A stretch of 40,000 nucleotides of DNA, taken from Candidatus Altimarinota bacterium. GTDB taxonomy: Bacteria > Patescibacteriota > Gracilibacteria > 1-14-2-50-48-13. The stretch lies in the NCBI GenBank assembly GCA_046314355.1, contig JBKBWQ010000001.1, forward strand, positions 823,115 through 863,114, in the 5' to 3' direction. The translations under genes were made by a program, and so were the position numbers. The notes below the pieces were generated by a model, which saw only the letters and a program-made list of their open reading frames with translations, was not told the origin of the DNA and did not search any database. Each line of letters opens with the position of its first letter. Position 1 is the stretch's first letter. Of this stretch, positions 1 through 40,000 are shown in pieces.

Positions 1-347
1 TACAAGGATTAAGTGTACTCATATCATTTTTGCTCATCACCGTACTCTTCGGATTGATCTACAAGGTACTGCCTGACCGCAATTTGAAATGGAGACATGT
101 TATTATCGGAGCACTTGTTACTTCATTTTTATTCACCATTGGTAAATTTCTCATTGGTCTTTACATTGGGAATAGTAATTTTACAGATACTTACGGTGCC
201 GCAGGATCTTTGATAGTCATCCTGCTTTGGGTATTCTACGCAAGCTCTATCCTCTTTTTAGGAGCTGAGTTTACAAAGGTGTATGTACGGAGTGAGGGTG
301 CAAAGGTGGAAACTACAAAGGGTGCGAGAGTGCGTAAGGCTCAGTAA
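1..347 (+). CDS. YihY/BrkB-family membrane protein, C-terminal part (gene begins upstream of the window)
   Basis: Frame 3 is open from base 3 (QGLSVLISFLLITVLFGLIYKVLPD...). Hydrophobic helices and GAAGSLIVILLWVFYASSILFLGAEF resemble the YihY/BrkB family. TAA stop at 345-347. Confidence 0.75.
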   Translation, partial: QGLSVLISFLLITVLFGLIYKVLPDRNLKWRHVIIGALVTSFLFTIGKFLIGLYIGNSNFTDTYGAAGSLIVILLWVFYASSILFLGAEFTKVYVRSEGAKVETTKGARVRKAQ

Positions 348-428
348 TTGGGGCGCTATCATTAGGCTCAATAATTAAGTAATTGAACTCAATGCTTCCG
401 CTTATACATTCTTTTACAACTAATATCT

Positions 429-1163
429 ATGCCTGAAGGTCCATCTATCATTATACTAAAAGAAGAACTGCTTCCTTTTAAGGGGAAGAAAGTCATAGAA
501 GTATCAGGAAACAGTAAACAAGATATCCAGAGAATAAAAGGCAAAAAGATTTTTGATTTTCAAAGCTGGGGAAAGCATACGCTGATACAGTTTCAGGATT
601 TTTTTGTGAAGATTCATCTCCTCATGTTTGGAAGTTATAGAATCAACGAAAGAAAAGAAGAGAGAGAACCAAGACTTTCTCTGAAATTTGCAAAGGGTGA
701 AATAAATTTTTATAGCTGTGCAGTGACAATTTTTGAGTGACAAACAAAGGATATTTATAACTGGACTACTGACATTATGTCAGAGAACTGGGATCCTGAA
801 GCAGCTTATAAAAAATTAAAATCAATGCCAGATACGCTTGTCTGTGATGCACTGCTGGATCAGAATATTTTTTCAGGAGTGGGCAATATTATAAAAAATG
901 AAGTATTGTTTAGAATACGGGTTCATCCTTCAAGTACTATTGGCGCCCTTCCCTCCAGGAAACTTCGAGAACTCATCGAAGATGCGCATACGTATAGTTT
1001 TTTATTCCTTGAATGGAAAAAAGCATACACCCTTAAAAAACATTGGCAGGTACATACCAAGAAAGAATGTCCAAGAGATCATGAAAAAGTGAAGAAAGAA
1101 TATCTTGGTAAGACTCACAGAAGAACCTTTTTTTGTGAGAAATGCCAAATACTCTATCTCTAA
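429..1163 (+). CDS. nei: Fpg/Nei-family DNA glycosylase (endonuclease VIII-like) interrupted by one in-frame TGA at 738-740
   Basis: ORFs 429-740 and 777-1163 share a frame and are separated only by TGA plus 12 sense codons. The N-terminus MPEGP carries the catalytic Pro2/Glu3. H2TH motif LLDQNIFSGVGNIIKNEVLFRIRVHP. C-terminal FFCEKCQ is a zinc-finger remnant. It is intact only if TGA is read as sense; otherwise it is a pseudogene. Confidence 0.7.
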
Positions 1164-1167
1164 TACT

Positions 1168-1587
1168 CTACTCGCAGGAACAGTATGCAGCAGCAATCGG
1201 ATACAGCTGTTTTAATAGATTCTCTGAGATACCACTTGCTCTTGCAGCCTGCAGTTTTGGGGTAAGTACCAATCTACTAAATTCAGATATATTATCCATA
1301 TTCTCCTTATACGAGAGCTGCCCTCTTTTTGCTCTTAGAGTAGTATTCAGCATGCCGTATACGATACTATCTATATTCTCATAGTATTTCTGGTACAGCA
1401 TCAATAATTCTTTATATAGAAAAAACTGCTCCGGAGTCATCTGGAGGAGCTCCTGCATTTTATGATTAAAATGTACCTTTATAGATTCCGGCTGTTTGCC
1501 GTAATTTATCTCTAAGCTCTCCTTATCATTTATACTATTAAGCAGCAGTCCCTGGTAGAGTTCAGGACTTACTTGTTTTGCGTACAT
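1168..1587 (-). CDS. hypothetical protein (139 aa)
   Basis: Only long ORF in this interval; convergent with nei; TAG stop; no recognisable motif. Confidence 0.4.
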   Translation of the reverse strand: MYAKQVSPELYQGLLLNSINDKESLEINYGKQPESIKVHFNHKMQELLQMTPEQFFLYKELLMLYQKYYENIDSIVYGMLNTTLRAKRGQLSYKENMDNISEFSRLVLTPKLQAARASGISENLLKQLYPIAAAYCSCE

Positions 1588-1819
1588 ACTGATATAGTAT
1601 AAAGAATAATATTTTTCTTTATTTTAGTTAAAAGAGTAAAAGAAGCGTTAGTTTGGTAAGGATCATTTAAAGTAATATTTAGAATATAATTGACATAAAC
1701 TAAATTAATATTAAAGTACCATATTCAATAGGCACTATCTTTTGATGAGCTGCTTAAAGAATACATGTTCATTAAAAATCAGGTACATTAAATATTGTTG
1801 GTAAAAAAGGGGAAAAGTA

Positions 1820-2614
1820 ATGAAAATTGTAAAAATGATTGTAGGTATCATAACAGTTATCCAGTGTGTAGGGTGTTCAGTACAACCATTAGCTGCCATT
1901 CCTTCTGTACAGGCTGTAGCAATGGATACTTCAGATGTAAAAGTTATAGAAACTCATACACATGAAGATGAACATGCATCAAGTCCAGTTATTACAGAAG
2001 TATCTGTAGAAAAAAGTGCAAAACAGAAATTTGTTGAAGAACTTATCAGTAAGTTTCCAGCACATCTTTCTACAAGTCTTACTCTCATACAGGTTAACGA
2101 TAGTTTCGGAGTAAGAGGACTCTCAAACGGATCTCGTATGTATATCAACCTTGGAAAGATGTCCGACCAGGAACTTTCCGCTGTAGTTATACATGAGCTC
2201 GGTCATGTTATAGATCTAGGTTATCTCTTAGGTAAAGAGACTCCTAGTCCATTTATGGATGGTACCTCACAAGTGTATGCAAATGACCCTAGTGTCGGCT
2301 TTTATTCTATTAGCTGGGAAGCTAGCAATAAAAGAAAAAGCAGAACCCCTCTGGATTATGTAAGTGGCTATGCCATGAGTGATCCTTTTGAAGACTTCGC
2401 AGAATCTTTTGCGTACTATGTTTTACAGGGGCAAAACTTTAGAAAAATGGCTAAGGAAAACGAAGCTCTCAAACAAAAATACTCCTTTATTAAAGAATTT
2501 ATTTTCCAGAATAAAGAATTTGATCTTGGAGAAGCAGCTTATATTTCAGACGGTCGTTCATATGACGTCACCGTTCTGCCATATAAGTTTGAAAACCTAA
2601 TTGCAGCATTGTAA
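1820..2614 (+). CDS. putative secreted/lipoprotein zinc metallopeptidase (HExxH)
   Basis: Signal peptide with a lipobox-like VGC. HELGH motif (VVIHELGHVID), then a downstream acidic EDFAESFAYY segment as in minimal zincins (MtfA-like layout). GGGG-type SD before the ATG. Confidence 0.55.
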   Translation: MKIVKMIVGIITVIQCVGCSVQPLAAIPSVQAVAMDTSDVKVIETHTHEDEHASSPVITEVSVEKSAKQKFVEELISKFPAHLSTSLTLIQVNDSFGVRGLSNGSRMYINLGKMSDQELSAVVIHELGHVIDLGYLLGKETPSPFMDGTSQVYANDPSVGFYSISWEASNKRKSRTPLDYVSGYAMSDPFEDFAESFAYYVLQGQNFRKMAKENEALKQKYSFIKEFIFQNKEFDLGEAAYISDGRSYDVTVLPYKFENLIAAL

Positions 2615-2629
2615 TGTACCTGAAGTTGA

Positions 2630-2659
2630 TGCTCTTACTAAATAGTAAGAGCATTTTTT
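2630..2659 (+). terminator. rho-independent terminator
   Basis: TGCTCTTACTA-AA-TAGTAAGAGCA hairpin followed by a T-run. Confidence 0.65.
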
Positions 2660-2781
2660 AGTATATAAACTTTCTTGTTTTAGTAATCGATTAGTTAATA
2701 AATATTGACAATTATATAAAATAATATTAATTACTTATTGTCAAATAATTGATCATTGAAATAAAAAGGAGAAGTTCTAGT

Positions 2782-3819
2782 ATGAAAAATTCTTTCGAAA
2801 ATCTTACTATTAAACAGAAAGAGGTTATTAAAATGGAAAGAAAATATTTTGTTATGGTAAGTAATCTTGATGAACTTACAGATGAAGAGTCTTTTACTAT
2901 AATAGAAAAAGCAAAAGATATTGCACCAGATGCAATCTTATACTTTGCTCCACTTATAGCGAAGCGTTCATGGTTTAACGAAGATATTTTCAAGTATGTT
3001 GTTAATAAACTTCATGGAAAAGAAGATGAAATTCTTATTGAAGCATACCATTGGTTTAAAAGATACTCATGGTATCGCGATATAGATTTTAATCATGCAG
3101 CACAATTGTGTTTAATGAAAAAGAACTATAATAGTATTCTACTTGCATCAGGAGAGTTTCAGGAGACTACATGGTTTAATCCTTACTTAGAAGAAGCAAT
3201 TCATAGTTCTTTGAGTTCTAAGTCAGAAGAAGGATCGCATATTGTTTTAACACTAGTAGAAAGACCATATCTCTATTGGGTAACAAAAGATATAATAAAG
3301 AATATCTTCCAGGTATACCCTGATGATTTCTTATCCATAGTAGAAACTAAGTACTATGAAAAGATTTTTACCAAAAAAGAACTAATTGAAGAATTAGCAG
3401 TATTTCCACTAAGTGAAGAAGCTATAGAAAAACTCTATTTTCTACATGTATTACCATGGGATATTGATCAGTCAGAAATCACTCAAGAAATTTTCAACTC
3501 TAATGAAAAAAGAGCAAATTTTCTTGTTACTCTTTCTGAAAAGAAAGAAGACGGTGATTTAAATTATCATGATTGGAGACAAAATTTCTTTGAAAATCTA
3601 TTCCAGGTTATAAGTATCTATCAGCAATTTATAACCAAAGAAGATTTAGATAAACTGTTAGAGATGATTGAAGGAGTAGATGTTGGTGAATATTTATCTA
3701 TTTGCGCTGATCTTTCTCATAAAAATTTGGAAGAAGAGTATAAAGATATTTTCACCTTTTGGATTGAAGATCATCTACACGCAGGAGAACTTTTAGGTAA
3801 TAAATATAAAAATCAGTAA
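2782..3819 (+). CDS. hypothetical acidic cytoplasmic protein (345 aa from the ATG at 2782)
   Basis: Long ORF. AAAGGAGAAG SD about 8 nt upstream of ATG 2782, which is in frame with the track ORF starting at 2749. No recognisable domain. Confidence 0.6.
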   Translation: MKNSFENLTIKQKEVIKMERKYFVMVSNLDELTDEESFTIIEKAKDIAPDAILYFAPLIAKRSWFNEDIFKYVVNKLHGKEDEILIEAYHWFKRYSWYRDIDFNHAAQLCLMKKNYNSILLASGEFQETTWFNPYLEEAIHSSLSSKSEEGSHIVLTLVERPYLYWVTKDIIKNIFQVYPDDFLSIVETKYYEKIFTKKELIEELAVFPLSEEAIEKLYFLHVLPWDIDQSEITQEIFNSNEKRANFLVTLSEKKEDGDLNYHDWRQNFFENLFQVISIYQQFITKEDLDKLLEMIEGVDVGEYLSICADLSHKNLEEEYKDIFTFWIEDHLHAGELLGNKYKNQ

Positions 3820-3836
3820 AGGAATATACACTCTTT

Positions 3837-3865
3837 AAGCACTTTAGAATACAAAGTGCTTTTTC
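3837..3865 (+). terminator. rho-independent terminator
   Basis: AAGCACTTT-N7-AAAGTGCTT hairpin followed by TTTT. Confidence 0.65.
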
Positions 3866-3877
3866 TATGTATTATAA

Positions 3878-3954
3878 AAAACACCCGTCTATCTTTCAAT
3901 AAACGGGTGTTACTTTCTTATTTACTCCTTCACTTCCCCTTCAATAACATCATC
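3878..3954 (-). repeat. orphan copy of the dnaK 3' end (last ~10 codons plus stop) and its terminator hairpin
   Basis: About 80% identical by eye to 6114-6188. The minus strand reads GAT GAT GTT ATT GAA GGG GAA GTG AAG GAG TAA ([10 protein letters not shown]), the same peptide as the true dnaK C-terminus with a synonymous GTT/GTG difference. It is followed by ACACCCGT..ACGGGTGT plus a T-run. Confidence 0.75.
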
Positions 3955-3963
3955 TTCAACTCC

Positions 3964-3995
3964 CCGGCAGTGTCTCCCGCTAGGGACACTGCCGG
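3964..3995. other. GC-rich 11-bp stem hairpin at the inner edge of the orphan dnaK fragment
   Basis: CCGGCAGTGTC (3964-3974) pairs with GACACTGCCGG (3985-3995); 10-nt loop. Confidence 0.6.
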
Positions 3996-4187
3996 AGAAT
4001 TGAATAGTATTTCATTAATTATACAAAGTCAGGAGATATAAAAGTATTGTGTGAAGAAAGATCACTTCAGCTCACCAGCAGTGCCAGATATATAAAACAT
4101 TGCTATTTCATAAACTTTTCATAATATAAAGCCAGCTTCTTACACGTTGATCATTTACATTTTATTATAAGTCCCAAAGGAGGATTT

Positions 4188-4517
4188 ATGGAACAAGCAC
4201 TAAAAAATAAAACGATACAGATCGTAAAACAGACCTTTTTTGCGATCTGTGCAGCATTTGCCATTTCATTGATAATTGTTCATGGAATTCATTCTGTACC
4301 AATTATGTTTGGGAATGAATTTATCATGTCACGCTGCGAGGCAGGAATGTTCGTATCGTTCATGATGATTGTTATGATAGGTATTTTTAAGCTACATGAT
4401 ATTGTCTTCATGGAAGATAATTCTTTGAACGCTGAACAATACCTTATAGGTTTTCTCATGTTTGCAGCTATATATGTCGGAAGTGGATTTCTGGCGATGT
4501 ACTCGCTCATGCATTAA
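4188..4517 (+). CDS. small integral membrane protein (109 aa, about 3 TM helices)
   Basis: Strong SD AAAGGAGG 6 nt before the ATG; three hydrophobic segments; a terminator follows. Confidence 0.6.
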   Translation: MEQALKNKTIQIVKQTFFAICAAFAISLIIVHGIHSVPIMFGNEFIMSRCEAGMFVSFMMIVMIGIFKLHDIVFMEDNSLNAEQYLIGFLMFAAIYVGSGFLAMYSLMH

Positions 4518-4546
4518 TAAAAAAAGTAATCGTAAGAAGCATTACT

Positions 4547-4577
4547 GTCTGACAATATACTTGTCAGACTTTTTTTA
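4547..4577 (+). terminator. rho-independent terminator
   Basis: GTCTGACAA-TATAC-TTGTCAGAC followed by TTTTTTT. Confidence 0.75.
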
Positions 4578-4583
4578 CGTACA

Positions 4584-5089
4584 GGAAACCCCGGAGCTAG
4601 TGTATGGTACAATCCCCTCATGAGAATTCAAAACTATCCCATAGCACGTACCAACACTTATATCACCTCGTGTGGGGTACGAAATACCGTAGAAGGTATT
4701 TGAAGCCCTACGTGAAAGAGGAGCTTTTAGCATGGTTAAACAAAGAATTTAAGAAGTACCCTACACTCCATTTGGATGTAGTAAATGTTGATGAAGATCA
4801 TATTCATCTTCAAGTAGAGATTCCGCCGAATGTGTTGGTAAGTCGAGTGGTACTTGAAGAGTGGTTCGAGTAGGGTGCTGATCAAGAAGTTTCCGTTTAT
4901 TCGGCGGATGTATGTAGAAAACAGCATCTGGAGTGTAGAATATTTCTCATCCACCGTAGGGCTGAATGAGGAGATAGTTAGAAAGTACATCGAACAACAG
5001 GGCGCTCACGAGTACCCAGAGGAAACGAGTTTTTGAGTGCTCATGATGCCCGGAGGGAAACCCCGGAGCTAGCGTAGCGTACTCCGGGG
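4584..5089 (+). mobile_element. IS200/IS605-family element remnant (tnpA only)
   Basis: The Y1 transposase gene is flanked by the same 21-mer GGAAACCCCGGAGCTAG(T/C)GTA at 4584-4604 and 5056-5076. The right end forms the hairpin CCCCGGAG-N13-CTCCGGGG (5061-5089). Confidence 0.55.
4604..5036 (+). pseudogene. tnpA: IS200-type HUH/Y1 transposase TnpA, frameshifted
   Basis: YHLVWGTKYRR, HUH motif HIHLQV, and C-terminal SVEYFSSTVG..VRKYIEQQ with the catalytic Tyr. The frame changes at about 4853 (..VSRVV | c | LKSGSSR..), so the N and C halves lie in frames 2 and 0. Confidence 0.75.
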
Positions 5090-5186
5090 AGGAAGTCCTT
5101 TGTGTTAAGTGAACACTGGACATTCATACTTGAAAGTACAGCCAAAATATTGATATACTACCTATATCAATATTCTATACTAATCT

Positions 5187-5621
5187 ATGAGCAGCTGGCT
5201 AAAGTTTATGCATATTTTACTTTTCATTTATGGTTTGACGACAGTTTATGTCTCAATAAATAATCAAGTAATTTCTTGGGACAATACATTTATGTTATTT
5301 ACAGGCATAGTTATCATAGGAAGTACCAGTTTGTTTCTTACTAGAGATCATCTTGCAGCTAAAAAACTTCAAACTCTTAAAAAAATTGGTATTCCTATTA
5401 CAACATTTTCTGTAAAAAGTAATAACTATACCTTAAAGAATAATAGAGGATGGCCAAAATTTTTTTTCACCCAAGGTATCTATAACGGCACTGAACAAAT
5501 GTTTAAAAGTGCACCCCTATGGAAAAATCCTAAGGAGAGCTTTAAGGAAAAACCTGTTACTGTTTATATCGATCCTAGCTTTAACAAAAATTATGCAATG
5601 GATTTAGAGGAATTTTTGTAG
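5187..5621 (+). CDS. membrane protein, DUF3592-like (two N-terminal TM helices plus a beta-rich domain)
   Basis: Two hydrophobic helices. The C-terminal KPVTVYIDPSFNKNY resembles the V-V-YDP signature I associate with DUF3592. Recognised by pattern only. Confidence 0.45.
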   Translation: MSSWLKFMHILLFIYGLTTVYVSINNQVISWDNTFMLFTGIVIIGSTSLFLTRDHLAAKKLQTLKKIGIPITTFSVKSNNYTLKNNRGWPKFFFTQGIYNGTEQMFKSAPLWKNPKESFKEKPVTVYIDPSFNKNYAMDLEEFL

Positions 5622-5764
5622 TATTGGAAATACTAAGGTAGAGAACTTAAAACAAGATATTTTTTTTTCGTATATTCTTCAAGTTTCTCCTTCATTTAAA
5701 AACTTGTAAAAGATCTAATTCAATTAGAGAGCGAAAACCGATAGGATCATCATTTATAATTTTA

Positions 5765-6079
5765 TTAAAAAGATAATCGAAAATACTTTTGCCTATTACC
5801 TTGTGGGAGAGTAGTTTCATCGGCTCCTAAGCTAGCTACCCTATTTATAGTTTTATGTGTAACCTGTAATTGCTTAGGATTTATATTCTTTTCAATCAAA
5901 TAACTTTTAACTTCTTTTTCCGTTTGTAACTTTTTATCAAGTGGAACTGTCAAAATATCAAAACCGTCTTCTCCATCTATATAACTACTGATTCTTAACT
6001 GATCTCTTATTAGATCATCAATCCTAGCAATATTCTCTACATAATGACTCGATCTATAAATATAAGAGTACTTCTGCAT
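5765..6079 (-). CDS. hypothetical protein (104 aa)
   Basis: Only sizeable ORF in this interval; TAA stop; no motif recognised. Confidence 0.4.
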   Translation of the reverse strand: MQKYSYIYRSSHYVENIARIDDLIRDQLRISSYIDGEDGFDILTVPLDKKLQTEKEVKSYLIEKNINPKQLQVTHKTINRVASLGADETTLPQGNRQKYFRLSF

Positions 6080-6113
6080 ATTTATTAAATTTAAAAACTA
6101 AGTAAATGATTTT

Positions 6114-6147
6114 AAAACACCCGCCTACTTCTCAGTAAACGGGTGCT
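6114..6147 (-). terminator. dnaK terminator
   Basis: On the minus strand, CACCCG..CGGGTG hairpin followed by TTTTAAAA, directly after the dnaK stop. Confidence 0.6.
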
Positions 6148-6155
6148 TTTTCCTC

Positions 6156-8081
6156 TTACTCCTTCACTTCCCCTTCAATCACATCATCCCCTTCTTTCTT
6201 CTTCTCCTTCACCGTAGTCCCATCATCCTCAGCCGTTGCCCCTTCGGCACCAGCTCCCGGAGTTCCCTCCTGAGGCTGCTGCTTGTAGAGCTCCTCTCCT
6301 ATCTTCATCGCAACATCAGAGAGTTCAGTAGTCGCCTTCTCAATATCTTCCTTAGAAGCATCTTCCTTAGCGAGTACTTCCTTCAATGCCGCAATCTTCT
6401 CCTCTGATCCCTTCTTCATCTCATCCGTAGCCTTGTCTCCAAGATCCTTCAGAGATTTTTCAGTCATATAGATAGTCTGCTCAGCATGATTTCGTGCCTC
6501 CACAGTTTCCTTTCGTTTCTTGTCATCAGCCGCATGAAGCTCAGCCTCCTGCTGCATCTTCTTGATCTCCTCCTCTGAAAGACCGCTTGATCCCTGGATC
6601 GTGATCTTCTGCTCTTTGCCGGTTCCCTTGTCCTTTGCAGATACATGGAGGATACCGTTGGCATCGAGGTCGAAAGTTACTTCAATCTGAGGTACTCCTC
6701 GTGGAGCTGGCGGGATACCGTCGAGGACGAATCGTCCAAGAGATTTGTTATCCTTTGCGAACTCTCTCTCTCCCTGTACTACATGGATCTCTACCGCAGG
6801 CTGAGAGTCAGCTGCTGTGGAGAATACCTGTGACTTGGAAGTTGGGATCGTAGTATTTCTCTCGATAAGCTTTGTAGCTACTCCTCCCATAGTCTCGATA
6901 CCGAGTGAGAGTGGAGTAACGTCGAGAAGAAGTACATCTTTTACATCTCCCATAAGGATACCTCCCTGGATCGCAGCTCCGATGGCTACTACTTCATCTG
7001 GATTTACGCCCTTATGCGGCTCCTTTCCGAAGAATGCTTTTACCTTCTCCTGGATCATAGGAATTCGAGTAGAACCACCTACGAGGATTACTTCATCAAT
7101 ATCTGAAACAGAGAGTTTTGCATCAGCAAGAGCTTTCTTACAAGGCTCCATACTTCGCTCTACGAAAGAAGAAATAAGTTGCTCAAACTTCGCTCGTGTG
7201 AGCTTAAGGTTGAGATGCTTTGGTCCTGTAGCATCTGCTGTAATAAATGGAATATTGATATCAATCTCAGATGTAGAAGAAAGCTCCTTTTTTGCTTTCT
7301 CTCCCTCTTCCTTGAGACGCTGAAGCGCCATCTGATCCTTTGAGAGATCAATTCCCTGATCCTTCTTGAACTCTTCGACAAGCCATTCAATAATGAGCTG
7401 GTCAAAGTCGTCTCCACCAAGATGCGTATCTCCATTTGTAGAGAGTACTTCAAAAGTTCCCTCTGGAGAAATATCAAGGATAGAAACGTCAAAGGTTCCT
7501 CCACCAAAGTCATAGATCACTACCTTCTCTTCCTTCTTCTTATCAAGTCCGTAAGCAAGAGCAGCAGCAGTTGGCTCATTAATAATTCTCTTAACATCAA
7601 GTCCCGCAATTCGGCCTGCATCTTTAGTTGCCTGTCTCTGCGAGTCATTGAAGTATGCTGGTACAGTGATTACTGCCTCAGTAACTGGCTGTCCAAGATA
7701 AGCCTCAGCATCTGCCTTGAGCTTTCCAAGAACCATAGCAGAGATCTCTGCAGGTTTCTTCTTCTCACCATTAAGCACGATGAGTGACTCACCATCACTT
7801 CCCTCTGCAGTATCGTATGCGAGGTGACTAGTCTCCTCCTTTACTTCTCCAGCCTGTCGTCCGATGAGACGCTTTGCAGAATAGATAGTATTCTTTGGGT
7901 TAGTCACTGCCTGTCGCTTTGCGATCTGTCCTACAAGTCTCTCTCCATTCTTTCCAAGTGCAAGTACAGAAGGTGTAGTTCTATTTCCCTCTGCATTTGG
8001 GATAATCACAGCCTCTCCACCTTCCATCACAGCTACCGCTGAGTTTGTCGTTCCTAGGTCAATTCCAATAATCTTACCCAT
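6156..8081 (-). CDS. dnaK: molecular chaperone DnaK (Hsp70)
   Basis: [39 protein letters not shown] and full-length Hsp70 similarity. Start placed at the ATG at 8081 ([10 protein letters not shown]) rather than the track start at 8114. Confidence 0.97.
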
Positions 8082-8107
8082 AAATATATGTTTAGTAAAT
8101 ATCTTAA

Positions 8108-8134
8108 TTAGCACTCATAATTATAGAGTGCTAA
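8108..8134. promoter_or_regulatory. CIRCE operator (HrcA binding site)
   Basis: Exact match to the consensus TTAGCACTC-N9-GAGTGCTAA, 27 nt upstream of the dnaK start. Confidence 0.9.
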
Positions 8135-8148
8135 TTTTTTACAGTCAA
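8120..8148 (-). promoter_or_regulatory. sigma70-type dnaK promoter
   Basis: The minus strand reads TTGACT-17 nt-TATAAT. The -10 hexamer lies in the CIRCE spacer. Confidence 0.7.
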
Positions 8149-8203
8149 GAATAATTTATGAAAAAGATGGTGATCTAAAGGAGCAGTACAGCAAGAAAGA
8201 TCG

Positions 8204-8464
8204 TTAATCACCAAAGAGTTTAGCATTTTGGCTGCTCTCAATAGAAATATTGCTGTTTATTACTAGGTCATCCGGCATTAAAAAAGGATTGTTTTGATTC
8301 GTGCTCAAATACTCATTAGTTTCACGGTTAGTCGTGGTCTCAAGATTAACATTTACATTTCCTGAGAATTCTCCATTGATATTGCTGTTTGCAGTACCTC
8401 CGCATGAGGTAAACAGCACTATGGATGCTGCAGCGACAGCAATACCTTTAAAGTATTTTTTCAT
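8204..8464 (-). CDS. small Asn-rich lipoprotein
   Basis: Signal peptide with lipobox LFTSC; low-complexity N/S/T-rich mature part (NVNVNLE). Confidence 0.6.
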   Translation of the reverse strand: MKKYFKGIAVAAASIVLFTSCGGTANSNINGEFSGNVNVNLETTTNRETNEYLSTNQNNPFLMPDDLVINSNISIESSQNAKLFGD

Positions 8465-8500
8465 AGATAAATTTAGATAAATGATAATATTGAAAGCAGA

Positions 8501-8875
8501 CTATTGTCCTCCTGGTCCTCTATTGTCCATACTACCTCTTCCTGAATTATCATCTCCGCTTCTATCATTGTTATCACTACTGCCTCGATTATTATCTCCA
8601 TCTAAACTTCGATACTCTCCATTATTATCTTCACGTTGATTGTCATTCCTATTCTCTTTTTTGTCTTTATCATCTAAACGGTCATCCTTACCGTTCAGAT
8701 TAAAGTTTAAGTCAAAGTTATCATTTATGTTTGCTGATGATGTCACAGGAGCAAGATCTGGAATACGGTTTACATTAAAATTCTGATTCACGCTTTCATT
8801 TACCACTGTACTGCAAGAAGCAAGAATACATACAACAACGAGCATTCCTCCTAACTTTTTTGAATGATCTTTCAT
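8501..8875 (-). CDS. small Asn/Asp-rich lipoprotein
   Basis: Start moved to the ATG at 8875 (MKDHSKKLGGMLVVVCILASC, lipobox LASC). N/D/R-rich low-complexity tail (NFNVN, NFDLNFNLNG). Confidence 0.6.
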   Translation of the reverse strand: MKDHSKKLGGMLVVVCILASCSTVVNESVNQNFNVNRIPDLAPVTSSANINDNFDLNFNLNGKDDRLDDKDKKENRNDNQREDNNGEYRSLDGDNNRGSSDNNDRSGDDNSGRGSMDNRGPGGQ

Positions 8876-9069
8876 GGGATAATTTTGAAAAGCTAAAGAA
8901 TGGATCAATATAGCTCAAAAAAATTTTATTGGCAAGCTCTGAGACTCAATAATCACATATGGCTTCTACATATCATCTCTAGTAGCCATGATAGAAAGCA
9001 TGATTTATAGTAGAAAATCTTCTTTGTCTATCGTTTTTCTCTTCTTTCTCTTGTAAAAGATACGTCCCA

Positions 9070-10383
9070 TTATTCATATTTTCCTTCATACCACTCTCTC
9101 GAATCAACGATCACATCTCCAATAAAATGCGTAAAATGAAGATGTGGTCCAGTGGCAATTCCAGTTGCACCGACAAGTCCGATTACATCTCCCTTTTTAA
9201 CCATGTCATCCTTTGCAGTCTTTCTCTCAGACATATGCATATACATCGTAAATACATTCTGCCCATGATCTATGATCACCGTATGCCCATAAGAAGGAGT
9301 GTAGTCAGAGAGCACGATTTTACCATTATTTGAAGCATGTACAGGTGTCCCCGTTTTATTCGCGTAATCAATTCCAAAGTGAGAACCTGAAAGACTTCCG
9401 TTGATATAGACCGTATCTCCAAATCCCATGCTCACTTCCCCCTCAGCAGGTACTATGAAATTTCCCTCCCATAATTTTTCCGAATTTGTAGTCTTTTTAG
9501 CTCCATCAATCATTGCCCAGGTCTTGCTATAAGCATCATTGCCAAATAACGTAGTCTTGCTTGGCGGCAGAGAAAAACTCTCTACATTATATTTTCTTTT
9601 TAAAACAGTAATTACTTTCTCAAAGCTTTCCTTCTCACCTCTGAGAGTCTCAGCATTGAGCACTAGTTTTTTGTCACCGATATCATTAATACGATGAAGA
9701 CCTACAAATCCTCTGAAGAATTTTTGAGTAGTTCTTTCCTTGAGATCTGATAAACCTGAAGCTCTTTTAAGTAAGGTCTCAGCCTCAGCGAAGTTGAGGA
9801 ATCTGTCAGGCTTCACAGTACCATCTCCATATCCTTTGAATAATCCTGCCTGCATTGCCTGATACATATATGAGGCGAGTGAATGAGTCGGAGAAAGGTC
9901 AGAAAAAGATAAAGAAATCTCTACTGTTTGAGCAGGTGAAAAAGCAAGCATGAGTATTTTTGCAGCTTGAGCGCGTGTCAGAGGATCATATGTATGAAAT
10001 CTCCCATCCTCGTATCCCTTGATGATACCCAATGTCTGAGCTTTATAAATATCAGTTGCGTATTCCTGTGAGAGTGGGACATCAGGAAATAAAGTACCGC
10101 TTGAGGTATTTATTTCTCCAAAGGAATGATTTTTAAATATGATGGAAAGAAATTCACCTCTGGAGATTGGCTCAAAATCAGAGGGAGTTTGCGTCATTTC
10201 AAAAAGCTTGATCTCTTTACCAGCAAGAGTCCCCTGAACTTTAGCAAGATTATTGCCAGGAATAGCGATCTCCAAAGTCGTCCCCTGCTCTACAGAATCA
10301 GCTAACTGCATATCAAAGGCTGCCGCACTTGTAATACTTAGAAAAGATATACAGAATGCTCCAAATAATAGAATTCTTTTCAT
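9070..10383 (-). CDS. secreted M23 peptidase with two SLH-like repeats
   Basis: Signal peptide from MKRILLFG (ATG at 10383). Two repeats resembling SLH (FPDVP..YATDIY..GIIKGYEDGRF..PLTRAQAAKIL and FSDLS..GLFKGYGDGTVKP). C-terminal M23 motifs HFGIDY and GPHLHF. Confidence 0.8.
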   Translation of the reverse strand: MKRILLFGAFCISFLSITSAAAFDMQLADSVEQGTTLEIAIPGNNLAKVQGTLAGKEIKLFEMTQTPSDFEPISRGEFLSIIFKNHSFGEINTSSGTLFPDVPLSQEYATDIYKAQTLGIIKGYEDGRFHTYDPLTRAQAAKILMLAFSPAQTVEISLSFSDLSPTHSLASYMYQAMQAGLFKGYGDGTVKPDRFLNFAEAETLLKRASGLSDLKERTTQKFFRGFVGLHRINDIGDKKLVLNAETLRGEKESFEKVITVLKRKYNVESFSLPPSKTTLFGNDAYSKTWAMIDGAKKTTNSEKLWEGNFIVPAEGEVSMGFGDTVYINGSLSGSHFGIDYANKTGTPVHASNNGKIVLSDYTPSYGHTVIIDHGQNVFTMYMHMSERKTAKDDMVKKGDVIGLVGATGIATGPHLHFTHFIGDVIVDSREWYEGKYE

Positions 10384-10488
10384 ATATAGTGAGCTACAAA
10401 TAAAATTATCCAAAGGAAGTATACTTAAAATTCTACTCTCATAGATTGCTTTTACAATTCATTTGTCTTTTAGATGTAAAAAAGAAAG

Positions 10489-11562
10489 TTAGGTTCGCAC
10501 CCATTTTGTCCCTTCTACCTTTCGAATCTTTCCGGAAAGCTCCATCATTGTAAGCTCCATTTGAAACTCCTGAACCGTCCCTTCGTATCTACTGAAAATA
10601 TTCTCATGCTCCTCAGGTAAAAAAGAAAAGAGTTCAAGAAATGGTTCTATCATCGTACTTTCTTTGGGACTTTGAGGTACAGAAAATCCTAAAATCTCAA
10701 GTATGCTTTTTGCATCTGTGACAGGATGTGCAGTCCCCTTCTTTAAAAGATCATTCGTGCCTACCGCATATGGTGCAAAAATATTTCCAGGCACCGCAAA
10801 TACTTCTTTCCCTAGATCTACAGCAATCTCAGCAGTAATACACGCTCCAGATTTTTCTCCAGCTTCTACGACTAAAACTCCCTTTGAGAGAGCAGCTATA
10901 ATTCTATTTCTCATAGGAAAATGAAAAGGTTCGGGCATCTTTCCAAGGGGAAATTCAGAGAGAAGTAAGCCGTCTTTTTTAAGCAGTTCCTCCACAAGTT
11001 TCTTATTACTTGAAGGATAGACAATATCTATTCCCGATCCGATGACAGCAATAGTTTTCCCACCATACTCCAGTACTTTTTTGTGAACGTATGAATCTAC
11101 TCCAAAAGCTAGACCGCTAACAATACTAAGATCAACATTCAAAAGATCAGGAAGAAAAGCATCAATAATCTGAGTTCCATATACAGTCATTTTACGGGTA
11201 CCTACAATGGCAAAGTTGTTTGAACTTTCCAGAAGCTTCTTATTTCCTCTTAGATATAATAAGAATGGAGCAGGATTTGTTTCCAAAAAAATTCCAGGAT
11301 ATAAGGGATCTTTCTGAGTAATTAAAAAGATTTCTTTTTCTTTTAGATATTTTTCCATCACCGCTGGAGATATAGTCTCTTTTTTATGAAGAGCTTTTTC
11401 TATCTGGTCATCTTTTATACCTAGCTCTTTTAATATCTTGGCGTCACAAATATCCCATACCTCTTTCCAATCACCATAGTATTTTTCAAAAAGTCTCTGA
11501 AGACGCTTATGGGTCATTCCGGGAAGCAGGTGGAGCAGTGCTAGATAAGGGTTTTGATTCAT
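10489..11562 (-). CDS. dprA: DNA-processing protein DprA (Smf)
   Basis: IVGTRKMTVYG, SGLAFGVDS, GSGIDIVYP, FPMRNRIIAALS, VVEAGEKSG: a typical DprA Rossmann core. Confidence 0.9.
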   Translation of the reverse strand: MNQNPYLALLHLLPGMTHKRLQRLFEKYYGDWKEVWDICDAKILKELGIKDDQIEKALHKKETISPAVMEKYLKEKEIFLITQKDPLYPGIFLETNPAPFLLYLRGNKKLLESSNNFAIVGTRKMTVYGTQIIDAFLPDLLNVDLSIVSGLAFGVDSYVHKKVLEYGGKTIAVIGSGIDIVYPSSNKKLVEELLKKDGLLLSEFPLGKMPEPFHFPMRNRIIAALSKGVLVVEAGEKSGACITAEIAVDLGKEVFAVPGNIFAPYAVGTNDLLKKGTAHPVTDAKSILEILGFSVPQSPKESTMIEPFLELFSFLPEEHENIFSRYEGTVQEFQMELTMMELSGKIRKVEGTKWVRT

Positions 11563-11732
11563 AGATATTAGAAGTTATATAAATACTATGAAGGAAAAGG
11601 AGATTTTTTTCTAAAGAGAAAATCCTATTCTGTTGTTAGCAAATTACAACATATGAATAATAAATTTGTGGTCTTTATCTTGACCTGTATTGTTAATTTT
11701 TCTAGAGTACTTGAAATACTTTTTCTTCTCTC

Positions 11733-12347
11733 ATGCAGCTCCACGAAAACATCAATAAAATAGCAGTCATAGGAACCTTTGGATGCGGGAAGTCCACAGT
11801 GGTTGATGATATCAAAGAAGAATTAAAAGACTCGAAAGCATCAGTACAAATTATAGAGGAATATCCTAAAAAACTTTTTCTTTCCGCTCCATACAATTCC
11901 CTCCCTACAGAGCAATGGCCCAAGGAGTGGTATCAGGAGATCCAAGAGAAAACAATACGGGGCGTAATTGAAGAAGAAAAAGATCTTCATCCTCAAAAAA
12001 AACTCTCTATTGTGGAGAGTTATTGGGCGAATATTCTTCCCTATACTATTTTGAATTTTGGAGAAGGTCACTGCCTCACTTCTCTTGTAAGAAAAAAGCT
12101 AGAAGAGACTTTGGATCAAACATTTTATATATACCTTTCTCATCAATCAATTCCACTAGATACTCTCAACCGACATGCAGATATTAGCTTACGAAATATC
12201 ATTGCGCACCAGATTAAAGATATTCTTACACAGAACAAAGCAAACTACACTTCTCTCGATGAAGATAAGAATGTGAGAAAAAATTATATAAAAGAACTTT
12301 CAGAGACTATTCTTCATTCAGCTCACTATGAGCTTTTGAAGTCTTAG
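11733..12347 (+). CDS. P-loop NTPase (AAA/nucleoside-kinase-like), function unknown
   Basis: Walker A GTFGCGKST near the N-terminus; nothing else diagnostic. The 3' end overlaps rsmI convergently by 41 nt. Confidence 0.5.
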   Translation: MQLHENINKIAVIGTFGCGKSTVVDDIKEELKDSKASVQIIEEYPKKLFLSAPYNSLPTEQWPKEWYQEIQEKTIRGVIEEEKDLHPQKKLSIVESYWANILPYTILNFGEGHCLTSLVRKKLEETLDQTFYIYLSHQSIPLDTLNRHADISLRNIIAHQIKDILTQNKANYTSLDEDKNVRKNYIKELSETILHSAHYELLKS

Positions 12348-13092
12348 GCAGGTATTTCTGTTTCTTTACACGAGGTATTTTTACTGCAGGTTTTTCATCA
12401 CCACTTTCCGACTCATCCCAGTTCTCTGGAGCTATGATCATTACAAATTCTCCTTGGATCTTTGATCGCTGTCTAAAAATAGCATAAAGCTCACTGACAG
12501 TTCCTTTCAGAAACTCCTCGTGGATCTTAGTAAGTTCCCGTGCTAGGACTATCTGACGATCCGGCATAATCAGAGTCATCTTTTCAAGAGTCCGGAGGAT
12601 TCTATATGGCGACTCATAAGTGACGATTGTTTCATTTGTAAGTGTGGCAAATTTTTTGAATAGTGCCTCTCTTCCTTTTTTCGCAGGAAGAAATCCATAG
12701 TACCAAAATCTATTTGTAGGAAGTCCACTTGCCATGAGTGCAGTGAGAAAAGCACTTGCTCCCGGGATAGGAATAACACTTATATTTTCTTTTCGGCAAG
12801 CCTGTATGAGCATATATCCAGGATCTGAGATCCCTGGTGTACCAGCATCTGAGATAATAGCAGCAGACTTCCCTTCTCCCAGCATTCCCATTATTTTTGC
12901 AAGATCCCGTTCTGAGGAATGTGCATGAAAACTAATGAGTGGTTTTGAAATCTCAAAGTGAAAGAGAAGTTTTGAGGAATGACGAGTATCTTCGCAGATA
13001 ATAAAATCCACTGTCTTAAGTGTTTCTAAAGCACGCAGCGTAATATCCTGCAGATTCCCTATCGGAGTTGCTACAATATATAGTGAAGCCAT
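12307..13092 (-). CDS. rsmI: 16S rRNA (cytidine1402-2'-O)-methyltransferase RsmI
   Basis: LYIVATPIGNLQDITLRALETLK..ICEDTRHS..ISDAGTPGISDPG: the tetrapyrrole-methylase-fold RsmI signature. Confidence 0.9.
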   Translation of the reverse strand: MASLYIVATPIGNLQDITLRALETLKTVDFIICEDTRHSSKLLFHFEISKPLISFHAHSSERDLAKIMGMLGEGKSAAIISDAGTPGISDPGYMLIQACRKENISVIPIPGASAFLTALMASGLPTNRFWYYGFLPAKKGREALFKKFATLTNETIVTYESPYRILRTLEKMTLIMPDRQIVLARELTKIHEEFLKGTVSELYAIFRQRSKIQGEFVMIIAPENWDESESGDEKPAVKIPRVKKQKYLPKTSKAHSELNEE

Positions 13093-13093
13093 A

Positions 13094-15424
13094 CTAGAAC
13101 TTCAAGAAAATAAATCCGCTCATTGTACTCATAAACCCTCCAAGCAGTGCAAGCACAATATTCTTCTCATTCTCCACTGGATGAGTATTTGTAAATACTT
13201 CAGATGAAACAACATCACCTTGAACAGCGACATTTGCAGAATATCCTGCGGTAATTTGTGAGACATTCTCTATTGCAATGTCCTTAAGATTCGGAAGAGT
13301 AGTATTACCCGGTGCTTTTACAATAGAAGCAGTAGTTTTCGGCAAAACCTTAACCGTAGATTTAACTGCCGTCTTTACTTGAGTTTTTGCAGAGCTCACT
13401 GTAACCTTTTCATCATTTTTTATATCAACAGTTATAGTCTCCCCTGCTCCAGGATCTGTATATTCTAAAGTATCTATTACAACGCCGTCTTGAGATTTAA
13501 GCGCAATAGTTCCTGAATTTGGAATAGTCTTTGCAATATCTTCACCGGATAGCTTTTTCTTTTCTCCGGAAGCTATAGCGAGAGTAGATTTGAGAGCAGT
13601 ATCCTTATCATTGATACTGATTATAAGTCCATTTAGTTCAACATTATCCTTCCCTGTATTCTGGATTTCAATCCATTCTGATGCCTTTGTATCTGTACCA
13701 TCTGGATTTGGAAACAGAGCAGTTATTTTTAAATCCGAAAAGCCTCCTGCAATTCCCTGGCTAGCTCCTGCTTCTGTCATAATGAAAGGCGCAGATGCAA
13801 AGGACTGTACTTTATTGATATCTGTAATTTTTACTATAAGAGCCATATCAACAACACCGTCGGAATCCCATGAAAAATTTCCTAATGCGTCACTTCTTAC
13901 TTCTGCCACGAATTCTTCACTGGCAGTATATATCCCTACAGTCGCCGCGGGGAGAGTTCTTCCCGTCAGCATACCGTTTGCAGCATGCAGTATGATCATA
14001 TCCGCAAGGAGCTTCTTGTAGAAATACTTCTGAAATCCTCCAGTGAGTTCCTGCCCTTTATCATAGAAATCCGGCAGACCATTTTTGTTGGAATCAAAAC
14101 GGGATGTAAGTGTTCCAAAATACTCTTCGTCATGCTTATTGAGCATATCTCCATCTTTGTCCTCAAGATATGTATAGGCGATAATATTTTCTTTTCCTTG
14201 TGTCGGGAAATCTGTAGCTCCATAGAGCGCCGGGACTTCCTGAGTTGTAAATATTCTTCGAGTATTATTATATCTCGCAAAACTCTGCCCGCCCTTAAGA
14301 GGATAGATATGAATCTCATCTGCAATATTCCGCTCGCTATCCAGCAGATAAAACACATTTGCAGACTGCATCTGTGTTGAGAGGCTTAGTACTTTATAAT
14401 TTTTAGAGTAGAGAAAAGTATTTGCATCAAACTTTATGCATGAGCTCTTTACAGTACATTTTCCTTCCTTCTCAGTAGTGATCATCCATCCACTGATATC
14501 AATTTTTTTCTGTGCAGATGATGTCAGTTCCATCCATGAACTATTATCTATAGTACTGCCTGAGCCTAGATATACTTCGTTGATTTTAGCGCCGTAATTT
14601 TTCACCTTTTGTAGTCCTCGCTCTACTCTAAAATGAGCTTCTTCTATCTTTGAAGATCTCCCTTCCACCACAGCATAGAATAAAATATCCATATCTGCTT
14701 CCAGCACGAGTGGTCCTTTATAGACTTCTTGAGACGCGGGATCAGGATTATTCCCATCGAGCGAATAATAAATATCTGCATCAGGATTAGAACTAGATAA
14801 TATGATCTTTGTTCCAAATGGATATGATCCGTCAATATGATCAGACATAACTTCAAGACTATCCTTCATATTTATATTTCCCGGAGTGGCAGGAGTGGAT
14901 TCAAGGGAACAGAAAAGCAGTTCATAGACATCACAGAATCTACTGAGAGACTTCCCTTTTACAAGATCAGTTTTTGTATACTCAACCATGTCCCGCTCTG
15001 TACCGTCAGTGCTTTTGAGTGTAATAGTATCTCCGCTATTATTCATGCTTACTGACTTCTCAAGCAGTACATATCCCTTTCCACCAATAGTTACTTCATC
15101 GTTTATTGTAAAAATCGTGCCATTCTTGTTTGTTAGAGACCATTTATTCAAAGAGACAGCTTCGGATCCATAATTATAAAGTTCCATGAATTCTTTTTCT
15201 CCCTTGGTAGTATCGGGATTTGCATATACTTCGTTGATAACTACAGTATACACATCTGATGCACCTGCATTATCTGACATACTGTTTATAGTGCCTTTTG
15301 TCGGGATAGTCCATTCCCAGACTCCCTCTTCTGCATAGCTTATCTGCAGGGCACCAGCTAATACAGCTGAAAAAATACACACCTGCAGCACTCTTATTCC
15401 AAATATACTTTTGACGCGGTTCAT
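13094..15424 (-). CDS. large secreted, C-terminally anchored protein with three lamin-tail-domain (LTD) repeats
   Basis: Signal peptide. Three LTD-like segments (VVINEVYANP..EFMELYN, KINEVYLGSG..SWMELTS, LKITALFPNPDG..EWIEIQN). A possible chitobiase-C-like segment (DIYYSLDG). C-terminal TM helix. The stop lies 1 nt from the rsmI start. Confidence 0.75.
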   Translation of the reverse strand: MNRVKSIFGIRVLQVCIFSAVLAGALQISYAEEGVWEWTIPTKGTINSMSDNAGASDVYTVVINEVYANPDTTKGEKEFMELYNYGSEAVSLNKWSLTNKNGTIFTINDEVTIGGKGYVLLEKSVSMNNSGDTITLKSTDGTERDMVEYTKTDLVKGKSLSRFCDVYELLFCSLESTPATPGNINMKDSLEVMSDHIDGSYPFGTKIILSSSNPDADIYYSLDGNNPDPASQEVYKGPLVLEADMDILFYAVVEGRSSKIEEAHFRVERGLQKVKNYGAKINEVYLGSGSTIDNSSWMELTSSAQKKIDISGWMITTEKEGKCTVKSSCIKFDANTFLYSKNYKVLSLSTQMQSANVFYLLDSERNIADEIHIYPLKGGQSFARYNNTRRIFTTQEVPALYGATDFPTQGKENIIAYTYLEDKDGDMLNKHDEEYFGTLTSRFDSNKNGLPDFYDKGQELTGGFQKYFYKKLLADMIILHAANGMLTGRTLPAATVGIYTASEEFVAEVRSDALGNFSWDSDGVVDMALIVKITDINKVQSFASAPFIMTEAGASQGIAGGFSDLKITALFPNPDGTDTKASEWIEIQNTGKDNVELNGLIISINDKDTALKSTLAIASGEKKKLSGEDIAKTIPNSGTIALKSQDGVVIDTLEYTDPGAGETITVDIKNDEKVTVSSAKTQVKTAVKSTVKVLPKTTASIVKAPGNTTLPNLKDIAIENVSQITAGYSANVAVQGDVVSSEVFTNTHPVENEKNIVLALLGGFMSTMSGFIFLKF

Positions 15425-15554
15425 ATGAGTATGGACAACTTAAAAAAACGTGCCCCTAGTCTATCATGACTGCACTCATATACAACTCTTCTCTTCTATT
15501 TAGTGTAGTAATAGTTTAGAAACAATGCTCTTATACCATCACTAGAGCAAATTA

Positions 15555-16676
15555 TTACATTGCAAGTCTCGCAATTGTTGAGATGACCGCATAGGAAGAA
15601 ATCACAATGATTATTCCCATAACTACTCTACGTACTATCCCATATCCCTTTTTCTTATTATCAGGAGTCACTCCCGATGAGACTATAAGTACGCCTGCAT
15701 AGATCAGCATAACTACAGCGATAAAGGACATGAATCCAAGCATATAGTTTGCGATATTCATCAGAAGCGAGATACCATACGCAACATCCGGACCAAGTCT
15801 TGGATTAGACGAAGTAGGAAGACCATATACCGCTTTTACAAAGTACTGTCCCATCATCATCACTACAAGTCCCAGAGCTGTATTGATAAGCCCTTCTCTT
15901 GCAGACTTTATCTTTTCAGGGTCACCTTGAGCAGTAATGATACGGAAAGTAGAAATAATAATAAAGAGAATAGCAAAGGCTGCGACAAAACCGAAGAAAT
16001 AATTGAGAAGCGGATATACTACCTTCTCAGATACAAGTATAGGACTTGTAGCATCCCGGAAGTTGACTACAAATGTTGGATCTGACACCGGAGTCATATG
16101 GACATAAAGATTTGGTGAGGCTGTATAGCATAATTTACCCTGTATCTCTGCAGCAGTACAAGGAATGTTCGTAGCAGCAGTAATAGCATCATTATTCGAA
16201 GTTGGATCAGAATAAATATTTGCCACAAAGAATCTTGCGGAATGCATTACGACCATACCAATTGCAATATCTCTGATCACAGTAAACTGCTTCTTTACAG
16301 CTTCTTCTCCATTCTGGTCAATCACCATCTTCACACCCGCAAGTATTATAAATAATACCGCAATCGCAGTAATAACCCATACTAGGATATCTAGAACAAA
16401 CAGTATGGAGTTTCGGATGACTAGTTCTGGAGCAAGGTCTTGTCCTTGAGTATTCTGTGTAAGCTGTTTATAAATAGTCGGATATTTATTGAGGTTTGTC
16501 GTAGTATCAAGCGCTCCATTAGTTTCACCATACTTGTCAAAAAAATCCTGATAAGTCGTGCTTGCATGAGCACTTTCCATAGAAATAATACCGGAAGAAT
16601 ATACTGCTGCCCCCAATAGAAGTGTACACAGTATAATACTTACAAACCGCAGATGATTTTTAAACAAAGATAGCAT
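15555..16676 (-). CDS. membrane protein with a signal peptide and three tandem TrbC/VirB2-like (CPR T4SS pilin-like) two-helix modules
   Basis: Each module is a hydrophobic helix, a short polar loop with acidic and then KK residues, and a second hydrophobic helix. Examples: AVLFIILAGVKMVIDQNGEEAVKKQF.., FAILFIIISTFRIITAQGDPEKIKSAREG.., IAVVMLIYAGVLIVSSGVTPDNKKKGYG... The pattern matches the single pilin at 27950-28372. Confidence 0.65.
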   Translation of the reverse strand: MLSLFKNHLRFVSIILCTLLLGAAVYSSGIISMESAHASTTYQDFFDKYGETNGALDTTTNLNKYPTIYKQLTQNTQGQDLAPELVIRNSILFVLDILVWVITAIAVLFIILAGVKMVIDQNGEEAVKKQFTVIRDIAIGMVVMHSARFFVANIYSDPTSNNDAITAATNIPCTAAEIQGKLCYTASPNLYVHMTPVSDPTFVVNFRDATSPILVSEKVVYPLLNYFFGFVAAFAILFIIISTFRIITAQGDPEKIKSAREGLINTALGLVVMMMGQYFVKAVYGLPTSSNPRLGPDVAYGISLLMNIANYMLGFMSFIAVVMLIYAGVLIVSSGVTPDNKKKGYGIVRRVVMGIIIVISSYAVISTIARLAM

Positions 16677-17583
16677 TTCGTATAACTTCAGAAACTAAAG
16701 CGTAGGCACTATATGCAATAATAACCGCAAAGATAGTACCTATAAAAATATTTTTAGCCTTTTTGATCCTATCCTCCTGACCATTGGCGGTCACATAGTA
16801 AAAGCCGGCAAGAATCATGAAGAAAAGAGCAATAGGACCCATCACGGTAAGAAGCGCTCCGCCAATATTTAAGATCAGCTCAGTACCCCTCTGAGCACTT
16901 GTGGCACTACTATCTGTAACTCCTGGCGTCAGTTCGTAGCCATTTGGTATAAATACCTTCTGGACTAGATCCGCAATAGTCATCACAAAAAGACCCGTTG
17001 CAATGGCAGTAAGATGCTTCTTTTCTGAATCAATCTTTGTAGACCTTGGTGAGAGAATCTTAAAGCCTGTAAGCACAATAAGCACCACTGATACTGTGGC
17101 CATAGAGAACTTAATGAGATTCAATATGAGATTCAAAAATCCAAGGAAGGCTGATTTACTAAAGAGATCTCCTCCCGATGTAGCTGGATTAAAGATAGAA
17201 AGCCCCAGGTCTCCTATATTGATAATAATAAATCCATAAAGCGCATAGAGGAAAGAATTCTGCTTTTTCTTCAGCATATCTTCATTAGACATATTCATGA
17301 TCATATCCATACCAATGAAAATGATATATCCCACTGCAATTGCCTGAAGAATGATTTTGATGAAATTAATCACCCTAGTCACAAGATAAGTAACCATAGA
17401 CTCGCTGCTTGCACCTGGGGTACCTTCAATCTTAGGCAGATCGATAGAGCTCTCTCCGAAGATTGGGAGACCTGTGGCAGTGGCGTGTGGAATATGCAGG
17501 AGAATAGTAGCAAGCACTGCTGCAGCTGCTCCCATGAGTACATGAATCCAGAGGTTTCTATTGCGTAGTTGAAAAAAAGTCAT
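16660..17583 (-). CDS. paralogous membrane protein with a signal peptide and three tandem pilin-like modules
   Basis: Modules AVGYIIFIGMDMIMNMSNEDMLKKKQN.., VSVVLIVLTGFKILSPRSTKIDSEKKH.., ALFFMILAGFYYVTANGQEDRIKKAKN... The 3' end overlaps the next gene by 17 nt. Confidence 0.65.
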   Translation of the reverse strand: MTFFQLRNRNLWIHVLMGAAAAVLATILLHIPHATATGLPIFGESSIDLPKIEGTPGASSESMVTYLVTRVINFIKIILQAIAVGYIIFIGMDMIMNMSNEDMLKKKQNSFLYALYGFIIINIGDLGLSIFNPATSGGDLFSKSAFLGFLNLILNLIKFSMATVSVVLIVLTGFKILSPRSTKIDSEKKHLTAIATGLFVMTIADLVQKVFIPNGYELTPGVTDSSATSAQRGTELILNIGGALLTVMGPIALFFMILAGFYYVTANGQEDRIKKAKNIFIGTIFAVIIAYSAYALVSEVIRNAIFV

Positions 17584-17649
17584 TAGTCTTGAGGAAAGTA
17601 CGAAGAAGAATTCTTCTTATTATACCATTACCACTCTCACTTTCACAAG

Positions 17650-18681
17650 ATGCAACTTAATGATTTTGATTACGAGCTGCCTGAAAAATATATTGCCCAT
17701 TCCCCTCTTGACCCCAGAGATCATTCAAAACTCATGGTCATCGATAGAAAAACAAGAACCATCACTCATCATCACTTCTATAATCTGCCCGATTTACTAC
17801 CTGCAGACACAGTTTTAGTACGAAATAGTTCTCGGGTTATCAAAGCACGTCTCAAAGGAACTTTACCTACAGGCGGTCATGTGGAGCTCTTCTTTTCTGA
17901 ACCAAAAGGAAAAAAAGGAGGAGTATTTCTCGTGAAACCTGGAAGAAAGTTTAAAGATGGTTCTATGGTAAATGTCACTATTAATGGTGAAAGTCTGCAG
18001 ATCCAAGTACGTGGTGAACTCCCTACTGGTGAACGTGAACTTGTATTTCTCAATCTCCAGTCTACTCTTGAAGATTTTCTGAAAAAGCACGGAGAAATCC
18101 CTCTGCCTCCGTACATCAAACAAGAGGATCCTAATACATTTGAAAAAAGATATCAGACTATGTACGCAAAAGAAGAAGGATCAGTAGCAGCACCTACCGC
18201 AGGTCTGCATTTTACACCTGAAGTAATGAAGAATCTTGAGAACAAAGGAATTAAAGCTTTAGATGTAACACTTCATGTAGGTCTTGGTACATTTCTCCCT
18301 GTTAAAACTGAGAACGTCCTGGAACATCATATGCATGAGGAGCGGTATCATATTGAGGAGAATATCTGGAAAGAAATATTGAAAGCAAAGGAAGAACATC
18401 ATCCTATTCTTTCCATAGGAACAACGACTACACGAGTATTAGAGCATGTAGCAGTTCATCCAGATAACCTCACAGGAGCAACTTCTATTTTCATCTATCC
18501 TCCGTATGAGTTTAAAATAATAGATATGCTGCTTACCAATTTTCACCTTCCGAAAAGTACACTCCTCATACTTATCTCAGCCTTTATCGGAGATCGTGAA
18601 TTTGCACTTCACGCGTATGAAGAGGCGAAGAAGAATGATTACCGGTTCTTTAGTTTTGGTGATGCTATGCTGATTATATAG
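17650..18681 (+). CDS. queA: S-adenosylmethionine:tRNA ribosyltransferase-isomerase QueA
   Basis: FDYELPEKYIAHSP..PRDHSKLMV, APTAGLHFT, LHVGLGTF, GTTTTRVLE: full-length QueA similarity. Confidence 0.93.
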   Translation: MQLNDFDYELPEKYIAHSPLDPRDHSKLMVIDRKTRTITHHHFYNLPDLLPADTVLVRNSSRVIKARLKGTLPTGGHVELFFSEPKGKKGGVFLVKPGRKFKDGSMVNVTINGESLQIQVRGELPTGERELVFLNLQSTLEDFLKKHGEIPLPPYIKQEDPNTFEKRYQTMYAKEEGSVAAPTAGLHFTPEVMKNLENKGIKALDVTLHVGLGTFLPVKTENVLEHHMHEERYHIEENIWKEILKAKEEHHPILSIGTTTTRVLEHVAVHPDNLTGATSIFIYPPYEFKIIDMLLTNFHLPKSTLLILISAFIGDREFALHAYEEAKKNDYRFFSFGDAMLII

Positions 18682-18796
18682 TCTTCATCCCGTTCGAAAC
18701 TGATACTAGAAGCTACCAAGACTTTCACAACAAAATCCAACTCACAATTTGATTAGTACACAAATTAAGAAATATTTATATAAAGGTAATCTCAAA

Positions 18797-18822
18797 AAGA
18801 GCCGTCATATCTGACAGCTCTT
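18797..18822. terminator. hairpin between the convergent queA and glycosyltransferase genes
   Basis: AAGAGCCGTCA-TATC-TGACAGCTCTT (one mismatch) followed by TTATTT. Confidence 0.5.
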
Positions 18823-18841
18823 TTATTTAATATGGAAATTA

Positions 18842-20104
18842 TTATTTATACTTCCCTCCCCAAATATTCAATTTAATACTCACCAAATCAGTAAGAGTCC
18901 TAATAGCATCCTTAATCGGACGTACTCTTGAATCCTCAGAGTTATACCAAGCTACAGGTACTTCCTTGATAGAGTACTGCAGTATCTCGGCAAGCGCCAA
19001 AGCTTCCATATCAAAGCCAAATCCATCGATCTTCATGCGTGAGAATATATCCTGTGAGGCTTTATAGCTATAGAGTTTAAATCCGCACTGGGTATCTTTG
19101 ATATCATCTATGAGAGTTACCTGGATGAGCAGATTTGCCATTCTTCCAAGCATGATACGGTACCACGGCTGACGTATCTCAAGCTTGCTGCCTTTCATAT
19201 ACCGTGACCCAATCAGTATGTCTGCATCCGTAACCTGACTATCAAAGCTTGCGAGCTCTTCAATAGGAGTAGAATTATCTGCATCTGTAAACAATACATA
19301 TTTACCTTTTGCATCGAGCATTCCCATACGTACCGCATATCCCTTTCCATGATTCTCTTTATTATCAATACATCTCAGATGAAGCTTAGGATATTTTTCA
19401 ATAAACTTTGCTACTTCTTTTACTGTAGTATCTTTGCTACCATCATTTACCACCACTATTTCTACTTTCTTTGGAAAATCTGCGAGAAACTTTTCTATTT
19501 TTTCAAGAGTCGCAGGAAGACGTTTTGCCTCATTATATGCAGGAATTACTATAGAATATTCAAATTCAAAATTTTCCGGTATGTCTATGTTTCTCTGGTC
19601 AATAAACCGTACTCTAAAGGTCCAATATTTATTTACCAGAAAGTTCCAGATCAGTACCACTCCTGAGGTTACTACCTTTGCTAGCACCACCAGCATCACT
19701 GTAGATATAACGATACCTACAGAGCCCAAAAATAAATCAAATGCCCGTATAAGTACAAACATAAGAAGGTTGCTCAAAAGCAATCCGCCCAGCGCCACAA
19801 GAAGAAATTTTACAAATCTTCTCTTCTGTCCCTTTCTGCTGGATTTGAATGTCCACCATTGATTTAAGAGGAAATTATTTATAACAGCAAGAGTAAAAGA
19901 GATCGATACATATAAGTAAAAAATATGATCAATCTGCGGATCTATACCAGTTGCATCCACGAGAAAAGCAAGCACCCCTACATCAATAAGAGTACCCAAT
20001 ACACCCACCAAAGCGTATTTGATAAATACCTTTGTGAAGAAAGAAGAGAAAATCCCGGTTTTAGATGAGGATCGAGACACGTGTGTGGGAGAATAAAACA
20101 ACAA
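18842..20104 (-). CDS. fused GtrA-like membrane domain and family-2 glycosyltransferase (polyprenyl-phosphate glycosyltransferase-like)
   Basis: N-terminal 4-TM GtrA pattern (YALVGVLGTLID..NQWWTFKS..NKYWTFR). C-terminal GT2 motifs (SIVIPAYNE, VVNDGSKDTT, FTDADNS). The start is uncertain; the track uses TTG at 20104. Confidence 0.8.
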   Translation of the reverse strand: MLFYSPTHVSRSSSKTGIFSSFFTKVFIKYALVGVLGTLIDVGVLAFLVDATGIDPQIDHIFYLYVSISFTLAVINNFLLNQWWTFKSSRKGQKRRFVKFLLVALGGLLLSNLLMFVLIRAFDLFLGSVGIVISTVMLVVLAKVVTSGVVLIWNFLVNKYWTFRVRFIDQRNIDIPENFEFEYSIVIPAYNEAKRLPATLEKIEKFLADFPKKVEIVVVNDGSKDTTVKEVAKFIEKYPKLHLRCIDNKENHGKGYAVRMGMLDAKGKYVLFTDADNSTPIEELASFDSQVTDADILIGSRYMKGSKLEIRQPWYRIMLGRMANLLIQVTLIDDIKDTQCGFKLYSYKASQDIFSRMKIDGFGFDMEALALAEILQYSIKEVPVAWYNSEDSRVRPIKDAIRTLTDLVSIKLNIWGGKYK

Positions 20105-20142
20105 AAGTAAGTATAAAGGCTTACCCGATGTAAGTCAAAATA

Positions 20143-21240
20143 CTATCTGATTCCGCTTCCGATAATGGCAATGATTACGCCGACCACAGCGAGCATCATA
20201 CCTATAATCCATAGACGCATGACAATATTTGACTCCGGCCATCCGCAGGCCTGCAGCGCATGATGAAAGGGAGCAGCCTTATAAATCTTTCTCTTAAGAA
20301 ACTTTTTGGAAAGGATCTGAGTAAAGCTTGTAAATACTTCCCAGTAGAAGATTAGACCAATAATAACAAGTACAATAAATGTATTCGTCATCATGGCGAT
20401 CACACCCAAGGTCGCGCCTAAAGCCAGAGATCCCGTGTCCCCCATAAAGAGCTTTGCCGGAGATACATTATACCAAAGAAATCCCGCGAGTGCTCCTACG
20501 ATGACCGCACAAAAGGTCGCGAGAAAGATCATGTGATCAGATCCAAGACTTGGATTATTGCGGATATATGCGATAACAGCAAAAGCAGTAAAAGCAATAG
20601 CAAGGAGTCCTCCTGCAAGTCCATCTAGACCATCCGTCACATTCACAGCATTTGCAGTAGAGATGATAACAAACACAAAGAGAGGCACATACCAAATACC
20701 AATATTAAAATCTCCGATACGGGGAATATGGATCGAATTCCATTCAAGCTTATAGTGAAACCAGAGAGCGCCAGCGAGAGCAAAGATAGTAAGCCAGAGC
20801 ATTTTTTTCCATGCGCTTATTCCCTTCTGCTTCCCTATGCCGTTTGCATTGAGATAGTCATCAAAGGCACCGAGAAGTCCTATAAAAATCAAAGTGAAAA
20901 ACGGAAGCCAAACTTCAGATCTATTCAAAATAGAGTGATACACTTCATCAAAAGGAAGATAATATCCAATACCCGCATAGGCAAGGATACGTGAGATAAG
21001 CAATACCGCAGCAACTGTACCCCAGATAATGATTCCACCTCCATTTGGAGTACCAGCCTTATGCTTGTGATGTTCAATAAAAATACTTGCATCCTGACCA
21101 TCTACAGCAGCTTCACGTATTTGTTTTACAAAGCCGAATCTGCGGAGAAGACGTATAGCAGGAGGAGTAGCGAGAATAGCTATGAGAAAAGCAAGGGAGC
21201 CATATCCGAAGATAAACACAAGGTCTGGTACGTAGTTCAT
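20143..21240 (-). CDS. mraY: phospho-N-acetylmuramoyl-pentapeptide transferase MraY
   Basis: NAVNVTDGLDGLAGG, FMGDTGSLALGA, APFHHALQ; about 10 TM helices. Confidence 0.93.
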   Translation of the reverse strand: MNYVPDLVFIFGYGSLAFLIAILATPPAIRLLRRFGFVKQIREAAVDGQDASIFIEHHKHKAGTPNGGGIIIWGTVAAVLLISRILAYAGIGYYLPFDEVYHSILNRSEVWLPFFTLIFIGLLGAFDDYLNANGIGKQKGISAWKKMLWLTIFALAGALWFHYKLEWNSIHIPRIGDFNIGIWYVPLFVFVIISTANAVNVTDGLDGLAGGLLAIAFTAFAVIAYIRNNPSLGSDHMIFLATFCAVIVGALAGFLWYNVSPAKLFMGDTGSLALGATLGVIAMMTNTFIVLVIIGLIFYWEVFTSFTQILSKKFLKRKIYKAAPFHHALQACGWPESNIVMRLWIIGMMLAVVGVIIAIIGSGIR

Positions 21241-21350
21241 AGATACTAGAAAAAGAGTGAACAGATATGTGCATTCTAATCGAATAACTCAAGAGAGCAA
21301 ATATAAGAGAAAAGAATTATTTACTTAGCTCTATGCAGTCGGTTATAGTG

Positions 21351-22559
21351 TTATGCTTCTTTTATATTTAGTTGCATTATTTTATTAGCATAAAGTATGT
21401 TTGTTGCTAAAACTACCAAAGCAATACAAACAAAAGCCGTCGAAAGCGGTAAAAAAGAGAGAACCTGCTTGCCTACAGTTGTATACAATGCAAATATAGA
21501 AAATATGAGAGAACGCGTAGTAGCAATTGCTTTCCCTCCTACGACGTTCACAAGCACCTGATTCCAGGCTGGCTGCCAGAGTCCATCAAATGCCACAAAT
21601 ATAATGTATATACCTGCAAGTATAACCCAATCATGTAGGAAGAAAGCTGCAGCACAAAGAATAAGACTTTGAATAATTGTTGCGATGATCCAACTCAATC
21701 CATAGGAGTATTTTTCAGAAAAATTATTCCCAAACTTTAACATATACATCATCGCAGCAGTAGCTAGAGCAGAAATAATACCTGAAGCAAAAGAAGGCAT
21801 ATGAGCATCTGTCAGCACTGGAAAGATTACAAGCGGAAGATATGAGATATGATTTCCAAATGTACGGAAAATAAGAAGAGTCCTGATATCTTTATTAGTC
21901 AGAACATTCATGAAAGCCATCTTTGCGGTTCGGAAATACTTTCTCACTCTACTTTCTTCCTCAACTAAATTTAGCTCTTTCTCCGTAACTTCCTTTAATC
22001 TAAATGTAAGAGCCACTAAAACAGTTGCTCCAATTATATCCATACCTGCAAGAATGCGGTACCCCTCTTCATGAAAGAAAAAAAGAACTCCTGAGGCAAT
22101 CAATGGACAGATTAATCCAGCAAATTGTTCAATTATCATAAATCCACTGATGACGCGTCCGAAACTTTTCTCTTTACCCAGAACCCTCAAATTAGTTTCC
22201 AAAAAAGCCTGCCCCGTTCCACTCCAGAAGCTCCAATATAAAGCAGCAAATACGGCCGCTGCAATAAATCCCCAAAAACCTGGGAATAGAAACAGCAATA
22301 ATGCACCAATAAAGTTACAAATAACTGAATATAGAAGAGACTTTTTTAATCCTGAAACATCAGCAAAAATAGAAGTAGGGAGCTCAAAAAGCCAGTTACA
22401 AAGTGTTGCTGCATTTGCAATAAGCGTTATCTCCACCAAACCCAATCCCGTATATTTATAGAGCAATGTCACTACTGGAGTCAGAAACAAAAAACCTGCA
22501 AAAAGATTAATAAGACGCTGGAGCTTTATATTTCTTTCTGCAGTTTGTATAGTTATCAT
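21351..22559 (-). CDS. MFS transporter
   Basis: About 12 hydrophobic helices; MFS loop-2/3-type motif ELPTSIFADVSGLKKSL. Confidence 0.75.
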   Translation of the reverse strand: MITIQTAERNIKLQRLINLFAGFLFLTPVVTLLYKYTGLGLVEITLIANAATLCNWLFELPTSIFADVSGLKKSLLYSVICNFIGALLLFLFPGFWGFIAAAVFAALYWSFWSGTGQAFLETNLRVLGKEKSFGRVISGFMIIEQFAGLICPLIASGVLFFFHEEGYRILAGMDIIGATVLVALTFRLKEVTEKELNLVEEESRVRKYFRTAKMAFMNVLTNKDIRTLLIFRTFGNHISYLPLVIFPVLTDAHMPSFASGIISALATAAMMYMLKFGNNFSEKYSYGLSWIIATIIQSLILCAAAFFLHDWVILAGIYIIFVAFDGLWQPAWNQVLVNVVGGKAIATTRSLIFSIFALYTTVGKQVLSFLPLSTAFVCIALVVLATNILYANKIMQLNIKEA

Positions 22560-22571
22560 AGTACTTTTCTA

Positions 22572-23171
22572 TCAAACTATTAATTCATACTGTGAAGTTT
22601 CAGTAGAAATCACTATCTTACCTTCTCGTTTCTGCACTGTTTGAACTGCTGTTGTATTACCGCCTTCCCGTAACTCTATATTTCTTCCAGGTATGATTTC
22701 ATTTTTTAAAGTACCATATAGCTCTTTCCCAATAGCTACCCCTGAATTACTATTCAACACAATTTTTTTTAAACGAATCTTTTCACCCGCTTTAGGTATT
22801 CTGATCTGATCTAAAAGGAGATCTTTTCTCGCATTAAAAACTGTATTTACTTTGTTTATTAAATTTAGAGAAGTGTTATTTTCAAGATCCTTAGCTGAAA
22901 GCTGGTACCCTAAAGTTAGTCCCTTCTCATTCCAATACATACCAATTTCACGACCATTTCCAAGCTTAATATAATCTTTTTTATATCCTCCTTCTAGATT
23001 CTTTCCCACATTAAACTGTTTGATCTTTCTCACAAATTCTTCCTTTGAAAGACCATATACCATTAATGATGGAAGTACTTGTTTTAGTCCAGGCATTCTT
23101 TCCATATAGAGATTCGCCTTTTCTTTATCTTCCGATTCTCTTGAAGAGAAATAGTTCGGTGAGTTATTCAT
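22572..23171 (-). CDS. hypothetical protein (199 aa) immediately downstream of the T4SS-like ATPase gene
   Basis: Long ORF with no motif recognised. It ends in TGA (22572-22574), followed directly by an in-frame TAG. Confidence 0.5.
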   Translation of the reverse strand: MNNSPNYFSSRESEDKEKANLYMERMPGLKQVLPSLMVYGLSKEEFVRKIKQFNVGKNLEGGYKKDYIKLGNGREIGMYWNEKGLTLGYQLSAKDLENNTSLNLINKVNTVFNARKDLLLDQIRIPKAGEKIRLKKIVLNSNSGVAIGKELYGTLKNEIIPGRNIELREGGNTTAVQTVQKREGKIVISTETSQYELIV

Positions 23172-23233
23172 AAAATATTAGTGAAAGGTTCTTTTTATTA
23201 TAACATAAGCCCTCATTACATACCCTATTTTAT

Positions 23234-25633
23234 TTATAAAGCTCCCATTCGAAACCTGATCTCCTGATCAACAAATTCTCTTTGTCGCCCGTACTTCAGA
23301 CGTGAGAGCTGTCGATAGGCATCTGCTGCCTCCTTATCAAAGTCGTATCCCTGCATTGTGAAATGTCTCTGCACATCAAAGTTGAACGGACGGGATGGAG
23401 TCAAATTAATACTAAGTTTCATGATTGCCTTAAATTCATCCTGATTTGAAATATCCTGTTCTGAAAATACCGGAGCAAAGATCTTTGCCATAAATTCCGC
23501 ATCCACTTCACCAGTTTTATACGCAAGGATATTACCCACGTTACCGAATATGGCACCTTTCAATGAAGTACTACCTGATATATCTTTCTTCTCAAGCTGA
23601 TCCATATACTGATGTGCAAGACAGAGACTTACACGATATTTTCGTGCTTCAGAAAGAATAGATTCGATAGAGTCCGTCACAAAGTTCTGGAACTCATCCA
23701 CATACACAAAGAATTCTCTTCGGTCTTTCTTTTCAATCTTCTGTCTTCTCATAGCAGATACTTGTAGCTTTGAAATAAGAATCATACCAAGTAGTTGTGC
23801 ATTCAAGTCACCTATAAGACCTTTTGATAAACGGCAAAGTATGATTTTTCCATCCTGCATAGCCTGGAACATATCAAAGGATGATTTTGCCTGACCAAGG
23901 ATATTCCGGATAGTGGAGTTGGTAGTAAACTGACCAAATTTCGCTGCAAAATACGGGATCATTTCCTGTTTTTCTCTATCACCCATACCATCAAAAGTAT
24001 TATCCCACCATGATTTTACAATTGGATTTACCACATAAGAACGCATCTTTTTCTGAAAATCCTGATTTACGAAAAGACCAAGCACGTCAATAATAGTACC
24101 TCCTTCAGGAGCAGCCATAAGGGTCAGTACTCCATTTCGGAAGTAGTCCTGGATACGCGGACCAAACACTTCGTTACCGAAGAGCTTGATCATCATATTC
24201 ATCGCATCTAATGCCACTAGTTCTTTCTCATCATCCCCTTCTGCCTCAAGCATATTCAGTCCAAGCGGCCGCTCAGTATCAGATGGATCAAAGATGATAA
24301 CATCGTCCGCACGTTCTCGAGGGATAAATCCGATAAAATCATCCGCCAGTTCTCCATGAGGATCCATCATCATCATCCCCTCACCTTTTCGTACACTTTG
24401 TTTCATCATGGTTTGAAGAATCGTACTTTTACCAGTACCAGTTTGTCCAATAATATAGAAATGTCTAAATCTATCTTCCTGTTTAATACGGACCTCTTTT
24501 CGAGATCCCCGGTAATTCACATGACCAAGCAGAATACCATCTTCCGGAAGATTATCTGGTGGAGCCGACATCTTGGATTTTTGCCACTTGATCGCAGGAG
24601 ATCTATTGAACTTGATATGAGGAAAATGAAAGAGACTCGCGATTTCGTCCGTAGAGAGGATGACTTTTGGCTCCTTCCAGTAATCCTTTTCAAAAAGACG
24701 GTAAATAGCATGAGTAAGTATTCTTCGGGACTTTGCCTTCTTTATCTTTGTAATAGAGTTCATCCGCGGATGACTAAACTGTACAAAAGAACTCACTATG
24801 CTCTGCAGCTGATTTTTAGCCTGAAAAGCTGTAGGAGCTGAAGTTAGCACACGGATATGCGCCTCAAATCCTACTTTAAATGATTTTTGTTCTACAGATT
24901 TTGCCGTCTCTTCCGTCAGAGGAGAAAGACGTTTGTTCTCATCCTTCTTCGGCTGCGGGTTCATGATCTTCCAGAATTCATCCCAGATACTCTTGATAGT
25001 CAATTTATCTTTCTTCTTATCATTCAAAATATTCTCCGCAAGCTTTTTGGATTCATCCTGCCATTTATCAGCCACAGGTTTTAAAAGTATCTGAATCATT
25101 GCCCCCTCATCCGGACCAATTTTGGAGAGTGAGTTAGTAATATTATTTAAAGGATCAGACTCAAGCTGTGCATATGTTTTAAGCGGATATGTATATTCTT
25201 TTTTTAAAGTAAGGCTGCACGCCTCCTGCACTCCGTTCTCCTGAAAAATATTATAATCCTCCTCTATCTCAACAATAGCATCAGGATAAAAACTCGTAAT
25301 CTGCTTTTCAATAAGCTGCTGCAGCTCCCCAGGAACCACCACATAAAAATACACCTGCGTCTTCAATACCGCATATTCAAAGGAAACATAGTTTTCGCTT
25401 CCTATCTCATGAAGCGAAGCAAGCAGCTGCTCCATCACGGACACCACATCCTTAAAAGGAAGATTCGACTGAGAGTCTTTCTTTTCATCAAGATCAGACT
25501 CTTTTATCGGCAGTATTACTCGCATAAAACTCAAAGAAAGCGCCTTCTCAAGCACCTTTTTCCTACGGTTATCCCTCTTGTACCAGAGATACGCACCTAC
25601 GACTATAATAAGAACAAGAAGAAGTTCTACCAT
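23234..25633 (-). CDS. type IV secretion coupling-protein-like ATPase (VirD4/TraG/TraD; HerA/DUF87-like P-loop)
   Basis: N-terminal TM helix. Walker A IIGQTGTGKST, Walker B-like FFVYVDEFQNF, and the MDPHGE segment common in these ATPases. Confidence 0.7.
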   Translation of the reverse strand: MVELLLVLIIVVGAYLWYKRDNRRKKVLEKALSLSFMRVILPIKESDLDEKKDSQSNLPFKDVVSVMEQLLASLHEIGSENYVSFEYAVLKTQVYFYVVVPGELQQLIEKQITSFYPDAIVEIEEDYNIFQENGVQEACSLTLKKEYTYPLKTYAQLESDPLNNITNSLSKIGPDEGAMIQILLKPVADKWQDESKKLAENILNDKKKDKLTIKSIWDEFWKIMNPQPKKDENKRLSPLTEETAKSVEQKSFKVGFEAHIRVLTSAPTAFQAKNQLQSIVSSFVQFSHPRMNSITKIKKAKSRRILTHAIYRLFEKDYWKEPKVILSTDEIASLFHFPHIKFNRSPAIKWQKSKMSAPPDNLPEDGILLGHVNYRGSRKEVRIKQEDRFRHFYIIGQTGTGKSTILQTMMKQSVRKGEGMMMMDPHGELADDFIGFIPRERADDVIIFDPSDTERPLGLNMLEAEGDDEKELVALDAMNMMIKLFGNEVFGPRIQDYFRNGVLTLMAAPEGGTIIDVLGLFVNQDFQKKMRSYVVNPIVKSWWDNTFDGMGDREKQEMIPYFAAKFGQFTTNSTIRNILGQAKSSFDMFQAMQDGKIILCRLSKGLIGDLNAQLLGMILISKLQVSAMRRQKIEKKDRREFFVYVDEFQNFVTDSIESILSEARKYRVSLCLAHQYMDQLEKKDISGSTSLKGAIFGNVGNILAYKTGEVDAEFMAKIFAPVFSEQDISNQDEFKAIMKLSINLTPSRPFNFDVQRHFTMQGYDFDKEAADAYRQLSRLKYGRQREFVDQEIRFRMGAL

Positions 25634-25661
25634 GAAATCTTAAGAAATAGCATACATATAC

Positions 25662-25690
25662 ATTGTAACGTGAGTACAGACGCAATGCAA
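25662..25690 (-). promoter_or_regulatory. candidate promoter of the ATPase gene
   Basis: The minus strand reads TTGCAT-17 nt-TACAAT, about 30 nt upstream of the ATG at 25633. Confidence 0.45.
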
Positions 25691-25872
25691 GTAGTCTAAT
25701 GAGGAGTGTAACTCAAGTGGTAGCATCTCCGAAACGTTTGTATTTGGAGACCCCTCCCGCAGCTCATATCTCCGCAGCTTAAGATAAAGAATAACTCTGC
25801 AGGATGACGCGCTCCCTATCCTTATTATGTACCACAGAGATATTGCCATCTCTAGAAGCGAGAGAATCGCAC

Positions 25873-26309
25873 CGAATGATGAGAGTCTCCGGGCTCCAAC
25901 CCCCTGTGTCCCCCTTCTCAGGGGGATAGCTCATAGGCTCCCTAACCCGAGTCCTGACATGTACGGCAGGTACATCGCCTGGCTGCGTAGTGGACTAGTA
26001 ACTAGTGACGGTCACTAGTTACTAGTCACTCGAGCCCTCATCTAGACCACGCCGTCCCTGGGGGTTTGGGGGAGGAGAAGCGTCTGATTACTTTTAGAAA
26101 GCAACCTCTCTGCCAGACGCTTTTCTCCTCCCCCAAGACTTTTGGTTACTTTTGGTCACAAAAGTGACGCCCCACCGGCAGGTGAAGAAGAAACCACTTA
26201 CTTCATCAAGCACCCTTCACCTCACTCAAACCTTTATCTCTTATAAGAGGATTTGTGAAAACTATAAGAACACTAGTTGAATAAACCAATATCCGACAAT
26301 GGATTCCCG
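25873..26309. repeat. copy 1 (core) of an unclassified GC-rich hairpin-dense element; candidate structured ncRNA or ORF-less mobile element
   Basis: About 95% identical by eye to 37400-37837 in the same orientation. No ORF is conserved between the copies. Contains a 35-bp perfect palindrome (25993-26027), a 19-bp stem (26068-26134) and several further helices. Weaker similarity extends to about 25722 and 26375. Confidence 0.85.
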
Positions 26310-26433
26310 CCGGAGTTTATGCTGGTGCAGATCAGTACGGGAATGACAGACATTTGATCACAAAAGTAACAAAGCTTTTGATTCTTTACCGAAAAGAATA
26401 TATCCTCTCACTGTATATTTTTTCCAGTTTTCC

Positions 26434-27549
26434 ATGAGAATCGGTATAGATGCCCGCATGTACAGCCCTAAGTTTACAGGTATCGGACGTTATAATTATG
26501 AGCTTATCAACCACCTTTTTGAGATAGATAAAGAAAACACCTATGTCATCTTCATGAACGAACCTGAATACTCAGAGTTCACCTTTTCAGCGAAAAATGT
26601 CGAAAAAATCTGTGCGGGAGCAAAGTATTATTCACTCGGCGAACAGCTAAGCTTTATGAAGAAGCTCTATCAGGCACGTCTTGATGTCATGCACTTCACA
26701 CACTTCAATAATGCCCTGCTCTACTTTAAAAAGCAGACAGTAACCATCCATGATCTTACACTTTCTTTCTTTCCCGGAAAAAAGATGACAAAGTGGTATC
26801 ATAGAGTTGCTTACTTCTTAAGCGTATGGGGAGTTACAAAGAAAGCATACCGGATCATAGCAATCTCAGAGAATACAAAAAACGATCTTATAAAAGTACT
26901 CAGGGTTCCAGAGAAAAAAATTACAGTGGTTACAGAAGGAGCTTCGCAGGATTTTTCAAAAATCACTGACAAGATGAGATTAAGTGAAACAAAGAAAAGA
27001 CTTGGGCTTTCACGTCCTTTCTTTTTATATACAGGAGTATGGAGAGATCATAAGAATCTCGTTGGTCTTATAAAGGCATTTCATAAGCTCACTCTTTCAA
27101 AGGACTTTGATGCAGATCTCGTCATCACTGGACGCCATGATCCTGTCTATACAGAAGTAAAAGACACCGTTCAAGAACTGCACCTTGAAGACAGAGTCAA
27201 ACTCGTAGGAATGGTCTCAGAGGGAGATCTCACTGCTCTCTATTCCCTTGCTACTCTTTATACTTTTCCATCATTCTATGAAGGATTTGGTCTTACTATC
27301 TTAGAAGCCTTCGCGGCAGAACTTCCCGTAGCCTGCTCAAATACATCCAGTCTTCCAGAAGTTGGGGGAGATGCTGTTATCTATTTCGATCCTTATTCCA
27401 TAGATGATATGGCTGAAAAAATAGGCATGTTATATGATGACAAAGAACTTCAGAAGGAGCTCATTCTCAAAGGAAAAAAACAACTCTCTGTATTTTCATG
27501 GGAAGATATGACAAAAAAGATACATGATATTTATCTAATGAAAAACTAA
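26434..27549 (+). CDS. family-4 (GT-B) glycosyltransferase
   Basis: EGFGLTILEAFAAELPVACSNTSSLPEVGGDA, the EX7E-type GT4 C-terminal signature. Confidence 0.85.
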   Translation: MRIGIDARMYSPKFTGIGRYNYELINHLFEIDKENTYVIFMNEPEYSEFTFSAKNVEKICAGAKYYSLGEQLSFMKKLYQARLDVMHFTHFNNALLYFKKQTVTIHDLTLSFFPGKKMTKWYHRVAYFLSVWGVTKKAYRIIAISENTKNDLIKVLRVPEKKITVVTEGASQDFSKITDKMRLSETKKRLGLSRPFFLYTGVWRDHKNLVGLIKAFHKLTLSKDFDADLVITGRHDPVYTEVKDTVQELHLEDRVKLVGMVSEGDLTALYSLATLYTFPSFYEGFGLTILEAFAAELPVACSNTSSLPEVGGDAVIYFDPYSIDDMAEKIGMLYDDKELQKELILKGKKQLSVFSWEDMTKKIHDIYLMKN

Positions 27550-27557
27550 TACCCACT

Positions 27558-27866
27558 ATGGCTTTTACTCCTCTTTCCTCTTTAATACTCAGGTCCGCAA
27601 AAAAATATAAGGTAGAGGATTCAGCAAAGGCTTCTCTTGTTATTAAAACAGCAAAAACTCTCGTGGGTGAAATTTTTTCAAAAGTAACCTCTTCACCAGA
27701 GAACCTTATTACCAGAATATTCTTTGACCGCGATATGCTCACTATCTGCGTAGCCAATGCAAGCGTATGCCAGGAGCTACATATGAGACAGGACGACCTT
27801 ATGGCTGACATTAATAAAACGCTCCCTTTTCCTTGGGTAAAAAAGATAAAGATCAAAATCTTTTAA
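27558..27866 (+). CDS. DUF721/DciA-like small protein
   Basis: Size and pattern (..LVGEIF..T.P..L....L.ICVANASVCQEL.....DLMADINKTL....VKKIKIKI) resemble DUF721. Recognised by pattern only. Confidence 0.45.
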   Translation: MAFTPLSSLILRSAKKYKVEDSAKASLVIKTAKTLVGEIFSKVTSSPENLITRIFFDRDMLTICVANASVCQELHMRQDDLMADINKTLPFPWVKKIKIKIF

Positions 27867-27949
27867 AAAGTCCTTTGTAACTCTTGCGGGTTTTGAAAGC
27901 ATCTGATAGAATTAGTTGATACATAACTTTTATTCGTTACCTTTTGTTT

Positions 27950-28372
27950 ATGTACAATTCCATTTCTTCATTTTTTAAGAAGCTAGCAGTAGGCGCAGGT
28001 GCACTTTACGCAGCTGCAACTCTTTCCCTGGTTCCTGTACTTGCAATAGGTTCAACAAATTTTGGTGTTGATAATGCCAAGGGACTGAACGTACAGGATG
28101 GTTCACTCCTTGATAACGTGACTAACATTATTAATACTGTCTTCCTTCTTCTTGGAATAGTGGCAGTAGGATTTATTGTATGGTCTGGTATCAGCATCAT
28201 TACTTCTAAGGATAATGAGGAGAAGCTTAAAAAAGCTCAGAAGTACCTTATCAATGCAGTTATCGGTTTCGTTCTCATTGCACTTTCATGGACAATTGTG
28301 AGCTTTATCATCGCTGCAATCAATAGTGGTGAAAGTGGTTCTGAGGAATTCCAGACAGAACAGCTTTCATAA
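27950..28372 (+). CDS. TrbC/VirB2-like type IV secretion pilin (CPR type)
   Basis: Signal peptide, then two hydrophobic helices around the loop SKDNEEKLKKAQKY. Start placed at ATG 27950 rather than TTG 27944. Confidence 0.7.
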   Translation: MYNSISSFFKKLAVGAGALYAAATLSLVPVLAIGSTNFGVDNAKGLNVQDGSLLDNVTNIINTVFLLLGIVAVGFIVWSGISIITSKDNEEKLKKAQKYLINAVIGFVLIALSWTIVSFIIAAINSGESGSEEFQTEQLS

Positions 28373-28384
28373 GTTCTCTAAGTT

Positions 28385-28421
28385 AAAAAAACACCTTTGC
28401 ATAAAGCAAAGGTGTTTTTTT
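28385..28421. terminator. bidirectional rho-independent terminator
   Basis: A-run, ACACCTTTGC-ATAAA-GCAAAGGTGT, then T-run, between the convergent pilin and flippase genes. Confidence 0.8.
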
Positions 28422-28422
28422 A

Positions 28423-29952
28423 TTATCTTTTTAGCTTACGGAGCATCTCTTTATCTACGACACGAAGCGCTATCAGTAGTAATAGATACGTAGTTCCTCC
28501 AATCATTAATGCTATAAGCATAGCTGGGTATTTTCCCATAGTGCTGAACAGAGGTCCTTCCAGGTATTTCAGCAAGACCGCCATACTCACAGCTGCAAGA
28601 GCTATCTTTAGGAATTTTCCGGCACGGAGATGAAACTCTAAGCCCTTTCTTGCATAATAGTAAGTCATCACTAGTACAATAATTTCAGAAATTACAGTAA
28701 TAATAGCCGCAGCCTTTACTCCCCAAATTGGTATACAGATAATGTTTGCCACCACATTAAGTACAAGCGTAGTGCAGTTTACAATTATAAGTTTTTTCTG
28801 ATTATCCTGAGCAATCAGCAGAAAGTTAAATAAGAGATTGAGAAAGGAGAAAACTATCGTAAAAATCAAAATCTGCAGATAAATGTCTGATCCTACAAAT
28901 CCTGTCTGTAAGTTGGAAATGTAAGCATCAGAATTTGTTACCCGTATAACCTCACGGGACAGAGCCCATCCTCCGGCTACAATCGGTGCCGACATCAAAA
29001 AGAGAAAATCAAAGGAGTATTGAATCATGGCGGAGACATCCTTACTCTTTGTTTTGATACTCTCACTCAGAGCTGGTAGCAGTGCATTGAGAAAGAATAA
29101 AGGAAGAATCGTAAAAATCTCTATTACTTTAATTGGTGCAGAATAAAGAGCCAGCTCCTCTGCTACGATTTCCTTTGGAAGAAAGAAATAGAGTAGAAGT
29201 GCATCTATCTTAAAATAGAGAGTCGCAAGTACAAGTGCAAACCCATAAGGCAAAGATTCCTTTATGATCCGTTTCCAAAACTCCCAGTTGAAAAGAAAAC
29301 GTATCCTGACATATGCACTAGCCACATGTCTTGTATAAAAAAACATCACTATATTCCCTATGACTCCTGCCAAAAATAAAGCCTGAAAACCTAAAAATGT
29401 CGTATCTGCTGCATATCCCGGAGAGGGTTTTGCATATAATAGAAAGATGGAAATACAAAATATACTTACGATCACAATTTTGCCCACCACTTGAGCAATA
29501 GTTGCATGGAGCATGTCATATTCTACTTGCAGCACACTCGTAAGAGCACCTGTAAGCAGAGCAAAAATAGTAGAAATACCAGCTAGTCCCAAGGCAATCA
29601 GGAACATCACTCCCCATCCTTTTTGAAAAGCAGGTACAAAAGAAATCACAAGAAGTGAAGCAACTACTACTAATATGCTCAGCACTAATCGTATACTTAA
29701 AATATTACCAATAGTCTCCTCCATTTTTTCCTTATTCTTCGCAAGCTCCCTGATTGCGATCGTATAGAGACCAAGGTCAGCAGCAATACCAGCAAATCCA
29801 AGAAACATATATGCAAACTCATACATACCTCTCTCTGCCTTGGTAAGATAGCTTGCAAGAAGCACAGAAGTAATGAGGCTAAAAAAGCCGACGCCTACTT
29901 TTCCGACGACTTGTATAAATGTATTTGAAAGAATCTTGCGGGCTGTGGACAT
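28423..29952 (-). CDS. MOP-superfamily polysaccharide/oligosaccharide flippase (Wzx/MurJ-like)
   Basis: 509 aa with about 14 TM helices. N-terminal KILSNTFIQVVGKV..GMYEFAYMF pattern typical of Wzx-type flippases. Confidence 0.75.
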   Translation of the reverse strand: MSTARKILSNTFIQVVGKVGVGFFSLITSVLLASYLTKAERGMYEFAYMFLGFAGIAADLGLYTIAIRELAKNKEKMEETIGNILSIRLVLSILVVVASLLVISFVPAFQKGWGVMFLIALGLAGISTIFALLTGALTSVLQVEYDMLHATIAQVVGKIVIVSIFCISIFLLYAKPSPGYAADTTFLGFQALFLAGVIGNIVMFFYTRHVASAYVRIRFLFNWEFWKRIIKESLPYGFALVLATLYFKIDALLLYFFLPKEIVAEELALYSAPIKVIEIFTILPLFFLNALLPALSESIKTKSKDVSAMIQYSFDFLFLMSAPIVAGGWALSREVIRVTNSDAYISNLQTGFVGSDIYLQILIFTIVFSFLNLLFNFLLIAQDNQKKLIIVNCTTLVLNVVANIICIPIWGVKAAAIITVISEIIVLVMTYYYARKGLEFHLRAGKFLKIALAAVSMAVLLKYLEGPLFSTMGKYPAMLIALMIGGTTYLLLLIALRVVDKEMLRKLKR

Positions 29953-30049
29953 GAGAAATTTGGGAACAAGAAATACTCTGTCATTCTAGGAAAATTATCC
30001 GAAGACAGCAAGCATAGTTACAAATGAGAATGGATCCAACCAAACAAAA

Positions 30050-30376
30050 TTACGCGACTAACTGAATTCTAATACCATCCGGACCGTCAACCATGTCTCC
30101 TTTATAAATCTTATAACCCATATTCTCTAATCGTAGTTTTATACCTTCTATATCATCTACATTCAGTGCAATATGATTGATAGTCTGCGTAGTATTGTCA
30201 CCTGAAAAAAGTGCAAATACCTGAGTCCCTGCACTCATGAAGTATTCATCTCCATAATCTCCCTTCTCTTCCAATCCCAATCCCTCAATAAAAAACTTTT
30301 TTCCTTCCGCCATGTGAGATACATATACAGCGATGTGATCTATTCCAGTTACTTTAGACATCTTATAACACGACAA
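30050..30376 (-). CDS. VOC-family (glyoxalase/bleomycin-resistance fold) protein
   Basis: IDHIAVYVSHMAEGKKFFIEGLGL and INHIALNVDDIEG: a paired beta-alpha-beta-beta-beta module signature. Confidence 0.8.
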   Translation of the reverse strand: MSCYKMSKVTGIDHIAVYVSHMAEGKKFFIEGLGLEEKGDYGDEYFMSAGTQVFALFSGDNTTQTINHIALNVDDIEGIKLRLENMGYKIYKGDMVDGPDGIRIQLVA

Positions 30377-30486
30377 TAAATAGTTTTTCTTATTTTTCTA
30401 CAAAAGAATTAATAATGAGAATTGAGAATAAAGCATCATGAGCCTACCCTTAATTACTAATTACTCCCTTACTCAATTACCTGAGC

Positions 30487-31101
30487 TTAAAACTTCCTTA
30501 TCAAATACCTCACTACTCCCTGAATCTCCAGTTCATGTATTGCATGGATATCAGGATACTGAGCATTCTCAGCCTTTAAATACATAACTCCTGAAGGTTC
30601 CTTCATAAGTCGCTTTAGAGTATTTTCCCCATCCACAAGCCCTACTACAATATCTCCCGGAAAGCCTTGAGTTCTTTCAACGATGACAGTATCTCCTTCA
30701 AATATTCCCGCATCTATCATACTTTCTCCCCGCACAGTAAGTGCATAGATATCATTTTTAGTACCTAAAAATGATACATCAAACGGTATATACCCCTCTA
30801 TATAATCCGAAAGATCCTGAGGATTTCCTGCAGGAATATTTCCAAAAAGCGGAACCTGCAGCATCGTGCTGTCTAGCTTTTGTCTTACTTTATCAAAGAG
30901 AGCAATACCTCTTGCTGTATTATCTCTTTTTATAAATCCTTTCTTCTCAAGAGCACGTAAGTGTTTGATAACTCCATTTACACTTTTAATCTCAAAAGCC
31001 TCCTGGATCTCCGCAATCTTTGGAGAATAGCCGTTCTTTAATTGGTACGTTTCAATAAAATCAAGGATCGTTGCCTGCCTGGAAGTAAGTCCTGTAGACA
31101 T
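30487..31101 (-). CDS. lexA: LexA repressor
   Basis: N-terminal winged-HTH (LTSRQATILDFI..GYSPKIAEIQ). Likely Ala-Gly cleavage site (NIPAGNP). S24 peptidase motifs GESM and KRL. Start placed at the ATG at 31101. Confidence 0.9.
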   Translation of the reverse strand: MSTGLTSRQATILDFIETYQLKNGYSPKIAEIQEAFEIKSVNGVIKHLRALEKKGFIKRDNTARGIALFDKVRQKLDSTMLQVPLFGNIPAGNPQDLSDYIEGYIPFDVSFLGTKNDIYALTVRGESMIDAGIFEGDTVIVERTQGFPGDIVVGLVDGENTLKRLMKEPSGVMYLKAENAQYPDIHAIHELEIQGVVRYLIRKF

Positions 31102-31133
31102 AAGAATTGTTGGAAACAATATAGGTTACTTAA

Positions 31134-31162
31134 ATAGTAGTGATAATATGTTCACTAGTCAA
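31134..31162 (-). promoter_or_regulatory. candidate lexA promoter
   Basis: The minus strand reads TTGACT-17 nt-TACTAT, ending about 30 nt upstream of the lexA ATG. Confidence 0.5.
31138..31157. promoter_or_regulatory. candidate LexA operator (SOS box) in the lexA promoter spacer
   Basis: Inverted repeat TAGTGA-N8-TCACTA. The minus strand contains GAACATATTATC, a degenerate GAAC-N4-GTTC Cheo-type box. Confidence 0.4.
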
Positions 31163-31312
31163 GGGAAGAAGGAAAAAGTAATTAAGTAATTGAGGAAGAA
31201 AGTAATTAAGTAATTGGGCTCAATAACTGGGCTCGGTAATTGGCTGCAATTATTGAGCTCAATTATTCGAGCCTAATAATGTGCGCCTAATGATAGAAGC
31301 CCAATTACTCTT
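31161..31312. repeat. C-free AGTAATTAAGTAATTG duplication followed by about 8 degenerate ~14-bp tandem units
   Basis: AGTAATTAAGTAATTG at 31177-31192 and 31201-31216. Then GGGCTCAATAACT / GGGCTCGGTAATT / GGCTGCAATTATT / GAGCTCAATTATTC / GAGCCTAATAATGT / GCGCCTAATGATAGA / AGCCCAATTACTC. Confidence 0.65.
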
Positions 31313-31424
31313 CCCCCTCCCTCTGCTCAAAAAAATTTAAAAATTTTACTAAACTCCATGGACCCTATATACTATTTTAAATTACAAAAGAGTCTCCATA
31401 TCTGCCTTTTACCCTACCTTATCC

Positions 31425-31673
31425 ATGTTTCTGATCCAGGTGTGTATCATAGTTATCCAGATATTTCTTTTTGTACTCTTCATGAGAGTGATGCTTTCAT
31501 GGCTTCCTATACCGTCCATTGAAAAGGTTGTACGTATTTTAGGTGATATCGTTGATCCTGTACTGCAGCCTTTTCAAAAGATTATCCCGCCTATTGGTGG
31601 AATCGATCTGACGCCGATGATCATTTTTTTCCTGCTTTCTCTTCTTGAGCAATATCTCTTTTCACTCCTGTAG
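31425..31673 (+). CDS. yggT: YggT-family membrane protein
   Basis: 82 aa, two TM helices; MRVMLSWLP..DLTPMIIFFLL is a typical YggT pattern. Confidence 0.8.
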   Translation: MFLIQVCIIVIQIFLFVLFMRVMLSWLPIPSIEKVVRILGDIVDPVLQPFQKIIPPIGGIDLTPMIIFFLLSLLEQYLFSLL

Positions 31674-31676
31674 AAT

Positions 31677-33764
31677 ATGCACAAAGACCACATTGCTTTC
31701 CTCTCCCCGGAAGATAGTATTGAACATCTCGCAAGCGATAGTACCTTTGGTCTAGCAGAACGTGAAGCACTCCTTCGCAAAAAAGAATACGGCACCAACG
31801 AACTGCCTAAGATTACTCTGCAGGAGCTTTTAAGTGAATTCACTTCTCCGTTTTTTCCTTTTTTGATATTCCTCGCTGGTATTACTTTTTATTTTACACG
31901 AAGCATATTCACTTTCTGCTTTCTCCTGCTTTTTGCATTTATACATCAGGGTGCTCTTCTTATTCTTTATAGAAAAATAATTACGAGATATTTTGAAAAA
32001 TATCAGTTTTTTGAAAATACTTTTCCAGAATATGTACATACGGTACGAGGTAATCATATAAAAGATATCCCGACAGCATATAGCGTTCCGGGAGACATTA
32101 TTTATGTAGAGGCTGGAGATTCAATTGGCGCTGATATTAGAATCCTCTCAACTTCTCACCTTACAGTAGATGAGAGTATTTTGTTTGGTCCTATGCATGC
32201 ATGCAGCAAAAAAACTGCAAAAGAACTCAAAGACCGTTTTAGAAATCCTCTCTCTGAAAATATTCTTCTTGCCGGCTCTTATATTCTTGAGGGAAGCGCA
32301 AAAGGTATAGTCTGGCATACAGGAAAAGATAGATACCTTCAGCAGCTTTACTTTCCTAAAAAGCAGGATATCTGGAAGAATAGACTTTACTCCTCTGTTG
32401 CACTGGTCTATTGGACTCTCTTGATGCTCCTGACAGGACTTACACTAGGCAAACTCCTTGAGCCGTATCTTTGGACATATATTGGCATAACTTTAGGACT
32501 ACTTGTGCCAGTGGCATACCCGCTTGCACTATTACCTGCTCAGGATTCTCTTAAAAAGTCTATTCCAAATGGTATGCTTGCTCAGGTTGAAACATATATT
32601 GAACCTGCTATCTCTGATACAAAGGTCTTCCTACAGGGACAGGAGATTGATCTCAGCAGCCACAGTGATGTAAAGAAACATAAGAGCCTTGTTGAGAACT
32701 TCTTCGAACTCTTCTTTCTAGCTGTCCCTGAAGAGGTGAAGAAAGAACAGCTCACAGAACTTAGATCTCTTGAAAGCTTTGTACAGAGGACTTGTAAGAT
32801 GAGCCTTGATTCCCTTCCAAATCTTGAGAAGAACTCTACTCTTTCAAGATTCTCTTTTGATATTCATAAAAATGAGTGCTTTGGAAAAACAGTATACATT
32901 AATACACGACCTGAAGATGGTCTCGGAGAAAAGGATTTTCTCTTTGATACAGATCCTATTATTACATTAATATTCTCTGATCCCGCTGCTCTTTTAAAGG
33001 ATGCTACATATATTTCTGATGAGAATATGCAGCTTATGAAAAGAAGGTTTTTTAAAGGAGAAAAAGAAAAGCTTGAAAAACACATCAAGGACCTTGAGCA
33101 AAAAGGATATCTACTCTATGCAGTGGGCGTAGAGGAAACATTGATGAAGACGAAACAAAGACATGAGACCACAGCAACTTTCGTAGGCTACGTGATGATC
33201 CCGTGGAGGTTTAAGCCTCATGGAGAAATGGCACTCAATAATCTCCAAAATCATAATAGCCATCTTTGGCTGTTTAGTTTCAGATCCTTTTCACCATCTT
33301 TTCTAGCAGAGACATTCTCTGTGCCTATGAAAGATATTATGGAAAGTGAAGATCTCATGCATAAAAGCGAACAGTTCAAAAAGCAGCTTTCTCAAATGCC
33401 TTTTAGGGTATTCCATAAGATGGAGCTCGAAGATATCATTACTCTTTCAAAGATCCTGAAAAAACACCGTGAAGCTCCTGTCATCACACCTCTCTGGGAA
33501 AAGGAACTAGGGGAGTTTCTCCTCCCTGATACAGCTTTTACCTCTGCACCAAAGCTCTCGCGCGCACGGGATCATATACTTGCCTCTGAACAAAAAAAGA
33601 AGCAGGTACAGCAGCTCTCTCTTTGGTACTCATGGATATTGGCTCTTTCAGGAGCAGAACTACTTCCCTATATACTTCAGACTGAGTATCTCTATCTTCT
33701 TTTCATCCTGCCCTTTATTCCCGTCTTATTGATTATACTCTTTTGGACAAAGCGGTCAGCTTGA
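31677..33764 (+). CDS. P-type ATPase homologue with degenerate catalytic motifs
   Basis: Cation-ATPase N-terminal segment (GLAEREALLRKKEYGTNELP). Actuator-domain pattern (VPGDIIYVEAGDSIGADIRIL..VDESILFG). TGES, DKTGT, TGD and GDGxND are not conserved. Ends in TGA. Confidence 0.65.
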   Translation: MHKDHIAFLSPEDSIEHLASDSTFGLAEREALLRKKEYGTNELPKITLQELLSEFTSPFFPFLIFLAGITFYFTRSIFTFCFLLLFAFIHQGALLILYRKIITRYFEKYQFFENTFPEYVHTVRGNHIKDIPTAYSVPGDIIYVEAGDSIGADIRILSTSHLTVDESILFGPMHACSKKTAKELKDRFRNPLSENILLAGSYILEGSAKGIVWHTGKDRYLQQLYFPKKQDIWKNRLYSSVALVYWTLLMLLTGLTLGKLLEPYLWTYIGITLGLLVPVAYPLALLPAQDSLKKSIPNGMLAQVETYIEPAISDTKVFLQGQEIDLSSHSDVKKHKSLVENFFELFFLAVPEEVKKEQLTELRSLESFVQRTCKMSLDSLPNLEKNSTLSRFSFDIHKNECFGKTVYINTRPEDGLGEKDFLFDTDPIITLIFSDPAALLKDATYISDENMQLMKRRFFKGEKEKLEKHIKDLEQKGYLLYAVGVEETLMKTKQRHETTATFVGYVMIPWRFKPHGEMALNNLQNHNSHLWLFSFRSFSPSFLAETFSVPMKDIMESEDLMHKSEQFKKQLSQMPFRVFHKMELEDIITLSKILKKHREAPVITPLWEKELGEFLLPDTAFTSAPKLSRARDHILASEQKKKQVQQLSLWYSWILALSGAELLPYILQTEYLYLLFILPFIPVLLIILFWTKRSA

Positions 33765-33765
33765 G

Positions 33766-34827
33766 TTAAGCATCATTTCCTACAGTATATACAAGCAGCG
33801 GTGACACACCCATAATTTTCTCTGGCGTATCCAGAATCTTCTCAGGCTTTCTCTCTGCCACATAGTATGCAGCAGCACCTATCATCGCAGCATTATCTGT
33901 GGAATAGAGCTTTTTCATAGGAAAGAATATCTGCTCTTCCTGAAAGCCATGCTTGTGAGCATGCGTAAGCATATACTCCTTTAAAGCATTATTTGCTGAT
34001 ACTCCTCCTGAAACACAGACAGACTGTGCATTCATGTATTTTGCTGCATCAAAAAGCTTTTCTGCGAGCACTTCCACTACACTTTCCTGGAATGCTGCAG
34101 CAATATCTATCCGTTCTTCCACAGTAAAGGTACCTTCATCCTTGAGAAGCTGGACATGACGCTTTACATCACTCTTGAGTCCGCTAAAACTAAAATGGTG
34201 ATTTCCCTTCTGTTTTAGTGCGCGAGGCAGGTGACGCCGAATAGAGAGCCCCTCTGATTCTTTCAAAAACTTTTCTATAGCTGGTCCTCCAGGATATCCC
34301 AGTTCTAATATGCGCGCTACCTTATCAAAAGCTTCACCAGCAGCATCATCTAGAGAATGACCTATAAGCTCATATGAAAAGAAATCTTTCATATAATAGA
34401 GATCATTATGACCTCCTGAGACAGTAAGCACCACCAATGGAAACTTAATCTCATCCTTATCTCTTTCAAGCCAGTTTGCGTAAATATGCCCTTCAATATG
34501 ATGGACAGGTATAAGGGGCTTTCCTAAGAAGAGAGCAAGGGTCTGAGCTGTAGAAATCCCCACTATGAGTGAGCCTAAAAGTCCAGGTCCCTGTGTCATG
34601 GCAATAGCATCTATATTTTGAAATCCTCCAATAGCCTCTCCCATAGCACGGAGAGATGGAATCGCTTGTCTTACATGTTCCCGCGCGGCAACCTCAGGTA
34701 CTACTCCTCCTGTGACAGCATGGAGATCAGCCTGAGAAAATACATGACAGGATTCTACATCAGTACCATCTTTTACTACTGCCCATGACATATCGTCGCA
34801 GGAGGACTCTACAGCAAGTATTCTCAT
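33766..34827 (-). CDS. tsaD: tRNA N6-adenosine threonylcarbamoyltransferase TsaD
   Basis: MRILAVESSCDD, VHHIEGH, SGGHN, GVSAN: full-length TsaD/Kae1 similarity. Confidence 0.93.
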   Translation of the reverse strand: MRILAVESSCDDMSWAVVKDGTDVESCHVFSQADLHAVTGGVVPEVAAREHVRQAIPSLRAMGEAIGGFQNIDAIAMTQGPGLLGSLIVGISTAQTLALFLGKPLIPVHHIEGHIYANWLERDKDEIKFPLVVLTVSGGHNDLYYMKDFFSYELIGHSLDDAAGEAFDKVARILELGYPGGPAIEKFLKESEGLSIRRHLPRALKQKGNHHFSFSGLKSDVKRHVQLLKDEGTFTVEERIDIAAAFQESVVEVLAEKLFDAAKYMNAQSVCVSGGVSANNALKEYMLTHAHKHGFQEEQIFFPMKKLYSTDNAAMIGAAAYYVAERKPEKILDTPEKIMGVSPLLVYTVGNDA

Positions 34828-34882
34828 AAGTGTATATTTACAATGTATTCAGGTTATACCCTTTTTAAGATATGACAGCAAC

Positions 34883-34919
34883 AAAAAAAATACCCCCCGC
34901 GTCGAACGCGGTTAGGGTA
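34883..34919 (-). terminator. rho-independent terminator of the LysM/M23 gene
   Basis: On the minus strand, TACCCTAACCGCG-TTCGA-CGCGGGGGGTA hairpin followed by T8. Confidence 0.7.
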
Positions 34920-34935
34920 TTTTTTATTTATTTTC

Positions 34936-36069
34936 TTATAGGTATGAAAGTGGATTCATACGTACATTGTTCTTGATAACCTCGAAGTGAAGATGAAGTC
35001 CTGTTCTACCATATGATCGTCCAGTGTTACCCATCCAACCAATAGTTTCTCCAGCACTTACCTGCTGACCTGGAGTTACGTAGAGTTCTTTCATATGCGC
35101 ATAGAGCGTTCGGAGACCGTCACCGTGATCAATAATGATCATATTTCCGTATCCTCCGTTATAACCTCCTTGTGCTTTAATTACTTTACCTCCCTTAGCG
35201 GCCACGATACCTGTAGTATGATTTCCCTTTGTATAACAGATGTCGATGGCAGGATGTCCTGAATGAAATTTCTGTGTAATCACAGGGCTTGCAGTAGGCC
35301 ATCTAAGAGATAGTCCCTGCTCTGTTGGCTCACTAGTTTTAGGTGTTGTCTTCTTTGCAGCAGCCGTAGTAGTCTTCTTCGCTGTTACAGCTACAGTTGC
35401 TGTAGTTTTCTTCGGAGTCGTCTGAGCTACATTTGCAGCAACTGTTGGAGCTGGAGTAGTATCTGCAACAATAGTCGGTTTTACATCACTAAGCTTAAGT
35501 CCTGGAAGGATAAGCTGTGATCCCTTAAGTACAGCTGCATCATCAGAAAGTTCATTCTGATTGGCAATAATAACTGGATCTAGACTATATTTCTTTGCTA
35601 TTTCAGCAACATTCGTATCATTATCTATAGTATAGAGTACTCCATCTACAGGAAGCACCTTCAGTGTCTGACCTTCCTTAATCATAGATGTAGCTTTCAA
35701 TCCGTTTGCTCCTATAAGAGTCTCCGTAGAGATACCATAACGTGCAGCAATTCCTCCTAGAGTATCGCCACCCTTTACCGTATATTCCACAAGATTATTG
35801 GATGTAATTCGTCCGGCATCATCTGTTCCTAAGATAGGATTAGAAAGAATACCGTCTTCACCAACATATACAGAGTCAAAGTTCTTAGCAAGTTCATCAA
35901 TGTCATCTGCCTGCATGGAAATATACATTCCATCTCCATCAAATACAGGAGTAGCAGCAGTACCTACCGCAGCGAAGCTTGGTAAAATACTTGCAGAGCC
36001 AAAAAATACAACCATTACAAGGGACAGTATTCTCTTTCGGAGATTTCCATGGGAGAACACGACATGCAT
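34936..36069 (-). CDS. secreted LysM-domain M23 peptidase
   Basis: Signal peptide. Two LysM repeats (YTVKGGDTLGGIAARYGIS, YTIDNDTNVAEIAKKYSLD). T/A/K-rich linker. M23 motifs HPAIDI and GLHLHFEV. Confidence 0.85.
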   Translation of the reverse strand: MHVVFSHGNLRKRILSLVMVVFFGSASILPSFAAVGTAATPVFDGDGMYISMQADDIDELAKNFDSVYVGEDGILSNPILGTDDAGRITSNNLVEYTVKGGDTLGGIAARYGISTETLIGANGLKATSMIKEGQTLKVLPVDGVLYTIDNDTNVAEIAKKYSLDPVIIANQNELSDDAAVLKGSQLILPGLKLSDVKPTIVADTTPAPTVAANVAQTTPKKTTATVAVTAKKTTTAAAKKTTPKTSEPTEQGLSLRWPTASPVITQKFHSGHPAIDICYTKGNHTTGIVAAKGGKVIKAQGGYNGGYGNMIIIDHGDGLRTLYAHMKELYVTPGQQVSAGETIGWMGNTGRSYGRTGLHLHFEVIKNNVRMNPLSYL

Positions 36070-36447
36070 AGATGAGTATGCATATTCAAAAAATGAAAAA
36101 AGTGAGGTGTGGGAACGGGATTTAAGTTCTGTTAAATGTTCTTCTCTTAAGCTTAGTTTCTGATGTCTTCGTTTTTGTGCTAGTTTGTTCGATCTGGTTC
36201 CTATGGTCGACTCCTTTATTAGATATAACTATCATACGGTATACGTCTGTGAAGCTCGTAACTTCCACCTGTATGAGAGTTATTTTACTCATACAAATGC
36301 AGATTTAGGGGGAATCCCCTGCGTATAGTGATAGCGGCAGACAGCGCCAAATGAATAAATTGTGTTCAAAAAATGAACAGTTCGAAAGGGATTATAATGA
36401 AAATGATCAGACTACACAATAGACAATATTAAAAAATTATTGTCTAA

Positions 36448-37011
36448 TTATTCATTATCGCGCGAAAGGTACTCTCCTGTTCGCGTGTCAACTTTCACTT
36501 TCTCTCCTTCCTTAATGAAAAGCGGAACCTGTACAACTAGACCTGTACTAAGCGTAGCAGGTTTTGATCCTCCTGTTGCATTGTCTCCTTTCACTCCTGG
36601 AACTGTTTCCATTACTTCAAAAGACATGCTTGGAGAAAGAAGAATTGCAATAGGCCGTTCTCCAAAAAACTGCACATCCACATCAGATCCTTCAATAAGA
36701 TAGTCCTTTGCATCTCCAATCTCATCTTCACCCATCTGAAACTGCTCATACGTATTGCCGTTCATGAATTCAAACGCATCTCCAGTCTTATAGAGAAACT
36801 GTGCCTTTGAATATCCTACATCTGCAGGCTTTACCTTATCTCCAGACTTATATGTCTTTTCAATAATTGATCCTGTTACAAGATTTTTAAGCTTTGTGTT
36901 CATCATACCTGCCTGTCGCGCTACCTTGATATGCTGATACTCAACTACCTGATATGGTACACCATCAATATCTACACATACGCCTTTTTTCAGATCGCTA
37001 ATTTGATACAT
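36448..37011 (-). CDS. efp: elongation factor P
   Basis: Full-length EF-P similarity (GGSKPATLSTGLVVQVPLFI, VKVDTRTGEYLSR). Start at the ATG at 37011 (MYQISDLKKG). Confidence 0.92.
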   Translation of the reverse strand: MYQISDLKKGVCVDIDGVPYQVVEYQHIKVARQAGMMNTKLKNLVTGSIIEKTYKSGDKVKPADVGYSKAQFLYKTGDAFEFMNGNTYEQFQMGEDEIGDAKDYLIEGSDVDVQFFGERPIAILLSPSMSFEVMETVPGVKGDNATGGSKPATLSTGLVVQVPLFIKEGEKVKVDTRTGEYLSRDNE

Positions 37012-37040
37012 AAACCTTTCATGAATTATAAAACATTGAA

Positions 37041-37068
37041 ATTGTAGCCAATAGAAAGTACTTGGCAA
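37041..37068 (-). promoter_or_regulatory. candidate efp promoter
   Basis: The minus strand reads TTGCCA-16 nt-TACAAT, about 30 nt upstream of the efp ATG. Confidence 0.45.
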
Positions 37069-37124
37069 GGGAAAGGAGGAAGTAGTTGAGTAAAAGAGTA
37101 AGAGAGTAATTAAGTAAGAGGGGG
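37067..37124. repeat. C-free purine-rich module homologous to 31161-31218
   Basis: AAGGGAAAGGAGGAAGTAGTTGAGTAAAAGAGTAAGAGAGTAATTAAGTAAGAGGGGG against AAGGGAAGAAGGAAAAAGTAATTAAGTAATTGAGGAAGAAAGTAATTAAGTAATTGGG. Both abut the -35 box of a minus-strand promoter. Confidence 0.6.
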
Positions 37125-37399
37125 AGACTCAGGGTGACTGGTGAGAGTGTGGGTAACTTGTTACTAGTTTGGCTCTAAGGATAGGAATGAGGATGAGGGG
37201 TAAGAATTAGGGTAGATTCAAGTCATAGCACTGCCGAAACTTATGTATCTGGATGCTGCAGTTGTAATCTTGCGAAGAAAATAAAGGATTACCATCAACA
37301 TGAAGTAAGTTCCTTTGATTACGACTGTGCACTGGAGCCCGTTGGGCAATCCTTTATGGCTAAAGAAATATCCTTTGAACGGGATGACGCTCACGCGAG

Positions 37400-37837
37400 C
37401 GAAATGATGAGAGTCTCAGGGCTCAACCCCCTGGGTCCCCCTTCTCAGGGGGATAGCTCATAGGCTCCCCCTCCCCGAGCCCTGACATGTACCGCAGGTA
37501 CATCGCCTGGCTACGTAGTGGACTAGTAACTAGTGACGGTCACTAGTTACTAGTCACTCGAGCCCTCATCTAGACCGCACCGTCCCTGGGGGTTTGGGGG
37601 AGGAGAAGCATCTAATTACTCTTAGAAAGCACCCCCTCTGCCAGACGCTTTTCTCCTCCCCCAAGACTTTTGGTTACTTTTGGTCACAAAAGTAACGCCC
37701 CACAGGCAGGTGAAGAAGAAACCACTTACTTCATCAAGCACCCTTCACCTCACTCAAACCTTTATCTCTTATAAGAGGATTTGTGAAAACTATAAGAACA
37801 CTAGTTGAATAAACCAATACCCGACAATGGATTCCCG
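37400..37837. repeat. copy 2 (core) of the unclassified GC-rich hairpin-dense element
   Basis: About 95% identical by eye to 25873-26309. Identical 35-bp palindrome at 37521-37555. Weaker similarity extends to about 37217 and 37875. Confidence 0.85.
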
Positions 37838-37867
37838 TCTGCACGGTAATGACGGGATTTTTGTCAC

Positions 37868-37899
37868 AAAAAAAGCCCTTCCACCGGCAAGGTGGAAAG
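37868..37899 (-). terminator. rho-independent terminator of the lipoprotein gene
   Basis: On the minus strand, TTCCACC-N5-GGTGGAA hairpin followed by T7-8. It directly abuts the right edge of repeat copy 2. Confidence 0.75.
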
Positions 37900-37923
37900 A
37901 CTTTTAAGATCTCAATACTCATA

Positions 37924-38613
37924 TTATCTTCTCCTTATAGTCTTTCTCGGAGTTGTAGTAGTTTTCTTTGGAGTAGTAGTCTTCTTAATAGTAGGGCTTG
38001 CAGCCTTCGCTTTACTCTGAGTCACAGCCTGAGATAACCCTGAGCTCTTCTGTGCAGCATCAGTCTTCACCTGAGAGAGTGAATTCTTATCAATAGGTCT
38101 AGAGTACTCACTAGCAGTTCGCGCAGGAGGCATAGCGTATGATCTTCCAAAGATAGCATTCGCGATCATTCCGCCAACGATAGCTCCACCTACTGATGTG
38201 AGAAAAGTTTGGAGAAAAGGAGAAGTACCCCCCTGCTCTACCTTTTGTACCTCCTCATCAACTTTTGCCTTCAATTCATCAGGCGTCATAGTCTGGAATT
38301 CAGGCACAAGCTTTTGACTATAGTTGTATACAGCGAGTGTAGAACCACTTGCTGTTCCACATACCTGATATGCAGACATGATCTCATCATGATTCTTGGT
38401 AGCAGAACAATCTGTGTTTAGTTTAGCAACACTCTCAGCACATTTATACGTACCAGCTGTATCAGTACATTGCATAACACTACATGGTCCTTTCCCAGAT
38501 TCACACATCTGAGCATAGAGATTTGTAAGATCAGGGGTCTCAGCAGTAGATGTGCTACTTCCGCATGACGTTAAAAGAAAAAGAGCTGTAAGACTTAAAA
38601 ATATTTTTTTCAT
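37924..38613 (-). CDS. lipoprotein with Cys-rich N-terminal half, glycine-zipper segment and basic T/K-rich tail
   Basis: MKKIFLSLTALFLLTSC lipobox (start at the ATG at 38613). GGAIVGGMIANAIFG. C-terminal KKTTTPKKTTTTPRKTIRRR. Confidence 0.6.
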   Translation of the reverse strand: MKKIFLSLTALFLLTSCGSSTSTAETPDLTNLYAQMCESGKGPCSVMQCTDTAGTYKCAESVAKLNTDCSATKNHDEIMSAYQVCGTASGSTLAVYNYSQKLVPEFQTMTPDELKAKVDEEVQKVEQGGTSPFLQTFLTSVGGAIVGGMIANAIFGRSYAMPPARTASEYSRPIDKNSLSQVKTDAAQKSSGLSQAVTQSKAKAASPTIKKTTTPKKTTTTPRKTIRRR

Positions 38614-38739
38614 ATATGAGTTTTTCATTAGCAAATACATTTCATACTAGTGAACGTAAAAATAAACACTTTGTTACTTAATCGTAGTTTTTTAGGTTGC
38701 ACAATAAGACAGTCCTTTTAATACCCTACTTACAGTTTT

Positions 38740-39186
38740 TTAATAACATCCTTTATTACGAAAGTACTCTACCGCTGGACGAATATTCATCGCGCAGTCT
38801 GCAGGAAGATCATCTATATCATGCCACGCATACTCACGTACATCTCGACCTGGGGTAATAGTCTCTGTTTGCCTACTAGCATAGTAATGAAAGAGAATAA
38901 TAGTGAGAGGTTTCCCGTCTTTTTCTTTCTGAATATCCATTACAAATGGTTCGCCTTCCTCAAGTATCACTTCAAGCCCCAGTTCTTCCATTACTTCCCT
39001 TTCTGCATTTGCTCTAAAGCTATCATCCTGCGCCATAGTTCCACCTGGAAACTTCCAGTAATTATCATCCCCATGCTTATCGAGAAGAACTTTGTTATCT
39101 TCAACAATTACGGGACCTGACGCCATGGTCAGAAGTCTTTCATTTCCTGAGTCATCTGAAGTTGGATAGTTTTTAATGCCAAGCAT
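38740..39186 (-). CDS. NUDIX hydrolase
   Basis: Nudix box GGTMAQDDSFRANAEREVMEELGL (GX5EX7REUXEEXGU). Confidence 0.85.
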   Translation of the reverse strand: MLGIKNYPTSDDSGNERLLTMASGPVIVEDNKVLLDKHGDDNYWKFPGGTMAQDDSFRANAEREVMEELGLEVILEEGEPFVMDIQKEKDGKPLTIILFHYYASRQTETITPGRDVREYAWHDIDDLPADCAMNIRPAVEYFRNKGCY

Positions 39187-39297
39187 AAAATGTGGTTAAG
39201 AATATAGAAATGATAAAACATTCAAAAATAGAATACAAGAAAAAGACACCTATACTATAAGTGCCTGACAAATTTTTGTTTTTTTATTTCGCGGTAT

Positions 39298-39423
39298 TTA
39301 CTTTTTAGTTTCGGCAATACCTCTTGTCTGCAATACATTTGGAGGCCTTGCTTCTGATTTCATCAACTGAGCACCGCAGCCTGCTAAATTCATAAAAACC
39401 AGCACTATTACTATTTTTTTCAT
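39298..39423 (-). CDS. small lipoprotein (41 aa), not in the ORF track
   Basis: MKKIVIVLVFMNLAGCGAQLMKSEARPPNVLQTRGIAETKK with lipobox LAGC. AAGGGG SD about 5 nt upstream of the ATG. TAA stop. Confidence 0.45.
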   Translation of the reverse strand: MKKIVIVLVFMNLAGCGAQLMKSEARPPNVLQTRGIAETKK

Positions 39424-39532
39424 TTTGTCCCCTTTCTTAGAACAATATTTTTATTTGTGTGCGCACTATACTTTTCTCAAAATAATAGTCAAACACTACT
39501 TCATTTTTTATACCATTGCATTTAAAATAGAC

Positions 39533-39555
39533 AAAATAAAACCCGCTTTCGCGGG
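39533..39555 (-). terminator. rho-independent terminator
   Basis: On the minus strand, CCCGC-GAAA-GCGGG hairpin followed by TTTTATTTT, just after the stop at 39572. Confidence 0.6.
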
Positions 39556-39571
39556 ATTCTTATTCATATGC

Positions 39572-39967
39572 TTAAGCTGCCGACTGTTGCCGCACGCTTA
39601 GCATTTCTTCTTTTAGTTGGGCTGCTATTTCTTTGAGCAGCTTTCTTTTATACCTATAAACATTTCTTCGCATATTCTCGTATGCAATTCCCAGTGATGT
39701 GGATACAATATACTCACCCTGAGGAGTGTTATTTATGAATCCTTTGGATAATACTTTATCCCAGGCATTCTCAGTATCCTGCAAATAGATGGCAGGATCC
39801 AATATATATTTGTATCTTTCAATCTTTTGAATCTGATCAATAAAATTAATCAGATTTTGTTTATAGTCATGAATCACCTGAATTCCTTCAAGTGTAAAAA
39901 AATACAGAATCCCTACTATAGCGTCTTCACCAGATAGTAGACGTTTCTTTAATTTTTTCTGCTGCAC
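39572..39967 (-). CDS. hypothetical protein (131 aa)
   Basis: GTG start preceded by a GGAGG SD 8 nt upstream; TAA stop; a terminator follows; no motif recognised. Confidence 0.55.
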   Translation of the reverse strand: MQQKKLKKRLLSGEDAIVGILYFFTLEGIQVIHDYKQNLINFIDQIQKIERYKYILDPAIYLQDTENAWDKVLSKGFINNTPQGEYIVSTSLGIAYENMRRNVYRYKRKLLKEIAAQLKEEMLSVRQQSAA

Positions 39968-40000
39968 TTCACATACCTCCTTTTAAAATATACACTTACG

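What the first reader, a model, noticed from the sequence alone, without database searches (positions are those of the whole stretch)
25722..26375. Copy 1 of an unclassified ~440-650 bp GC-rich, hairpin-dense non-coding element
The 800-bp gap between the divergent ATPase gene (start 25633, minus) and the GT4 gene (start 26434, plus) contains no ORF that survives comparison with the second copy.
- The core 25873-26309 is about 95% identical by eye to 37400-37837, with roughly 20 substitutions or indels in ~437 nt.
- Two 60-nt lines I counted in the core are 52-58% GC, against about 30% in nearby spacers.

Helices visible directly in the sequence:
- GATGAG..GGGCTC (25878-25896) pairs with GAGCCCTCATC (26032-26042).
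- CCCCCT-TCTC-AGGGGG (25910-25925), which on the minus strand carries a GAGA (GNRA) tetraloop.
- ATGTAC-N5-GTACAT (25959-25975).
- A perfect 35-bp palindrome, GACTAGTAACTAGTGAC-G-GTCACTAGTTACTAGTC (25993-26027).
- A bulged 19-bp stem, GGGGGAGGAGAAGCGTCTG / CAGACGCTTTTCTCCTCCCCC (26068-26134).
- GGTGAAG / CTTCACC (26181-26221).
- CTCTTATAAGAG (26238-26249).

A GC-rich structured island in an AT-rich genome is the usual signature of a structured RNA, but I cannot match it to RNase P, tmRNA, SRP, 6S, group I/II introns or any large ornate RNA I know. The alternative is an ORF-less mobile DNA element.
Basis: seen in the sequence. Interest (0 to 1): 0.85.

Follow-up and report, generated by a model that had tools for sequence, protein, structure and literature searches.

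The report
Duplicated hairpin repeat, conserved RNA-like core
The two GC-rich, gene-free stretches are real copies of a composite repeat, and their 140-base centre belongs to a large hairpin-element family, absent from Rfam, that is scattered through candidate-phyla-radiation bacteria; this makes it a new structured, probably mobile, non-coding element of unknown function.

Summary

Rfam 15, phage, plasmid and protein searches classify nothing. Synteny and one metagenome scan show that the centre of each copy (26057-26197, 37585-37725) belongs to a widespread family. The family layout is a G-run, a long covarying hairpin (P1), a 34-nt module RRAC-TTTTGGTTAC-TTTTGGTYAC-AAAAGTRAC, then a small hairpin.

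- A covariance model scores both window copies at about 100 bits.
- Across 54 distinct sequences, 96.8% of cells pair and 12 of 23 pairs show double changes (0/500 shuffles).
- G·U outnumbers A·C 48:14, which points to the window + strand.

Members are multi-copy, have no conserved neighbouring gene, and vary in orientation. They are missing from the orthologous spacer in five related loci and inverted in a sixth. One subfamily is a true MITE with 9-bp target duplications. A module-sharing subfamily lies in Bacteroidota.

My best reading is a non-autonomous, mosaic interspersed repeat whose single-stranded form must fold. A host small-RNA gene family is the main rival. Strand, ends, transcription and the mobilising or binding protein remain untested.

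The parts
25875..26309 (+). Copy 1, high-identity repeat unit (435 nt)
   Evidence: 95.4% identity to 37403-37837. A Logan assembly of the same organism breaks 53 nt into it, at window 25927.
37403..37837 (+). Copy 2, high-identity repeat unit
   Evidence: It has the same orientation as copy 1 and lies 11.5 kb away in unrelated flanks.
25878..26042 (+). 5' domain A, specific to this genome. Closing helix GATGAG/CTCATC encloses hairpin 25910-25925 (CCCCCT-TCTC-AGGGGG), hairpin 25959-25975 and the perfect 35-bp palindrome 25993-26027.
   Evidence: Helices verified. In the two-copy consensus fold, 11 of the 12 variable alignment columns are unpaired and the twelfth is a G.U/G-C change; this fold is biased because it was fitted to both copies. 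No homologue in 120 metagenome loci.
26057..26197 (+). Family core, copy 1: G-run, P1 hairpin, module, small hairpin
   Evidence: Covariance model R1 scores 102.8 bits, E about 1e-26, full length. The best minus-strand match in the window (copy 2) is 16.8 bits.
37585..37725 (+). Family core, copy 2
   Evidence: R1 scores 100 bits, full length.
26066..26136 (+). P1 long hairpin (TTGGGGGAGGAGAA...TTCTCCTCCCCCAA)
   Evidence: The outer pairs covary across the family, for example column 17/182 with GC 26, UA 18, CG 3.
26135..26168 (+). Near-invariant module AAGAC-TTTTGGTTAC-TTTTGGTCAC-AAAAGTGAC (hairpin GTTACTTTTG / GTCA / CAAAAGTGAC). Copy 2 has it at 37663-37696.
   Evidence: The 20-base pattern found at least 120 metagenome contigs, with 0 expected in window shuffles. 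nhmmer with the A-type profile matches only here. Paralogue pairs show compensatory changes.
26169..26179 (+). Small 3' hairpin GCC-CCACC-GGC
   Evidence: At this position other members carry hairpins of different sequence, such as CGCC-GGA-GGCG, CGC-AAA-GCG and CGGGTC-GTA-GACCCG.
26198..26300 (+). 3' extension shared by the two copies and loosely by L005. It overlaps the GGTGAAG/CTTCACC helix (26181-26221) and holds CTCTTATAAGAG (26238-26249).
   Evidence: It lies within the 115-nt mismatch-free run. GC is 0.366 for 26198-26309.
26301..26345 (+). Hairpin GGATTCCCG...CGGGAATGAC, a separate REP-like module
   Evidence: The same motif occurs in unrelated contigs L066, L069 and L103/L105. Copy 2 carries a shortened version that ends in GACGGGATTTTTG.
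26350..26372 (+). Second, degenerate module copy (ACATTTGATCACAAAAGTAACAA)
   Evidence: Other loci also carry solo module hairpins downstream of a full unit.
25713..25748 (.). Weak left block similar to 37218-37253. Membership in the element is uncertain.
   Evidence: 78% over 36 nt, E 0.026. It is separated from the core by about 125-150 nt of unrelated sequence.

Best explanation
The two segments are paralogous copies of an ORF-less, mosaic interspersed repeat in a Candidatus Gracilibacteria genome.

**Shown.**
- Each copy is built around a 140-nt unit of a large family absent from Rfam 15: a G-run, a long hairpin whose sequence drifts while pairing is kept, a near-invariant AU-rich hairpin preceded by a tandem TTTTGGTTAC half-repeat, and a small GC hairpin.
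- Onto this unit the lineage has added a 165-nt multi-hairpin 5' domain, a 3' extension, a REP-like GGATTCCCG hairpin and a second degenerate module.

**Inferred.**
- The unit is a non-autonomous element that spreads by duplication or transposition, using a protein encoded elsewhere.
- It persists because one strand, most likely the window + strand, must fold as RNA or single-stranded DNA.
- The invariant module would then be the docking site of that trans-acting protein, while P1 needs only to be a helix.
- The window copies arrived by insertion into promoter-proximal spacers, upstream of the VirD4/TrwB-like ATPase and of EF-P, and are not part of those genes' own promoters.
For: **Family membership.** Covariance model R1 gives 102.8 and 100 bits for the window copies and 80 bits for the syntenic homologue L005. 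It finds 55 hits at E<1e-12 in metagenome loci, including copies that lack the search pattern.

**Structure under selection.**
- 96.8% of cells pair, 12 of 23 pairs show double changes, 104 cells are compensatory, and 0 of 500 shuffles reach this. Slid controls pair at 46-64%.
- Paralogue pairs show clean compensatory changes: L052 GGTTAC..GTAAC to GCCTAC..GTAGG, and L079 TCT..AGG to TCC..GGG.

**Strand.** G.U cells outnumber A.C cells 48 to 14.

**Mobility or duplication.**
- The window holds two 95% copies in unrelated contexts.
- The orthologous spacer is 58-306 nt with no R1 hit in L008, L009, L010, L011 and L012, and is occupied by an unrelated 386-aa ORF in L003. In L005 the element sits in the same spacer in the opposite orientation.
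- Up to three copies lie within 3 kb (L103), and at least 17 of the 80 listed hits lie within about 130 nt of a contig end.
- The source organism's own Logan assembly breaks inside the repeat.
- A-type relatives have complementary ends plus 9-bp target-site duplications in nearly every copy.

**No local partner.** No large or small neighbouring ORF is conserved.

**Mosaic build.** There is a second module, the GGATTCCCG hairpin is shared with unrelated contigs, and GC-rich mini-hairpins are inserted in L005 and L103 copy 3.

**Breadth.** Contigs range from 23 to 63% GC. Two loci trace to Falkowbacteria and Patescibacteria, and the C-type subfamily to Paludibacteraceae.

**Published criterion.** Multiple copies with inconsistent orientation are the criterion used for 'mobile/repeat sequence candidates' in PMC11109978.
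Against: - The window copies and ordinary G-type members show no terminal inverted repeats, target-site duplication or conserved target site. Their mode of movement is therefore unknown.
- Copies within one contig share flanks, such as tRNA plus spacer in L103, which looks like segmental duplication rather than transposition.
- No transposase, reverse transcriptase or HUH gene is linked to the family. The only Y1 transposase in the window (4604-5036) is decayed and has unrelated end hairpins.
- Conservation this strong across phyla is unusual for REP or MITE families and would fit a host RNA gene.
- The module's apparent invariance is partly an ascertainment effect, because the metagenome loci were retrieved with a 20-base exact pattern.
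- The sequences are phylogenetically related, so the shuffle statistics overstate independence.
Confidence: 0.45

Rival explanations
1. It is a family of genuine small non-coding RNA genes that benefit the host. The RNA is transcribed from the + strand and duplicated like other multi-copy sRNAs. The invariant single-stranded UUUUGG repeats and AU hairpin act as a seed or as a protein-binding handle. The window copies are long variants of this gene.
For: - Covariation and G.U asymmetry fit an RNA.
- There is strong sequence conservation of a partly single-stranded segment over 23-63% GC hosts.
- Members are free-standing in spacers with no linked protein.
- AT-rich DNA precedes the G-run in many members.
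- The C-type unit in L114 is followed about 60 nt downstream by a classical intrinsic terminator.
Against: - No positioned -10 element lies upstream of the G-run in 32 non-redundant members.
- No promoter-like site is found on the + strand in the window.
- No U-tract terminator follows the 3' hairpin in G-type members.
- The element shows presence/absence and an orientation flip at one orthologous spacer.
- A homologous unit rides inside a MITE.
- The two P1 substitutions between the window copies are tolerated only on the - strand.
Confidence: 0.3
2. It is a cis-acting regulatory insert for the flanking genes. It could be a cluster of operator sites (GTNAC palindromes, 10-bp phased TTTTGGTTAC repeats), a promoter or insulator, or a UTR stability element serving the ATPase, GT4 and EF-P genes.
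For: - Both copies sit in promoter-proximal spacers, and copy 1 lies between divergent genes.
- GTNAC occurs 9 times per copy against 1.2 per 500 nt in the window.
- GTTACTAGTTAC-like sequences also lie upstream of the ATPase in L003 and upstream of EF-P.
- In Bacteroidota loci L115, L068 and L093 the module lies 12-30 nt before a start codon.
Against: - The ATPase and EF-P promoters (TTGCAT-17-TACAAT; TTGCCA-16-TACAAT) lie outside the element (and reading). Related genomes express the same genes without the element.
- Downstream genes share no function.
- For G-type members the downstream gene is convergent in 20 of 29 cases.
- Compensatory changes and wobble asymmetry are not expected for a double-stranded operator.
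Confidence: 0.1
3. It is a SINE-like retroelement. Unrelated RNA bodies (G-, C- and A-type) share a 3' module recognised by one reverse transcriptase encoded elsewhere. Solo modules are 5'-truncated copies.
For: - Different 5' bodies share the same 3' module, and the unit ends just after it: immediately in C-type and about 20 nt later in G-type.
- Solo module hairpins lie mostly downstream of full units in about 8 distinct loci, counting the duplicate pairs L015/L101 and L018/L071 once.
- The module shows cross-phylum identity.
Against: - No reverse transcriptase was seen in any locus.
- The A-type target duplications are a constant 9 bp and come with inverted ends, which fits a DDE transposase rather than target-primed reverse transcription.
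- There are no A-tails.
Confidence: 0.05
4. It is a neutral relic: one recent segmental duplication of a decaying spacer, with hairpins that have no function in this genome.
For: - Only two copies are visible, differing by 5%, and copy 2 has lost a 22-nt segment.
- The 5' domain has no homologue elsewhere.
Against: - The core scores about 100 bits against a family model built mostly from other organisms.
- A 115-nt stretch has no substitution although the rest differs by about 6%.
- The flanks of the two copies are unrelated.
Confidence: 0.1

Closest known systems
BIME/REP-type mosaic extragenic repeats of enterobacteria and pseudomonads (REP, REPIN, mobilised by RAYT Y1 transposases)
   Same: They are extragenic and ORF-less, and are built from hairpin modules combined in mosaics. 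They have no terminal inverted repeats or target duplications, occur in clusters and in variable orientation, and keep their palindromes through compensatory changes. A Y1-transposase gene is present in the window (my knowledge of REP/RAYT).
   Different: This unit is far larger (140 nt, or 435 nt here), and its two hairpins differ from each other. There is no GTAG-type tetranucleotide. The Y1 gene is decayed and flanked by unrelated hairpins. The module is identical across phyla, whereas REPs are species-specific.
MITEs (for example Correia/NEMIS, RUP, ERIC)
   Same: They are small, non-coding, multi-copy, show insertion polymorphism and fold into long hairpins when transcribed. The A-type relatives meet the full definition: complementary ends plus a 9-bp target-site duplication.
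   Different: The window copies and G-type or C-type units lack terminal inverted repeats and target duplications. The conserved part is internal or 3'-terminal rather than at both ends.
Candidate structured ncRNA motifs of the Breaker/Weinberg type, including their 'mobile/repeat sequence candidates' (PMC11109978)
   Same: It was found as a GC-rich island in an AT-rich spacer, shows covariation, and has multiple copies with inconsistent orientation.
   Different: It matches none of the 4227 Rfam 15 models.
Transposon-borne guide or scaffold RNAs (IS200/IS605 omega/reRNA, HEARO/IscB, IS110 bridge RNA)
   Same: They are structured non-coding RNAs that travel with mobile DNA, and ORF-less copies exist. 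A conserved scaffold sits next to variable sequence.
   Different: No TnpB, IscB or IS110 recombinase gene was noticed next to any of about 120 loci; neighbours were compared by all-against-all BLAST and read by eye, not scanned for domains. There is no HEARO or other Rfam hit.
Integron attC sites
   Same: They are strand-specific folded single-stranded recombination sites with variable stems. In L103 and L052 the units alternate with single genes on the opposite strand.
   Different: There are no RYYYAAC/GTTRRRY core sites and no integrase was recognised among the translated ORFs of L103 and L052 (not domain-scanned). The invariant part is a separate hairpin, and the units also occur outside arrays.

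Membership tests
Any Rfam 15 family (RNase P, tmRNA, SRP, 6S, introns, OLE, GOLLD, ROOL, HEARO, riboswitches and others) | Covariance-model score at or above the curated gathering threshold | tested here: not met
   The window gives 0 hits. At E up to 10 the element matches only miRNA-type models at 12-25 bits against thresholds of 34-190. Across 20 family loci nothing falls at the motif. L114 and L082 regions give nothing meaningful.
MITE | Terminal inverted repeats at the element ends | tested here: not met
   The inverted-repeat scan finds only internal helices. The best end match, CTCCGG/CCGGAG, is 6 nt and occurs in copy 1 only.
MITE | Target-site duplication flanking each copy | tested here: not met
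   The flanks of the two copies share no direct repeat. By contrast, A-type relatives have 9-bp duplications.
MITE | Short, non-coding, multi-copy, with filled and empty sites | tested here: met
   There is no ORF and two copies. Empty orthologous spacers occur in L008, L009, L010, L011 and L012.
REP/BIME with RAYT | Mosaic of short extragenic palindromic modules | tested here: met
   The module, a second module and the GGATTCCCG hairpin recur independently in other contigs.
REP/BIME with RAYT | Cognate Y1 (RAYT) transposase flanked by the same repeats | tested here: not met
   The Y1_Tnp remnant at 4604-5036 is flanked by GGAAACCCCGGAGCTAG repeats that are unrelated to the element.
REP/BIME with RAYT | High copy number per genome | not testable with these tools
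Stand-alone small RNA gene | Conserved secondary structure supported by covariation | tested here: met
   for the 140-nt core only.
Stand-alone small RNA gene | Own promoter and terminator at fixed positions | tested here: not met
   There is no -10 peak upstream of the G-run. No + strand promoter-like site is found in the window. No U-tract follows the 3' hairpin.
Stand-alone small RNA gene | Discrete transcript | not testable with these tools
   No expression data are available.
cis-regulatory leader or riboswitch | Constant sense orientation upstream of a functionally coherent gene set | tested here: not met
   The downstream gene is convergent in 20 of 29 G-type cases. No recurrent neighbour family is found.
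IS200/IS605 PATE or omega-RNA | Adjacent or cognate TnpA/TnpB, similar left- and right-end hairpins, conserved target tetranucleotide | tested here: not met
   No linked gene is found. P1 and the module hairpin are unrelated to each other. Left junctions of C-type units share no tetranucleotide.
Integron attC | R''/R' core sites (RYYYAAC...GTTRRRY) and a nearby IntI integrase | tested here: not met
   Inspection of the sequence finds no core sites. No integrase is recognisable among the translated ORFs of L103 and L052, which were read by eye and not domain-scanned.

The most novel reading that the evidence does not exclude
The 34-nt module would be a portable 3' recognition handle that unrelated RNA or ssDNA bodies have acquired. 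These bodies include G-type in Patescibacteria, C-type in Bacteroidota, a 440-nt MITE, and perhaps an insert in a tRNA-like gene. One widely transferred trans-acting enzyme, a reverse transcriptase, HUH nuclease or RNA-binding protein, would copy, move or load them. That would be a bacterial counterpart of SINE/LINE tail sharing, operating across phyla.
Probability: 0.12. Interest if true: 0.85.

Novelty: new member of a known kind. Interest (0 to 1): 0.6.

Why it matters
Candidate-phyla-radiation bacteria have tiny genomes and very few described non-coding elements. This work defines a family that is easy to recognise, with a 34-nt signature and a covariance model. It covaries convincingly, recurs in well over a hundred metagenome contigs, and crosses from Patescibacteria into Bacteroidota, yet it is absent from Rfam.

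If the family is mobile, it offers a handle on how repeats spread in streamlined episymbiont genomes and on what breaks their assemblies. If it is a host RNA, it is one of the most sequence-conserved small RNAs in that radiation. In both cases the invariant hairpin predicts an unidentified protein partner that can be searched for by co-occurrence analysis and pull-down experiments.

Tried and rejected
**Searches that found nothing**
- Rfam at gathering and permissive thresholds found nothing.
- There are no tRNA or tmRNA genes in the window.
- blastn in 'distant' mode against phages and plasmids found nothing.
- Three exact-pattern scans of IMG/VR found nothing.
- The genome-contig scan with GCACCCTTCACCTCACTCAA returned only two chance hits, from a Chromatiales and a Thermoproteota contig. 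That scan was wasted.
- The first metagenome scan, with a 24-mer from the mismatch-free run, found nothing.
- Exact-protein look-ups for GT4 and EF-P found nothing on record.
- A chimeric six-frame translation, meant to catch spurious ORFs called on homologous elements, found nothing.
- The last protein search, on the 238-aa neighbour, found only itself. The orthologous site of copy 2 could therefore not be examined.

**Hypotheses rejected**
- Alternative genetic code 25: rejected.
- Remnant of the 386-aa gene that occupies this spacer in L003: no similarity.
- Diversity-generating retroelement template/variable pair: the differences are not adenine-specific.
- The module as a sigma-54, sigma-70 or Bacteroidetes promoter: the spacings do not fit, judged by reading the sequence.
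- dif/Xer site, Ter site, CtsR box, parS and DNA uptake sequence: these are resemblances from memory only, and the sequences do not match.
- Conserved partner gene: none by all-against-all BLAST of neighbours at 90 aa or more, at 40 aa or more, or among upstream co-oriented ORFs.
- Positioned promoter upstream of the G-run: none.
- Homology between the A-type MITE and the window beyond the module: none.

**Literature**
Searches on CPR, Patescibacteria and Gracilibacteria ncRNAs or MITEs, on the motif string, and on the peptide signature of the GGATTCCCG hairpin found nothing relevant.
Full report
**1.

The window holds two same-strand copies of a 435-nt segment, 25875-26309 and 37403-37837. 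They are 95.4% identical, with 20 variable positions. Looser similarity continues to about 26373 / 37875, across a 22-nt indel. A separate 36-nt block further left (25713-25748 vs 37218-37253, E 0.026) may be chance.

- Composition: the core is 0.50 GC against 0.386 for the window. The enrichment sits in the 5' two-thirds: 0.566 in the 5' domain, 0.518 in the family core and 0.366 in the 3' part.
- Folding: both strands fold far better than shuffles, with z = -6.5 and -6.8.
- ORFs: no ORF in the spacers exceeds 69 aa. A concatenated six-frame translation matched nothing among 5.8 billion proteins.
- Host: a Candidatus Gracilibacteria MAG, since the window's ATPase is 100% identical to P0001 on a 1.62-Mb contig. 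Some Gracilibacteria read TGA as glycine, so I checked the code. TGA ends 7 of 34 long ORFs, and most well-supported genes, including the 799-aa ATPase, contain no in-frame TGA. The absence of an ORF is therefore real.

**2. No known class fits.**

- Rfam 15 gives no hit at gathering thresholds. At permissive E-values it gives only hairpin-shaped miRNA matches far below threshold.
- There are no tRNA or tmRNA genes.
- Nothing matches in phage or plasmid collections or in IMG/VR.

**3. A homologue turned up through synteny.**

Gene order around copy 1 (…pilin–DciA–GT4 | VirD4/TrwB-like ATPase–…) is conserved in related genomes fetched through ATPase homologues.

- The GT4|ATPase spacer is 800 nt in the window.
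- It is 58 nt in L010, 166 nt in L012, 186 nt in L008 and L009, and 306 nt in L011.
- In the closest relative, L003 (ATPase 82% identical), the spacer holds an unrelated 386-aa ORF.
- Only L005, L006 and L007 (ATPase 65% identical) carry related DNA there. One 71-nt block is 79% identical, with collinear looser similarity on both sides.
- Relative to the flanking genes, that copy is inverted compared with the window.

The ATPase promoter (TTGCGA-17-TACAAT in L005 and L011, TTGCAT-17-TACAAT in the window) lies outside the element, judged by reading. A Logan assembly of the source organism itself ends 53 nt into the repeat.

**4. The element belongs to a large family.**

The best-conserved block shared with L005 was used as the last metagenome pattern, GGTTACTTTTGGNNACAAAAGT. 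At least 17 of the 80 listed hits lie within about 130 nt of a contig end.

Nearly all hits share a longer module: RRAC-TTTTGGTTAC-TTTTGGTYAC-AAAAGTRAC. Its core is the hairpin GTTACTTTTG / GTYA / CAAAAGTAAC, preceded by a tandem half-repeat. The sequence upstream of the module defines sub-families:

- **G-type** includes the window, L005 and L120. It reads 5'-GGGG-TYT-GGGG(N)…(N')CCCC-RRRAC-module-small hairpin.
- **A-type** is a 440-nt repeat.
- **C-type** is a 230-nt extended hairpin followed by the module at its very 3' end.

Three loci could be placed taxonomically through exact protein look-ups: G-type L018 is Candidatus Falkowbacteria, L035 is Patescibacteria, and C-type L114 is Paludibacteraceae (Bacteroidota).

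**5. The structure is under selection.**

An RNAalifold consensus of 25 non-redundant G-type sequences gives two helices. The first is an outer helix, G-run·UUUGGGGGNN / NNCCCCCAAA·CUU, that closes a long hairpin (P1). The second is the module hairpin.

A covariance model built from that alignment (R1) behaves as follows:

- It scores window copy 1 at 102.8 bits and copy 2 at 100 bits, both full length. The minus strand reaches at most 17 bits.
- It scores L005 at 80 bits.
- It finds no hit in the syntenic relatives that lack the element.
- It finds extra copies that lack the exact search pattern, for example three copies within 3 kb in L103, and two each in L052, L079 and L018.

On the 54 distinct sequences scoring E<1e-12, 96.8% of cells form standard pairs. 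Twelve of 23 pairs show double changes, covering 104 cells, and none of 500 shuffles reaches this. Sliding the 3' partners drops pairing to 46-64%.

Paralogues within one contig show textbook compensation:
- L052: GGTTAC…GTAAC becomes GCCTAC…GTAGG.
- L079: TCT…AGG becomes TCC…GGG.

C-type units covary in the same way, for example AAAAACGC/GCGTTTTT against AAAAAGC/GCTTTTT.

Caveats:
- The alignment was fitted to the model.
- The sequences are phylogenetically related.
- The module's invariance is partly imposed by the retrieval pattern. However, the window and L005 share the module and were found independently of that pattern.

**6. Which strand folds is not settled.**

Across the family, G·U cells outnumber A·C cells 48 to 14, not counting two invariant G·U columns. 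This points to the strand that is + in the window.

The two window copies tell a different story. Their P1 substitutions (26082 and 26086, G to A) give A·C on the + strand and G·U on the - strand. Two transitions are too few to overturn the family signal, but the question stays open.

In the window-specific 5' domain, 11 of the 12 variable alignment columns fall at unpaired positions of the two-copy consensus fold. The twelfth is a G·U/G-C exchange on the + strand. That fold was chosen to fit both copies, and the single-sequence fold does not reproduce the enrichment convincingly.

**7. The genomic context argues against a cis-regulator and for a dispersed repeat.**

- No neighbouring protein family recurs, whether large or small, upstream or downstream.
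- For G-type members the downstream gene is convergent in 20 of 29 cases, and orientation relative to neighbours varies.
- No -10 box sits at a fixed distance from the G-run, and no U-tract follows the 3' hairpin.
- Copies within one contig can share long flanks, such as tRNA plus spacer in L103, which indicates segmental duplication.
- A-type relatives are bounded by complementary ends, CAATAGTGTCCGG…CCGGACAGTACTG. Nearly every copy is flanked by a different 9-bp direct repeat, such as AATTTTCAT, ACTTAGCGA, AGTGAATGT, AACTGGTAT or GGAGTCAAC. These are genuine MITEs.
- Read by eye from the alignment, A-type units appear to share the segment AG(Y)GAGTTTG…CCC-RRRAC plus the module with G-type units. 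An A-type profile search of the window matched only the module.

**8. The window element is a mosaic.**

Around the 140-nt family core it carries four further parts:

- a self-contained 165-nt multi-hairpin domain (25878-26042), with no homologue in any fetched locus;
- a 3' extension, shared loosely with L005;
- a hairpin GGATTCCCG…CGGGAATGAC, which recurs in unrelated contigs L066, L069 and L103;
- a second, degenerate module at 26350-26372.

Small GC-rich hairpins have also been inserted into the units of L005 and of L103 copy 3.

**9. Interpretation.**

The features that count are:
- multiple copies, and filled versus empty orthologous sites;
- an orientation flip at one orthologous spacer;
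- breaks in assemblies inside the repeat;
- a MITE subfamily, and mosaic construction;
- no linked gene, and cross-phylum identity of the module.

Together these fit a non-autonomous interspersed repeat. This matches the published working criterion for 'mobile/repeat sequence candidates' (PMC11109978).

Covariation with wobble asymmetry shows that a single-stranded form, RNA or ssDNA, must fold. The invariant module is the obvious candidate for a protein docking site. I put this reading at 0.45.

The main rival, at 0.30, is a host small-RNA gene family that merely duplicates. It is favoured by the unusual depth of conservation. It is weakened by the missing promoter and terminator signals and by the insertion polymorphism.

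Three further readings are less likely:
- a cis-regulatory DNA element (0.10);
- a neutral relic (0.10);
- a SINE-like retroelement sharing a 3' tail (0.05).

**10. What is shown and what is inferred.**

Shown:
- the repeat and its helices;
- family membership;
- covariation of the core;
- absence from the orthologous spacer in five related loci (L008-L012), with an unrelated ORF there in L003;
- the MITE nature of A-type units.

Inferred:
- mobility of the window copies;
- the acting strand;
- any transcript;
- the role of the module.

Not testable here:
- the copy number in the full genome;
- expression;
- the protein partner.

Noticed in passing
window 4585-5093: A decayed IS200-like Y1 transposase is split into 89-aa and 60-aa ORFs (4604-4873 and 4854-5036; PF01797 hit). 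It is flanked by direct repeats GGAAACCCCGGAGCTAG at 4585 and 5057, and the right one forms the hairpin CCCCGGAG...CTCCGGGG. It is unrelated in sequence to the finding.
   Followed up: partly
window 3878-3954 and 6114-6188: The last 10 codons of dnaK ([10 protein letters not shown]) and its downstream terminator are duplicated 2.2 kb away: 33 nt at 97% identity and 77 nt at 83%. The duplicates bracket a block that holds the IS200 remnant and three small unknown ORFs. This looks like an island inserted at the 3' end of dnaK with att-like direct repeats.
   Followed up: partly
window 31161-31218 and 37073-37122: A purine-rich repeat (AAGGAAAAAGTAATTAAGTAATTGAGG...) lies just upstream of both lexA and EF-P, which are minus-strand genes. 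It reads as a pyrimidine-rich leader on the gene strand. Its function is unknown.
   Followed up: no
window 375-1163: The fpg (formamidopyrimidine-DNA glycosylase) gene is interrupted by an in-frame TGA at 738-740, between its N-terminal and H2TH domains. It is either a pseudogene or a recoding site. This is notable because the lineage is named Gracilibacteria yet otherwise uses TGA as a stop.
   Followed up: partly
window 31120-31165 (minus strand): The likely lexA promoter is TTGACT-17-TACTAT. Its spacer holds a palindrome AGTGAACATATTATCACT, a candidate SOS box for this lineage. The half-sites AGTGA/TCACT also occur at the centre of the element's 35-bp palindrome, with different spacing.
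   Followed up: no
L003:7971-9131: In the closest relative (ATPase 82% identical), the spacer that holds the element in the window is occupied by a 386-aa ORF with no recorded Pfam hit and a repeat-rich, coiled-coil-looking C-terminal half. It shows no similarity to the window.
   Followed up: partly
L042:890-1000 (minus strand): A tRNA-like gene that ARAGORN does not call carries an insert of about 37 nt after the anticodon loop. The insert contains the module hairpin ACTTTTG-TTGC-CAAAAGTAAC in the tRNA-sense orientation.
   Followed up: partly
L103:8305-8377 and 9521-9593: Two tRNA genes, duplicated together with the G-type unit, are about 85% identical but are called with different anticodons (GGA and GTG).
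   Followed up: no
window 26301-26345; L066, L069, L103:5989, L105: The hairpin GGATTCCCGC-loop-GCGGGAATGAC recurs in unrelated contigs and yields spurious peptides such as ...DSRFRGND.../...IPAFAGMT.... From memory this peptide signature is common in hypothetical proteins of many environmental bacteria. No paper was found.
   Followed up: partly
L005:2990-3015 and 3190-3215; L103:11235-11260: Short GC-rich hairpins (GATCCTCGCCTTCGCGAGGAC; CCCGCCTTGCCGGCGAGGCAGG) are inserted inside or beside G-type units. They may be a second, smaller class of REP-like inserts.
   Followed up: no
L068 (module region): One C-type copy has three tandem TTTTGGTTAC units instead of two, so the 10-nt unit varies in copy number.
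   Followed up: no
L052:1126-1194: A DUF3800-IX RNA (Rfam RF02968, 47.6 bits) lies next to a DUF3800 gene, in a contig that also carries two G-type units.
   Followed up: no

Follow-up and report, generated by a model that had tools for sequence, protein, structure and literature searches.

Several kinds of repeated or structured non-coding sequence described in bacteria resemble the locus analyzed here. PATEs, which are non-autonomous IS200/IS605 elements, and REP/BIME sequences are non-coding and hairpin-rich, carry neither terminal inverted repeats (TIR) nor target-site duplications (TSD), and lie in intergenic regions after a terminator-type hairpin and T-run, all of which they share with the element described below. 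MITEs are likewise non-autonomous, non-coding and repeated, and resemble it in their strain-specific presence or absence and in their strong secondary structure. Group IIC introns insert just after intrinsic terminators; the element is also located directly downstream of one, and by this likeness a large structured RNA would be expected. OLE, ROOL, GOLLD and the HEARO/IscB omega-RNA are, like the element, about 600 nt long, with an intricate predicted structure and variable hairpin tips, and large ornate bacterial non-coding RNAs (ncRNAs) are sometimes multi-copy or mobile (HEARO). To our knowledge, almost no non-coding RNAs are known from the phylum to which the present genome belongs.

The locus lies in a 40,000-nt stretch of the genome of a Candidatus Altimarinota bacterium, referred to here as the window. 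A repeat search and blastn revealed a core pair, 25875-26309 and 37403-37837, with 95.4% identity over 436 columns. The core is 435 nt long, the two cores are in direct orientation with a spacing of 11,528 nt, and they differ by 18 substitutions and 2 single-base indels. Weaker homology outside the core stretched the unit to 25713-26361 (649 nt) and 37218-37867 (650 nt), and the extent of 37217-37875 proposed for copy 2 in the initial annotation agrees with this measurement. The two copies and the features bordering copy 2 are as follows.

25713-26361, minus strand: copy 1 of the element (649 nt), flanked by the VirD4-like gene (minus, start at 25633) and the glycosyltransferase gene (plus, start at 26434).
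25875-26309, no strand assigned: copy 1 core, from the repeat comparison with the copy 2 core.
37041-37068, minus strand: efp promoter TTGCCA-16-TACAAT, which lies downstream of the element and is also kept in relatives that lack it.
37218-37867, minus strand (a label that follows the convention of the initial annotation only): copy 2 of the element, 650 nt, delimited by homology with copy 1; missing from the orthologous lipoprotein-efp spacer of the relative L083.
37403-37837, no strand assigned: copy 2 core, 95.4% identical to the copy 1 core.
37868-37905, minus strand: intrinsic terminator of the lipoprotein gene (hairpin 37876-37899, seven-T run 37868-37874), abutting the element; two Rfam leader models align it as a terminator stem.

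The core boundaries were sharp, with 95% identity in the core and about 60% in the poorly alignable flanks, consistent with the greater divergence of the flanks described previously. The left ends (25713-25748 and 37218-37253) were 78% identical, and the entire left flank gave 115 matches between the copies compared with 101.6 ± 3.3 in shuffles. Between the end hairpin and the core, a short GGATGACGC island was common to both copies; the stretches between the end hairpin and this island were non-homologous (~55 vs 135 nt), followed by a hairpin of ~70 vs 14 nt. CGCTC-ACGC-GAGCG in copy 2 corresponded to an insert of roughly 70 nt in copy 1. To the right of the core, the ATTCCCG/CGGGAAT arms were kept; the loop between them measured 27 nt in copy 1 and was short in copy 2. 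The length differences between the copies in the flanks fell at hairpin tips, as the initial annotation had observed. Such tip-confined length variation, together with conserved islands between variable hairpins, fits a structured RNA family better than a simple DNA repeat. The total lengths of the copies (649 vs 650 nt) were nearly equal although three internal segments differ by +80, -56 and -22 nt, which may be a coincidence or a length constraint. The G+C content of the element was 0.48-0.50, compared with 0.386 for the window.

Folding z-scores against dinucleotide shuffles were -7.2 for the plus strand and -6.0 for the minus strand, and the following internal parts were distinguished in copy 2.

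37218-37253, no strand assigned: conserved 36-nt end hairpin (TCAAGT..TAGCA..CCGAAAC..TGTAT.TGGA), the counterpart of 25713-25748 in copy 1.
37521-37555, no strand assigned: perfect palindrome of 17+17 bp whose arms are 1 nt apart (GACTAGTAACTAGTGAC-G-GTCACTAGTTACTAGTC), holding four ACTAGT sites and identical in copy 1 at 25993-26027.
37594-37664, no strand assigned: long stem of about 19 bp (TTGGGGGAGGAGAAGC..GCTTTTCTCCTCCCCCAA), holding two G-to-A differences between the copies.
37673-37715, minus strand: internal hairpin followed by GTTAC-TTTT-GTGACC, terminator-like on the minus strand in both copies.

GTNAC occurred 9-10 times in the element, compared with 2.5 expected, and many of the hairpins were GTNAC-based. 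The stretch at 37673-37715 resembled the outer junction of copy 2 (lipoprotein terminator, TTTTTTT and GTGAC) and that of copy 1 (GTTACTTTTGTGATC); a junction-like hairpin with GTTAC-TTTT-GTGACC recurs about 180-200 nt inside the element.

No third copy of the element was found within the window. In a Logan assembly of the same strain (SRR31360860), an 11,203-nt contig was 100% identical to window 26262-37464 and ended inside both copies, as expected from a two-copy repeat, providing independent support for the repeat. The adjoining contigs of the same strain were unbroken over 31.7 kb to the right of copy 2 and over 23 kb up to window 4599, indicating that about 82 kb of examined genome holds these two copies and no others.

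The element showed no sign of coding capacity. No meaningful ORF was conserved between the copies, and no ORF had homologues; the six-frame concatenated translation of the core had no match among 5.8 billion proteins, and none of ten small element ORFs was present by exact look-up in a 15-billion-sequence collection. Code 25 (UGA = Gly) was considered on account of the Gracilibacteria label and rejected, as the long table-11 ORFs of the window are intact and TGA is used as a stop; the stop codons of the window (TAA 25, TAG 8, TGA 3) fit the standard code, and TGA read-through opened no long ORF in the element. Rfam gave no match at the gathering threshold over the whole window, and for either copy at E <= 10 only miRNA-type hairpin and terminator-like matches, with nothing for group I/II introns, RNase P, tmRNA or 6S; ARAGORN detected no tRNA or tmRNA. 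No element homologue was found in phage and plasmid records (distant blastn) or in IMG/VR with five exact patterns, where one 21-mer match inside a phage gene was due to chance. A 22-base pattern had no match among GTDB representatives, and two patterns, the second built from motifs in common with L083, gave only three high-GC chance matches in JGI metagenomes. A template/variable repeat pair of a DGR was considered in view of several A/G differences and rejected, since the copies differ by changes of several kinds and lie outside coding sequence. Nor did readings as an IS91-like element, an oriT or an att site find support.

Four related genomes were reached through EF-P homologues (EF-P at least 87% identical); an EF-P protein search of GTDB returned only relatives at <= 46% identity. 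In L083 (ERR5524024), EF-P was 94% and DNA about 80% identical and the gene order lipoprotein-efp-M23-tsaD was the same, whereas the lipoprotein-efp spacer measured 195 nt compared with 912 nt here; the efp promoter TTGCCA-16-TACAAT was kept. Upstream of efp, L084-86 carried a SLAC1-family gene and L087 carried RecQ, while in L096 the NUDIX stop codon lay 13 nt before the same efp promoter, all without the element. The efp promoter was kept in 4 of 4 aligned relative loci that lack the element. At the other site, L093 had a 386-aa gene in the place of copy 1 between the VirD4-like and glycosyltransferase genes. Relatives, to which the initial annotation had looked for further copies, yielded none: nhmmer found no element-alignable sequence in 1.27 Mb of fetched loci. 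As the relatives are only about 80% identical in DNA, these empty sites show gain or loss, not recent movement. The absence of the element from the orthologous site in every sampled relative indicates that it behaves as an insertion, not as a conserved RNA gene or leader.

The native stretch GAGCC..ACTAGTRAC..GTTAC..TCAC in L083 corresponded to window 37135-37185, beside the element. An inverted "mini-element" in the L083 spacer was considered and rejected, as it aligns as the ortholog of this native stretch in the same orientation relative to efp. Both copies also lie at synteny breakpoints relative to more distant relatives (25634-26433 vs L093 4161-5525; 37012-37923 vs L087 and L084), where the 386-aa gene takes the place of copy 1 and RecQ or the SLAC1-family gene that of the lipoprotein gene.

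The spacer between efp and the M23 gene (36070-36447, read in the minus-strand sense) served as an internal control. It was conserved in 5 of 5 genomes, with flanking genes at about 77-80% DNA identity, and contained the invariant blocks TTCATTTGGCGCTGTCTGCCGC, GGTTATAT, AAGGAG and GCACAAAAACGAAGACATCAGAAA, a promoter-like TTGTGT-17-TATAAT, and T-runs ahead of the M23 start. RNAalifold predicted 53 pairs, 16 of them with compensatory changes, and Rfam gave no family at E <= 10 except a weak csRNA-like match on the promoter part. We regard this spacer, which precedes the LysM/M23 peptidase gene, as a candidate for a conserved leader or ncRNA belonging to that cell-wall hydrolase gene. Since it is constrained across all five genomes, a constrained RNA at the syntenic site of the element would have been seen. 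The contrast shows how constrained RNA appears in this clade, and on this comparison the element does not behave like one.

Read on the minus strand, both copies begin after a hairpin and T-run, as previously annotated: the GTGAC of copy 2 at 37867-37863 directly follows the seven-T run of the terminator (TTTTTTT|GTGAC), and copy 1 begins TTTT|GTGATC after an AT-rich hairpin. No terminal inverted repeats link the two element ends. No target-site duplication was present, and the junctions differ (GGGCTTTTTTT|..|ATCTACCC and GTTACTTTT|..|GTTACACTCC); a possible GTTAC duplication was seen at copy 1 alone. The MITE reading is unsupported for these reasons, and the element is also larger than most bacterial MITEs.

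A frameshifted IS200-like tnpA was present at about 4620-5040 (Y1_Tnp E = 1.1e-25 after joining two frames), and the IS200-like element starts exactly at the T-run of the terminator 4548-4576. The presence in the window of a Y1 (IS200-like) transposase gene at a site of this kind is a further likeness to PATEs. The two copies follow TTTT and the IS200-like element also lies at a T-run, and terminator T-runs therefore look like insertion sites in this genome, although two sites cannot define a target. A same-strain Logan contig breaks at 4599, the left edge of the IS200-like element, suggesting more IS copies elsewhere in the genome. The IS200-like element (plus strand) is contained in window 4570-5100 and carries GGAAACCCCGGAGCTAG at both ends (4584-4610 and 5056-5082).

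The element differs from PATEs in other respects. Local alignment of its ends to the resident IS200-like element scored 22-23, compared with 21.7 ± 2.2 by chance; hairpins are present near both of its ends but are unlike each other, and its orientation is opposite to that of the IS200-like element. With these end, hairpin and orientation differences, we do not assign it to the IS200/IS605-derived class. At 650 nt it is also several times longer than typical REP/BIME or PATE units, and only two copies of it are known. No transposase, reverse transcriptase or integrase gene adjoins it, and the window contains only the defective tnpA.

Our tentative reading, with a probability of roughly 0.45, is that this sequence of about 650 bp is a non-coding and non-autonomous repeat or insertion element, specific to this lineage and located at a terminator-type site. 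In its favour are the two copies, the empty orthologous site in relatives, the lack of an ORF, the sharp core within module-like flanks, the foreign-looking G+C content and the hairpin and T-run ahead of each copy. According to this reading, it would have been gained by this genome after the split from the nearest sampled relatives, by insertion probably targeted to hairpin/T-run (terminator-type) sites, and later duplicated or homogenised between two intergenic sites. As an IS200-family element occupies the same kind of site, a trans-acting enzyme for hairpinned single-stranded DNA or RNA would be the likeliest machinery. The dense palindromes may be recognition or structural features of the element itself, not regulators of efp, and the mosaic of 95% core and about 60% flanks may reflect recombination or gene conversion among family members. 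The small copy number, the lack of TIR, TSD or an adjoining mobilising gene, ends unlike those of the resident IS, an orientation opposite to it, and the RNA-like confinement of length variation to hairpin tips all speak against an insertion element.

A rather unlikely alternative is a new large structured ncRNA expressed from the minus strand by two paralogous genes, perhaps itself mobile. The very strong predicted folding, the G+C enrichment in an AT-rich genome, and the hairpin tips of variable length between conserved islands are consistent with this alternative. The consensus fold was more stable on the minus strand, which is the G+T-rich strand (-175.6 vs -154 kcal/mol), although relative to composition (dinucleotide shuffles) both strands fold about equally unusually. 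As the initial annotation had pointed out, G26082/G26086 in copy 1 become A37610/A37614 in the long stem of copy 2, giving A-C mismatches on the plus strand and G-U pairs absorbed by the minus strand. The substitution G26166 to A37694 is likewise present, but the strand preference drawn from it was ambiguous, because two overlapping hairpins fit opposite strands: on the plus strand, the 10-bp hairpin GTTACTTTTG/CAAAAGTRAC accommodates the change as a U-G pair, and on the minus strand it is accommodated by the 5-bp hairpin GTYAC-TTTT-GTGAC. The difference between GAGTCC and GAGCCC, already listed as a counter-example, favours the plus strand. When the 18 core substitutions of these only two sequences were mapped onto single-copy MFE structures, 9 pairs were kept and 10 broken on the minus strand, compared with 4 kept and 12 broken on the plus strand. 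The lean toward the minus strand was not significant (Fisher P = 0.29), and whichever strand is considered, roughly half of the substitutions in helices disrupt pairing. The earlier call of a minus-strand RNA was statistically unsupported. One compensatory pair was found between the copies, in the flanks.

Further results weigh against an ncRNA. A consensus-based scan of both strands did not find a promoter and a terminator at opposite ends of the element that the two copies have in common. Copy 2 immediately follows a strong terminator, and no promoter intervenes. The perfect 17-bp palindrome with its 1-nt spacer is unlike an RNA hairpin loop. Moreover, the element is missing at syntenic sites in four relatives while the nearby RNA-like efp-M23 leader is kept, and it matched no Rfam family even at E <= 10.

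The copies are unlikely to stem from one segmental duplication of an intergenic sequence whose core later underwent gene conversion, with neither mobility nor function involved. Such an origin would account for the presence of only two copies in direct orientation 11.5 kb apart, for the lack of TIR, TSD or an associated enzyme, and for the sharp boundaries of the 95%-identity core, which fit a conversion tract. However, the flanks hold non-homologous modules (55 vs 135 and 70 vs 14 nt) while islands and hairpin bases are kept, a module-like arrangement that plain duplication and drift do not predict. The G+C content 10 points above that of the genome, and the fact that both copies abut a T-run with the same GTGAY start, also argue against it.

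We consider it improbable that the element is a DNA-level protein-binding module, for example with the ACTAGT-rich palindrome as an operator-like or recombination site near T4SS/cell-envelope genes. The perfect 35-nt palindrome identical in both copies and the excess of GTNAC (9-10 vs 2.5 expected) are in keeping with such a module, as are the related ACTAGTRAC..GTTAC motifs native upstream of efp in the window and in L083 and the GTAACTAGTAAC motif upstream of the VirD4-like gene in L093. In opposition to this, no candidate binding protein is known, 650 nt far exceeds the needs of an operator, the motif similarity is short, and the element is dispensable in relatives.

Equally improbable is that the element represents the first case of a new large (about 650 nt) class of mobile structured RNA in Gracilibacteria/CPR-like bacteria. 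Such an RNA would target the T-run that follows hairpin terminators, using either reverse splicing or an HUH-type single-strand mechanism; catalysis or recognition would reside in the ornate core, and the RNA could do without its variable hairpins. Compared with OLE, ROOL, GOLLD and HEARO, the element lacks a covariance-model match at E <= 10, an associated protein gene and conservation in relatives. Should it prove to be a transcribed mobile RNA, it would represent a new class of large structured RNAs. The reading as a group IIC intron that is degenerate and ORF-less is close to refuted. Consistent with it are the location immediately 3' of a terminator hairpin and T-run, a 5' end that begins GUGA on the minus strand, and a size that fits ORF-less introns, but neither copy matched Intron_gpII (domains V/VI) or group-II-D1D4 at E <= 10, the 5' end is GUGAC/GUGAU and not GUGYG, the 3' end hairpin was not domain-V-like when read by eye, and no reverse transcriptase is present in the window.

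The initial annotation had copy 2 filling the gap between the lipoprotein terminator and the efp promoter; it does abut the terminator, but about 149 nt plus the efp promoter (37068-37041) separate it from efp. It had also placed both copies upstream of minus-strand genes. This holds for efp and the VirD4-like gene, but the intergenic region of copy 1 is divergent, and that copy is also upstream of the plus-strand glycosyltransferase gene; a promoter-like TTGCAT-17-TACAAT was read by eye between copy 1 and the VirD4-like gene. The gene-upstream position carries little weight, as the efp promoter is downstream of the element and is kept in four relatives without it. The effects of the element on the host are incidental under the insertion-element reading: the stretch separating the lipoprotein gene from the efp promoter would gain a long spacer and one more terminator-like hairpin, and 11.5 kb would come to be bracketed by a 435-bp direct repeat.

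If the element is nothing more than a strain-specific repeat, its interest is mainly practical: short-read assemblies of this lineage break at both copies, and terminator T-runs stand out as hot spots of insertion in a very small genome. The suggestion that the direct copies form a recombination substrate around core genes also holds, and the 435-bp direct repeats around 11.5 kb (lexA, tsaD, efp) could drive amplification or rearrangement.

The gene adjoining copy 2 (37924-38640) encodes a 238-aa lipoprotein with no Pfam match. It is missing in L096 (6160-6680), where the NUDIX gene abuts the efp promoter, indicating that the lipoprotein-plus-element stretch is variable in the clade. Purine-rich short repeats of the GTAATTAAGTAA type were observed at 31161-31218 and 37073-37122, upstream of lexA and efp, and are about 80% alike; the efp-side repeat is an insertion of ~41 nt relative to L083.
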